The notes beneath the pieces were generated by a model that had not been told where the DNA came from, made no database searches, and was given only the letters and a program-made list of their open reading frames with translations. DNA of 50,523 nucleotides from an uncultured Phycisphaera sp. (lineage in GTDB: Bacteria > Planctomycetota > Phycisphaerae > UBA1845), in NCBI GenBank assembly GCA_964421865.1, contig CAYQZH010000003.1, positions 1 to 50,523 of the forward strand. The letters are read 5' to 3'. The position numbers and the translations under genes were made by a program. Positions 1-50,523 of the stretch are shown one piece after another; the stretch's first letter is position 1; every line of letters starts with the position of its first letter.

Positions 1-6
1 CCTCTA

Positions 7-909
7 GTGCGCATAGGAGTCACGGGAGCAACCGGCTTCCTGGGTCGGTACATTGTCCGTTATCTGTCGTCGATGGGGCACGAATGTCGCTGTTGGTTCC
101 GACCGCGATCGGACCGCGGCGGGTTCGAGGACTTGCCCCGCCCCGTCGAATGGGTCGAAGGGGATCTTGTCGATCCGGTTTCGATGGTCGAGCTCACGCG
201 CGGGGCTGATGCGGTCGTCCATGCGGCACTCTACCATCCGGGGATGGGCTTCATGGGCGGCGAGGGCGACCTTCCTACCTTTGTCGAGCGGAACGTCCTC
301 GGCACAATCCGCTTGATCGAGGCCGCACGCACCGCAGGAGTACGGCGATTCGTCTTCATCTCAACATGCGCGGTGCACGACAAGATTCTCGACGATCGCA
401 AGCTCGACGAGGCCCATCCGCTTTGGCCTACGTCGCACTATGGAGCGTACAAGGCCGCCATCGAGAAGTTCATCCACAGCTACGGCCTCGGACATGGCTA
501 CGATATCTGCTCACTGCGCCCGACGGGCATCTACGGAGTTGCTCGGCCGATCACGAAGAGCAAGTGGTACAACCTCGTCCACGCCGTCGCCCGCGGCGAA
601 TTGGTGTCCAGCGATCGCGGCGGCAAGGAGGTCCACGCCGTGGACGTCGCCAGGGCCGTCGGCATCCTTCTGACCGCCGACGGCGTGGCCGGACAGGCCT
701 ACAACTGCTATGACCTCTACGTGGCCGATCAAGAGGTGGCCGCCGTCGCCCAGCAGATCACCGGCAGAACGAGCGAAATCAAGATACTCAACCAAGGCTC
801 GAAGCATCAGATCGACACGGCCAAGCTCCGCGCGTTGGGCATGACCTTCGGCGGCCGGGCGCTGCTCGAACAGACCGTTCGGGAATTGCTGAACAACCGA
901 AAGGCCTGA
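7..909 (+). CDS. NAD-dependent epimerase/dehydratase (extended SDR) family protein
   Basis: 300-aa ORF with GTG start near the window edge. Rossmann motif GATGFLG at the N-terminus (MRIGVTGATGFLGRYIV) and YxxxK segment (HYGAYKAA). Confidence 0.8.
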   Translation: MRIGVTGATGFLGRYIVRYLSSMGHECRCWFRPRSDRGGFEDLPRPVEWVEGDLVDPVSMVELTRGADAVVHAALYHPGMGFMGGEGDLPTFVERNVLGTIRLIEAARTAGVRRFVFISTCAVHDKILDDRKLDEAHPLWPTSHYGAYKAAIEKFIHSYGLGHGYDICSLRPTGIYGVARPITKSKWYNLVHAVARGELVSSDRGGKEVHAVDVARAVGILLTADGVAGQAYNCYDLYVADQEVAAVAQQITGRTSEIKILNQGSKHQIDTAKLRALGMTFGGRALLEQTVRELLNNRKA

Positions 910-1055
910 CGCCGCCGCGTTTCCCGCGTCGCCCCCCTCCCCGCCCGGGCTCCTTGCGGTCGCACCGTTCGCGATGTAGACTTCCGCGATCACGCGCCGC
1001 GCTCCATGGCGTTCGGGGGCGGGCGCAGGTCCATAACCACGAGGAGGCTACCGCA

Positions 1056-1811
1056 ATGGCGGAGGTGAATCGCCGCGAAGTGTTGGGAACTCTGTCCGCC
1101 GTAGGCGGATTGGCCGCCGCGGGCGGTTGGATCGGGTTGACGGCCGACGAGACGGTCGCGCAAGAGGGCGGTGGGACTGCGGCAGCAGCGTCGCGGGAGT
1201 ACAAGCTTCCGCCGCTGCCCTATGCTCCCGATGCCCTCGAACCGCACATCGACGCTCAGACCATGACACTGCACCACGACAAGCATCACGCGGCCTATGT
1301 CAAGGGGCTCAACGACGCCATCGCCAAGCTCGAGGCCTCGCGCCAGGGCGGCGCGACGAGCGCGGGGCTTGACGCGATCCGCGATCTGACCGACTCGCTG
1401 GCCTTTAACGGGTCCGGGCACGTCCTACACTGCGTCTTTTGGGAGGATATGAAAAAGGGCGGCGGCGGAGAGCCGAAGGGCACGATTGCCAAGCAGATCA
1501 CCGGGGACTTCGGCAGCTTCTCCAACTTCCAAGCCCACTTCGCCACGGCGGCGAAGAAGGTGCAAGGCAGCGGTTGGGGCATTCTCGCCTGGGAGCCGCT
1601 CAGCAAGCGCTTGATCGTCCTCGGTGCGGAGAAGCATCAAAACCTCACCATGTTCGGCTGCGTTCCGCTGCTTGTGGTGGACGTCTGGGAGCACGCCTAC
1701 TACCTGAAATACCAGAACAATCGCGCGGGGTACGTAGATGCTTTCTGGAACGTCGTGAACTGGGAGAACGTCGATTCGCGACTCGCCGCGGCGACGAAAC
1801 TGACGACCTAG
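1056..1811 (+). CDS. Fe/Mn superoxide dismutase with twin-arginine (Tat) signal peptide
   Basis: ATG at 1056 is preceded by GAGGAGG (1041-1047). Tat-type signal MAEVNRREVLGTLSAVGGLAAAG. SOD signatures HHDKHHAAYV and DVWEHAYYLKYQN. The upstream part of ORF 954..1811 is Arg-rich and non-protein-like. Confidence 0.85.
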   Translation: MAEVNRREVLGTLSAVGGLAAAGGWIGLTADETVAQEGGGTAAAASREYKLPPLPYAPDALEPHIDAQTMTLHHDKHHAAYVKGLNDAIAKLEASRQGGATSAGLDAIRDLTDSLAFNGSGHVLHCVFWEDMKKGGGGEPKGTIAKQITGDFGSFSNFQAHFATAAKKVQGSGWGILAWEPLSKRLIVLGAEKHQNLTMFGCVPLLVVDVWEHAYYLKYQNNRAGYVDAFWNVVNWENVDSRLAAATKLTT

Positions 1812-1817
1812 CTCGCG

Positions 1818-2954
1818 ATGTCCGCGAAGTCCGTTTTATCGGTCCACCGCCGCGTGCTTCACGACATGCTGTCGATCCCGACGGCCCCCTTCGCGGAGCA
1901 TAAGGTCATCGAGTATATCGAACGCTTCTGCGGCCGGCGGAAGCACCTGAAGCTCACCCGCGATCGGGCGGGGAATGTGCTCGTGCGGGTGCGCATCGGC
2001 AGACGGGTCGTTAGGCGGCCCGCCTGTATCACCGCCCATCTCGACCACCCGGGATTCGTCGCCGATCGAATGACGGGCGAGGTCCGCCTGCGCGCGTTCT
2101 GGCGCGGGGGCGTGCCGCGCCGGTATTTCAAACACGGCAAAGTGCGCTTCGACGTGGACGGCGAGTGGCTGCACGGCGTGATCCGCTCGGTGACGCCGCG
2201 GGAGAAGCGGCGGAATCGCGTGGACACCGTTGTCGGCGAGGTGCCGCGCGACGTGCCTCTGGGGTCCGTCGGGATGTGGGACTTCCCCGATCCGATCGTG
2301 CGGGGCACGCGGATTTACGCGCGGGGATGTGACGATCTCGCCGGTGCATCGGCCATGCTGTGCGCCATCGACGAACTGGTACGAAGCGGCAAAAGCTGCG
2401 ACGCCTACTTTCTGTTCACCCGGGCCGAGGAGGTCGGATTCGTCGGGGCGATCGCCGCGTGCCGCTTGAAGACGATCCCGGCCAAGTGTTTTGTGGTAGC
2501 GATGGAAACCAGTTCGGAGCGGCCTTTCGCCAAGATGGGCGACGGCCCGATCCTGCGCGTGGGCGACCGGGCAAGCACTTTCACGCACGCCGCGACGGCC
2601 TATTGCCACCGAATCGCCCGCGAATTGGCCCGCGCGGACAAACGCTTCAAATACCAGCGGAAGCTGATGGACGGCGGTACCTGCGAATCGTCGGCCTATT
2701 GCACCCTCGGCTACGAGGCCACCGGATTGTGCGTCGCCCTCGGCAACTATCACAACGTGGATGCGAAACGCAAGAAACTTGCCCCGGAGTACATCGACCT
2801 CGACGATTTCGACAACGTCGTGAAGTGGTTTGCCGAACTGGCCCGCGCCCCGCGCCCCTACACCGGCCGGGACGAGGCCCTACGCACACAAATCACCGGC
2901 CTGGAGCAACGGTATCGGACGCTGCTGCGGTCCTCGCGCGACGACGCGTGCTGA
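1818..2954 (+). CDS. M42/M28-like co-catalytic metallopeptidase (putative aminopeptidase)
   Basis: 378-aa ORF. Metal-ligand pattern HLDHPGF, GCDDLAG, RAEEVGFVGA, DGGTCES typical of M42/M28-type hydrolases. Confidence 0.6.
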   Translation: MSAKSVLSVHRRVLHDMLSIPTAPFAEHKVIEYIERFCGRRKHLKLTRDRAGNVLVRVRIGRRVVRRPACITAHLDHPGFVADRMTGEVRLRAFWRGGVPRRYFKHGKVRFDVDGEWLHGVIRSVTPREKRRNRVDTVVGEVPRDVPLGSVGMWDFPDPIVRGTRIYARGCDDLAGASAMLCAIDELVRSGKSCDAYFLFTRAEEVGFVGAIAACRLKTIPAKCFVVAMETSSERPFAKMGDGPILRVGDRASTFTHAATAYCHRIARELARADKRFKYQRKLMDGGTCESSAYCTLGYEATGLCVALGNYHNVDAKRKKLAPEYIDLDDFDNVVKWFAELARAPRPYTGRDEALRTQITGLEQRYRTLLRSSRDDAC

Positions 2955-2964
2955 GCGAGGGTGC

Positions 2965-4107
2965 TCACGCCGACCGGGCGGAGTCCACGATGCCATCCCC
3001 CGGCGCGACGCCGCGGAGCACGTTCTCGTACACCTTCACGTGCTGCTCGAGGCAGCGGCGCAGGCCGAATACCTCGTAGGCTTGGCCGCGGGCGACTTCG
3101 CGCGCCTTGGCAAGGGACGCACGGTCTTGGAGGAGCCTGAACAACGGTCCGACGACTCCCTTCCCCACGAACTGCTTGAAGAGCAGACCGTTCACTTTGT
3201 GGGCGATCAACTCGGCGACCGACGGAATCGCGGCGCCAATGACCGCCGCTCCTGCGGCCATCGCCCACGCGACGGCGGTCGATGAAACGTCGCCCCGCGC
3301 CGCCACTCCTTCGAGGCTCAGGACAAGGATCAACGCATCGGACACGGCGATCAACTCCTCGAATCGGTAGCGATCGCCTGGAGTAATGATGGTCGGACGC
3401 GAGGGAACCGTGGCCGCGAATCGCACGATGCGCTTCTGCTCTCTAGAGATTCCTGGAACGATGACCCGCAGATGACTGTCGAGATGGTTGACCAGTGCTG
3501 CGGCCCAGAAGGCCTCGAACGAACCGCCTGCGCGAGTCACCGGCTCGGGAACGATCACCAACGTATCGTCCTTGCCCACGCCGAGTTCCCCACGCAGCGG
3601 GCCGCGTCGGCAGCGGTTGATCCAGCCGAGGTCGATGCCCGGTCGAATCACGACGCACAGTTCGGGGGCGACGCCGCTCTCGATCAATCGTCGTCGCACG
3701 ATCCCGCAACTACAAATGATCGCGAATCCCTTCGGTCGCGCCAGCGTTCGCAAGAGCTTCGCTTCCCGCGTCGCAACAGCGGGATCGGACAGTTCGACGA
3801 CCAGCGGCCCGTCCGTCGCCGCTCGCGCCACCGCCGCCGCGTGCACTCCCCAGGCGTGCAGCAGATCGACCCGCCGCTCGTGGACCCACCTCGCCACCAG
3901 CGGCGACGCCAGGGCGTCGATCCGCGCCGGTCGTGCGAAGACTCGAACCGGGCGACCTAGCGGACGCAGAGTCCGGACCGCCGCCGGGTCGATGGCCGCA
4001 AGCGTAAGGGAATACCGATCCGCAGGAAGCCGTTCGAGCAAGACGCCGACGGCCGTACGCTGCTCCCATCCGGCGGACGCGTCGAACAAGTGACAGACGT
4101 GTGTCAT
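2965..4107 (-). CDS. glycosyltransferase, GT-B fold (GT1/GT4-like)
   Basis: ORF 2965..4134; likely start is the ATG at 4107 (MTHVCHLFDAS). C-terminal GT1-type nucleotide-sugar binding segment EGVAARGDVSSTAVAWAMAAGAAVIGAAIPSVAELIAHKVNGLLF. Confidence 0.6.
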   Translation of the reverse strand: MTHVCHLFDASAGWEQRTAVGVLLERLPADRYSLTLAAIDPAAVRTLRPLGRPVRVFARPARIDALASPLVARWVHERRVDLLHAWGVHAAAVARAATDGPLVVELSDPAVATREAKLLRTLARPKGFAIICSCGIVRRRLIESGVAPELCVVIRPGIDLGWINRCRRGPLRGELGVGKDDTLVIVPEPVTRAGGSFEAFWAAALVNHLDSHLRVIVPGISREQKRIVRFAATVPSRPTIITPGDRYRFEELIAVSDALILVLSLEGVAARGDVSSTAVAWAMAAGAAVIGAAIPSVAELIAHKVNGLLFKQFVGKGVVGPLFRLLQDRASLAKAREVARGQAYEVFGLRRCLEQHVKVYENVLRGVAPGDGIVDSARSA

Positions 4108-4130
4108 ACCCGCCGGCCCGTCAGGGCGTC

Positions 4131-4790
4131 TCATTTGAGACCGCCGGAGGCCTCTTCCTGCGCCTTCTCGTAGTCGTCGATCTCATGTTCGTGGAAGAGC
4201 CGGGCGATGTTCACCGCGAGTTTTGCGGTCAATTCCCTGGAAATGGCGTCCTTGGTCCTTGCCTTGAGTACCGCGCCGCCGGTCATGCTCGCGCTGAGAT
4301 AGTGCCCCTCCGGACCGTCCGGCCAGAGGCGGACTCGGTTGCGCTCCGTCTTCTCCGACGGGTTCAGTACCTTGACCGTGACGGTCCAATACGCCGCGTT
4401 GGTCGCGTCCGTGATGTCCTCGTCGGCGAGGAAATCCTGGACTTCGATCCAAACGACCTGTTCCGCGCCGGCCCGTTCGCCGATCTCTCGGCAACTATGC
4501 TTGACGAAATCGGGCGTGGTCTGCCGCAAGGCTTCCTCGGTTTCCAGGGGGATGATCTTCTTCGCGGATTCCGTGCGGATCAGCTCCTGACTCACGTCTT
4601 CCCAGAGGTAGCGCCTCGCCGGCGGCCAATCGACTCGCTCGTTCACGTCATCGACGAACACCATGACCGGCCCCGACGCCAATCGGAACTTCGCCTCGAC
4701 TTTGTGCTTGCCGCACGCGCCGCAGGCGGCGCAGACCGCCAGACTCAGCAGGCCGGTCGACAGGCCGAGGCAACGCCTTCGACCGTTCAT
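4131..4790 (-). CDS. hypothetical lipoprotein (paralog of 4807..5448)
   Basis: Start chosen at MNGRRRCLGLSTGLLSLAVCAAC (signal plus lipobox-like LAVC). Collinear weak similarity to the upstream gene, and both end ...LFHEHEI / ...KFYEHTIE. Confidence 0.55.
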   Translation of the reverse strand: MNGRRRCLGLSTGLLSLAVCAACGACGKHKVEAKFRLASGPVMVFVDDVNERVDWPPARRYLWEDVSQELIRTESAKKIIPLETEEALRQTTPDFVKHSCREIGERAGAEQVVWIEVQDFLADEDITDATNAAYWTVTVKVLNPSEKTERNRVRLWPDGPEGHYLSASMTGGAVLKARTKDAISRELTAKLAVNIARLFHEHEIDDYEKAQEEASGGLK

Positions 4791-4806
4791 GGTACGCGAC
4801 GCGGCG

Positions 4807-5448
4807 CTACAACTCGATGGTGTGCTCATAGAACTTTCGGGCCACTTGCTCGGCGAACTTGCGGTAGGTGGCCTCGCGGACCAGCGGGGAATTGGTCGCC
4901 GTCATCGGTACGGGTGCGTCCTCGGGGTGGACGCACTGGACCGGGGTCAACTCGTAGCGCCGCTGCGACTCACGCTCGGCGTGGATGTCCTGCACGGACA
5001 CGGAAGCCTGAATCCTACCGCGAAGAAATTGCGGCGTTTGTGCGTCCCGGATTTGGAACTCGAGCAGCTCGAGGTACACGACGTAGTCGGCGTTGAACTG
5101 CCGACCGACCGCATAGGGGTCGATCTGGGCGTCGATGTTCTTCTGCAGGAAGTCCTCCACGTCCCGCGGATCGACGACTTGCGTGCCGAGGTTCCGTTGC
5201 CCCATCTCCGCGTGGAGCTTGTCCCCGATGTACGTCGCCAGCTCGAAGCGGACGTGGGGGTAGTCGAAGAGCGTCGCGGGCTGCGTCCAGACCAACACGG
5301 CCACCCGCTTCCCCGCCAGCTTGTCGAACTCCGGCGAGACTTTCTTCGTGTGCTCGCCGATGAGCACCAACGGCTTCAGCAAATTGCACGACGCCAGCAA
5401 CGGCACGAACATAAGCACGCATACGCGAATGGGTTTCAACGACGTCAT
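4807..5448 (-). CDS. hypothetical lipoprotein (paralog of 4131..4790)
   Basis: Start chosen at MTSLKPIRVCVLMFVPLLASC (lipobox LLASC). Same architecture as the downstream gene. Confidence 0.55.
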   Translation of the reverse strand: MTSLKPIRVCVLMFVPLLASCNLLKPLVLIGEHTKKVSPEFDKLAGKRVAVLVWTQPATLFDYPHVRFELATYIGDKLHAEMGQRNLGTQVVDPRDVEDFLQKNIDAQIDPYAVGRQFNADYVVYLELLEFQIRDAQTPQFLRGRIQASVSVQDIHAERESQRRYELTPVQCVHPEDAPVPMTATNSPLVREATYRKFAEQVARKFYEHTIEL

Positions 5449-5508
5449 CGTTGTCTTTCTGCGCCCTTTGTGATTCGGTCGCACCGCTCCGCCAGAGGCG
5501 GACTCGGC

Positions 5509-6051
5509 TTAGCGCCAAAGCGCCGTCGCGAGTTTGTAGACCCACGCGCCCAGGACTACGGCGACGACGCCGAACCCGACCGCGGTCGGGGGCAGTCGGG
5601 TCCAGTTTACCCGATGGCTCCTCCCCGTGGCCAGCGTCTCACCCGCCGCAAACGCCCCCAACCCCGTGGCCAGGGCCAACGCCAGTCCCGCGGGCTGAGC
5701 ATGGAACGCCGCAGCGAATCGCCCGCGCGCGGCGTGGGCGAAGGCCGTGGTCATCCCGCAAGTCGGACACGGCAATCCCCAAATCATGGCCATGCCGCAC
5801 GGCGGCAGCCCAAGTTGCTCATGGGTGCCGATCCCGCCCGCCGCCGGTTCGAGCCGCGCCGCGACCGCGAACAGCGAGACGCAACCGGCCAATACCAGCC
5901 CAGCGGTCGCCCGCGCGAAGACGGGTCGCTCACGATCAACCTGAAACACGATTGGACCGAGCGGGTGTGCCGTCGGTATCGCCGCGGGGTTGAGCGTACA
6001 ACCTCGGACCGTTGCGGGAATCATCGAACGCACGACGTCACGGTAGCCCAC
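5509..6051 (-). CDS. DUF2752-like membrane protein
   Basis: 180-aa ORF with motif GLPCPTCGMTTAF followed by several hydrophobic segments, as in DUF2752 proteins. The exact start is uncertain. Confidence 0.55.
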   Translation of the reverse strand: MGYRDVVRSMIPATVRGCTLNPAAIPTAHPLGPIVFQVDRERPVFARATAGLVLAGCVSLFAVAARLEPAAGGIGTHEQLGLPPCGMAMIWGLPCPTCGMTTAFAHAARGRFAAAFHAQPAGLALALATGLGAFAAGETLATGRSHRVNWTRLPPTAVGFGVVAVVLGAWVYKLATALWR

Positions 6052-6089
6052 TCACGCCCGACGGTCAAGGCGATGAACTAGGCGACGGA

Positions 6090-7238
6090 TTACCGGTGAG
6101 AACGTTTGCTCGGCGGTGTGATGCCCTCGGAATCCTTTGCGAAGCGCCTTGCGGTCTCCAGCGAAATCCGCCCCGCGTCGACGAGCCGTTGGAGGTCTTC
6201 GTCGAGCGTCACCATCCCATCGCGTTTCCCCGTCTGGATGGACGACTCGATCGAGTCGATTTTTCCGAACTTGATCGCGATCCGCACCGGCTGGTTGACG
6301 TGCAGCACTTCGAGGGCCAGGGCGCGTTTCTCACCGGCTCGGGCCGAGGGCAACAGGTGTTGGCTCACGACGGACCGGAGACTGAGCGCCAGTTGCGTCC
6401 GCACGTCCTCCTGGGCGTCGTAGGGGAACAGATCGACGAAGCGCGTCACGGCCCCCTTGGCGTCCTTGGTGTGCAGCGTGGTGAGGATCAGGTGGCCGGT
6501 CTCCGCGGCGCTGAGCGCCATCTGAGCTGTGTCGCGGTCGCGGATTTCGCCGAGAAGGATTACGTCGGGGTCCTGTCGCAAACCGTACTTGAGGCCGTCG
6601 AAGAACGAATCCACGTCCCGCCCGACCTCTCGTTGGGTGATGATGCTGGAACTGATGCGCGGGTGAATGTACTCGATCGGTTCCTCAACGGTGATTACGC
6701 GACAATCGCCTCGTCGATTGAGCAGATGGATGAGCGCGGCCAGCGTCGTTGATTTGCCCGACCCGGTCACTCCCGTGATGATGACGAGTCCGTTGGTATG
6801 CCCGATCAAGCGCTGGGCGAGCGCCTCCGGGAAGCCCATCCAATCAAACGACGGAATCTCCTCGGGGACGTGCCGGAAACACGCACACCACTCGCCCTGA
6901 GCCAGGAAGAGGTTGGCACGAAATCGGCACGGACGACCCTGGTGCGTCAGGGCGACCGAGCAATCGAAGTTCTTGCCCTGATCCAACCGCGCGGACAGTT
7001 CGTCAGGGAGAATCGACTCGATCCAACCTCGCACCTTCTCTCCGTCCAGCGCCGCGCCTTCGATCGCAACCAAACGGCCATGAACCCGATAGGTGACGGG
7101 GTATCCCGGAACGAGGTGTACGTCCGACGCCTGGCGCTCGACGGCCGCGTCCAGCAGCGTCTGCATCTCCGACCGCGCACCGTTGTCCGAGTCCATCGCG
7201 AGTCTGTTCACGGGGTCATTATACCGCCGACCCGTCAC
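6090..7238 (-). CDS. pilT: type IV pilus retraction ATPase PilT family
   Basis: Walker A GVTGSGKSTT, Asp box/Walker B DVILLGEIRD, His box TGHLILTTLHT, N-terminal ...ASDVHL. The start may be an internal Met (7196). Confidence 0.85.
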   Translation of the reverse strand: MTGRRYNDPVNRLAMDSDNGARSEMQTLLDAAVERQASDVHLVPGYPVTYRVHGRLVAIEGAALDGEKVRGWIESILPDELSARLDQGKNFDCSVALTHQGRPCRFRANLFLAQGEWCACFRHVPEEIPSFDWMGFPEALAQRLIGHTNGLVIITGVTGSGKSTTLAALIHLLNRRGDCRVITVEEPIEYIHPRISSSIITQREVGRDVDSFFDGLKYGLRQDPDVILLGEIRDRDTAQMALSAAETGHLILTTLHTKDAKGAVTRFVDLFPYDAQEDVRTQLALSLRSVVSQHLLPSARAGEKRALALEVLHVNQPVRIAIKFGKIDSIESSIQTGKRDGMVTLDEDLQRLVDAGRISLETARRFAKDSEGITPPSKRSHR

Positions 7239-7291
7239 GGCGTTGCGTTCCGGTCCGTATCCTTCAGCAGTCGGACGCGGGCGGAGGGTTT

Positions 7292-8050
7292 TTACGGGTC
7301 AAACCGAAGATGATGCGCGTGGGCGGGGGGGAAGTTCTGGAAGACGACCGTCGTGGCGAACCGATGTCGGCGAAGGGTGCTGGTGAGGTAGGCGGACACG
7401 GCCCGGACGCGTGCACGCCGCTTGCCGAGTGCGAACGTCCGAGATGTGGCCCGCAACCCGATATACTCGAAATAGCTGAACACTCCTCCGGGTTTCAGGG
7501 ATCGGCGAACGAAGTCGAACACGGCCTCTACGTCGTGCAGCTCAAACATGGTCAGCGGCAGACCCGATATCACGAAGTCGTATTGTTTATCGTTAGGAAG
7601 CATCTGGACAGGCAGGCGGAACAGTCGGACCCGGCCCTGCGCCACGAGCGGCGCAAAATGGAAATCGGTGAGCACGTCACGTTCGAGAATGTCGGCGAAA
7701 TCGCCCTGAATCTCGCAGATATCCAGTTCATCGTCCTCCTCCAGGATGGTTCCCAGGTAGCGTGTCATCGGCCCCGTCCCAGCCCCGACCTCGAGGACCG
7801 AGGCGGGCCTGGGCGCTCGGCGCAACGGCTCACACACCGCCTGCGCAAGGGCCCGTGAACTCGGCGCAATCGCGCCCACGGTGTTCGGATAGCGAAGGTA
7901 CCGGCCGAGGAACCTTAAACGGTGCCCCAACTCGACCCACAACCTGCTGCGCGACGATCCATTACCTGAGGAGTTCAACCGTTCACACGCCCGGATGGTA
8001 GCCTGCGCTCCGCTGCCGCGCCGGCAGCCTGATTCGCGCATCGCCATCAT
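7292..8050 (-). CDS. class I SAM-dependent methyltransferase
   Basis: Motif I VLEVGAGTGPMTRYL, preceded by PNTVGAIAPSSRALA as in phospholipid N-methyltransferase-like enzymes. The ORF extends to 8236, but its N-terminal ~60 aa look non-coding, so the start is placed at MMAMRESG (uncertain). Confidence 0.6.
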   Translation of the reverse strand: MMAMRESGCRRGSGAQATIRACERLNSSGNGSSRSRLWVELGHRLRFLGRYLRYPNTVGAIAPSSRALAQAVCEPLRRAPRPASVLEVGAGTGPMTRYLGTILEEDDELDICEIQGDFADILERDVLTDFHFAPLVAQGRVRLFRLPVQMLPNDKQYDFVISGLPLTMFELHDVEAVFDFVRRSLKPGGVFSYFEYIGLRATSRTFALGKRRARVRAVSAYLTSTLRRHRFATTVVFQNFPPAHAHHLRFDP

Positions 8051-8464
8051 CGTAACGGTCGTACGACGGCCTTTCCAGTGCATACCACAACAACGGACAA
8101 GAGCAAAATATAAACGTGGCTGTAATTTAGCGGCGCGGTCGCGAGAAATTACTCTTGAATTCCGCCCCTTCATGCTGATAAACTCTGCATAGCGGAGGAG
8201 TGCTGTCTGGGATGGTGGCGCGAAAACGGGCGACATCGACTGAGCAGGACGAACCCGCCGAGCGCTGGCTGCGCAGGAGTGCAGCTGACGCGCGATGAGC
8301 CTGCGGGTGACGACCCGCCGGATGGGTCAATCCGGACCGCTGGGGCCATGCGCTGCCGGGGTTCGGGGGTCCCGTGTTGAAAAGGAGGTGGTTCATTGGA
8401 ATCGAAGATAGGTAGGCTGCCGTAGTGCGGCAGACGTTGCTGCATACGGCAGCACGAAACCTTG

Positions 8465-8503
8465 GGCCCGCCGGGCAGTGAAAACCCGGCGGGCCGCTTT
8501 ATT
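8465..8503 (+). terminator. intrinsic-terminator-like hairpin
   Basis: 11-bp perfect GC stem GGCCCGCCGGG / CCCGGCGGGCC (8465-8475 / 8485-8495), 9-nt loop, then GCTTTATT. Lies ~100 nt upstream of the rimO start. Confidence 0.5.
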
Positions 8504-8595
8504 GATGGACGGTGAGCGCTGAGTGCGGTCGCAGGCAGCCGAGGCCTCCACTACAATGAACCGAGGGTCGAGGGGACTCCGTTCGGGGATCAACC

Positions 8596-9972
8596 GTGAA
8601 GACGTCGGGTGAAACGCGGGTATCGTTCGTCTCCTTGGGGTGCGCCAAGAACGTGGTGGACTCCGAGAAAATGCTGGGCCAATTGGCCGAGGCGGGCTGC
8701 GCGATCACGGCGGACGAGGACGACGCCGAGGTCACGGTCATCAACACCTGCGGGTTCCTGGAGGCCTCACGCACCGAGGCCGATGAGGTCATCCGCGAGG
8801 CCGTGGCGCGGAAGCGCAACGGCGTTCTCAAGCGAGTGGTCGTGGCCGGGTGTCTGGTCCAGCGCGACAAAGAGGCGATCCTTGAACGGATCAAGGGCGT
8901 CGATGCGTTGGTCGGGGTCAATAACCGCGACGACATCGTCCGGGCGGTGCTCGGGACCAACGGCAAGAAGGCCAAGCGGACGACCGACATCTACCTTTCG
9001 GACTACCATCCCTTCACACAGCTCGACACGGCGCGGCTGCGGATTACGCCGCGGCATTACGCCTACCTTCGGATCAGCGAGGGGTGCGACCAGAAATGCA
9101 CCTTCTGCACGATCCCGTCGATTCGCGGCCGGATGCACTGCAAGCCGCTGGAGGTCGTCCTCGCGGAGGCGCGGGAGCTGGTCAGCGACGGGGCCGTAGA
9201 GATTAGTCTGATCGGGCAAGACACGACCAGCTACGGCATGGGCGAGGACAAGCTGGACGGGGGACTCGCCGGACTTCTACGGCAACTGAATACCGTCGAT
9301 GGACTACGCTGGCTCCGACTGATGTATGTCTATCCGTCGGTGCTCAGCGATGAGATGATCGACGCGATCGCCGAGTGCGATCACGTTTGCAAATACATCG
9401 ACGTTCCACTCCAACACGTCAACGACCATATTCTCAAGGCCATGCACCGCCGCGTGGACCGGGCGGGTACGGAACGGTTGCTGCAGAAGATTCGCGATCG
9501 GGTTCCCGGTGTGGCCGTCCGTACCACGCTCATCGCAGGTTTCCCCGGTGAAACCGACGAGCAGGTGGCGGAGTTGGTCGAGTTCCTCAAGGCCTTCCGC
9601 TTCGACGCGCTGGGCGTGTTTCCGTATTCGTTGGAGCCGGAGACGCCGGCGGGCCGGATGTCGGGCCAAGTCCCGGAGGCGGTGAAGCAGGAGCGCGTGG
9701 ACACACTGATGCGTGTCCAACAGGATGTCGCCTTCGCCCTGGCGGACGAGCGCGTCGGTCGGGAGTTCGAGGTACTGGTGGACGAGCGCGTCCAGCCGGG
9801 CGTGGTCGCGGCCCGTCATCAGGGTCAGGCCCCGGCGGTGGACAGTGTAACCTACGTCGAATCGCGCGAGCCCCGTTCCGGAGACTTCCTCACCGTGCGT
9901 TGCGTTGAACGTCAGGACTATGATCTAATCGCAAGGCCGACCCAGATCGCCCTGCCGGTCCTGGCCGGGTGA
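8596..9972 (+). CDS. rimO: ribosomal protein S12 methylthiotransferase RimO (radical SAM, MiaB family)
   Basis: N-terminal VSFVSLGCAKNVVDSEKMLGQL, radical-SAM cluster CDQKCTFCTIP, C-terminal TRAM-like domain. 458 aa. Confidence 0.85.
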   Translation: MKTSGETRVSFVSLGCAKNVVDSEKMLGQLAEAGCAITADEDDAEVTVINTCGFLEASRTEADEVIREAVARKRNGVLKRVVVAGCLVQRDKEAILERIKGVDALVGVNNRDDIVRAVLGTNGKKAKRTTDIYLSDYHPFTQLDTARLRITPRHYAYLRISEGCDQKCTFCTIPSIRGRMHCKPLEVVLAEARELVSDGAVEISLIGQDTTSYGMGEDKLDGGLAGLLRQLNTVDGLRWLRLMYVYPSVLSDEMIDAIAECDHVCKYIDVPLQHVNDHILKAMHRRVDRAGTERLLQKIRDRVPGVAVRTTLIAGFPGETDEQVAELVEFLKAFRFDALGVFPYSLEPETPAGRMSGQVPEAVKQERVDTLMRVQQDVAFALADERVGREFEVLVDERVQPGVVAARHQGQAPAVDSVTYVESREPRSGDFLTVRCVERQDYDLIARPTQIALPVLAG

Positions 9973-10113
9973 CGCGAGGTCCGGGGACCAGAGTTTGTGC
10001 CGCGGGTTCGGCAACCCTGGGTTGATGGCCAAAACGCCTTGAGCGTTGGGCTGGGGCCCGGCGCGCCGGGAGAAAGTCGGTTCCACAAGAGCAATGCGTT
10101 TTTCAACGGGCGG

Positions 10114-10635
10114 TTAGCTTTTCCCGCTGACGAGTTTCCGGGTGTTGCTTTCGAGCTTCTTCACGTCCCCGGAGCCGAGATCGACGTCCACGACGACGCC
10201 TGCGCGATCGATCCACAAGACGGTCGGAATGATCCCGTCCGGGACGCGGTACTGCTCGATGGTTTTCCCTCCTTCGAGGAGTACGCGTTGATTGAGCTTG
10301 TTCTGCTCGACGAATTGTTTGAGAATCTCCTTGTCCTCGTCCCAGGCGTTGACGGCCAGGACCACCAGTCCGTCCTTCTTGTACTGCTCGGCGATGCGGC
10401 TGATGTGCGGAGCCTCCGCACGGCAGGGCGGTCAGCGATAGGCGAAGAAGGCCAGAAGGACCGGCTTGCCGCGCTGATCGCTGAGGCGGACCTTGGCCCC
10501 ATCGAGGGCGGTTAACACAAAGTCCGGCGCGGGCTTGTTCTTCACCTGGGCGGCGAATCGACGTTCGGCCGCCCCCGCGCACCCGGCCAGACCCAGGATG
10601 GTCAAAACCGCCGCAGTCCGGTAAACCCTCCACAT
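10114..10635 (-). CDS. TlpA/ResA-like thiol:disulfide oxidoreductase lipoprotein, probable selenoprotein (UPPC redox motif; UGA at 10432..10434 read as Sec)
   Basis: ORFs 10432..10635 and 10114..10365 are in the same frame and separated by one TGA. Read-through gives GKPVLLAFFAYR-U-PPCRAEAPHISRIAEQYKKDGLVVLAVNAW..., collinear with the canonical FWATWCPPCRAE of TlpA/ResA. Lipobox LGLAGC at the N-terminus. Confidence 0.7.
10405..10421 (-). promoter_or_regulatory. SECIS-like hairpin downstream of the in-frame UGA
   Basis: mRNA GUGCGGA-GGC-UCCGCAC, a perfect 7-bp stem with a G-rich apex. It starts 10 nt 3' of the UGA at 10432..10434. Confidence 0.55.
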
Positions 10636-10935
10636 CTCAATCTCTCCCTCGAGTATCCACAGACCGGCGCGCCGACATCACGAGACGCCGCAACCGCGCC
10701 GTCGAATGCTAACCGGCGTATCTGTCGGCCGCAACACCGTTTCATTGTCGCTTGTGACGGGACTAGCGATGAGGTACAATGCCCGCCGTTCCATCCGGGG
10801 GATCGGGCCGATCGTTTGACGGCCGGCGTTGAGCCGTCCGGCGAACATAGAGGCGACGGTGCGATCGCGGACCACTGCTCAACGCGCCCGCCGACGGGCT
10901 GCAACCGAGGGGTTCCAATTCGGGAGGTGAAAACA

Positions 10936-12159
10936 ATGATTCTGGGCAATGCACGAATTCAGCGGCGGAGCCGTTGTGGAGTGTGCGTGGGGATTACGTT
11001 GGCCGGTCTGGCGTCCGGCCTTCCCGCTGCGGCGCAATCGGATCAGGACCAGACCACGCCGACGGGTTGGTGGTGGCTGACGAACGCCACGAGCGACCAG
11101 GTGAACGAACGGGTCAACCCCGGGTTTCGCATCACGGACCTCGAGGTCGTCCAGGCCTCGCCGCTCCGTTTCAACGCGGCCTTCGTCGAAAACTCCGGCG
11201 CGTACAACAAGGGGTGGTGGTGGTACTACAACGCGGATGTGCAGTTTCTCGATAACGCCTTGAGCAGTAACAACCCGCGGTTGATCGACCTGGAGCGCTA
11301 CGAGATCAACGGGCAGGAGTATTTCGCCGCGGTGATGATCAGCAACACGGGCGCCGAAAACCATCCGTTACTCGACGACGCAGAATGTCTCACTTGCTAT
11401 GAAACAGTACAGGTCGATGAACGGTGTCAGGACCGAGGGACGCATCTCCGTTTTCGAGCGATGGTTTGGGAGTACATGGAGTTTACGAGCGATCGGACGA
11501 TGGAGCGTAACGCGGAACGAAGACGCAAGGCATGTGAAGCGATTGAGCGGCGACAAGACCGGGCAAAGCGTGAGGGCAAGGAATGCTATCTACCACCGTA
11601 TTATGACCCGACGCGACCGGGGAGCCCTTGCGAAACCGAAGAGGAACGCGAGGGCGAGGAATACTGTCGAGGGCTGAAACTCTGTGAGAAATACGCCAAG
11701 CTGGCGATGATTCACGACCGCCTGGGCGTCACGTCGCAGCCGATCAACCCGTTTGAGGGTGACGGCGAAGCGGCCGTGGAGGGGTCGCCACGATATGCGA
11801 TGTGGTATCTCGCCGACTGCGAACAAATCGACCGTTATTCCGACGACGATCATCCGCGAGTCGTTCGATTCTGCCGAGAGGTAGCGAAGCATTTGAACGT
11901 GGACGCGCCGGACATTCCTGCACGACCGCCCGGCGACGGGCAAGGCGGGGTTGACTTGAATGTAACCAACAAAACGGAGATCATCATGGGTGATAAGTAC
12001 GAGAATGTGCAAGGATCAACGGTCGTCAGTCGATCCGAGGTCAAAGGCTCGGTCTACCGGACACGTGACGACCACTCGACGAAAGGGGCGACGGGCGGGG
12101 TGTGGAAGTGGCTTACGACCGTCGCTTGGCGCGGCATCAAGAACCGTTTGGGTTGGTGA
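10936..12159 (+). CDS. secreted hypothetical protein with two W-rich tandem repeats and a Cys/charge-rich C-terminal half
   Basis: ATG at 10936 preceded by GGGAGGTG. Signal peptide ...GITLAGLASGLPAAAQ. Two ~50-aa repeats starting GWWW (GWWWLTNATSDQVNERVNPGFRITDLE... / GWWWYYNADVQFLDNALSSNNPRLIDLE...). Confidence 0.6.
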   Translation: MILGNARIQRRSRCGVCVGITLAGLASGLPAAAQSDQDQTTPTGWWWLTNATSDQVNERVNPGFRITDLEVVQASPLRFNAAFVENSGAYNKGWWWYYNADVQFLDNALSSNNPRLIDLERYEINGQEYFAAVMISNTGAENHPLLDDAECLTCYETVQVDERCQDRGTHLRFRAMVWEYMEFTSDRTMERNAERRRKACEAIERRQDRAKREGKECYLPPYYDPTRPGSPCETEEEREGEEYCRGLKLCEKYAKLAMIHDRLGVTSQPINPFEGDGEAAVEGSPRYAMWYLADCEQIDRYSDDDHPRVVRFCREVAKHLNVDAPDIPARPPGDGQGGVDLNVTNKTEIIMGDKYENVQGSTVVSRSEVKGSVYRTRDDHSTKGATGGVWKWLTTVAWRGIKNRLGW

Positions 12160-12186
12160 TGTAGACGACCGGGGGGTGCAGCTTCG

Positions 12187-13296
12187 ATGGCCTTGACGAT
12201 CTATCGTAAAGCGGACGCCGAGCGAGGCGCGTTGCACGGCCGGCGCGTGGCGATGATCGGGTATGGCAATCAGGGCCGGGCCCACGCGCTCAACCTCCGC
12301 GACTCCGGCATCGACGTGGTCGTCGGTCAACGCCCCGGCAAGAGCTACGACGCGGCGCGGGCCGATGGGTTCGAGCCGTGCTCCGTTGCCGATGTGGTTG
12401 CGAACGCCGAGCTCATCATTCTCACCTTGCCCGATGAGTCCGCATCGGAGGTCTATGCGGCGCAGATCGGTCCCACACTTCGACCGACTGGGAAGTCGGT
12501 CCCACACTCCGGGCGGACGCTGGGGTTCGTCCACGGATTCAACATCCGTTTCGCGTTCATCCAGCCGCCGGGCGACGTTGACGTGGTGATGGTCGCCCCG
12601 AAAGGCCCTGGGTCGCTGCTTCGGTCGTTGTACGTCGAGGGCAAGGGACTTCCCGCGTTGATGGCGATTCATCAGGACGCGAGCGGATCGGCCAAGCGGA
12701 CCGCCCTGGCCTGGGCCGACGCCATCGGCAGCACCCGCGCGGGCGTCGTCGAATCCACCTTCGCCGCCGAGACCGAAACCGACCTCTTCGGCGAACAGGT
12801 CGTCCTCTGCGGCGGCGTGACGGCGCTGACCAAGGCCGCCTTCGAGACCCTGGTCGAAGCCGGTTATCAACCCGAGTTCGCCTACCTCGAATGCGTTCAC
12901 GAGCTGAAGCAAATCGTGGACCTGATCTACGAACGAGGCCTGAGCGGTATGCGCGAGCGAATCTCCAACACCGCTGAATACGGCGACCTCACCCGCGGCC
13001 CGAGGCTTATCACCGAAGAGACCCGCCGGGAGATGAGGCGCATTCTCGACGAGGTTCGCAGCGGCGCCTTCGCCAAGGAATGGATCGCCGAGCATCGTAG
13101 CGGCGGCAAGAACTTCAAGAAGCTCCACGACGCCGACGTAGACACCCTCTACGAACAAGCGGGCAAGACCGTCCGTTCGCTGATGCCCTGGCTCGCGAAG
13201 CCGGTGCTGCGCGGTGAAGATCGTCCGTCAGATTCGACAATCGACAATCGCCAATCGACAATGGGCGAATGGCGACTTGGCGGGCCGATCGACTAA
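12187..13296 (+). CDS. ilvC: ketol-acid reductoisomerase (class I)
   Basis: VAMIGYGNQGRAHALNLRDSG, FVHGFNIRF, ETETDLFGEQVVLCGG, LECVHELKQIVDLIYE. Carries an unusual ~30-aa C-terminal tail that runs through a heptamer repeat. Confidence 0.9.
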   Translation: MALTIYRKADAERGALHGRRVAMIGYGNQGRAHALNLRDSGIDVVVGQRPGKSYDAARADGFEPCSVADVVANAELIILTLPDESASEVYAAQIGPTLRPTGKSVPHSGRTLGFVHGFNIRFAFIQPPGDVDVVMVAPKGPGSLLRSLYVEGKGLPALMAIHQDASGSAKRTALAWADAIGSTRAGVVESTFAAETETDLFGEQVVLCGGVTALTKAAFETLVEAGYQPEFAYLECVHELKQIVDLIYERGLSGMRERISNTAEYGDLTRGPRLITEETRREMRRILDEVRSGAFAKEWIAEHRSGGKNFKKLHDADVDTLYEQAGKTVRSLMPWLAKPVLRGEDRPSDSTIDNRQSTMGEWRLGGPID

Positions 13297-13385
13297 CCCA
13301 ACTCCCTCCCTACCTTTTCGTCGAGATCGACCGGAGGAAGCGAAAGGCGATCGCCGCAGGCCGGGACGCGATCATCTCCGGCGCC
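13232..13385 (+). repeat. copy A of the diverged ilvC-3'/dapL-5' junction duplication
   Basis: Hand alignment to 14091..14244 gives ~72% nt identity. Both have the same heptamer tract followed by an ATG-initiated frame. Confidence 0.8.
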
Positions 13386-13427
13386 GCGCCCTTGACTCGT
13401 GCCGCGCCCGATGTTAGCATCTTATAA
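13269..13427 (+). pseudogene. 5' relic of an LL-diaminopimelate aminotransferase gene (52 codons)
   Basis: Translates MATWRADRLTQLPPYLFVEIDRRKRKAIAAGRDAIISGA..., versus MTAWRAQRLAELPPYLFVEIDRRKREAIAADRDVIDFGV at the start of the intact gene at 14128. Similarity is lost after ~13385 and the frame stops at 13427. Confidence 0.7.
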
Positions 13428-13430
13428 GAT
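13392..13430 (+). promoter_or_regulatory. putative TA promoter with operator-like palindrome
   Basis: TTGACT (13392-13397), 17-nt spacer, TAGCAT (13415-13420). A perfect 12-nt palindrome ATCTTATAAGAT (13419-13430) overlaps the -10. SD AAAGGAGG lies just downstream. Confidence 0.45.
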
Positions 13431-13460
13431 GCGTATAGAGTGCTTAGCAAAGGAGGCCCC

Positions 13461-13754
13461 ATGATGTATGATCTGACCCGGGACATTCGCCCCCTCACCG
13501 ATTTTAAGCGGAAGACCGCGGCCTTCACGAAGCAACTCAAGAAGACAGGGCAACCGCTTGTGCTCACCGTGAACGGCAAGGCTGAACTCGTCGTGCACGA
13601 CGTGACGTCCTATCAGAAACTGCGGGAGATGATCGAGCGGGCCGAGGCCGTCGCCGGAATCCGAAAAGGGCTGGAGTCCTTCAAGCGGGGGAAAGGCATC
13701 CCGCTCGGGCGGACGGACCAACGGATTCGTCGAAAGTATGGCATACCGCGTTGA
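13461..13754 (+). CDS. type II antitoxin, Phd/YefM family
   Basis: ATG at 13461 follows AAAGGAGG. MMYDLTRDIRPLTDFKRKTAAFTKQLKKTGQPLVLTVNGKAELVVHDVTSYQKL is a typical Phd/YefM N-domain. Overlaps the toxin start by 17 nt. Confidence 0.8.
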   Translation: MMYDLTRDIRPLTDFKRKTAAFTKQLKKTGQPLVLTVNGKAELVVHDVTSYQKLREMIERAEAVAGIRKGLESFKRGKGIPLGRTDQRIRRKYGIPR

Positions 13755-14073
13755 GCTTTCCCCGGAAGCGGACCGAGAGATCGAGGAGGCCTACCGGTGG
13801 ATCGCGGCGGCGTCGCCAAGGGGTGCCCATGGCTGGTTCAACGGCCTCATGGACGCTCTACGCTCGCTCAGCGATTTCCCCCAGCGCTGCCCACCGGCCC
13901 CGGAGAGTGACGCCTTCGTTGAGAATATCCGCCAACTGCTCCACGGGCGACGGCAACATCGCTACCGCGCGCTGTTTGTGATCCACGGAAAGACCGTCCA
14001 AGTCCTTCACATCCGCCACGGCGCTCGCAGACATCTCGGTTCTTCAGCGGACGTTCCGACTGAAGACGAATAA
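13738..14073 (+). CDS. type II toxin, ParE/RelE family
   Basis: MAYRVELSPEADREIEEAYRWIA...FPQRCPP...HRYRALFVIHGKTVQVLHIRHGARR, the canonical ParE/RelE pattern. 111 aa. Confidence 0.85.
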   Translation: MAYRVELSPEADREIEEAYRWIAAASPRGAHGWFNGLMDALRSLSDFPQRCPPAPESDAFVENIRQLLHGRRQHRYRALFVIHGKTVQVLHIRHGARRHLGSSADVPTEDE

Positions 14074-14090
14074 GCAACCTGGGGCGGACA

Positions 14091-14244
14091 ATTCGACAAT
14101 CAACAACCGCCAATCGACAATGTCAGGATGACGGCTTGGCGCGCTCAACGGCTAGCAGAACTCCCACCATACTTGTTCGTAGAGATTGATCGTCGAAAGC
14201 GAGAGGCGATCGCGGCCGATCGAGACGTGATCGACTTCGGCGTC
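14091..14244 (+). repeat. copy B of the diverged ilvC-3'/dapL-5' junction duplication
   Basis: Homologous to 13232..13385. Contains the functional start of the aminotransferase gene. Confidence 0.8.
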
Positions 14245-15309
14245 GGCGATCCCGATCAACCGACGCCCGGCTTCATCGTGGATCGCATGGCCGACGCGAT
14301 CCGCAGACCGGGCAATCATCACTACGCCTTGGGCGTCGGCGGGATCGAGTTCCGCAACGCCGTTGCGGACTTCTTTGTCCGCCGATTCGGAGTCAAGCTC
14401 GACCCGAAAACGGAGGTCGTCGCCCTGTTGGGGTCCAAGGAGGGTATAGGCCACCTTCCCACCGCCGTCGTCAACCCCGGCGAAACGGCGCTCATTCCCG
14501 ATCCCGGCTATCCGGTCTACACCGGCGGAACCATCTTCGCGGGCGGCAAGTGCCACACCATGTCCCTACGCGAATCGAACGGCTGGCTGCCGGTTCTCGG
14601 CGATGTCCCAGCCGAGGTTCGCCGCAGCGCGAAACTGATGTTTCTGAATTATCCGAACAATCCGACGGCCGCCTGCGCACCGCTCTCGTTTTTTGGGGAG
14701 GCCGTCGCCTTTGCGCAGGAACACCACATCTTGATCGCCCAGGACGCCGCCTACAGCGAGGTCTATTTTGACCCCGACCGACCGCCGCCGAGCATCTTAC
14801 AGGTCGACGGCGCCAAGGAGGTGGCCGTCGAGTTCCATTCGTTGTCCAAGACTTTCAACATGACCGGCTGGCGGATCGGCTTCGCGGTGGGCAACGCCGA
14901 CGCCCTCGCTGCTCTCGCCAAGGTGAAGAACAACATGGACTCCGGGGTCTTCGGCGCCGTCCAGGAAGCGGGCGTCGAGGCCCTCACCGGCATTCGCCGG
15001 GCGGAGGTCCTCGCGCACATCGGCCCCGACGGAACCTACCGCCGCCGACGCGACGTGCTGGTCGCCGGCCTGCGCGAATCCGGCTGGTCCGTCGCCTCGC
15101 CGCAGGCCACCTTCTACGTTTGGGCGAAATGTCCCGGCGGGCGGGATTCGTTGACCGTCGCCTCACGGGTGCTCGACGACGCGGACGTGGTCCTCATTCC
15201 GGGAATCGGGTTCGGGCAACGCGGCGAAGGTTACGTCCGCTTCGCCCTCACCGTCGATGAGTCCCGCACCGCCAAGGCCGTCGAACGCATCGCGCGGTTG
15301 AAATGGTGA
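14128..15309 (+). CDS. dapL: LL-diaminopimelate aminotransferase-type class I aminotransferase
   Basis: 393 aa. N-terminal LPPYLFVEIDRRK...VIDFGVGDPD. PLP-lysine region FHSLSKTFNMTGWRIG. Confidence 0.75.
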   Translation: MTAWRAQRLAELPPYLFVEIDRRKREAIAADRDVIDFGVGDPDQPTPGFIVDRMADAIRRPGNHHYALGVGGIEFRNAVADFFVRRFGVKLDPKTEVVALLGSKEGIGHLPTAVVNPGETALIPDPGYPVYTGGTIFAGGKCHTMSLRESNGWLPVLGDVPAEVRRSAKLMFLNYPNNPTAACAPLSFFGEAVAFAQEHHILIAQDAAYSEVYFDPDRPPPSILQVDGAKEVAVEFHSLSKTFNMTGWRIGFAVGNADALAALAKVKNNMDSGVFGAVQEAGVEALTGIRRAEVLAHIGPDGTYRRRRDVLVAGLRESGWSVASPQATFYVWAKCPGGRDSLTVASRVLDDADVVLIPGIGFGQRGEGYVRFALTVDESRTAKAVERIARLKW

Positions 15310-15511
15310 CCATCGGCCCAACGACGCCTTAAACCGCTCTTGCCCGACGGCACGCACTCATCCATCCATCGCACCGGGGTTGACTCCATGCCGGCGTCAC
15401 GACGGACCGCGTTTCGGTTATCGGGCGACGGTTGGCACATGATTGAAAATCATGCGCTGAGTTTTCCGGCTCCGGCGTTATAATCAGCGACACTTCCAAC
15501 AGGTCTGGAAG

Positions 15512-15650
15512 CGGAGAGAAGAACATGCGCATTCGATTGGTCATCGGTTCGTTGATCGCACTCGTGGCCGTCGCACCCTCGCTGGGTGAGACGCCCTTGA
15601 GCACGGCCTTTACTTATCAGGGACAACTCAAACAGGGCGGCGTCCCGCTC
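15512..15650 (+). repeat. shared RBS plus leader module, copy 1
   Basis: 139 nt (13 nt upstream plus the first 42 codons) with 13 mismatches versus 18473..18611 by hand alignment. Confidence 0.85.
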
Positions 15651-18416
15651 AACGGCAACGTGAACTTGGAGTTTCGGCTCTTTGATGCTTTGACCGACGG
15701 GACTCTCGTCGGACCCCTTGTGGCCAAGAACGGCGTCCCCGTCACCAATGGACTTTTCACCGTGGACCTGGACTTCGGCGTCGAACCCTTCACCGGCCAA
15801 GCGTTGTTTCTGGAAATCGCCGTGCGATTGAACACCGCCGGCGCCTTTACCACCCTCAGTCCGCGGCAGGCGTTAACGCCTACGCCCTATGCCATCCGGG
15901 CGTTGATCGACGAGACGTTCGGTCTGCCTTTCGCGGCCACCATCGACCGGCCCGAGGATGCCTTCTCCATCACCAACCTCGGCGGAAATGCGGTGGTCGG
16001 ATCGGTGGCCGACGCGGGGACCGCAGCGGTCCGAGGTACGAACACGGGTCAGGGTCAGGCGGGCGTGTTTCAGACGACGAACGGTCTCAGCGTTTTCCCC
16101 GCGCTCGAAGCGAGTACGAACGCCTCCGCGGCGGCCTTCCGGAGCGCCAATCTCGGGATCGGCCCAGCGGCGGTGGTTGAGATTGCCAACGCCGGTAACG
16201 GAAGTACGGCCCTGGTCGCGGGTACGAATGGGCTCGGGAGCGCAGCTTTTCTCCTGGCCACCAATGCCCAGAACCCCAATCCCGTGCTTCTCTCTCGCAC
16301 CGCCGGTCTCGGCGAGGGCGGCGTGTTCGACCTCACGAACGCAGGCAACGCGGCGCCCGCGTTGGTGGCCCAAACGAACGGAGTGGGGTCCGCCGGACTG
16401 TTCGCCGCGTTCAACGTCCTGAGCAACTCCCCGACGCTTTTCGCCGGCACAATCGGAACGGGCAGCGCCGCGGACCTCCGCACGGGCGCTGGGGCCGTCT
16501 TTCTCCCTGGGAATCCGACGGCCACCCTGTCGGCGCTGAACAGCAGGGACGTGAGTTCCGCCGCCAAGGTTGAGAACAGCAACATCGACAACTCTGACGA
16601 GGCCCTGCTCGTGAAAACGCTGGGTCGCGGGTCCGCGGCCGTTTTCATCATTGACAATCCCGATCCTGGGGCGAGTTCCGGCAACCCGTCGGACGCGCTG
16701 TTCGCGAAAACGAACGGCCTGGGCCGCGCGGGCTTCTTTGCCATAGACGTCAACCCCGGCCCAGCTTCGTCAATCAGCGGAGGCGGCCCCAACAACATCA
16801 GTCCCGCGCTGGAAGCCAGGACCGACGGCGACGGACCGGCGGGTCGGTTCTCGATCAGCAATCCCGACGGTCCATCAACGGCCAACGCACTGGAGGCCAC
16901 GACCGAGGGGCTGGGCGGCGCAGCCCGTTTCGAGGTCTTCACGATCAACAGCGAGGCTGCCGCATTGACCAGCGCGACCCGCAGTGCGGAAACAGGCCAG
17001 GCGGCATTCTTCACCTCCGCGTCGGCCGTGAACACCGGCACGACGGTGGAAGTGATTCACACCGGTCTGGGGACAGCGGGGAGTTTCCAGACGCCCAACC
17101 CAACCAACGGCAGTGCGACGTTGACCACGACGACGCGCGGGCTCGGGCGAGCGGCTTCGTTCACCATCGAGAACGCCGATCCGGACAACGTCGTCAATGC
17201 CGCTCCGACAATGGAAGCCCGAACCAAGGCGCTCGGTCCGGCTGGTCGATTCATCATTGACCTCCCCACTGGCGGAACGGGCCAGGGACCGGTGAACAAC
17301 TCGCCCGCGGTGCACGCGACCACCAACGCCTCCGGCAACGCGGCCAAGTTCGAGAGCACGAACAGCGATTTCGTCAATCCCACGCTCGAGGTCACCAGCC
17401 AGGGCAAGGGGACCGTGGGTCGATTTGTGAGCAATAACACCACGAGCGCGGCCGCTACGATCGTCGGCCAAACGCAGGGGCTGGGCTCCGTGGCCGACTT
17501 CACAAACTTCAACTCCAATAACCTCAGTGCGGTGCTGAATGTGAGCACCAACGCGGCGGGCAACGCGAGTGCGGCCAGCTTCCAGAACACCAATCCGGCC
17601 AACTCAGGCGACGTGGTGGCCGCCCTGGCGAACAACTCTCGGCACGCGCTCTTTGCCAGGCAAAGCGGACCGGGCGAAGCGGCTCACTTTGAGATCGCCG
17701 ATCCGGGAAACGGCAACAACGCGGTGTTCATCAAGAACAACGGCGTCGGCGTCGCCTTGAGCGTCGAGAACGGAAACCCCAACGTCGCCGCCCTGGCCCT
17801 CGCCGTCCGGGGCAAGTCGGCCTTCAACGGACAAGTGGACATCCTCAGCTCGACTGGCGGGCCCGTACCCGTAAATATCACTGGCAACGTGGGCATCACC
17901 GGCGAACTGTGCGCCACGTCCGTCTGCGCCGCGGTCAAGAACTTTCGCATCGACCATCCGCTCGACCCGGAGAACAAGTACCTCTATCACGCCAGCGTCG
18001 AGAGCTCGGAGATGAAGAACATGTACGACGGGACGGTGGTGCTCGACGAGAACGGGCGAGCGACGGTCGCGCTGCCGGCATGGTTCGAGGCTCTGAACGA
18101 GAGCTTTCGATACCAGTTGACGGCCGTCGGCCAACCAGCGCCGAATGTGCATATCGGGCGGGAAATCGGCGACGGTCAATTCCAAATCGCCGGCGGCCCA
18201 CCGCGATCGAAAGTCAGTTGGCAAGTGACCGGCGTCCGTAAGGACGTCTACGCCCGGGCTAATCCGCTCTGGGTCGAGGCGGAAAAACCCGCAACCGAGC
18301 GCGGCAAGTATCTTGTCCCGGAGGCGTATAGTGTTTCCAAGGAAAGGCCCGTTAACTATCGCCCCAACACCGAGCAACCGGCCCCCACAGCGGTGTCCGA
18401 GGCCATCCCGCGTTGA
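15525..18416 (+). CDS. large secreted repeat protein (tail-fibre/adhesin-like, beta-solenoid-type repeats)
   Basis: 963 aa. Signal peptide MRIRLVIGSLIALVAVAPSLG, then N-module TAFTYQGQLKQGGVPLNGNVNLEFRLFD. About 16-18 degenerate G/A/N/T-rich repeats (N..PAL.A.T.G.G.AG.F). Conserved C-terminal module FRIDHPLDPENKYLYHASVESSEMKNMYDG. Confidence 0.75.
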   Translation: MRIRLVIGSLIALVAVAPSLGETPLSTAFTYQGQLKQGGVPLNGNVNLEFRLFDALTDGTLVGPLVAKNGVPVTNGLFTVDLDFGVEPFTGQALFLEIAVRLNTAGAFTTLSPRQALTPTPYAIRALIDETFGLPFAATIDRPEDAFSITNLGGNAVVGSVADAGTAAVRGTNTGQGQAGVFQTTNGLSVFPALEASTNASAAAFRSANLGIGPAAVVEIANAGNGSTALVAGTNGLGSAAFLLATNAQNPNPVLLSRTAGLGEGGVFDLTNAGNAAPALVAQTNGVGSAGLFAAFNVLSNSPTLFAGTIGTGSAADLRTGAGAVFLPGNPTATLSALNSRDVSSAAKVENSNIDNSDEALLVKTLGRGSAAVFIIDNPDPGASSGNPSDALFAKTNGLGRAGFFAIDVNPGPASSISGGGPNNISPALEARTDGDGPAGRFSISNPDGPSTANALEATTEGLGGAARFEVFTINSEAAALTSATRSAETGQAAFFTSASAVNTGTTVEVIHTGLGTAGSFQTPNPTNGSATLTTTTRGLGRAASFTIENADPDNVVNAAPTMEARTKALGPAGRFIIDLPTGGTGQGPVNNSPAVHATTNASGNAAKFESTNSDFVNPTLEVTSQGKGTVGRFVSNNTTSAAATIVGQTQGLGSVADFTNFNSNNLSAVLNVSTNAAGNASAASFQNTNPANSGDVVAALANNSRHALFARQSGPGEAAHFEIADPGNGNNAVFIKNNGVGVALSVENGNPNVAALALAVRGKSAFNGQVDILSSTGGPVPVNITGNVGITGELCATSVCAAVKNFRIDHPLDPENKYLYHASVESSEMKNMYDGTVVLDENGRATVALPAWFEALNESFRYQLTAVGQPAPNVHIGREIGDGQFQIAGGPPRSKVSWQVTGVRKDVYARANPLWVEAEKPATERGKYLVPEAYSVSKERPVNYRPNTEQPAPTAVSEAIPR

Positions 18417-18472
18417 TGTGTTGATTTCGGTTCGAGCGTGAGTTTGAGAGGCGAGAAAAACATGGCTGCAAA

Positions 18473-18611
18473 CGGAGAGAAGAACATGCGCATTCGATTG
18501 GTTATCGGTTCCTTGATCGCACTCGCATCCGTCGCACCCTCGCTGGGTGAGACACCCTTGACTACGGCCTTTACGTATCACGGCCAACTCAAAGAGGGCG
18601 GCGTGCCGCTC
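18473..18611 (+). repeat. shared RBS plus leader module, copy 2
   Basis: See 15512..15650. Confidence 0.85.
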
Positions 18612-20180
18612 GAGGGCACGGCCGACTTCCAGTTCACGCTGTGGGACGACGCCGGGGGCGGCAATCCGCCCATTGGCGGAACGCAAGTCGGCGGTGTGCA
18701 GGCGATCAACGCCTTGCCCGTGACCGCGGGCCTGTTCACCGTCACGCTCAACGGCGGCGGCGAGTTCGGGGGCAATGCCTTCAACGGAAACGCCCGCTGG
18801 CTTCAGATCGCGGTGCGCAGTCCGGCGGGCGGCGGTGTCTTCACCACGCTTTCCCCGCGTCAGGCGCTGACGGCGACGCCTCACGCCCTGTTCGCCCTGA
18901 GCGCCGCCACGGCGACGAGCGCCACGACGGCCACGACCGCGACCAACGCGACAAACGCAACGAATGCGTCAAATGCCACGAACGCGGCACAACTCGGCGG
19001 TATCAATGCAAGTGAGTATGTCACAGCGACAAGTGGCGGCACAAGCTTCATTCGCAATCAGGCGACTCTCCAACCAACCTCAAACTTCAATATCAGCGGC
19101 AACGGCTTTATCGGAGGCAACGTCGGCATTGGAACAGGAACTCCCGCTACCAAGCTTGATGTCAGAGGCAATCTGACCCTTGAAAACGGAGGCAGTCCGG
19201 GGCTTTTTACGGCGGCCAGCGGCGGCGAACAGAACAGGTATCTGACACTTCTCAACTCTCCCACGACTCAAACGGCTTCGGGTCTTAAAGCGGGCGGCGT
19301 TTTGGTTTCCGACGATTTTGGGTTTGCCAATCCGGGAAAGAACGATTTGATCGTTAAAGGGAATGTCGGCATCGGTACGGCTGCGCCGCAAACAAAATTA
19401 TCTGTTCTAACCACCGGCAACGGAATTACGCAGACAAACGGGACCGTGTCAGTCGGCTCGTATCTCAACACCAACCACGGCGCATTCGGCACGCAAACGG
19501 ATCATCCACTTTTCTTTTTCACCGGCAACCGGCCCGCGCAAATGACACTCGATACAAGCGGGCGATTTGGAATCGGCACTGCCACGCCGGCGGCGCTGTT
19601 GACGGTCTCTGGCTCGGGTATCTTCAGTGCTACTAGCGCGGCACGGTTCGATTTGTTCAATACGGTTGCGAATAAGGGATTCTTGCAAAACGTAACGGAC
19701 ACGGGCTTATGGCAAATCGCGACAACAGCCGGAGCGACCACGATGGTCATCAACCCGTCCGGAAATGTTGGCATCGGCACAATTGCCCCTAACGCACAAT
19801 TGCAAATCGCCGGAACAGGCACGAATGGTTTTACTCTTGGAGTCGAAGGAAACGTTACTCAAAACCTCGCTAGCGGCGGTTTTGCGAAGGCTATGGTTGT
19901 GGTTAATGCGAACGGGACGATTGCGCGGTGCTACAACGGAATTACCGGCGCGTCGACTGGAAACTGCGGATTCACGGGTATTCGGCTCGACACGGGATAC
20001 TACGTCGTAAATTTCGGTTTTCAGGTAAGCGACCGCTTTGCCGCTGTTACGTCTCAAGCTGACGCGTCAATGGTTTACGGCCCTGACATACTGGGCCGAA
20101 TCCTGGAGGAGATCGCAGTATATACCTATGCCCCTGCCGGCAATTCGTTTGATGCTGAGTTTACAATCATCGTGTATTGA
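18486..20180 (+). CDS. secreted tail-fibre-like protein
   Basis: Start at MRIRLVIGSLIALASVAPSLG (ATG 18486). (T/N-A)n collar ATATSATTATTATNATNATNASNATNAAQLGG and repeated GNVGIGT..P..KL units, as in phage-tail-fibre-like proteins. The distal half is AT-richer. Confidence 0.75.
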   Translation: MRIRLVIGSLIALASVAPSLGETPLTTAFTYHGQLKEGGVPLEGTADFQFTLWDDAGGGNPPIGGTQVGGVQAINALPVTAGLFTVTLNGGGEFGGNAFNGNARWLQIAVRSPAGGGVFTTLSPRQALTATPHALFALSAATATSATTATTATNATNATNASNATNAAQLGGINASEYVTATSGGTSFIRNQATLQPTSNFNISGNGFIGGNVGIGTGTPATKLDVRGNLTLENGGSPGLFTAASGGEQNRYLTLLNSPTTQTASGLKAGGVLVSDDFGFANPGKNDLIVKGNVGIGTAAPQTKLSVLTTGNGITQTNGTVSVGSYLNTNHGAFGTQTDHPLFFFTGNRPAQMTLDTSGRFGIGTATPAALLTVSGSGIFSATSAARFDLFNTVANKGFLQNVTDTGLWQIATTAGATTMVINPSGNVGIGTIAPNAQLQIAGTGTNGFTLGVEGNVTQNLASGGFAKAMVVVNANGTIARCYNGITGASTGNCGFTGIRLDTGYYVVNFGFQVSDRFAAVTSQADASMVYGPDILGRILEEIAVYTYAPAGNSFDAEFTIIVY

Positions 20181-20226
20181 TATTTGATATCGATCTTGTC
20201 GCCAAGCCTATGCCGCAGCTCGTCTT

Positions 20227-20720
20227 TTATTCGCGGCCGAGCAGGTTGATTACAAGATCGCGGTGATTGTCGACGGCAGTTTCCAGATCTTTCTTCAGAA
20301 CAAATTCGTCCTTCGTGTGAGCGACCAGGATCGAGCCGGGACCAAGTAGCAGCGGCTGGCCCCAGTTCGGCAGGTGCGGAATGTCGGTCGTGAACCGCAC
20401 GACCTTTTGCTTAAGTCCGTCGACCGCGAGCATTCTCACCGGCAGGCTGTATGACAATACTTCCAGTTCGCCGCGCCCGAGGGCAAAGTCTCCTGGCGCA
20501 TCGAGGCCGTGCGTAACGACCGCTGGGTCCAGCAGCGCGGCGCGCCGGTCGAGGTTGAGAAGCAGGGCCTCGAAAAGGGCACCTACCAGCACCCCGAACT
20601 CTACGGCCTGTCAGCGGAGATGGGCATGAACTACGCCGCCGAGCGAGGCCTCCATTTTCGCCCGGAGGACGAGCGCACGCCGTCCCGTACTCTCGGCGAG
20701 GCGCCGGCACCTTGAGAACG
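20227..20720 (-). pseudogene. 3' fragment of an ArgE/DapE-type M20 deacylase gene
   Basis: The C-terminal segment VVRFTTDIPHLPNWGQPLLLGPGSILVAHTKDEFVLKKDL matches the ArgE C-terminus (GPGSI.QAH.PDE). Only ~120-160 codons remain, there is an in-frame TGA at 20611..20613, and the N-terminal catalytic domain is absent. Confidence 0.6.
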
Positions 20721-20771
20721 CCGGCCGCGCTGGACCCCGGTTTGACCGGCCTCAGGCGGTGTTGATCCCTC

Positions 20772-20800
20772 TTGATTGTAAGGCCGATAGCAGCTATAGA
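20772..20800 (+). promoter_or_regulatory. sigma70-like promoter candidate for the efflux operon
   Basis: TTGATT (20772-20777), 17-nt spacer, TATAGA (20795-20800), followed by SD AGGAGTGG and the ATG at 20813. Confidence 0.4.
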
Positions 20801-20812
20801 TTAGGAGTGGTT

Positions 20813-21223
20813 ATGCGCTCCCCAGTTGTAGCCTTACTCGCCTTGGGCAGCTTGTTGTCCTGCCAAATCCTATGCCCTTACGGCAAAGGAAGCCGGCGGG
20901 CGGACTCCTCGAAGACCAACGAGGCGCGGCTCACGGAGCTTTCGGATGACGATCCTTTCCGCGATCCGATCCTTCGAGGCTCAGGACAAGCGCCGAGGCC
21001 TGCGGACCCATGTCAGGAGTCGAACTGCGGCTATTTCTGCTGTTGCAGCGGCGCCGTATTGACGCAGTCGCTACCGCTGGAGCACTTGACCCTTACCGCG
21101 ATTCTACCGCTTCCGTGGTTCCTCCCCGGCGGCGAGGTTGAGCCGACCCACGCCGTCGCTGGTCCGGTTCCGGATTTACTCCCCCCCGAACCCTCCCAGG
21201 GCACAATCGTCCTTCTGATCTGA
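20813..21223 (+). CDS. small Cys-rich putative lipoprotein upstream of the metal efflux genes
   Basis: ATG at 20813 after AGGAGTGG. Signal plus lipobox MRSPVVALLALGSLLSC. Cys cluster CQESNCGYFCCCSG. No recognisable family. Confidence 0.45.
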   Translation: MRSPVVALLALGSLLSCQILCPYGKGSRRADSSKTNEARLTELSDDDPFRDPILRGSGQAPRPADPCQESNCGYFCCCSGAVLTQSLPLEHLTLTAILPLPWFLPGGEVEPTHAVAGPVPDLLPPEPSQGTIVLLI

Positions 21224-21380
21224 TCGCCGGGCGCCGCCTTCTTTCTGCGGCGTGTGATCCGTCCTTGCGCATCAAACCAAGGTTCTACTTTTTCACGCGG
21301 CGCGTTTCGGCGCGCTGACGTACGTGGCCACGCGATAACCGGTGTCCACGTGAATCTCTCTGTCAAGTGAGAGGCCGACC

Positions 21381-23105
21381 ATGACGAACGGTTTTCCCAC
21401 GCACAACGAACCGTCAGGTTCGAGCAGCGTTGTACCTGCGCACCAACACGGACGCGGCGCCTTCGCTGCGTTGGCGGCAGGCGTGACACGTTCCCTGCCT
21501 ACTTTTCTCGTTCTCGTGTGCCTTTCGGCCCTGGGCTACTGGGGCCACCACTCGGGATGGAAGGCACCGAAGTTTTCCGATCTGTTCGGCGCGCGGGTCG
21601 TGCAGGAGGAGGAAGATTGGTGCGTTGAACACGGTGTGCCGGACTCAAAGTGCATCAAATGTCACCCGGAACTCGCGGGCGAGAGCGGTGCCGACTGGTG
21701 CAAGGAGCACGGCGTCCCGGAATCGAGATGCACGATCTGTCACCCGGGGATTTTGACCAAAGGCGTCGCCGGCGATTGGTGCAGGGAGCACGGCGTTCCC
21801 GAGTCCAACTGCACCCTATGCCATCCGGAAATCGCCGTCAAGGGATCGCCTCAGAAGGGGACGCCTGATGTTTCCGTGGTGGTCGCGCAAGACGACACGG
21901 CGCTGAAGACATCGCCGGGTTCCGTCCGCGCAGGGCGGCCCGCAAAGGACCCGTCGACTTGTCAGACACACGCCATGCGCGTGCAATTCGCTTCGGCGGC
22001 CAGCGTCGAGAAGGCGGGAGTCAAGTTGGGAAGCGTCGTCGAACGACCGATGGCGGACACGCTGACCGCGAACGCCGAGATCGACTACGACCGCACACGG
22101 TTGGCCCAGGTATCCAGCCGTGCGTCCGGCGTCGCGTGGTGGGTGGGTAAAGAAGTCGGCGATCGCGTGAGTCGGGGTGAGGTGCTCGCGCTGGTGGATT
22201 CCGCGGACATCGGACGCGCCAAGGCGGAGCTTCTACAGGCCGCCGCGCAGCGGCAGGTCCGGGCGCAGACCCTGGAGCGGACGCGAAGTTTGAGCCTAGA
22301 CAATATCGGCTCGCAGGCGAATTTGCAGGAAAAAGAGGCGGCGTTTCGCGAGGCGGAAATTCGTTTGTTTATCGCACGCCAGACGCTGATCAATCTGGGC
22401 TTCATGCTGTCTCCGGACGGCCCGTCGGACATCCCCAACGAACGGGAGTTACTGCTTCTGGGAGTGCCGCAGAGCATCCGCGAAAATCTTGACGCCTCCA
22501 ATACCACGGCCAATCTGCTTCCCATCACGGCGCCCTTGGATGGCGTGGTGACCACTCGGAACATCGTCGCCGGCGAAGTCGTCGAGACCTCCAAGCCCTT
22601 GTTCGTCGTTGCCGACACCAGCCGCATGTGGGTGATGATCGATGTTCCCCAGTCGCTCGCGAATCGAGTGGCACTCGGACAGCGCGTTCGTTTCCGCGCC
22701 GAACCCAAGTCGGACAACGCGGTCTTAGGCACGATCGCCTGGATCAGCACGGCCGTCGATGAACAGACCCGCACGGTCAAGGTTCGCGCGGACATGGACA
22801 ACGCGGAGGGACGGCTGCTTGCCGGAATGTTCGGCCAGGCCGCGATCACGATTCGCGAATCACCGACCGCAATCGCCGTCCCGGATGAGGCCGTCCAGTG
22901 GGAGGGTTGCTGCCACGTCGTCTTTGTGCGGCTCACGGACGAGATATTTCAGCCGCGAAAGATCAAAGCGGGGGCGCGCAGCGGCGGCTTCACCGAGGTT
23001 CTCGTCGGCGTACTTCCCGGCGAAGTCGTCGCCACGACCGGAAGCCACGTCCTGAAGTCGGAAATCCTCAAGAGCAATTTGGGGGCCGGCTGCGCAGACC
23101 ACTAA
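21381..23105 (+). CDS. efflux RND periplasmic adaptor (HlyD/CzcB/CusB family) with triplicated N-terminal Cys/His motif
   Basis: 574 aa with an N-terminal TM segment. Three tandem DWC.EHGVP(D/E)S.C..CHP(E/G)(I/L) repeats (nt ~21615-21830). Typical MFP barrel-sandwich/coiled-coil body (...GEVLALVDSADIGRAKAEL...). Confidence 0.85.
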   Translation: MTNGFPTHNEPSGSSSVVPAHQHGRGAFAALAAGVTRSLPTFLVLVCLSALGYWGHHSGWKAPKFSDLFGARVVQEEEDWCVEHGVPDSKCIKCHPELAGESGADWCKEHGVPESRCTICHPGILTKGVAGDWCREHGVPESNCTLCHPEIAVKGSPQKGTPDVSVVVAQDDTALKTSPGSVRAGRPAKDPSTCQTHAMRVQFASAASVEKAGVKLGSVVERPMADTLTANAEIDYDRTRLAQVSSRASGVAWWVGKEVGDRVSRGEVLALVDSADIGRAKAELLQAAAQRQVRAQTLERTRSLSLDNIGSQANLQEKEAAFREAEIRLFIARQTLINLGFMLSPDGPSDIPNERELLLLGVPQSIRENLDASNTTANLLPITAPLDGVVTTRNIVAGEVVETSKPLFVVADTSRMWVMIDVPQSLANRVALGQRVRFRAEPKSDNAVLGTIAWISTAVDEQTRTVKVRADMDNAEGRLLAGMFGQAAITIRESPTAIAVPDEAVQWEGCCHVVFVRLTDEIFQPRKIKAGARSGGFTEVLVGVLPGEVVATTGSHVLKSEILKSNLGAGCADH

Positions 23106-23119
23106 CCTGGAGCGATCGT

Positions 23120-26100
23120 ATGTTTCTGAACTGGATCATCCACTGGTCGCTGGCTCGCCGCGGGCTCGTGATGGGATCCTTTGCGGCCTTGGTCGTGCTC
23201 GGGCTGATCGCCGCGCGCTACCTGAATATCGATGCCTTCCCGGACACGACGCCCGTGCAGGTGCAGATCAATACGGTGGCGCCGGCGTTAAGCCCTGAGG
23301 AGGTCGAGCGACAGATCACCATGCCGATCGAACAGGCCATTAGCGGCCTGCCCGACCTGGTCAACGTCCGCTCGATCTCCAAGTTCGGTCTGTCGCAAGT
23401 GGTGGTCAACTTCGAGGACCGCGTCGAAATCTATTTCGCGCGGCGGCTGGTCAGCGAGCGGCTCGGGACCGTGGCGCTACCGTCGGGAATTGAGCGGCCG
23501 GAAATGGGGCCGGTGGCGACCGGCTTGGGAGAAGTCCTTCACTACATCGTGACCTCCGACGCGCGGGACCTCACTGAGCTGCGAACGATCCAGGACTGGA
23601 CCATTAAGCCCGCGCTTCGGACCGTTTCCGGAGTGGCCGAGATCAACAGTTGGGGTGGTTTCGAGAAGCAATACCAGGTACGCATCGACCCGACACGGCT
23701 GATCAAGTTCGGGCTCTTGTACGACGAAGTGATCGAAGCCGTCGAATCCAACAACCTCAACGCCGGCGGCGGCAACGTCTCCGCGGGCGGCGGCATGCAG
23801 CTCGTCCAAGGCATTGGCCGCGTAGCGAACCTCGACCAGATCGGCGACATCGTGATCAAAGCGAAAGACGGCGTCCCCGTGCACGTGCAGGACGTGGCCG
23901 ACCTTGAAATCGGCGCGGAAATCCGCCGCGGCGCCGTGAGCTACGGCGGCAAGGGCGAGGCCGTACTCGGCTTGGGGTTCATGTTGATCGGTCAGAATGC
24001 ACACGAAGTCACCTCGCGACTGAAAGCGAAGTTGGAGGAGATTAAAGGGAACCTTCCCTCCGACGTGCGGGTGGAAACCGTCTATGATCGCACGGAGCTT
24101 GTCGACCACGTAATCGACACGGTCCGCAACAACCTGTTCGAAGGCGGGCTGCTCGTCATCGCAACGTTGTTCATGTTTCTCGGCAACCTACGGGCCGGCC
24201 TCATCGTCGCCCTGGCCATTCCGCTCTCGATGCTGTGTGCCTTTTCGGGAATGCTCCAGTTTGCGATCGCCGGAAGCCTGATGAGCTTGGGCGCGATTGA
24301 CTTCGGCCTCGTCGTGGACAGCGCCGTGATCCAGATCGAAAACGCCACGCGGCACATCGCTCATGACCGCCGCCAACGCAACCTCATTGACGTAGTTCGA
24401 GATGCGGTCATTGAAGTTCGCAAGCCGACCATGTTCGGCGAGTTGATCATCATGCTGGTCTACGTTCCGATCCTTACGCTGGAAGGCGTTGAAGGCAAGC
24501 TCTTTCGGCCGATGGCGCTGACGGTCATTTTCGCGCTTGCGGGTTCCTTGATCCTGTCGGTCACGCTCATTCCCGTTCTTGCCAGCCTGATGCTTCCACG
24601 GCGGATGGAAGAGCGCGACCCGCTGCTCGTTCGTCTCTGTGCGTGGCTCTATCGCCCGGTACTCCGCGCGGTCATGCGGAACAACGTCGCCATGATCGCC
24701 TTCGCCGTCTGCGCGCTCCTCGCCGCGGTCATCATCGCGCGGGGCTTAGGCTCGGAGTTCATTCCACGGCTCTCCGAAGAAGCGATCGTAATCAACGTGG
24801 TGCGTATTGCCGGCACAGACCTGAGCGAGTCCGTGCGCTACAACACGCAAATAGAGCGGGCCATCCTCACCGCCTTTCCAGACGAGGTGCGTCACGTGTG
24901 GAGCCGCGTGGGCACCGCCGAGGTAGCAACCGACCCCATGGGGGTCGAGCTTTCGGACATCTTCATTTCGCTTCAGCCTCGATCGGGTTGGAAAAAGGCC
25001 TCAACCCAGGCGGAACTCATGGCCCTCGTTCAAAAAGAGCTTCGCGACATGCCGGGGCAGCGCTTCGCGATGAGCCAACCGATCGAAATGCGGATAGACG
25101 AGATGATCGCGGGCGTACGCGGTGACGTGGCCATGAAGCTCTACGGTGATGATTTTGACGTGCTGGTTCGGAAGGCACAAGAGATCGGAACCATTCTAGG
25201 GTCGATCCCAGGGGCGGCCGACCTGAGTACGGAGCAGTTGACCGGTCAACCCGTGTTGCAGATACGTGTCGACCAGGAAGCCCTGGCGCGTTACGGCGTC
25301 CCCGCGAAGGCGGTCATGCAGCTTGTGGAGTCCATGGGGACCAAGAATCTGGGCGACGTGGTCGAGGGTCAGCTTCGTTTTCCGCTGGTGGCGCGGCTTC
25401 CCGATTCGGCCAGGCAAGACGCGGAAGCGATCGGTCGGATTCAGCTTTCGACGCCGGCCGGGCAACGTATCCCGCTCTCCAGCCTCGCACACATCGCAGA
25501 AGTAGAGGGACCGTCCACCATTTCGCACGAATGGGGACAGCGGCGGACCACGGTGCAAGTGAACGTGCGCGGGCGCGATGTGGGGAGCTATGTGGCCGAG
25601 GCACAGCGCAAAATCGCGGCGGGCGTTTCGCTGCCTTCCGGCCGCTACCGCATCGAATGGGGCGGGCAGTTTGAGCACTACGAACGCGCTCGGAATCGCC
25701 TCATCATCGTGGTCCCACTTGTGCTCGCCATGATCTTTGCCCTGCTTTACGTCACCTACAGGTCCGTGGCCGATGCGTTGCGAGTGTACGTCGGCGTACC
25801 GTTTGCCATCGTTGGTGGAGTCCTCTCGCTGTGGGTGCGCGACATGCCCTTCTCGATCTCGGCCGGCGTCGGGTTTATCGCCTTGTCCGGCGTCGCCGTA
25901 CTGGGCGAGATGGTCCTCGTCTCCTATGTCCGCCAGCTTTTGGCGCGTGGGCTGGCGCTGCGCGAGGCGATTGAGAACGCCGCCGTGACTCGCTTGCGCC
26001 CCGTTTTGATGACAGCGCTGGTTGCATCACTGGGCTTTCTGCCCATGGCCCTGAGCACGGGCGTCGGCGCCGAGGTGCAGCGCCCGCTGGCGACCGTCGT

Positions 26101-26281
26101 AGTCGGCGGCGTGATCAGTAGTACCTTGCTGACCTTGCTGGTGTTGCCCGCCATTTACTTGGTGTTTGGCGCGTCCGCGACTCGCCGACGCGAGCACGTA
26201 GAACGCGAAGAAGCGGTAAGTACCGTAGCGGAACGGCAGGATACGGCGTCCCCGGCGTTAGTTGCCGTGCTGGATTCTTAA
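23120..26281 (+). CDS. CusA/CzcA family heavy-metal efflux RND transporter
   Basis: Start at MFLNWIIHWSLARRGLV (ATG 23120). ~1050 aa with the 12-TM RND architecture. HME-type segments AIDFGLVVDSAVIQIEN and VGFIALSGVAVLGEMVLVSY. Confidence 0.9.
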   Translation: MFLNWIIHWSLARRGLVMGSFAALVVLGLIAARYLNIDAFPDTTPVQVQINTVAPALSPEEVERQITMPIEQAISGLPDLVNVRSISKFGLSQVVVNFEDRVEIYFARRLVSERLGTVALPSGIERPEMGPVATGLGEVLHYIVTSDARDLTELRTIQDWTIKPALRTVSGVAEINSWGGFEKQYQVRIDPTRLIKFGLLYDEVIEAVESNNLNAGGGNVSAGGGMQLVQGIGRVANLDQIGDIVIKAKDGVPVHVQDVADLEIGAEIRRGAVSYGGKGEAVLGLGFMLIGQNAHEVTSRLKAKLEEIKGNLPSDVRVETVYDRTELVDHVIDTVRNNLFEGGLLVIATLFMFLGNLRAGLIVALAIPLSMLCAFSGMLQFAIAGSLMSLGAIDFGLVVDSAVIQIENATRHIAHDRRQRNLIDVVRDAVIEVRKPTMFGELIIMLVYVPILTLEGVEGKLFRPMALTVIFALAGSLILSVTLIPVLASLMLPRRMEERDPLLVRLCAWLYRPVLRAVMRNNVAMIAFAVCALLAAVIIARGLGSEFIPRLSEEAIVINVVRIAGTDLSESVRYNTQIERAILTAFPDEVRHVWSRVGTAEVATDPMGVELSDIFISLQPRSGWKKASTQAELMALVQKELRDMPGQRFAMSQPIEMRIDEMIAGVRGDVAMKLYGDDFDVLVRKAQEIGTILGSIPGAADLSTEQLTGQPVLQIRVDQEALARYGVPAKAVMQLVESMGTKNLGDVVEGQLRFPLVARLPDSARQDAEAIGRIQLSTPAGQRIPLSSLAHIAEVEGPSTISHEWGQRRTTVQVNVRGRDVGSYVAEAQRKIAAGVSLPSGRYRIEWGGQFEHYERARNRLIIVVPLVLAMIFALLYVTYRSVADALRVYVGVPFAIVGGVLSLWVRDMPFSISAGVGFIALSGVAVLGEMVLVSYVRQLLARGLALREAIENAAVTRLRPVLMTALVASLGFLPMALSTGVGAEVQRPLATVVVGGVISSTLLTLLVLPAIYLVFGASATRRREHVEREEAVSTVAERQDTASPALVAVLDS

Positions 26282-26466
26282 AAGAGAACGATGAATTGCA
26301 CGAAGAGGTCATCCGTATTGCTTCCCCACGCCCCAAGGCCCCCGGGTCTTGCGTTATCGGAGGGCGTTGATTGGCCGCAGTGGGTGACCTATCATGGCAT
26401 GTCGGGTCTGCGGGGCAGGCGGGGTAGTCCGAGAATAACCAGTAGCCACACGCGAGGGAGGGGTAC

Positions 26467-28419
26467 GTGCCCAATCGGCTAGGAAGTACACAGCGCGTGA
26501 TGCTTGGGATGCTCGCCACAAGTCTGGCGATGATCGCCGGGACGGCGCTTGCTGCGCCGAATCCGGGCGGGAATCGGCAGCACGATGTTTTCGGGGGCTA
26601 TACGTCGACGGAGATCGTGGTGAAGCTACGGCCTGAGGCCATGGCGACACCCGCGGCACGGCTACATTTCCGAACCGCCCCGCACGACGCGGACCCGCGA
26701 GCCGCCCTAAGCGGCGAGTTGCGGGCGGCGGCGGAGAACTGGCGGGCGACGCGGATGCGACCGGCCTACCCGGAGCCTTTCGCTGATCCGGCGCTGGCGG
26801 CCCGATATGGGTTGGACCGAACGTTCGTCATCGAAGTACCCCAAGGGACGGACACGGCGGCGATGGCGGCGGCGTTCGCGGGGCTGGACCGCGACGTCGA
26901 AGTCGCAGCGGTGGACGGAATCGGCGGCGTCGCGGACCCCATCCCCCTGATCCCCAACGACACGAACTTCGGCCTGCAATACGCCATGCACAACACGGGT
27001 CAGACCGTGGCGGGCCAGGTCGGAACGGCGGACGCCGACATCGACGCGCCCGAGGCATGGGCCTTGCACACCGGCGACTTGGGATCGGTCACCATCGCGA
27101 TCATCGACAGCGGGGTGGACCCGCACCTGGACTTCGGCACTCGGCTCATCCCAGGCATCAACACGGACAACGGGTTGACGCCCAACCTTACCACCGACGG
27201 CTGTCCGCACGGCACGCATGTGGCGGGCATCGCCGCGGCAAGCGGCAACAATAATCGCGGGGTGGCCGGGGTGACGTGGGGCGCGTACATCATGCCTGTT
27301 CGCGTTTTGGGAACGCCGAACGGGTGCAGCGGTCACGTCGACGCCCTGGCGAGCGGGATCATCTGGGCGGCCGACAACGGCGCGGACGTCGCCAACATAA
27401 GCCTCCAGTACTACATTGACCCTGACAATCTGCCCGAGTACACCCTCCTGAGCGCCGCGGTTAACTATGCGTATGATCGCGGGATGCTGCTCATCGCTGC
27501 CGCCGGGAACACGAACTTAGGTCCGGCCGATCGCACCTATGTCGCGTACCCCGCAAGACTGTTGGGTTGCATGGGGGTCAGCGCCACGGACAACCGGGAC
27601 AATCTCGCGTCGTTCTCTCGATACGGCAACGAAGTGGACGTGTGCGCGCCGGGCGACCGCATCTATTCGACCTGGATCAACAATGGCTACACGTATAGTT
27701 CCGGCACCTCCATGGCCACGCCGCACGTGAGCGGATTGGCAGCGCTGATGAAGTCCTACGTGCCGGGGCTGAAGAACGTGGATATCGAAATGATCCTCGA
27801 CGCCACGGTGGACGACCTCAGTCCGGCGGGGTGGGACAACCACTACGGCTTTGGCCGGATCAACGCCTACCAGGCCTTGCTGACCGCGGATGCTTGGCGC
27901 GGGGCGATCGTGTCGAGTTCCCCGACCAGGGGCGCGATCGACGCCCGCAAACCAACCGATCCGGACGGAACCAACGCTTACGGGTGGCAGAGCGTCGATC
28001 TCACCTTCTCCGTTTATGCTTCCCTGCAAATACCGGAGGATTTCAGGGTCACGCAGGAGGGAGGGATCACGGTCGCGCCGCCGGTCACAGGGGTCGCAGC
28101 GGCCGATGAACAGCATTTGACGGTCACGCTCGAAGCGATCATCGAAACGCGGGCTTGGACGACCGTCACCCATATCCGCAGTGGGACGAGCGTCCGCCTC
28201 GGGTATCTTCCGGGCGACGTGAACGCCAACCGCGTGAGCGACGCGGCTGACGTGAGCGCGCTAGCGACGGCGCTTTCCGGAGGCGGTCCATCGCGCCCAA
28301 TCTGGTCGCTGGACATCGACCGGTCGGAGGCGGTGACCCCCGCCGATATCCTCGAAGCCGCCGATCTGTTGAATGGGGCCGGGGCGTACGAAGCTTTCCT
28401 GGGTGCGACACTGCCGTAG
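26467..28419 (+). CDS. secreted S8 (subtilisin-like) serine peptidase with C-terminal dockerin-like domain
   Basis: Catalytic triad contexts IAIIDSGVD, HGTHVAGIAAA, GTSMATPHVSG. C-terminus GDVNANRVSDAADVSALATAL ... LDIDRSEAVTPADILEAADLLNG, two EF-hand-like dockerin repeats. Confidence 0.9.
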   Translation: MPNRLGSTQRVMLGMLATSLAMIAGTALAAPNPGGNRQHDVFGGYTSTEIVVKLRPEAMATPAARLHFRTAPHDADPRAALSGELRAAAENWRATRMRPAYPEPFADPALAARYGLDRTFVIEVPQGTDTAAMAAAFAGLDRDVEVAAVDGIGGVADPIPLIPNDTNFGLQYAMHNTGQTVAGQVGTADADIDAPEAWALHTGDLGSVTIAIIDSGVDPHLDFGTRLIPGINTDNGLTPNLTTDGCPHGTHVAGIAAASGNNNRGVAGVTWGAYIMPVRVLGTPNGCSGHVDALASGIIWAADNGADVANISLQYYIDPDNLPEYTLLSAAVNYAYDRGMLLIAAAGNTNLGPADRTYVAYPARLLGCMGVSATDNRDNLASFSRYGNEVDVCAPGDRIYSTWINNGYTYSSGTSMATPHVSGLAALMKSYVPGLKNVDIEMILDATVDDLSPAGWDNHYGFGRINAYQALLTADAWRGAIVSSSPTRGAIDARKPTDPDGTNAYGWQSVDLTFSVYASLQIPEDFRVTQEGGITVAPPVTGVAAADEQHLTVTLEAIIETRAWTTVTHIRSGTSVRLGYLPGDVNANRVSDAADVSALATALSGGGPSRPIWSLDIDRSEAVTPADILEAADLLNGAGAYEAFLGATLP

Positions 28420-28528
28420 CGTGCCCCAACTCCCGGAACTCAAGACTCAGATTTGCGATCTCCGTTTTCGAGAGCGCCCGGCGTAGGCCAGCCACGGTCG
28501 TGCGGTCCCGCCTCTCGAAGGCGCATCC

Positions 28529-30085
28529 TCACCACCCGGTGAACGACAGTTGGAAGAACGCATAATCACCTAGATCAACGTCCTGGTCGCGGTCCGCGTC
28601 CAGCCTTGAGCGGCATATTCGGTTGAGGGGTGTGATCCCGGGACCGCTGCTACTAAAGCAACCATAAGACGAGATCCAGTAGAAGTCCTCAAGAGTGACA
28701 AGACAGTCGCCGTACCAGTCGCCGAGTGGACGCCCGTCTGAACCGGGAGGAACTCCGACAGGAGAAAAGGGGCATTCGTCGAGTTCATTGACCACGCCGT
28801 CGCCGTCCATATCGGGATCACAGGCGTTCGCAAGCGCGTCGCCATCGGTGTCGGCTTCACACTGATCAGGGACGCCGTTCGACGTGCAGTCCGACGCTCC
28901 TTGCGCGAGTTCGTCCACGTTGAGGATTCCGTCACCGTCGCAGTCCCGCGCCCACTCGCCGAACCGCAGGAGGACCGGGATCAGGTCCATGGCGGTGGGA
29001 ACGAGGTCTTCCTCGGGGGCCGCGTACCACGCGCCGACCTCAAAGATCCAGGCAAACCGACCCAGGACGCCATACACGTAGTCGACCGAACCACCGCTGA
29101 CGGGGTAGATCGTCGTGTAGATCGGGCCGCGTTGCGAATACGCCGTCCCACGGACCTCGAAGATGCTCGCCGCGAGATCATCGCCGAAAGTCACGTACGT
29201 GGGCTGGTCGGCACAGAGCGTCGGTGTGTGGCCCCATGCCCACATGATCATGAACCCGGGGGTGTGGAAGTCGATGTAGGCCGTGATGTTGGGGTGGGCG
29301 GTAAAGAAGTCGCGCATGGCCGCCGTCTCGGGTTGCGAGAAGTTGGCGGAACTGCCCGGTCCGGCCCAATCGCGGTTCAGATCGGCGCCGTTGGCGTTGT
29401 AGCGGGTTCCGCTCACATACCCGTCAGCGTTCACGATGGGAAGCAGGAGCCACTCGACGTCGTCGACCAGCGCGGTCACGGTGGGATCCGAGCCGTAACC
29501 GGAGAGTAAATACTCTGCCATGTACGCCAAGACGGCGGGATTGGTGATCTCGTTTCCATGCTGGGCGCCGTTGAAAAAAACGGCTGGTTTGTTTGTGCTT
29601 TTGCCGGTAATCCGTATCGCCCAAAGGTCGCGACCATCAACCGAAGTGCCGACGTGGAGCAACGTCGCCAGGTTCGGGTACGCCTGGACCAGACCGGCCA
29701 GAAACGCGGCGTGCGCCTCGTACGTTTGGTAGCTGTCAAAGAAGCCGCCGCCAGCCGCTTGCCGAAAGAGTCCTTCCCATTGGAGCTGGAGATCCTCGAC
29801 AAGAACGGTGGTGGAAATGCCAAGTCGTGTCAGTTCGGCACGTTGGGACGGAAGTGCGCGGACTTCGACGAGACCGATTCCGAGGCGATCGGACCAAATC
29901 TCGAACCCTGGATGCGTACCTTCCATGTTCAGCAGAACGTCGAGTTCCGACCGCTGGGAGAGGGTGACAGCGAGAAGCTGGAAGTGCTCAGCCGGTGTCG
30001 CGGGATTCTGACCAAGGGCAACACCCTGGACCGGCCCTTGCGGGGCGAGAAAAACGACCAGGCATACCGCCAGGAATTGCGTCAT
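28529..30085 (-). CDS. secreted M14 zinc carboxypeptidase with TSP3-like and dockerin-like C-terminal repeats
   Basis: Start placed at MTQFLAVCLVVFLAP. HGNEITN (HxxE), NADG, GADLNRDW. C-terminus DTDGDALANACDPDMDGDGVVNELDECP and DADRDQDVDLGDYAFFQLSF. Confidence 0.85.
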   Translation of the reverse strand: MTQFLAVCLVVFLAPQGPVQGVALGQNPATPAEHFQLLAVTLSQRSELDVLLNMEGTHPGFEIWSDRLGIGLVEVRALPSQRAELTRLGISTTVLVEDLQLQWEGLFRQAAGGGFFDSYQTYEAHAAFLAGLVQAYPNLATLLHVGTSVDGRDLWAIRITGKSTNKPAVFFNGAQHGNEITNPAVLAYMAEYLLSGYGSDPTVTALVDDVEWLLLPIVNADGYVSGTRYNANGADLNRDWAGPGSSANFSQPETAAMRDFFTAHPNITAYIDFHTPGFMIMWAWGHTPTLCADQPTYVTFGDDLAASIFEVRGTAYSQRGPIYTTIYPVSGGSVDYVYGVLGRFAWIFEVGAWYAAPEEDLVPTAMDLIPVLLRFGEWARDCDGDGILNVDELAQGASDCTSNGVPDQCEADTDGDALANACDPDMDGDGVVNELDECPFSPVGVPPGSDGRPLGDWYGDCLVTLEDFYWISSYGCFSSSGPGITPLNRICRSRLDADRDQDVDLGDYAFFQLSFTGW

Positions 30086-30296
30086 TCGAGCCACCCTCCG
30101 CCGCAATGAAGACGATCGACCGAGGTACGGTCGCGTTGAACTCCAGCGCATCATTCTACAGAGTCAGCCGGGTCGGGGCAAGACTCCCAAACAACAGATT
30201 CAGTGTGACACGGGACGCGTAGCGACATAGACTGAACGACAACAGGGGCGCGCTTTTTCCAGGCGCCGCACGGGTGTTCCTAAGGGAGGTTTGTTG

Positions 30297-31847
30297 ATGT
30301 TGCCGCCGTATGCACCGGAACCGTACGTAGATTTCAACCAAGGTGAGCCTCGGGCGAAGATGTTGGCAGCGCTAGAGAGCGTGCGGGGGCAGCTTGGCCG
30401 GGCGTGTCCGCTGTGGATTCACGGCAAGCCGGTCACCACCGCGGAGACGTTCACTTCCATCAGCCCGGCAGATCCGAATCGGGTCGTCGGCGTGATCTCC
30501 AAGGCCAACGTCGATCTCGCGGAGAAGGCCGTGCGCTGCGCGGCGGACCATTTCAAGACCTGGCGCCGGGTCGATCCCGACGTTCGTGCTCGTGTGCTCA
30601 TCAAAGCGGCGGCGATCATGCGGCGGCGGGTCTATGAGCTGTCGGCGTGGGAATGCTACGAGGTCAGCAAGAGCTGGATCGAGGCCTACGGGGACGTCCG
30701 CGAGGCGATTGACTTCCTGGAGTTCTACGGGCGGGAGATGATGCGGCTTGGCGGTTCGCATCCGGTCACGCAATATCCGGGAGAGGAAAACGAGGTTCGT
30801 TATATTCCGTTGGGCGTGGGCGTGGTGATTCCCCCGTGGAATTTCCCGTTGGCGATCTGCACGGGGATGACTTCGGCGGCGCTGGTGACGGGGAACACGG
30901 TGTGCCTCAAGCCGGCGAGCACGTCGCCGGTGATGGCGTCGCTGCTGGTCGAAATCCTGCACGACGCCGGGTTGCCGCCGGACGTGCTCAACTTCGTGCC
31001 CGGTCCGGGCGGCAGCGTGGGCGACGCGCTCGTGTGCCACCCGCTGACACGGTTCATTTCTTTTACCGGCTCCAGAGATGTGGGGATCGGCATCTTCGAG
31101 AAGGCGGCAAAGGCGCCGCCGGGGCAAATCTGGCTGAAACGCACGGTGCTGGAGATGGGCGGGAAGGACTGCATCGTGGTCGATGAGACGGGCGATGTGG
31201 CCGCGGCGGCGGAGGGCGCGGTCGCGGCGGCGTTCGGGTTCCAGGGGCAGAAGTGCTCGGCGTGCAGCCGCCTGATCGCCCATCGGGACATCTATGACGA
31301 TCTACTCGCCCGCGTGGCGGCGCGAGCGAAGGAACTGACCCTCGGTGACACCGTGACGGCGGACAACTTCTTCATGGGTGCGGTGATCGACGAAGCCGCG
31401 CAGCAGAAGATCGGCGAGTACATTGGAATCGGGCGGAGCGAGGGTCGGGCGGTGCTGGCCGACGGGAAGGTCCCAGGTCGGGGGTACTTCGTGCCGCCGA
31501 CGATCATCGCGGACGCGTCCCCGAACGCGCGGATCGCCCAGGAGGAAATCTTCGGACCGGTGCTCGCGGTCATCAAAGCGAAAGACTTCGATGAGGCGTT
31601 GGAGATCGCCAACGGAACGCAATACGGTCTGACGGGGTCTCTTTACTCGCGCGATCGGTTTCGCCTGGAGCGGGCGCGGCACGAGTTCCACGTCGGGAAT
31701 CTCTACTTGAACCGTAAGTGCACGGGGGCGTTGGTGGACGTTCAGCCCTTCGGCGGGTTCAACATGTCGGGGACGGACTCCAAAGCCGGCGGGCGGGATT
31801 ACTTGCAACTCTTCCTGCAAGCGAAGTCGATATCGGAGCGGTGGTAA
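30297..31847 (+). CDS. pruA: L-glutamate gamma-semialdehyde (1-pyrroline-5-carboxylate) dehydrogenase
   Basis: ATG 30297 after AGGGAGG. ~516 aa. ALDH motifs LEMGGKD and FGFQGQKCSACSR. RocA/PruA-type N-terminus ...EPYVDFNQGEPRAKMLAAL. Confidence 0.85.
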   Translation: MLPPYAPEPYVDFNQGEPRAKMLAALESVRGQLGRACPLWIHGKPVTTAETFTSISPADPNRVVGVISKANVDLAEKAVRCAADHFKTWRRVDPDVRARVLIKAAAIMRRRVYELSAWECYEVSKSWIEAYGDVREAIDFLEFYGREMMRLGGSHPVTQYPGEENEVRYIPLGVGVVIPPWNFPLAICTGMTSAALVTGNTVCLKPASTSPVMASLLVEILHDAGLPPDVLNFVPGPGGSVGDALVCHPLTRFISFTGSRDVGIGIFEKAAKAPPGQIWLKRTVLEMGGKDCIVVDETGDVAAAAEGAVAAAFGFQGQKCSACSRLIAHRDIYDDLLARVAARAKELTLGDTVTADNFFMGAVIDEAAQQKIGEYIGIGRSEGRAVLADGKVPGRGYFVPPTIIADASPNARIAQEEIFGPVLAVIKAKDFDEALEIANGTQYGLTGSLYSRDRFRLERARHEFHVGNLYLNRKCTGALVDVQPFGGFNMSGTDSKAGGRDYLQLFLQAKSISERW

Positions 31848-31888
31848 GATCGATTTCGGATCCCACTCCTCATTATTCAGCCCTCCCG

Positions 31889-32809
31889 TCACGGAAGGAC
31901 GGAGCGTCTGAACAGACCATCATCTGCAGAACGGCCTTTCGATGTCCGAACGGGCGCGGCCCGCTGATCCTCGAAGCGGCTTCCAACGGTGAGCGGTGGG
32001 ACGATCCCGAGACAGGTGCTGGAGCCCGCGCAAAAGCTGGAGTTGCGACACCCTTCGCCGACGCAGATCCCCTCGCTGCAACGGTCCACCGGAGTGCAAG
32101 AGTCACCATCGTCACACGGCCCTCCCTCGTTGACGAACACGACCTCGCAGTGCGATGCCAGTGGGTCACAAACTCCGATTCGGCAGGGAGTGTCAAGGGC
32201 GTGACAATCGGCGGTGTCGGGAACGCAGCTGCAGTTAACGCCGGGCGCCACCTCGACGCAGGCGAGGATCGGCGACGGGGAGTCGGGTGGACAGTCCTGG
32301 GAGTTGTCGATGAGGACCCGGTGACCCGTGTCGTCGACTAACGCGGCCGCGAATGGATGTTGACCTTCCAGGAGGCATACAGGGGTGGGGTTTGCCGCGT
32401 CACCGATCGGGGCAAAGCTCAGGCACGCAAGGGTCGTGGCTACTCCTGCCGGCGGCAGACCTTCCCTGAAATCGACGCCAAAGGCACATCGCACTTCTCC
32501 TTCCGAATGATCATCATCTTGAAAAACTTCCAATGCGAACGGCGAGGTCGGGTCGCACGCACGACCAGGCGTTGCATCCATCAGCGAAAACAAATGGGGG
32601 TCGTAGCCTACCGTGAATTGTCCGCCTAGAATAACGGCGTCACTGGCACCAAGGATGACCCGAATCTGAATGCCGCCCGGGGCGAGACATCCTTCGTCGG
32701 CAGCGAGGCAAAGGCTGGGGTTGATGCCGGCGGCCGCTGGTGGCAGAGCGCCCCAAACGAGCGGCGCAACCGTAAGCGGAACCAAGATGGCGGCTGACCC
32801 CCGCACCAT
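31889..32809 (-). CDS. secreted protein with cohesin-like domain and Cys-rich C-terminal region
   Basis: ATG 32809 after AAGGAGAG, then a signal peptide. GGIQIRVILGASDAVILGGQFTVGYDPHLFSLMDATPG resembles the cohesin core (..G.qf.v.YDp..l......pG). C-terminus has many Cys in C.DGD.C...D.C..G.C patterns. Confidence 0.6.
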   Translation of the reverse strand: MVRGSAAILVPLTVAPLVWGALPPAAAGINPSLCLAADEGCLAPGGIQIRVILGASDAVILGGQFTVGYDPHLFSLMDATPGRACDPTSPFALEVFQDDDHSEGEVRCAFGVDFREGLPPAGVATTLACLSFAPIGDAANPTPVCLLEGQHPFAAALVDDTGHRVLIDNSQDCPPDSPSPILACVEVAPGVNCSCVPDTADCHALDTPCRIGVCDPLASHCEVVFVNEGGPCDDGDSCTPVDRCSEGICVGEGCRNSSFCAGSSTCLGIVPPLTVGSRFEDQRAAPVRTSKGRSADDGLFRRSVLP

Positions 32810-33053
32810 CAATCTCTCCTTCGGAGGGTCCACAATACCCAACGGCGTACATTACAGCAAGTAGAGCCGCGGTGCGCGCAAGAGGGGCGAGCGAAGCCGT
32901 AGATTTCGACAGGTTTACACAACCACCCAAGTTCACTCGTTTCCGAAAGCAAGCTAGGATGACGCCCCTGTAGGACTTGCGGCGTCCCCGTATGGACCGA
33001 ACGGAATTTCCGGGTTTTCCATTGAGTCCGATTTTGCCCCTGGAGGGAGAAAT

Positions 33054-34955
33054 ATGAATCTACAGCTTAAACTCGCTATCGTGTTGGCCGCGAGCATGGG
33101 GGTGACTCCGAGCGTACGCGCCGAGCTGCCCCCGCTGATTCCGCGGGAGGTGTTTTTTGGGAACCCGGACAAGGCGTCTCCGCAGATTTCACCGGACGGA
33201 AAGCGGCTGGCCTATCTGGCGGCGGATGAGGGCGTGCTCAACGTGTGGGTGCGCACGGTGGGGCGGACCGACGACCAGGCCGTCACCAAAGACCGCAAGC
33301 GCGGCATCCGCTCGTACTTTTGGGCGCAGAACAACGAGCAAATCCTGTACATCCAGGACAAAGGCGGTGACGAGAACTGGCACCTCTACGCCGTGAACCT
33401 GAAAACGAACGAGGAGAAGGACCTGACGCCGTTCGAGAATGTGCAGGCGCGGGTGGAGGCCGTGGAGCCGAAGTTCCCCAACGAAATCCTGGTATCGATC
33501 AACAACCGCAATCCGCAACTGCACGACGTGTATCGCGCCGATCTGACGACCGGAAAGCTGTCGCTCGTGGCGCAGAACGACGAAGGGTTCATCGGGTGGA
33601 CGGCGGACCACGACTTCCGCGTTCGTCTGGCGGCGAAGATGAACCCGGACGGCGGGACAACGTTGGTGGTACGCGACGAGGCGGGGTCGGCGTGGCGGAC
33701 GCTGATTTCGTACGGGGCGGAGGACGCCCTGACCAGCGGACCTGTGGGCTTCACGCCGAACGACAAGGGGCTGTTCATCATCAGCAGCAGCGGGAGCAAC
33801 ACCGGTCAGCTGCGGGAGATGGACCTGGCGACGGGGAAGGAGAAGGCCCTCGCTTCCGACGACGCGGCGGACGTCGCCGATGCGGTCATTCACCCCTCGA
33901 AACACACCGTGCAGGCGGTCGCGTTCACCAAGGAACGCACGAGTTGGACGGTGCTGGATTCGTCGATCGCCGAGGACTTCGCCGCGATCGGAAAGATCCG
34001 CACTGGCGACTTCCATCTTATTAACCGCGATCAGGCGGACCAGACCTGGCTGCTGAGTTTCGAGACCGACGACGGGCCGGTGTATTATTACGCTTACAAT
34101 CGGAGCACGAAGAAGGGCGAAGTCCTGTTCACGAACCGCAAGGCGTTGGAGGGGCTGACGCTGGCGAAGATGAAGCCGATCAGCTTCAAGGCCCGGGATG
34201 GGTTGACGGTGCACGGGTATCTGGCCGCCCCGCCCGGTGTAGAGGCGAAGAACCTGCCGATGGTCCTGAACGTGCACGGTGGGCCTTGGTCGCGGGACAC
34301 GTGGGGATATGACGGCGAGGTGCAGTGGTTGTCGAATCGCGGATATGCCGTTTTGCAGATCAACTTCCGCGGCTCGACCGGGTATGGCAAGAAGTTCCTC
34401 AATGCGGCGGACCGTGAATGGGGCGGAAAGATGCACGACGACTTGGTCGACGGCGTGCAATGGGCGATCAAGGAAGGGGTGGCCGATCCCCAGCGCGTCG
34501 CCATCTTCGGCGGATCGTATGGGGGATACGCGACGCTGGTGGGATTAACGTTTACGCCGGATTTGTTCGCGTGCGGCGTGGACATCGTCGGGCCTAGCAA
34601 CCTCATCACCTTCCAGGAGACGATTCCGCCGTACTGGAAGCCGTTGGAACCGATCTTCTGGGGCCGAGTCGGGCACCCGCTGAAGGATGCGGAGTTTCTG
34701 AAGTCGCGCTCGCCGCTCTACAAGGTGGACCAGATCAACAGGCCGTTGCTGATTGCCCAGGGAGCGAATGATCCACGGGTGAAGAAGTCCGAGTCGCTGC
34801 AAATGGTCGAGGCGTTGAAGAAGGCCGGCAAGGTCGTCGAATACGTCGAATACGCCGACGAAGGGCACGGTTTTGCTCGCCCGGAGAACCGGCTCGACTT
34901 TTACGGCAAGGCGGAGAAGTTCTTGGCCCAACACCTTGGCGGACGTTCACAATAG
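33054..34955 (+). CDS. S9 family prolyl oligopeptidase/dipeptidyl aminopeptidase
   Basis: Signal peptide and beta-propeller N-half. Nucleophile elbow FGGSYGGYATL, QGANDPRV, DEGHGF. Confidence 0.9.
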   Translation: MNLQLKLAIVLAASMGVTPSVRAELPPLIPREVFFGNPDKASPQISPDGKRLAYLAADEGVLNVWVRTVGRTDDQAVTKDRKRGIRSYFWAQNNEQILYIQDKGGDENWHLYAVNLKTNEEKDLTPFENVQARVEAVEPKFPNEILVSINNRNPQLHDVYRADLTTGKLSLVAQNDEGFIGWTADHDFRVRLAAKMNPDGGTTLVVRDEAGSAWRTLISYGAEDALTSGPVGFTPNDKGLFIISSSGSNTGQLREMDLATGKEKALASDDAADVADAVIHPSKHTVQAVAFTKERTSWTVLDSSIAEDFAAIGKIRTGDFHLINRDQADQTWLLSFETDDGPVYYYAYNRSTKKGEVLFTNRKALEGLTLAKMKPISFKARDGLTVHGYLAAPPGVEAKNLPMVLNVHGGPWSRDTWGYDGEVQWLSNRGYAVLQINFRGSTGYGKKFLNAADREWGGKMHDDLVDGVQWAIKEGVADPQRVAIFGGSYGGYATLVGLTFTPDLFACGVDIVGPSNLITFQETIPPYWKPLEPIFWGRVGHPLKDAEFLKSRSPLYKVDQINRPLLIAQGANDPRVKKSESLQMVEALKKAGKVVEYVEYADEGHGFARPENRLDFYGKAEKFLAQHLGGRSQ

Positions 34956-35224
34956 ACCCGGCTCCGGACGCGGCGTTGCCCCCGGCCGCGAAAGAGCCTC
35001 GCACCCCCAACGCCTAAGACGGATGAAGGTCCGTTTTGCACCCACGCGGATGATCTACGGCCTAGGGGTCGGGTGTAGCAGACGCGAAAAAACGAGGTCC
35101 GTTCGTGGTTATTCCGGGGCGGCTGGTCAACTCGCCGAACGCCCAGCCGATACTCAGGGGGTACGGCCCATCGGAAAAGCGCTGGGGCGCCCTCCGACGC
35201 CGCATTACTGCGAGAGGAACACGA

Positions 35225-35509
35225 ATGACCACGACGATCAGTAAACTCAAAGAGACGGTGTTGGGAGCGACGACCGCCGGAACGACGTTGCCCTTTGACG
35301 GCATCTGTGACCCCGGCGCCTATATCTGCCGTTGGAGCGGACATCTGTTGCGCGTTCCGGAAGACAGCATCGGGCCGGAGCGAGCGCCGCGGATGAGCGT
35401 CCTCGGACAGGAGGCGTTGATGGTGACCAAAATCGACGCCGATCCCTTCGTCTCGGTGACCAAGGCCCGACTCCTGGCGGCCAATCACGACGTCGCCGTC
35501 AATTTCTAG
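35225..35509 (+). CDS. hypothetical protein (94 aa)
   Basis: ATG 35225 (MTTTISKLKETVLG...). Protein-like composition and followed by a long hairpin. No recognisable family. Confidence 0.4.
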   Translation: MTTTISKLKETVLGATTAGTTLPFDGICDPGAYICRWSGHLLRVPEDSIGPERAPRMSVLGQEALMVTKIDADPFVSVTKARLLAANHDVAVNF

Positions 35510-35535
35510 GGCCGCGTCGGGCGATCTCTGCACAC

Positions 35536-35592
35536 CCTGTGGGACCGACGTTCCGGTTTGGGCTTGACCGGCCGGAAGGTCGGTCCCACAGG
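35536..35592. repeat. 57-nt palindromic element (long hairpin)
   Basis: CCTGTGGGACCGAC-G-TTCCGG...CCGGAA-G-GTCGGTCCCACAGG, 20 bp of pairing with one G.G mismatch. No T-tract follows. Confidence 0.75.
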
Positions 35593-35729
35593 CTTCACCT
35601 CTTCAACTCGGTTGTATCAGTTCGGTTCCGACGCTGCGCTTGACATTCGCATCGTCCCGAGCGACGGTGTTCTCGCCGCAGGGCTGTGGGTTGCAGCAAC
35701 CCAATGCAGGCAACGGAGCCGATGAGGTC

Positions 35730-36908
35730 ATGTCCGCAGAATCGCGCCGTGAGCTGATCAGCCAACTTCAAGCACTTCCTGGCCCGGAACATCGTGTGAT
35801 GGCCTTCGTCAACGGTGTTCGCCCCTGGAAGGGCATGAAAGAAACTTTGGCCACGCAGATTGCTCAGGATTCGGTCCGAATCTGTTACGATCACCTTGCC
35901 GCCCTGTCACGCGGGGTCGCGAAGCAGAAGCTCAAGATCGATCTGTTCCTGTTCAGTTTCGGTGGCGACACGTCGGTTCCGTGGCGTCTCGTTTCGCTGT
36001 TTCGTGAATTCGCAGGAGAGTTTCGCGTGATCGTCCCCTATGTAGCGATGAGCGCAGCCACGATGATCTGTCTTGGAGCGGATGAGATTGTGATGGGACG
36101 AAAGGGTGAACTCGGACCGATCGACCCATCCATGACGGACCCTGCGATCCTCAAAATTGAAGGTACCCACCCGCTCATCGGCGTAGAGGACGTATCGAAC
36201 TAGGTCAGTTTCGTACGCGAGCGGTGTAACGTACGCCAGCCCGCACTCATTGCGAAAGCAGTCGAGCTTCTCACGGCACAGGTGGGGCCGATCGGGCTTG
36301 GAAAACTCAACCGACAGCACTCCTACATCAGACTCGTGGGCGAGCGGCTCCTCAATTCACGCCGCCGCGCGAACCGTGCGAAGATCAAGCCGATCTTGCG
36401 AACGCTCATTGAAGACGTGTCCTTCCACGGACACGCCATTAGCCGAAGCGAGGCGCAGAAACTCGGGCTTCACGTTCGAATACCCCAGTCCAAGATCGAA
36501 GAAGCCATCTGGGCGCTCTACTTGGAATTCGAAAGGGATTTTGAACTCTTCAAGCCGATCGACCAAGAACGATGGCTGGCTCAGGCAACCGGCGATGTTG
36601 TGGACTCGTCGGACTTGGTACTCGGTGGGATCGAGTCCCCGACGCAAACCGATAACTTTGTTTACAAGTTCCGGTTCCACGTGCTGCGGCAGACTCCGCC
36701 GAACGTCACGATTCAAATCCAGCTCCCCGGAATCGCGACCCTACCAACGACGCCCGATGATCGCCGTCTGTTCCAGCAGCTTATCCAGGAAGCGATCGAA
36801 AAGGCTTCTCCCGCCGTCACTGCAGCCCTACGGGCGCAAGCTCCGATCCACGAAGTTCGTCGGGAAATCCTTCGTGCGGAGTGGGCTACGGTCTGGAAGG
36901 AAGGCTAG
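35730..36908 (+). pseudogene. SDH-family Clp-fold serine proteinase gene interrupted by a single in-frame TAG (36201..36203)
   Basis: ORFs 35640..36203 and 36282..36908 share a frame, and TAG is the only stop between them. KIDLFLFSFGGDTSVPWRLVSLFREFAGEFRVIVPYVAMSAATMICLGADEIVMGRKGELGPIDPS matches the SDH/ClpP-fold signature. The downstream part (HGHAISRSEAQKLGL) continues the family pattern. Confidence 0.65.
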
Positions 36909-37396
36909 ACGCTGAGGGCAGACGACGGTCCTTCCGTGAGCACGTCTTCGACCCAAACGGTTGCAGCTTCATTTTCGACGCCGGGCAGCGAACCTTCCTT
37001 CGGTGAGGAAACGGGGAGAACTCCCACCCCTGGAACCTCCACGACAATAGACAAGTCTGGCACCTCAACGCGGATTCGCGGCGCGCCAGCCGCTCCCTCC
37101 GCGCCGGTCGCGTTCCTCTTCCGTGCGTACACCTTACGCCCCCAAAGTCTCGGTTGCATCATCGTCCCTGGACTATCGGAAAAGGCGGGCACGTCCCTGC
37201 ACCACGCCGGTTCGTGACAGCGAGCTACCGAACCGTCCCCTTCATTCTACGGTTCCCAGGTTCTCCAAACAAGCCCATAAATGCGAATCTCCTCGCTTAT
37301 ACAGTCCCGCTGAAGCGGCGGTCCCGAGAAACGCGTCTCCCTGATGCGAACCTCGGGGGTCTTTGCCATTGGGGATCCCACGTGCCTCAGCGCCAG

Positions 37397-38566
37397 CTAC
37401 CGAACGTTCGCCATCGCCTGGTCCACGTCGGCGATGAGGTCGGCAATATCCTCGATGCCCACGGAGAGGCGGACCAGACCGTCGGTGACGCCGCGGGCCT
37501 CGCGGATTTCCTTGGGAATCGAAGCGTGGGTCATGATGGCCGGATGGTTGACCAGCGACTCCACGCCGCCCAGCGACTCGGCGCACGAGAAGACCTTGGT
37601 GCTCTCGCAAAAACGAAGCGCCGCGGAGCGCTCGCCCTTGAACACGATGGTGACAATCCCGCCCCCGCCGCACATCTGACGTTTGGCCAGGGCGTGGTCG
37701 GGATGGTCGGGCAGGAACGGGTACACCACCTTGGTGAGCTTGGGATGCTCCTGAAGGTGCTTGGCGAGTGCCAAGGCGTTGGCACAGTGCCGCTCCATGC
37801 GCAAGGCGAGCGTTTTCACGCCGCGATGTTGCAGGAAGCAGTCGAAAGGCCCGGGCACGCCGCCCAGCGCGTTTTGCAGGAAGGCAATCCGTTCCATCAG
37901 GGCCGCGTCCTTCACGATGATCGCCCCGCCGATGACGTCGGAGTGGCCGCCGATGTACTTGGTCGTGCTGTGGACGACGTAATCGGCCCCCAGGCTGATC
38001 GGCAACTGTAACACCGGGGTGGCGAAGGTGTTGTCGACGGCCAGCTTCGCGCCGGATTGGTGGGCAATGGTTGCGATCGCGGCAATATCCAGGCATCGCA
38101 GCAGAGGATTCGTCGGCGACTCGATCCAAACCAGTTCCGTCTTGGCGTCGATGAGCTTGGCGAACGACGCGGGCGAAGGGTCCTCGGTGAAAACGGGCGC
38201 CAACCCAAAGCCCTCGAACACGCGCTTGAGCAGCCGGAAGGTGCCGCCGTACACGTCGGCGTAGGCGAGGACTTTGTCACCGGGAGAGAGCGTGGCGAAT
38301 ACGCAGGCCGTCGCCGCGGAACCGGAGGCGAAGCACGCGCAGGCCGCGCCGCCCTCCAACGAGGCCAGTGCTCGCTCCAAGCCCACGCGCGTCGGATTCG
38401 AGGAGCGGGAATACTCGTAGCCTTTGTGCTTGCCCGGTGAGGCCTGGGTGTAGGTGCTGGTCGGGTGGATCGGCGGGACCGTCGCCCCGGTCACCGGGTC
38501 GGGCTCCTGGCCAACGTGAATCGCCCGCGTCGAGAATCGCCACTCTTGTTCCGAGGGAGCCTTCAT
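37397..38566 (-). CDS. Cys/Met-metabolism PLP-dependent enzyme (cystathionine gamma-synthase/beta-lyase/O-acylhomoserine sulfhydrylase family)
   Basis: Start at MKAPSEQEWRFSTRAIHVG (ATG 38566). PLP-lysine region HSTTKYIGGHSDVIGG. C-terminal SLGGVESL. The upstream 135 codons of ORF 37397..38971 are repeat-derived. Confidence 0.85.
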   Translation of the reverse strand: MKAPSEQEWRFSTRAIHVGQEPDPVTGATVPPIHPTSTYTQASPGKHKGYEYSRSSNPTRVGLERALASLEGGAACACFASGSAATACVFATLSPGDKVLAYADVYGGTFRLLKRVFEGFGLAPVFTEDPSPASFAKLIDAKTELVWIESPTNPLLRCLDIAAIATIAHQSGAKLAVDNTFATPVLQLPISLGADYVVHSTTKYIGGHSDVIGGAIIVKDAALMERIAFLQNALGGVPGPFDCFLQHRGVKTLALRMERHCANALALAKHLQEHPKLTKVVYPFLPDHPDHALAKRQMCGGGGIVTIVFKGERSAALRFCESTKVFSCAESLGGVESLVNHPAIMTHASIPKEIREARGVTDGLVRLSVGIEDIADLIADVDQAMANVR

Positions 38567-38670
38567 ATCGGTTCTCACACTCCGTAACGACGGCGGGCCG
38601 GACGACCCGCCCGACAACTCGCACGGCCGGAGTGTAGCGAGCGGGCGGGGCGATGTCATCGGTGGGCCGT

Positions 38671-38706
38671 GATTGCCGAATGTCGATTTCCAATTGCCGA
38701 TTGACC
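38671..38706. repeat. heptamer tandem repeat (GATTGCC-type, 5 units)
   Basis: gattgcc gaatgtc gatttcc aattgcc gattgac. The reverse complement belongs to the CAATCGN family, which is also present at 13231-13265 and 14097-14124. Confidence 0.8.
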
Positions 38707-38714
38707 GTGACAGC

Positions 38715-38762
38715 CACGAAGGTACGAAGGCACGAAGGCACGGAGCCACGGAGCCACGAAGG
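38715..38762. repeat. octamer tandem repeat, 6 units
   Basis: cacgaagg tacgaagg cacgaagg cacggagc cacggagc cacgaagg. Confidence 0.9.
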
Positions 38763-39004
38763 GAGGGGGCGGCAACGCCGAAATCGGAGCCGCGCGGCGC
38801 AAGCTCGCGGACAATCCGAGCCGGGAGCGCCGGCGACCGGACGTACCCCGAGCCGCCGCGTTCACGCGGCGGGCCACAAGTAAACCGTTGACCGAAGGTT
38901 TCTTCGCCGAAGACCGCTGCCTGTCCCACGTTTCCCTCGTGTCCACGTTGGTTTCTCCGCGTGTGCAGCACGCCCGACCGCTGTAGAACGAAAGGTCCGG
39001 CAGC

Positions 39005-39493
39005 TTAGGTCAGGCGCTGGAAATCGCGCACGCTGCTCGATGTGAGAAAGAGATTCACCGCGAACCCACCTCCTGCCTCTGCAGGTTGGAGAATGACGTT
39101 GCCGGCGGTGGTGTCCCATACGAACAATCCGGTGCGTTCTTCTGTTGGCATGCCGAGTTGCTCGCGACAGAATGTCAACGCGCCGATGGCAGCTTCGTTG
39201 GCCTCCGTCTTGTCCCAGAGTTCTAGAAACGGCGCGATCTTGTAGACGGTCCCGTTGACGGCGCCTAGCGTCAGATTCCACGTCCTACCCAAGAGCTCGA
39301 CCGGGGATGCATGGTAGATCTTCTCGCCAACGAACTGCCTGCTCATGAGGTCGTACTCGGCGGACGACACCTCTTGGAGCAGGAGCTCCTCTCTTAACAT
39401 CATGTTCAGCGCATATCCGCCGATCGGGAGGCTTGGCTTCAGTTCAGGCTTCTCTTTGAACCACACAGGCATCTCCTTCTCTGGATTGGACAT
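39005..39493 (-). CDS. hypothetical protein (162 aa)
   Basis: Clean ORF with protein-like composition (MSNPEKEMPVWFKEKPELK...). GC is somewhat lower than the surroundings. Next to an IS remnant. No recognisable family. Confidence 0.5.
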   Translation of the reverse strand: MSNPEKEMPVWFKEKPELKPSLPIGGYALNMMLREELLLQEVSSAEYDLMSRQFVGEKIYHASPVELLGRTWNLTLGAVNGTVYKIAPFLELWDKTEANEAAIGALTFCREQLGMPTEERTGLFVWDTTAGNVILQPAEAGGGFAVNLFLTSSSVRDFQRLT

Positions 39494-39675
39494 CTGACCT
39501 CGCGCGGTCGAACCACGTCTTCCTCCGGTGGAACGGAGACCGCAATCGCGCGCTCGTCACGAGGGATGGGTCAATCCCATTCTTAGTTGAAATTCCGAAC
39601 GGCTCAGGAGGTTCACGCGACCTCCACACGACGGATCTTCAATGCGCTTTGCAGTACCGCACGTAGACGCGGTAG

Positions 39676-40374
39676 ATGGCGATGCCCGCGCACCTTCCGC
39701 AGTCGCGGCTCGATCTCCAAGACCGTGGTCGCCAGCCAGCGATGCTTCTGCTCGGAGTTCCTCCAGCAGTCGATCTTGTCCGTGCGCTGGCCGACGCGGA
39801 CGTGCCCACGCTGCTGTCCTTTCTCGACGCCCGACCGTTGGTGGTGGGAGCCTGCAGCAAAGACGGGGAGGCCAAAGCCGGAAGGGTCTACGGCGGATTC
39901 GCCCGCGGCTACAAGCTGCACGCCATCGTCTCCGACGACTTGCGAGTTCGCGCCTGGTGCGTGACGGCGTTGAATGTGTCCGAGCTGTGGGCGGCCGAGG
40001 TGTTGATTCCTCGAACCTCGCTGGGTTCCTGGCTGCTGGCGGACGGCAATTACGATTCGGCAGCGCTGTACGACTTGGCCTACCAGCAGGGTTGTCAACT
40101 GCTGACGCCGCTGCCCAAGAACGCCGGCGAGGGGCACCGGCCCCAGTCCTTGGCTCGCTTGCGGGCCGTGGAACTCTGGCGATGGGGGGTGGCCGAGCCG
40201 ATTCACCGCCTGCGTGGGGGTGTGGAACGGTGCTTCGGGCAACAGTCCGGCTTTGGCGGCGGACTGGCCCCCTTGCCCGCCTGGGTGCGAGGATTGCGGC
40301 GGGTGGAACGATGGGTCGCCGGCAAGTTGATCATCTATCATGCTCGTCTTCGCCTGCGCCGCGCTGCCGCCTGA
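39676..40374 (+). mobile_element. IS4/IS5-type DDE transposase gene, probably 5'-truncated or decayed
   Basis: DDE_Tnp_1-like body: ...GGFARGYKLHAIVSD..., LLADGNYDSAALYDLA, C-terminal GGVERCFGQQSGFGGGLAPLPAWVRGL. The usual N-terminal DNA-binding region is not readable in frame, and no convincing terminal inverted repeats were found. Confidence 0.6.
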
Positions 40375-40414
40375 TCCTTCGCGCAAAATGGTGTTGCCCT
40401 TGGGGTTCGGACGC

Positions 40415-40894
40415 TTATCGTCGGACGTCGTACATAGCCGTGAGGCACTTGGCGAGGTCCGATCGACCGGGATTGCGCAAATGAGCACCGGCGATGGCGA
40501 CTTGCAGGCTGTCGCGTTTTGGACCCACGTCGGCCACCTGTACGATGCCCGTCGCGGACGTTGCGTCGTGCGGAGTCAGTTCTGCGCGGAGGGCATACCC
40601 TGCCGTGAAGGCGATGAGCAAGCCGGCTGCATAGCGAAGAAGCCCGTGCGAGAACCACGCCAACGTTCGCGGCGGCGACTCGCTGAGGATCAAACGGTCG
40701 CCTACGCGGCGGACGCTCACCGATCGCGGTTCGGGGAGGGCTTGCAGGCTCCGCACGGCCCCGCTCATGGATTCGTATTCGGCACGGCAGCGCGCGCATT
40801 GCGCGAGATGGGTCTGAAAGGCCGGGCGGTCGGCATCGGAAAGCTCGCCGCCCAACGCGTCCGCCAGCAGCATTTGGAAATCGTCACAGGTCAT
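40415..40894 (-). CDS. anti-sigma factor (zf-HC2 type, single TM)
   Basis: MTCDDFQMLLADALGGELSDADRPAFQTHLAQCARCRAEYE (H-x3-C-x2-C). TM segment LLRYAAGLLIAFTAGYAL. ATGA start/stop overlap with the sigma gene. Confidence 0.7.
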   Translation of the reverse strand: MTCDDFQMLLADALGGELSDADRPAFQTHLAQCARCRAEYESMSGAVRSLQALPEPRSVSVRRVGDRLILSESPPRTLAWFSHGLLRYAAGLLIAFTAGYALRAELTPHDATSATGIVQVADVGPKRDSLQVAIAGAHLRNPGRSDLAKCLTAMYDVRR

Positions 40895-41415
40895 GGTTGC
40901 ACCTCGTCGGCCCATCGAGGCCGCAATCGGTCCCGCACCGCCTGCACGGCCCGCAGGTAGTGCGTCTTGACCGTCGAAACCGCCACATTCATCTCCGCCG
41001 CAATCTGGGCGAAGGTCATCTCATCGTACACCTTGGCGACCAGGACGCTCCGTTGAATATCGCTCAACCGGTCCAACGCGGCCGCGATGTCCTCTCGCAG
41101 CGTCGCACGATCCAGCATCGCAACCGCCCCCTCGTCCGCCGCCCGCAGATCCATGGTGTTGGCGACCGGTCCCACATCCGCCTGACGCTTGCGACACATG
41201 TCGATCGCCCGGTTGAGCGTGACCCGCCGCAGCCAGCCTCGCGGTTGCAGCGGTCGGCCCTGCGTACATTGTTGGTCCCATCGAAGAAACACGTCCTGCA
41301 CCACGTCGAGGGCGTCGTGATGTCTCCCCAGGAACCGATAGGCCCAGCGGTACACCTGCCCGGCATACTGCTCGAACCCGCCGGACCTTGACCCTTCCAC
41401 CGATGCCATGGCCAC
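40891..41415 (-). CDS. ECF (sigma-70 group IV) RNA polymerase sigma factor
   Basis: Region 2 DALDVVQDVFLRW... and region 4 QRSVLVAKVYDEMTFAQIAAEMNVAVSTVKTHYLRAV. Confidence 0.85.
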   Translation of the reverse strand: MAMASVEGSRSGGFEQYAGQVYRWAYRFLGRHHDALDVVQDVFLRWDQQCTQGRPLQPRGWLRRVTLNRAIDMCRKRQADVGPVANTMDLRAADEGAVAMLDRATLREDIAAALDRLSDIQRSVLVAKVYDEMTFAQIAAEMNVAVSTVKTHYLRAVQAVRDRLRPRWADEVQP

Positions 41416-41425
41416 GCGCCCTCTC

Positions 41426-42493
41426 CTACTTTTCGTCGCGGTCCAGCGGCAGCCGCGAGGTCACCATCAACTCATAGGGCCGATCACGGAACGCCTTGCC
41501 GTCGAACTCCCATTTCACGGTCCCGTCGTCGTCCGCCTTGTCGCCGTTATGGGCGACGATGGTTCCGGGCATCCTAACCTCGAGTTCGAAGGAGTGACCG
41601 CCGAGGTCGTTGGTGATGTCGTAGTACTTCTTCGCCCGTTGGTAGGCCGCGTCGAACTTGGCGAGATGGTCCGCATCGTACCCGGCGTCGCGTTTAAGCG
41701 ATCCGACGAACGCCTGATGGGCTTCGGCCAGAATCCGCTGTGATTCGCGCTCGAACTGCTCGTCTTGCTGCTCCGGTGGCGTGCCTTCGTAAACATTGGC
41801 GATCTCATCCCAATCCATTTTCTCCTCATAGACGCTCAACAGCGCACGGCGAGCGAGGAGCCAGTGGTCCGGTTTCAAGCGTTCGTCGGACTCCTTCAAA
41901 GCCCGTTGGGCCAACTCGATCTGCTTGTAGGCCTCGACGCCGGCAAACGCCTTCAAAATCTGCACACGCTCATAGTAGGTCAGCTCCTCGGGCTTCTTTT
42001 CGCCGAGCTTCTTGATATTGTCGTCGAGGTGCAAGTCGGCCCACAACTGAACGTATGCCCAATCCCGGGGCGCATAAACTCGGCGGAAGTGCAGGTACAC
42101 TCCGTCCGTGCGCCGTTCGCGGGTCAGCGTCGTGGGGAACTTCAGGTACCGCCCCGCGTCGGGATCATCCGGCGCGGCGTAGCTGCCCGGAAGTTCCTCG
42201 CCGGGCTTGAAGGTCCGCTCGCCGATGAGCTCGACCTCCTCCTTCTCTTCCTTCTTTTCGTTATTCTGCCTGACCACCGACCTGACCTCCCGGTCAACCT
42301 TCCAACCGCTCGCGGGCGAAGGCATAGCGTCGCCCTTGTCGAAGTCGCCCTTGTCGCCCTCGTACTCGATGGTCACCGTCACCGCCCCGTCGGGCTTGAC
42401 GATGAGCACTTCCTTGCGCTTCACACAGCCCAGTGCGAACAGCACCGGAAGAACCACTGCCGCCGAGAGAAGAATGAATCGTCGTCCGCTCAT
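41426..42493 (-). CDS. hypothetical lipoprotein, first gene of the ECF operon
   Basis: ATG 42493 after GGAGGCA. MSGRRFILLSAAVVLPVLFALGC lipobox. No recognisable family. Confidence 0.6.
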   Translation of the reverse strand: MSGRRFILLSAAVVLPVLFALGCVKRKEVLIVKPDGAVTVTIEYEGDKGDFDKGDAMPSPASGWKVDREVRSVVRQNNEKKEEKEEVELIGERTFKPGEELPGSYAAPDDPDAGRYLKFPTTLTRERRTDGVYLHFRRVYAPRDWAYVQLWADLHLDDNIKKLGEKKPEELTYYERVQILKAFAGVEAYKQIELAQRALKESDERLKPDHWLLARRALLSVYEEKMDWDEIANVYEGTPPEQQDEQFERESQRILAEAHQAFVGSLKRDAGYDADHLAKFDAAYQRAKKYYDITNDLGGHSFELEVRMPGTIVAHNGDKADDDGTVKWEFDGKAFRDRPYELMVTSRLPLDRDEK

Positions 42494-42602
42494 GTTTGTG
42501 CCTCCATGTTCAAGAACCACCCGGTCTTCACTACCCTAGACGCGCCCCGGGCGACTTTGGACGACACGATTCCGTGACCTGGCGGGCCGTGTAGGTGCGG
42601 AG

Positions 42603-44096
42603 TCACCGCGCCGAGGCTTGAGCGGGCCGTCGCTCGGCCACGTAGAGAGTGCTTTGGGCGAGGGTGCGGCAGGGTCGCGGTGGGCCGTAGGCCTCGAATC
42701 CCTCGACGCCGGCGTGCCAAAGTTGCTCCAGCGGGCGATTCCCATCCGCAACGATGTACACCCGCTGCGTGGACGGGGACTTCGGGAGGGACAATGACGG
42801 GATTCCCTTCTGGGCCATGTAGTACGACGTGGCTGGTGTGTAGCGACTCACCAGGGCACATCGGTCGCTGCCGCGGGCTTTGCATTCCTCAAGGACCTGT
42901 TCGACTTCGACCAATCCGTTAGGTTCCGCGCATAAGTATGGTCGCCGGACGACGGTGGGCAACGGGAGGGAAACGATGACGACAACGACCATCGTCGCGA
43001 ACGGGGCTTTGGCGCCCCGACGCTCACCGGACAACGCAAGCATCGAACCCAACCTTGACACGCCTGCGACGGCGCAGACCAGAACAAGAGGCAGGAGCAT
43101 GACCCACGCGCGGGCGGGGAGCGGCGCGCGCATCAGACCCGCGGTCGCCGTGGCGACCAGAACAACAACCACGGGCACGAATCCTCGTTCGGATGACTCG
43201 CGCAGCGAACGAATGACGAACGCGGCACAACCCCCGATAAGGGTCGCCGACCAGACGGGGGTTGCGTCACGGGTCCACAGCTCCCAGGTTGAGGCGAGCA
43301 TTCCTCCGAACGTGGGGATTTGTGCTCCGAGGATGTCGCAGGCCATTTGACCGGTCCCCACGAGCTTGGCCGCGCCTTGCGTCACCAGGATGGGTAGGTA
43401 CAGAACCACGGTCAGCAACCCGCAAACGCCAAGCCCGAGCGTCAGGCCGCGAATCGTCTCTTTCCGTTGTGCTCCCTGACCGGCCAGGACCCAAGCGGCT
43501 AACAGCATCGCCGCCGTCAACCCGGCGACTGGATAAACCATCAGGGGCACGGTGAAGGCGCCGAGTGCGCCGACGATCCCCCACGCCATCCAGAGTCCCT
43601 GCCGCTGCGGCGCGACGATTAAATGCAGCGTCAACCCGGTCGCAAGGACCGTGAACAGCGTCAGCCACGAATAGCCGCGGGCGTTGGTGGAATACTCGAT
43701 CAACGCGGAAGATCCACACACGGCCAGCGCCGAAAGCAGGGCCACCGCGCGACTGCGGGTCATCCGCCATCCCAACCACGCCGTGGCCGGGATCAGCAGC
43801 ACTCCGCCCACGAACGCCGGCAGCCGAAGCGCCGCGGGGCTCGTCCCGAACACGCGGCTGACGGCCCAGACCATCAACGTGTGCAGCACATGGTTGTTGG
43901 GCACATAGTGCGTGACGATGTACCCCGGCGAGTGCGAGCTGAAGTTGAGGTAGTTGTAGGCCTCGTCGTAGCGCATCGGCTGATCGAGGAATCGCCAGCG
44001 CACCGCCGCGCCCAGCAGCGTCAGACCGATCACTCCCGCGATCATCGTCCGCGTCGATCGGTCTTGGGGAGTGGGTCGTGTGAGCATGAAGCGCAT
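42603..44096 (-). CDS. GT-C fold glycosyltransferase (GT39/ArnT/PMT_2-like)
   Basis: Start placed at MRFMLTRPTPQ. Polytopic membrane protein with an early loop motif RYDEAYNYL...HYVPNNHVLHT, typical of ArnT/PMT-like enzymes. Confidence 0.7.
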   Translation of the reverse strand: MRFMLTRPTPQDRSTRTMIAGVIGLTLLGAAVRWRFLDQPMRYDEAYNYLNFSSHSPGYIVTHYVPNNHVLHTLMVWAVSRVFGTSPAALRLPAFVGGVLLIPATAWLGWRMTRSRAVALLSALAVCGSSALIEYSTNARGYSWLTLFTVLATGLTLHLIVAPQRQGLWMAWGIVGALGAFTVPLMVYPVAGLTAAMLLAAWVLAGQGAQRKETIRGLTLGLGVCGLLTVVLYLPILVTQGAAKLVGTGQMACDILGAQIPTFGGMLASTWELWTRDATPVWSATLIGGCAAFVIRSLRESSERGFVPVVVVLVATATAGLMRAPLPARAWVMLLPLVLVCAVAGVSRLGSMLALSGERRGAKAPFATMVVVVIVSLPLPTVVRRPYLCAEPNGLVEVEQVLEECKARGSDRCALVSRYTPATSYYMAQKGIPSLSLPKSPSTQRVYIVADGNRPLEQLWHAGVEGFEAYGPPRPCRTLAQSTLYVAERRPAQASAR

Positions 44097-44354
44097 CGGA
44101 GACGGTGTCGGGAAGGCGCCCGACGCTTGAGACGCCGACTTTATCTTGTCTTTCGGACATCTCGGCGTCGCCCTGAAGCGAGCCGGACGACTTACGAGCA
44201 AGAAATGCGCGGACGATCACCGATATGGAGCTAGCGCGTGGGCATCCGCGCCGTGAGCCGGGGGCTTCCGACGGATACATGATTGGCATGGCGATGAGCG
44301 AGTGCGGACGAGCAGGGGGCACGACAAGCCCCGTCAGGGGCGGAAGAAGGCTAG

Positions 44355-44374
44355 CCACGGGCGTCAGCCCGTGG
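44355..44374. repeat. REP-like GC palindrome
   Basis: CCACGGGC-GTCA-GCCCGTGG, 8-bp stem. Confidence 0.8.
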
Positions 44375-44486
44375 GATCGAACGCCCCCTCCATGCGTCCA
44401 AGCCCCGGAGGGGCGACAGAGTCCATCACGGAGCCAAGATCGTGTCGCCCCTCACGGGGCTTGTCTCGGGACCCACAACGTCGGTT

Positions 44487-44506
44487 CCCACGGCTCGCGC
44501 CGTGGG
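44487..44506. repeat. REP-like GC palindrome
   Basis: CCCACGGC-TCGC-GCCGTGGG, 8-bp stem. Shares the CCCACGG core with 44355..44374 and 35536..35592. Confidence 0.8.
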
Positions 44507-44628
44507 CGAGGGTTCTGTCGCCGCTGGCGCGGCTCCATTGGTCCTTGGCATGTGGCTACACACGTGTTCTCCCCGCAGGGAGCCGGCATGAGACGCCGCA
44601 ACGACGCTTCGGCCTTTGCGATCGAACG

Positions 44629-47025
44629 ATGACCGTATCCACCATCCCCATTGACGCCTACCGCGAGCGGATGCTGCAATTCCTTCGCGACGGTCGCGGC
44701 TATCAGTTCCTGAGCATCGCCGACCCGTACCTGGTCCATTGTCCCGACGACCACTACATCCGCCTGATGGCCGTCCGAGAGTACCTTGCCTTGAACCTCG
44801 TCGAACCCGCGCGGAGCCTGTTGGACGTGGCGCCGGCGGTGATCGAATTGCCCGCGGAACTGGCGGAGCTTGGCGAATCGCTTCAATCGCTGCCCGGCGC
44901 TGCGATTCTGTGGTCGTCCTTCACCGCTCAGTTCGAGGCCAACCTGACGGCCCTTTCCGATGGCGGCCTGGACGTCACACCAATCCGCGAGACCTGGAGC
45001 CGAGAGCAGCCCCGGTATGGACTCTTTCGCGACCGCAGCAGCGTGTACCAGGTTCGCCGGGACGATGGGAACGGTTCCTGGCAGTGGTTCCCATTCCTGG
45101 GGGACCACCATGCGGTGGATTTCGCCAGAGCCATGCCGGAGGGAATCGGCGACAACATGCCCGGTCCGTTTCTGTTCGAGGGACTGGGGATGGGTTGGTT
45201 CTTCGAGCGTGTCTACCACGCGACGCGCAACACCTTCCTCGGCTATAGCTGCGCCCTCTTCGTCCTTGAGCCGCAACCGGCGTCGCTGGCCGTCGTGCTT
45301 CACTTGCGGGACTGGCGCGAAATCCTCGCCGACGCCCGGGTCTTCGTGTTCGTGGGTCCATCGTGCACGGATCAGCTCGCCCGCGTTTGGGACGAGGATC
45401 ACGACCTCCCCTTCCCCCATCAGGCGTTTACCTGCGGCACGGTTCCAGCGGAAGACTCCCCACGGGCCGTGGAAGTCGTTCAGCAAGCCGCGCGGACGCG
45501 CGAGAATGCGATCCGTGAATCTCGCCGCGACCTGGAGCGTCGCTATGCGGCGCGCACGCTTCCCCATTGGGCGAAACGCCTCGACCAGGCTTTGAATGGG
45601 CGCGGCGAACCGTTGCGAATCCTGGCCGCCGTAAGCACGCACACGACGTTCCTTCAACACTCCATGCGCGACGCCCGCCGGGCCCTTGAAGCACTCGGCC
45701 ATCGCTGCGTGGTGCTGACGGAAAAGACTCCATTTGCCGTCACCGGGCCGTTGACCTATCACAACGCCATCCGCGAGTTCGATCCCGACCTGTTCTTCAT
45801 CCTCGATCACCTCCGCCCCGAGTTCGAGACGATTCTCCCACGAAATCTGCCCATGCTGACCTGGGACCAGGATCAGTTGCCGCACGTCTTCACCAAAGCC
45901 AATCTCGAACGGGTCGCCAAGCATGACTTCGTGGCAGGTTGCTCGAAGTCGCGTTGCTTGACCTTGGGCTGCGATCCGCGGCAGTTCCTCCATGCCCGCG
46001 TCCCAACCTGCCCGGAGCAGTTCGGCGGTGATCCGCTCACCGATGACGAGCGGGCGCGATACACGTGCGATGTCTCCTACGTCAGCCATGCCTCGCAGAC
46101 GCCCCGGGCCTTCCACTTGCAAGAGCGACAAGGCTATGCCCATCCGACGCTCGCCAAACTGCTTGACGAGATGTACGAACAGATGCCCGCGATGTTGGGC
46201 CGATATCGCACCGCGGACATCGGAGTGATGACCACAGTTCTGGCCGAGGGTTGTCGCCGTTGCGGCATTGCCCAGCTTGATCCGGACCTTGAGGCCCGAC
46301 TGCAAGGCTGGTACCTCTGGCGACTCGGCGATCGGCTGTTCCGCCATGAGGCCCTCGAATGGGTCGCCCGTTGGGCGCAACGCACGGGACGGACGTTGCG
46401 CATCTACGGAAACGGGTGGGACAAACACCCGACGCTCTCCGAATTCGCCGCCGGCCCCGCCGACAACGGCCGTGAACTGTTGTGCATCTATCGCGCCTCG
46501 CGGATCAACCTGCAACTCATGCCCGCGGGGTTCATCCACCAGCGCTCGCTCGACGGAATGGCCGCCGGCGGGTTCTTCTTAACCCGGCTGTGTCCCCACG
46601 ATCTACGCGGCACGACGCTCCGCCGCCTCGAAGCCCGCGTCCAAGAATTGCGCATCGCAAGCACGGACGAACTGCTCGGATGTTCGGATGTGGAGCTGCA
46701 AACGCTCCTGCGCGGCTATCTCGGCGATTCGATCCATACGGTGGATCATCACAAGTACGACCTTCTCGGCCAGGTCCGCATGAACGCCGAGCTTCTTTAC
46801 CCCGACGAAGTGTTTCCCGACTTCCGCGAGATCGCCTTCGATTCCGCGGAGGAGTTCGGCGCCGCCGCGGAACGCTTTCTGGCCGACGAGCCTTGCCGCC
46901 GCGCCATTGCCGACCGGATGCACAAGGTCGTCGTCGAACGGTTCAGCTATCGCTCGACGATGGATCACTTCCTCCGCTCTATGGCCGCCTATCTCGCCGA
47001 GATCAGCGCCGAGGCATCGTCCTGA
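44629..47025 (+). CDS. large cytoplasmic protein with CgeB/DUF3880-type glycosyltransferase-like C-terminal half
   Basis: Start placed at MTVSTIPIDAY (ATG 44629). C-terminal RIYGNGWDKHP...YRASRINLQL...QRSLDGMAAGGFFLTR resembles CgeB-family GT1-like domains. The N-half resembles Maf/DUF115-type N-regions (weak). Confidence 0.55.
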   Translation: MTVSTIPIDAYRERMLQFLRDGRGYQFLSIADPYLVHCPDDHYIRLMAVREYLALNLVEPARSLLDVAPAVIELPAELAELGESLQSLPGAAILWSSFTAQFEANLTALSDGGLDVTPIRETWSREQPRYGLFRDRSSVYQVRRDDGNGSWQWFPFLGDHHAVDFARAMPEGIGDNMPGPFLFEGLGMGWFFERVYHATRNTFLGYSCALFVLEPQPASLAVVLHLRDWREILADARVFVFVGPSCTDQLARVWDEDHDLPFPHQAFTCGTVPAEDSPRAVEVVQQAARTRENAIRESRRDLERRYAARTLPHWAKRLDQALNGRGEPLRILAAVSTHTTFLQHSMRDARRALEALGHRCVVLTEKTPFAVTGPLTYHNAIREFDPDLFFILDHLRPEFETILPRNLPMLTWDQDQLPHVFTKANLERVAKHDFVAGCSKSRCLTLGCDPRQFLHARVPTCPEQFGGDPLTDDERARYTCDVSYVSHASQTPRAFHLQERQGYAHPTLAKLLDEMYEQMPAMLGRYRTADIGVMTTVLAEGCRRCGIAQLDPDLEARLQGWYLWRLGDRLFRHEALEWVARWAQRTGRTLRIYGNGWDKHPTLSEFAAGPADNGRELLCIYRASRINLQLMPAGFIHQRSLDGMAAGGFFLTRLCPHDLRGTTLRRLEARVQELRIASTDELLGCSDVELQTLLRGYLGDSIHTVDHHKYDLLGQVRMNAELLYPDEVFPDFREIAFDSAEEFGAAAERFLADEPCRRAIADRMHKVVVERFSYRSTMDHFLRSMAAYLAEISAEASS

Positions 47026-47131
47026 CAAAAGCGACGCCTCCCAGCCGCCGATAACCGTGTGACGGCGCGCGAACGCGCAAGAGTTGCGCGACTCGCTCTA
47101 TCTCCCTGCGGACCGGTCGAATCAGCGTGCG

Positions 47132-48631
47132 ATGAGCGATCTGCCCCTACAGTTTGACGCCCCGGCGTGGCCTGCTTCCGTTGCTTCGGGCGACGCCTGT
47201 GCGGCGGACGCCACGCGCTGGCAAGAGTCGCTGCGCCGCTTCTATGGCCGGGTGCGGCACGGCGTCCGCGACCGGTGGCTCGACTACTATTACGTTCGGA
47301 TTAAGCAGCGCCTCGCGGACATCATCCCGCCCGATAGCCGATTGCTGGACATCGGTTGCGGCACGGGCGACTTGCTGTCCGCGCTGCGGCCTGCAGTCGG
47401 CGTGGGCGTCGATCTCAATGAGGCCATGGTCGAGGAGGCCCAGCGCGGCCACCCCCATCTACGCTTCCTGCACATGCGCGGCGAGGACGTCGAGCAGCTC
47501 AACGAGAAGTTCGACTACGTCGTGCTCTCCCAAACCCTGGGCGAGATTTACGACTTACTGGCTCTGTTCCGCGCGCTCCAATCCGTCTGTCACGCGCGGA
47601 CCCGTCTGGTCGTCGTCCACTACAGTCGCGTGTGGCAGCCTGCCCTGCGATTGATGGAATGGCTCCGTCTCAAGAGTCCCTCACCCGAACAGAACTGGGT
47701 TCCGTCCGACGAAATCATCCATTTGCTGAGACTCTCGGGCTTTGAAACCATACGCCTGTTCGGCATGACCATCGCCCCGCTTTACCTTCCCTGGATATCC
47801 GGGTTGCTGAACCGTTTTGTGGCGAACCTGCCGGGCGTGCATCAGTTCGGACTCAACAATGTGATCGTCGCAAGGTCCGTCGCTCCAACGACCATCGAGG
47901 CCGCTCGACCCCGCAGCGTTTCCATCGTGGTCCCCGCGCGCAATGAGGCCGGTCACATCGCGCCGCTTCTCGAACGGATTCCCGTCCTCGCACCGCAACA
48001 GGAGATTATCTTCGTCGAGGGCGGCAGCACGGATGCGACGTGGTGGGCGATCCAGAGAGCGGCACGCGAATACCACGGTCCTTTCCTCATCAAGACTCTC
48101 CGGCAGTATGGCAAGGGAAAGGGCGATGCAGTTCGTCAAGGCTTCGAGGCCGCCAGCGGAGATGTATTGATGATCCTCGACGCGGATATCAGTGTTCCGC
48201 CTGAGGAATTACCCGCGTTCTATGATGCCCTCGTTCGCGGCCAGGGTGAGTTCATCAACGGTTCGCGGATGGTTTACCTCATGGACCGTAAGGCGATGCG
48301 TTTCCTGAACTTGCTCGCCAACAAAACCTTCGGATGGGTCTTCACCTATCTACTTTCGCAAAGGTTTCGGGACACGCTGTGCGGGACGAAGGTTTTGACC
48401 AAAGCGAACTATGAGCGCATCGCGGCGAACCGCACGCACTTCGGCGACTTTGACCCGTTTGGAGACTTCGACCTCCTGTTCGGTGCGTCCCGGGCCAACC
48501 TCAAAATCGTCGATATCCCTGTTCACTACAAAGCCCGCACCTATGGTGAGACCAATATCTCTCGCTTCCGTCACGGGTGGATGCTTCTTCGGATGTGCGC
48601 CGTCGCCGCCCGCAAACTGAAGTTCGTTTAG
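47132..48631 (+). CDS. bifunctional class I SAM methyltransferase / GT2 glycosyltransferase (polyprenyl-phosphate glycosyltransferase-like)
   Basis: MT motif I LLDIGCGTGDLLSAL. GT2 region VSIVVPARNEAGHI ... MILDADISVPPEE ... FINGSR. The start could instead be TTG 47084. Confidence 0.75.
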   Translation: MSDLPLQFDAPAWPASVASGDACAADATRWQESLRRFYGRVRHGVRDRWLDYYYVRIKQRLADIIPPDSRLLDIGCGTGDLLSALRPAVGVGVDLNEAMVEEAQRGHPHLRFLHMRGEDVEQLNEKFDYVVLSQTLGEIYDLLALFRALQSVCHARTRLVVVHYSRVWQPALRLMEWLRLKSPSPEQNWVPSDEIIHLLRLSGFETIRLFGMTIAPLYLPWISGLLNRFVANLPGVHQFGLNNVIVARSVAPTTIEAARPRSVSIVVPARNEAGHIAPLLERIPVLAPQQEIIFVEGGSTDATWWAIQRAAREYHGPFLIKTLRQYGKGKGDAVRQGFEAASGDVLMILDADISVPPEELPAFYDALVRGQGEFINGSRMVYLMDRKAMRFLNLLANKTFGWVFTYLLSQRFRDTLCGTKVLTKANYERIAANRTHFGDFDPFGDFDLLFGASRANLKIVDIPVHYKARTYGETNISRFRHGWMLLRMCAVAARKLKFV

Positions 48632-48645
48632 ACCGTCGTCCCTTC

Positions 48646-50475
48646 TTAGGGTTCCCGTTGACTGACCACACCATCGCTGGCGTGGAGGGCCAGTCCCTCC
48701 GTCAATGGCGCAATGTAGTCGTGCGTAAGGACGGCGGCCTCGTCTTTTGAGCGGCACTGCCGCAGAGCCGCATCGAAGCTCGCAGCCGCTTCCCTCTCGT
48801 TTCCCCGCGCCCACAAGTATCGGCCACAGAATATCGCTGGGGCGATCAAGGAACGCCCATCGGGAACCTGCTCGTACAGCCACACCAACCCGTTAATCAA
48901 CCGCGCTGCCCCCGGTTCCCCCGGCGGCAGTTCCATGATGAACAGTCCATTGAAGGAGTGAACGCGAGTGTCGGCCGTAGTCGGCGCAGGCGTGGGCAAT
49001 TGGTTGTAACCTAGATACATACGGTCATTGTAGCCGACGATCCAGACCGTGTTGTCCCGTTGCGTCCACTGAGGCGGGTCCAAGGCATCGACGCGTGCGT
49101 TGAGGTCGAGGTTGAGGAACTTCATGTCTTCCCGTCCATACCGCGCTCGACCATACACACCCACATGAAAAGCGGGGGGAACGGTATCCGTCGCCACCGT
49201 TGCAAACGCATCCCCGACGGATGAATGCGTTCTCAGGTAGGTCATCACACCTCGCCAGTCTTGCTTATCGACTGTGGAGAAGCTGCGAACTGAGGCCCGC
49301 GCCATCGGAATAACGAAGACACCCAGAACCCCGATGAAAAGAAACGCCGCGCCGGTTCGTGTGAATTGTAGGCAGAGACGACGCAGCGCGTCTGCGCCGA
49401 CCGCAATACAGGCAAGCACCGGTACCGCGCCCAACAATAGATACTGCGGCTTAGGAATGGCATTACCCAGATGGGCAAAAACAAAGGCATAGACAACGGG
49501 AAACGGAACCACGGTGGCTAAGAAGACTACGACAGCCGGCTCTCCCCCTCGCACGCCTCGGACAAGGAGTACGAGAAGTCCGAAGAGACTGAAAGCCCCC
49601 GCGATCAGGACAAGGTATGCATTCCCAGGTAGCGACGAAAACACCGTCCGCGTAGAGTATCCAAAGAACAAAGCTCTGAAAGACTCAACGAGCTGGGTGG
49701 TCATTCGGCCCGTCACGTCGGTCGGATGGGAGGCCACGGCGCGAAGGCTTCGGTCGAGAACAATCCCAAAGAACGGATTGTACATCGCGTACGCAATGCC
49801 GATGGCCGTTGCAGCCGCCCACAGCTTACTTCTTTCGTTGCAAATGTCCGCAGGCGAGCCGCAGAATCGGACATGCAGGAACGTGCCCAGGGCGTAAACG
49901 ACGATCCCTAGCGTAAGGAAGTGGGGATCCGTCCATCGGGTCATGAGTGCGCAGAAGAGGAGTCCCCCGAACAGGCACCAAGAGAAGAAGGTATGTTGGC
50001 GTCGAGCGTGACCGAACGCAAGCACGGTGGCGAGCGCTAGGAAGAAGAATAGAGCATAGGGTCGCACCTCTTGCGACATGTAAATGTGCAGAGGGCAAAC
50101 GGCGAGCAACACCGCGGCCCCGATACCCGCGAACGCGCCGCCGATTCGGCCTACCCACCATCCCAGAAGGAACACCGACGCGGCGCCGAACACTGCGGCG
50201 GGCAACCGCACCCACCAATCACTGTCCGCTAGTCCCAACCGTGAAAGAAGAGCCCCGATCAGATTATCCAGAGGTGGTTGTCCTTCATCCGCGGCCTTGA
50301 GGATGATTGGGGGGAGCGAAAGCGGATACGTTTCCGCCGTCACCAGCTCATCCATCCACAGGCTCTCCGCATCCAGGCGGTAGAGACGGGCGCTCAATGC
50401 GGCGAGCGTGACGAAGAACAGCGCGGCCAGGAAGAGGTGGCGGCGCGTACTATTTCCATCCGCGGATACATACAT
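48646..50475 (-). CDS. GT-C fold glycosyltransferase (GT39/ArnT/PMT_2-like) with C-terminal periplasmic domain
   Basis: 609 aa. N-terminal ...RLYRLDAESLWMDELVTAETY followed by ~11 hydrophobic segments and a ~200-aa soluble tail. Confidence 0.7.
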   Translation of the reverse strand: MYVSADGNSTRRHLFLAALFFVTLAALSARLYRLDAESLWMDELVTAETYPLSLPPIILKAADEGQPPLDNLIGALLSRLGLADSDWWVRLPAAVFGAASVFLLGWWVGRIGGAFAGIGAAVLLAVCPLHIYMSQEVRPYALFFFLALATVLAFGHARRQHTFFSWCLFGGLLFCALMTRWTDPHFLTLGIVVYALGTFLHVRFCGSPADICNERSKLWAAATAIGIAYAMYNPFFGIVLDRSLRAVASHPTDVTGRMTTQLVESFRALFFGYSTRTVFSSLPGNAYLVLIAGAFSLFGLLVLLVRGVRGGEPAVVVFLATVVPFPVVYAFVFAHLGNAIPKPQYLLLGAVPVLACIAVGADALRRLCLQFTRTGAAFLFIGVLGVFVIPMARASVRSFSTVDKQDWRGVMTYLRTHSSVGDAFATVATDTVPPAFHVGVYGRARYGREDMKFLNLDLNARVDALDPPQWTQRDNTVWIVGYNDRMYLGYNQLPTPAPTTADTRVHSFNGLFIMELPPGEPGAARLINGLVWLYEQVPDGRSLIAPAIFCGRYLWARGNEREAAASFDAALRQCRSKDEAAVLTHDYIAPLTEGLALHASDGVVSQREP

Positions 50476-50523
50476 AGGTCGTCAGTGATTTCGGCCAGAA
50501 TGCAGGCAGGAACTGCGTCGTAT

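Follow-up and report, generated by a model that had tools for sequence, protein, structure and literature searches.

ResA of Bacillus subtilis and B. anthracis acts outside the cytoplasm as a thiol-disulfide oxidoreductase in the maturation of cytochrome c, and an N-terminal membrane anchor holds it in place. Etrx1 and Etrx2 of Streptococcus pneumoniae, two lipoprotein redoxins of the TlpA-like type, are surface-exposed and offer a model for how such a protein could supply electrons to extracytoplasmic repair enzymes. Redoxins with selenocysteine (Sec) in the active site are also well established. The 'Prx-like thiol:disulfide oxidoreductase' selenoprotein family is recognized by domain PF00578 and a UxxC or UxxU motif (Kryukov & Gladyshev 2004; Zhang et al. 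2006, PMC1794560; review PMC13188914), and UxxC selenoproteins of the Prx-like and TlpA-like kinds have already been catalogued, as has a 'ResA-like WAxxUGC motif-containing protein' (NF041054; cd02966) (PMC13188914).

Sec decoding is known from the Planctomycetes as well, where a full set of Sec-decoding genes has been documented in other members of the phylum (PMC4807772). In that survey, the selenoprotein candidates of planctomycete P1 include a 'thiol-disulfide isomerase-like thioredoxin' and an 'AhpC/TSA' protein (Kim et al. 2016, PMC4807772, S9 Table), and the cultured Phycisphaera mikurensis was part of the genome set, although not among the four listed with full Sec machinery (PMC4807772). 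Our literature search returned no other survey of Sec genes in Planctomycetes, no paper tying Phycisphaerae to selenocysteine and no description of the Sec-form redoxin clade that we report here.

We examined a gene within a 50,523-nt stretch of DNA from an uncultured Phycisphaera sp. (hereafter the window; contig CAYQZH010000003.1). Judging from its sequence and that of its relatives, this is very probably one intact gene, encoding an exported, lipid-anchored ResA/TlpA-like thiol-disulfide oxidoreductase whose attacking residue is predicted to be selenocysteine (U68-P-P-C71).

One reading frame with a single internal UGA

A sequence-only reading of the window had joined two minus-strand open reading frames, 10432..10635 and 10114..10365, across an in-frame TGA. 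We found that the two pieces do share a frame and that this frame, 10635..10114, has a single internal stop, TGA 10434..10432, in the translation MWRVYRTAAVLTILGLAGC...LLAFFAYR*PPCRAEAPH...SGKS*. The downstream piece begins at an internal GTG because the ORF finder requires a start codon. Besides the redoxin gene, the only ORF pairs in the window with one TGA between them are antisense-frame artefacts. We delimited the complete coding sequence (Table 1) on the basis of its translation, its Pfam domains, its match to ResA in the PDB and collinear full-length orthologues. The GGGAG just upstream of the start codon, read off the sequence, may serve as the ribosome-binding site.

The predicted lipoprotein signal is present too, and M1..L16-A17-G18-C19 fits the lipobox pattern [LVI][ASTVI][GAS]C after a signal peptide. 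Nearly all orthologues have a lipobox of the form [LVT]-[ATS]-G-C at the equivalent position. After processing, Cys19 would be the lipidated N-terminus of the mature protein.

Table 1. Features of the predicted selenoprotein gene, in window coordinates.
Feature	Position	Strand	Remarks
Complete predicted selenoprotein CDS	10114..10635	-	173 codons plus TAA stop (10116..10114); Sec is residue 68
GGGAG, Shine-Dalgarno-like	10644..10648	-	8 nt upstream of ATG (10635..10633)
Predicted signal peptide with lipobox end	10579..10635	-	L16-A17-G18-C19 at 10590..10579
In-frame UGA, predicted Sec68	10432..10434	-	first, nucleophilic position of the redox motif
Redox motif U-P-P-C (predicted Sec68, Cys71)	10423..10434	-	N-terminus of helix alpha-1; aligned to CxxC of homologues and ResA
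Spacer CCGCCCUGCC	10422..10431	-	10 nt, from UGA to stem
Predicted SECIS hairpin	10405..10421	-	overlaps codons R72-A-E-A-P-H77
Hairpin parts	10421..10415; 10414..10412; 10411..10405	-	5' arm GUGCGGA; loop GGC; 3' arm UCCGCAC
Glu74 codon GAG	10414..10416	-	third base opens the loop
Pro137 codon	10225..10227	-	thioredoxin-fold cis-Pro loop (..IPT..); invariant alignment column

A ResA-like redoxin with Sec predicted at the attacking position

The read-through protein belongs to the redoxins, as had been proposed, with matches to Pfam AhpC-TSA (PF00578; 1e-23, 84 bits against a cut-off of 26) and Redoxin (PF08534; 3e-19, 69.9 bits against a cut-off of 26.6). Its top sequence match in the PDB is ResA (4nmu, E = 4.5e-20), with WCKPC aligned on R-U-PPC. 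Among named proteins, the closest match is a hypothetical protein from Syntrophus (41% identity, 69% of the query covered). The claim on which the sequence-only reading turned, that the UGA stands in the Cys column, is borne out: it coincides exactly with the first Cys of CxxC in Cys homologues, whose codon at this position is TGC or TGT. The label TlpA/ResA-like needs one small qualification. The protein is ResA/TlpA-like by domain and fold, but it is an orthologue of neither, scoring 85.6 bits against the NCBIfam cut-off of 170 for ResA (NF002854) and 44.7 bits against that of 230 for TlpA (NF047696).

As a stand-in for the window protein, we modelled the structure of a 72%-identical Cys homologue (P0001) with AF2. 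The model (pLDDT 92.8) places C68-x-x-C71 ahead of helix 69-84, sets residues 3-17 apart as an N-terminal helix predicted with less confidence, and folds like ResA (TM 0.91; across ResA structures, the TM is 0.90-0.93 and the rmsd 1.4-2.4 A). On the strength of this model, the protein is predicted to adopt a ResA-like thioredoxin fold, in which CxxC stands where helix alpha-1 begins and both the cis-Pro loop and the ResA-type extra elements are present. E74, three residues past the second Cys and invariant in a 41-sequence alignment, aligns with the Glu of CKPCEKE in 4nmu, which is the position of ResA Glu80; an E80Q variant of ResA is in the PDB (2h1b). By analogy with ResA, Glu74 may have a functional role.

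By domain and motif, we assigned the gene to the Prx-like selenoprotein family as defined in Table 1 of PMC13188914 (PF00578 plus UxxC/UxxU). PF00578 is its best Pfam domain, Sec is predicted first in UxxC, Cys homologues exist and the candidate SECIS lies directly downstream. Unlike the cited members of that family, which come from Deltaproteobacteria and Clostridia, the present clade is from Phycisphaerae/Planctomycetota, and its distinguishing features are the lipobox, which is conserved, and a candidate SECIS of 17 nt that hardly varies. ResA provides the closest solved structures by both sequence (4nmu) and fold, and shares a membrane-tethered extracytoplasmic location (predicted here), a C-x-P-C-type motif, a Glu at C+3 (E80) and the cis-Pro loop. 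Unlike ResA, the present protein would have its first Cys replaced by Sec and would carry a lipoprotein anchor, and in no locus do cytochrome c maturation genes adjoin its gene. Etrx1 and Etrx2 (PDB 2yp6, 4hqz) are related to it in sequence and structure and are likewise lipoproteins, but they are Cys enzymes of Firmicutes with lower structural similarity (TMt 0.75-0.81); no msrAB partner gene adjoins the Phycisphaerae genes.

Two further comparisons concern described selenoproteins. NF041054 has in common with our protein a TlpA/ResA-like fold, an active-site Sec and a W/F-A-x-x-U context. We rejected membership, given that the motif is U-P-P-C rather than U-G-C, that the score is 42.4 bits against a cut-off of 300, and that the protein has 173 aa compared with the 354 positions of the model. 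The P1 candidates come from the same phylum and broad class of protein, with split gene calls around an in-frame UGA and Cys in the closest homologue; unlike the present gene, they are not from Phycisphaerae and two P1 thiol-disulfide candidates have no detected SECIS.

Gene neighbourhoods differ among loci. The neighbours in the window (a RimO-like gene, an unknown 447-aa protein and KARI) adjoin the gene in no other species, and one subclade has queA-like, ArfB-like and HEAT-like neighbours in common, with no redox partner. Gene context thus offers no hint of the substrate.

The UGA and the frame beyond it are conserved

An in-frame TGA at a Cys codon could also be a recent nonsense mutation or a sequencing or assembly error, with dead fragments on either side. 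One TGC/TGT-to-TGA change would be enough, gene callers report two fragments, and close relatives are in the Cys form (P0001, 72% identity; P0002, 70%). Conservation among relatives had been put forward in advance as one way to tell a degenerate gene from one that carries Cys, or UGA plus a hairpin, and we found 50 distinct orthologues that retain both the TGA at the first CxxC codon and the hairpin. They come from Phycisphaerae/Planctomycetota MAGs and metagenomes and span ~40-90% amino-acid identity; by source, TGA occurs in 16 of 21 genome loci, 31 of 38 metagenome loci and 5 of 5 further fragments. The stop is TGA without exception, with TAA or TAG in none. The same TGA also recurs in three further assemblies, which come from the same organism or from one that is 99.5% identical; among them is a strain variant at 99.46% identity (16 mismatches in 2,962 bp).

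Beyond the UGA, the orthologues are free of frameshifts and additional stops. Past the hairpin codons their amino acids are conserved and their synonymous sites are free to vary, showing that the sequence beyond the UGA is under purifying selection at the protein level. These observations effectively refute a pseudogene or an error, and the probability that we leave to either is very small. Public annotation nonetheless follows the pattern that had been expected of it: three assemblies split the gene into pieces of 67 and 83 aa, and the C-terminal fragment of one orthologue is a 'hypothetical protein' at NCBI.

Fragments of this kind could be genuine products if termination at the UGA were regulated, yielding a 67-residue lipopeptide, with the hairpin as a pause or attenuator and the C-terminal part made separately or not at all. 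The GTG at 10365 does open an 83-aa ORF, and some orthologues have a GTG at codon +5 that gene callers take as a start. However, the thioredoxin fold extends over both pieces, and Cys71, Glu74 and helix alpha-1 all sit between the UGA and any possible restart. A start codon after the UGA is not conserved (codon +5 is GCG in 40 sequences), whereas the x-P-C-R codons directly after it are conserved as protein, and no U-run follows the hairpin to mark a terminator. We regard a split gene as extremely improbable, and return to a single gene that is translated through its UGA.

A hairpin with the geometry of a bacterial SECIS

The hairpin had been described as perfect and as starting 10 nt past the UGA, and it is exactly so (GUGCGGA-GGC-UCCGCAC, 10421..10405). 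In the published bacterial SECIS (bSECIS) model, an upper stem of 4-16 bp carries a loop of 3-9 nt with G in its first two positions, the loop lies 16-37 nt from the UGA, and the MFE is <= -7.5 kcal/mol (PMC13188914). Our hairpin falls within all of these limits, with a 3-nt GGC loop (G at positions 1-2), a 7-bp stem, an apical loop 17 nt after the UGA (a 10-nt spacer plus the 7-nt 5' arm) and an MFE of -9.9 kcal/mol for the isolated hairpin, in agreement with the proposal that it is a SECIS. In the SECIS that BSepDB gives as an example, the triloop is also GGC and also lies 17 nt past the UGA.

Within the window, hairpins with a perfect 7-bp stem and a loop of 3-9 nt occur at a rate of 0.61 per kb per strand; any one codon is therefore expected to have such a hairpin starting in the ~21-nt stretch downstream that would suit a SECIS in ~1% of cases. 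The 81-nt context folds no better than shuffles (z = -0.06). In a single sequence, then, the hairpin signal is only suggestive, and its significance rests on conservation. Rfam returned no match for the whole window at the gathering score, and, for 10300..10520 at E <= 10, neither a SECIS nor any other meaningful match; no general model covers bacterial SECIS elements.

We compared the hairpin across the 50 Sec-form sequences and found the spacing to the UGA identical in 50/50, without indels. Pairing is kept in 98.9% of 350 cells, compared with 27-69% in slid controls, and 0/500 shuffles reach the observed pairing values. Compensatory double changes occur at three pairs; pair 29-39, for example, is CG in 40 sequences, AU in 4, UA in 3, UG in 2 and GC in 1. 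In one sequence (L061), three pairs are altered together (GGCGGGA-GGU-UCCCGCC) despite a change of the peptide to RREVPA. Covarying pairs number only 3/7, two of the three being in one sequence alone, and stems are weakened in two sequences (L007, -6.0 kcal/mol; L058, -3.2 kcal/mol). The RNAalifold consensus consists of the 7-bp stem only. A lower-stem extension (columns 21-23 with 45-47) was tried and rejected, with pair 23-45 broken in 11/17 sequences.

Part of the conservation of the hairpin is protein-driven, because the hairpin encodes a strongly conserved peptide. Synonymous freezing is limited to the six hairpin codons, where codon choice is CGT in 42/44, GCG in 40/40, GAG in 46/47, GCT in 44/45 and CAC in 45/45; at the remaining Arg and Ala columns, CGT and GCT are rare. 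In the hairpin, codon entropy amounts to 0-0.7 bit, compared with about 1-2 bits elsewhere. Across the orthologues, UGA, candidate SECIS and downstream frame are thus conserved together, the combination expected of bSECIS-type genes.

Cys forms of the gene differ in what they keep of the hairpin. The distant Cys homologues that serve as outgroups have TGC and no hairpin. Three TGT forms nested in the clade retain a relic hairpin and look like recent Sec-to-Cys switches, TGT being one step from TGA. These switches fit a functional equivalence of Sec and Cys at this position.

Decoding of the UGA

The sequence-only reading had stated that the window holds no selA, selB, selD or tRNA-Sec, and we likewise found no tRNA, Rfam match or selA/selB/selD-like gene there. 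ARAGORN detected no tRNA-Sec in the window or in 59 loci. A tblastn search with approximate versions of E. coli SelA, SelB and SelD as queries gave no match in the window or in any of the loci, and Pfam identified no Sec-pathway gene among about 37 window ORFs. In all, neither the 50.5-kb window nor the flanks of related loci (~300 kb) yielded selA, selB, selD or tRNA-Sec.

This result would suit a UGA that is read through without Sec, either by genome-wide reassignment (Trp/Gly) or by hairpin-stimulated insertion of a near-cognate residue (Trp, Cys, Arg), and in other systems a downstream hairpin is able to promote read-through. However, TGA terminates 8 of the 22 Pfam-supported genes in the window, as well as many orthologues of the redoxin gene; UGA is therefore not globally reassigned. 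The in-frame UGA is confined to the catalytic column that holds Cys in homologues, where Trp or Arg would kill the CxxC centre. Moreover, the 17-nt spacing and the G-G in a small loop are the bSECIS geometry of the SelB type, and the apparent Sec-to-Cys switches use TGT, a single step from TGA. We conclude that read-through without Sec is very unlikely, and that insertion of Sec is the better explanation of the conserved UGA.

We infer the dependence on SelB and tRNA-Sec, the incorporation of selenium, the lipidation, the substrate and the electron donor in the following scheme. During translation, the 7-bp hairpin with its GGC loop would serve as a bacterial SECIS and recruit SelB-GTP-Sec-tRNA(Sec), such that the UGA is decoded as Sec and not as termination. 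The ribosome would then melt the hairpin and translate it into R-A-E-A-P-H, with which helix alpha-1 starts. The precursor would be exported via the Sec translocon and lipidated at Cys19. Outside the cytoplasm, the U68 selenolate would attack substrate disulfides (or sulfenates), and Cys71 would resolve the mixed intermediate to leave a selenenylsulfide. A membrane electron carrier of the CcdA/DsbD type would presumably re-reduce the protein.

Implications for Phycisphaerae

Our results leave the current understanding of Sec decoding and of UxxC redoxins unchanged, but they bear on annotation. The locus should be annotated as a single selenoprotein gene rather than as two fragments or a pseudogene, and dozens of MAG and metagenome records from Phycisphaerae, in which the pieces are called separately, need the same change. 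The clade is also a clean example of dual coding, in which an RNA signal is laid over a conserved peptide with measurable freezing of synonymous sites, covariation that steps from C-G through U-G to U-A, and a relic SECIS after the Sec-to-Cys switch.

We also raise, tentatively and with somewhat less than even confidence, a broader proposal: that this selenoprotein lipoprotein, with its near-invariant 17-nt SECIS, is ancestral in uncultured Phycisphaerae and extends across the class, that Sec decoding is widespread among them, and that at least three independent TGA-to-TGT reversions have occurred. If so, the clade would offer a natural series of Sec/Cys replacements within one extracytoplasmic enzyme. 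Its minimal SECIS (7 bp and a GGC triloop, at 17 nt from the UGA) would share its bases with the codons for a ResA-type R-A-E-A-P-H helix start, and a widespread Sec-decoding trait in Phycisphaerae would be implied.

The distribution of the Sec form indicates that many uncultured Phycisphaerae of groundwater- and sediment-type metagenomes use selenocysteine. The predicted placement of Sec in an exported, lipid-anchored thiol-disulfide reductase points to a need for selenium in maintaining the redox state of their cell envelope.

A single UGA interrupts a ResA-like redoxin frame

The minus-strand frame from the ATG at 10635 to the TAA at 10116..10114 contains one interruption, a TGA at 10434..10432. 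Its translation begins M-W-R-V-Y-R-T-A-A-V-L-T-I-L-G-L-A-G-C, ends SGKS, and reads GKPVLLAFFAYR-[UGA]-PPCRAEAPHISRIAEQYKKDGLVVLAVNAWDE around the stop. The sequence-only reading had proposed a TlpA/ResA-like lipoprotein with selenocysteine (Sec) at this UGA, and direct reading of the DNA bore out everything it said on the position and sequence of the ORF, the TGA, and the hairpin that follows.

With the stop replaced by Cys, the read-through protein matched Pfam AhpC-TSA (1.1e-23) and Redoxin (2.6e-19), well over the gathering score in each case. Its best solved relatives were ResA proteins (4nmu, E = 4.5e-20), in which W-C-K-P-C-E-K-E aligned with R-U-P-P-C-R-A-E of the window protein. Evidence for the fold comes from a confident model (pLDDT 92.8) of P0001, a Cys homologue 72% identical to the window protein, which superposed on ResA with a target-normalised TM of 0.90-0.93 and an rmsd of 1.4-2.4 A (Foldseek), and in which C68-x-x-C71 opens helix 69-84. 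Glu74, at the position of ResA Glu80, and Pro137, in the cis-Pro loop, are invariant. The N-terminal signal peptide closes with the lipobox L-A-G-C, and nearly all orthologues likewise carry a lipobox. The window protein is thus TlpA/ResA-like and a predicted lipoprotein; it scored under the NCBIfam cut-offs for both ResA (85.6 versus 170) and TlpA (44.7 versus 230). Identity with the known 'WAxxUGC' ResA-like selenoprotein was clearly ruled out (score 42 versus 300).

The UGA is conserved among orthologues

We take the comparative test of orthologues to be the decisive sequence evidence. A protein search returned full-length Cys homologues, many ~100-residue matches starting just past the CxxC, and one N-terminal fragment terminating exactly at this motif, a pattern that is the signature of orthologues split in two by gene callers. 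An in-frame TGA occupied the Sec68 codon in 16 of 21 genome-scan loci (all MAGs, labelled Phycisphaerae, Phycisphaeraceae, Planctomycetota, Planctomycetaceae, or 'uncultured bacterium'), in 31 of 38 metagenome loci, and in all five truncated protein matches whose DNA was looked up. Pooled, these sources gave 50 distinct Sec-form sequences, the least similar being ~40% identical to the window protein at the amino-acid level, and the stop was TGA in every one. The window's own N-terminal fragment is present in three further assemblies, one of which differs at 16 of 2,962 positions and still retains the TGA. Such persistence across assemblies and orthologues rules out both a recent pseudogene and an error in sequencing. 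Alignment with ResA and with Cys homologues (TGC or TGT) placed the UGA on the first Cys of the CxxC, where the sequence-only reading had put it, and relatives carried either Cys or a conserved TGA plus hairpin, with no degeneration found among them.

Genome-wide reassignment of UGA is excluded, as TGA ends 8 of the 22 Pfam-supported window genes; it is also the true terminator in many orthologues of the redoxin gene. That the two halves could be separate units of a split gene is implausible, given that any restart past the UGA would leave out helix alpha-1, Glu74, and the resolving Cys and that this stretch has no conserved start codon. Past the hairpin, amino acids are conserved while synonymous sites vary freely, so the post-UGA region is translated and under purifying selection.

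In the P0019 cluster of protein homologues, MCH8036671.1 (NCBI) is a 93-aa C-terminal piece of a Sec-form orthologue; it carries the name 'hypothetical protein' and comes from a MAG with the label Proteobacteria/Pseudomonadota. The entry shows truncated annotation, and its contig is possibly mis-binned or mis-labelled.

RNA-level selection on the hairpin

The perfect hairpin GUGCGGA-GGC-UCCGCAC (10421..10405) begins 10 nt past the UGA. Taken from the window by itself, it is only suggestive of a SECIS: at 63% G+C the window holds 0.61 perfect 7-bp hairpins (3-9 nt loops) per kb per strand, hence a chance of roughly 1% of finding one in the SECIS-compatible interval, and the 81-nt stretch around it is no more stable than its shuffles (z = -0.06). 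The bacterial consensus describes an apical loop of 3-9 nt with G at position 1 or 2 (typically G[G/U]N), an upper stem of 4-16 bp, a UGA-to-loop distance of 16-37 nt, and an MFE of -7.5 kcal/mol or lower (PMC13188914, Fig. 2 legend). The element conforms throughout (GGC loop, 7-bp stem, 17-nt spacing, -9.9 kcal/mol), in keeping with the SECIS-like character first ascribed to it, and the example SECIS in the BSepDB paper likewise has a GGC triloop 17 nt past its own UGA (PMC13326102). A lower-stem extension was without support in the alignment.

Across all 50 Sec-form sequences the UGA-hairpin distance is the same, with no indels, and the RNAalifold consensus structure is exactly the 7-bp stem. 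Standard pairs fill 98.9% of the 350 pair cells in this alignment, and three of the seven stem pairs have changed on both sides (10 cells). None of 500 shuffles reached any of five hairpin measures, and sliding the 3' arm lowered pairing to 27-69%. Alignment pair 29-39 displays a full stepwise path: C-G (40), U-G (2), U-A (3), A-U (4), and G-C (1). At locus L061 three pairs are replaced together (GGCGGGA-GGU-UCCCGCC), leaving the stem perfect and the peptide beneath it RREVPA instead of RAEAPH. Codon usage is a signal independent of pairing that also points to RNA-level selection: entropy at the six hairpin codons is 0.31, 0, 0.15, 0.15, 0.71, and 0 bits versus ~1-2 bits for conserved residues outside the hairpin, and among the favoured codons are CGT (42/44) and GCT (44/45), which are rare in the rest of the gene.

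Sec machinery and genomic surroundings

Neither the window, as the sequence-only reading had said, nor the flanks of related loci contained selA, selB, selD, or tRNA-Sec. Read-through stimulated by the hairpin with no Sec inserted would be compatible with this absence but is improbable; it gives no account of a UGA confined to the catalytic Cys column with SelB-type hairpin geometry. Among Planctomycetes, full Sec machinery is documented for Gemmata, for Isosphaera, and for two strains associated with Porphyra, one with thiol-disulfide and AhpC/TSA selenoprotein candidates (PMC4807772); our literature search found no paper tying Phycisphaerae to selenocysteine.

Gene context at the window and related loci gave no hint of substrate or electron donor. 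In the subclade of L002, L003, and L028-L039, ORF translations read as queA-like and ArfB-like (GGQ motif) genes upstream and a convergent ~800-aa HEAT-like protein downstream; these flanks had no adjoining cytochrome c maturation, CcdA/DsbD, Sco, or Msr genes.

Other features of the window
Feature	Position	Strand	Remarks
Fe/Mn superoxide dismutase ORF	954-1811	+	TTG start, ~80 residues ahead of Sod_Fe_N domain
447-aa ORF	10816-12159	+	no Pfam match; Trp-rich, charged/Cys-rich; divergent neighbour of redoxin gene
160-bp direct repeat	15498-15657 and 18459-18618		88% identity; 5' ends of two adjacent large ORFs
Large ORF (963 aa)	15525-18416		no Pfam match
Large ORF (580 aa)	18438-20180		no Pfam match
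HlyD-type membrane-fusion ORF	21381-23105	+	
AcrB-type RND pump ORF	22898-26281	+	Pfam match starts at residue 81

Conservation of the 447-aa ORF extends no further than other assemblies of the same organism, and in other species it was not found beside the redoxin gene. The two large ORFs look like tandem paralogues with a common N-terminal segment, and the dismutase would be either exported behind a long leader or called from a start too far upstream. The listed HlyD-type and AcrB-type ORFs overlap by ~200 nt; AcrB probably begins further in than listed, because its Pfam match opens late.

Distribution of Sec and Cys

The most distant homologues (L014, L017, L018, L020, L021, L059, L060, and L062) have TGC, with the hairpin absent or only a fragment. 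Three other Cys forms, L033 (P0001; TGT at 729), L034 (P0002; TGT at 2678), and L039 (P0003; TGT at 1343), use a codon one step from TGA, nest separately inside TGA clades in a neighbour-joining tree, and keep the SECIS-type hairpin intact or nearly so. This suggests at least three independent recent switches to Cys with relic SECIS elements, and the simplest reading would make Sec ancestral in the radiation. At L019 (~3480-3979, +), a second, Cys-form redoxin paralogue (WAVGCGPCRMEMPH) lies directly downstream of the Sec-form gene as a tandem Sec/Cys pair.

Relation to known selenoprotein families

The 50 TGA orthologues, hairpin covariation, codon freezing, and fit to the SECIS model support Sec at the UxxC, and we consider it very probable that the locus is a true Sec-decoded gene for a ResA-like UxxC lipoprotein. 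The 'Prx-like thiol:disulfide oxidoreductase' (PF00578, UxxC/UxxU) and 'thiol:disulfide interchange protein' (UxxC) families have been catalogued as bacterial selenoproteins since 2004-2006 (PMC1794560; PMC13188914) and both remain in current reviews (PMC13188914); by domain and motif, the window gene fits the former. A 2026 database screened >64,000 bacterial genomes for known selenoprotein families and may already include members of the present clade (PMC13326102). The selenoprotein call is sound and of use for annotation but would hold no surprise for a specialist, and the co-evolution of SECIS and codon, together with the Sec-to-Cys reversions, makes a tidy example.
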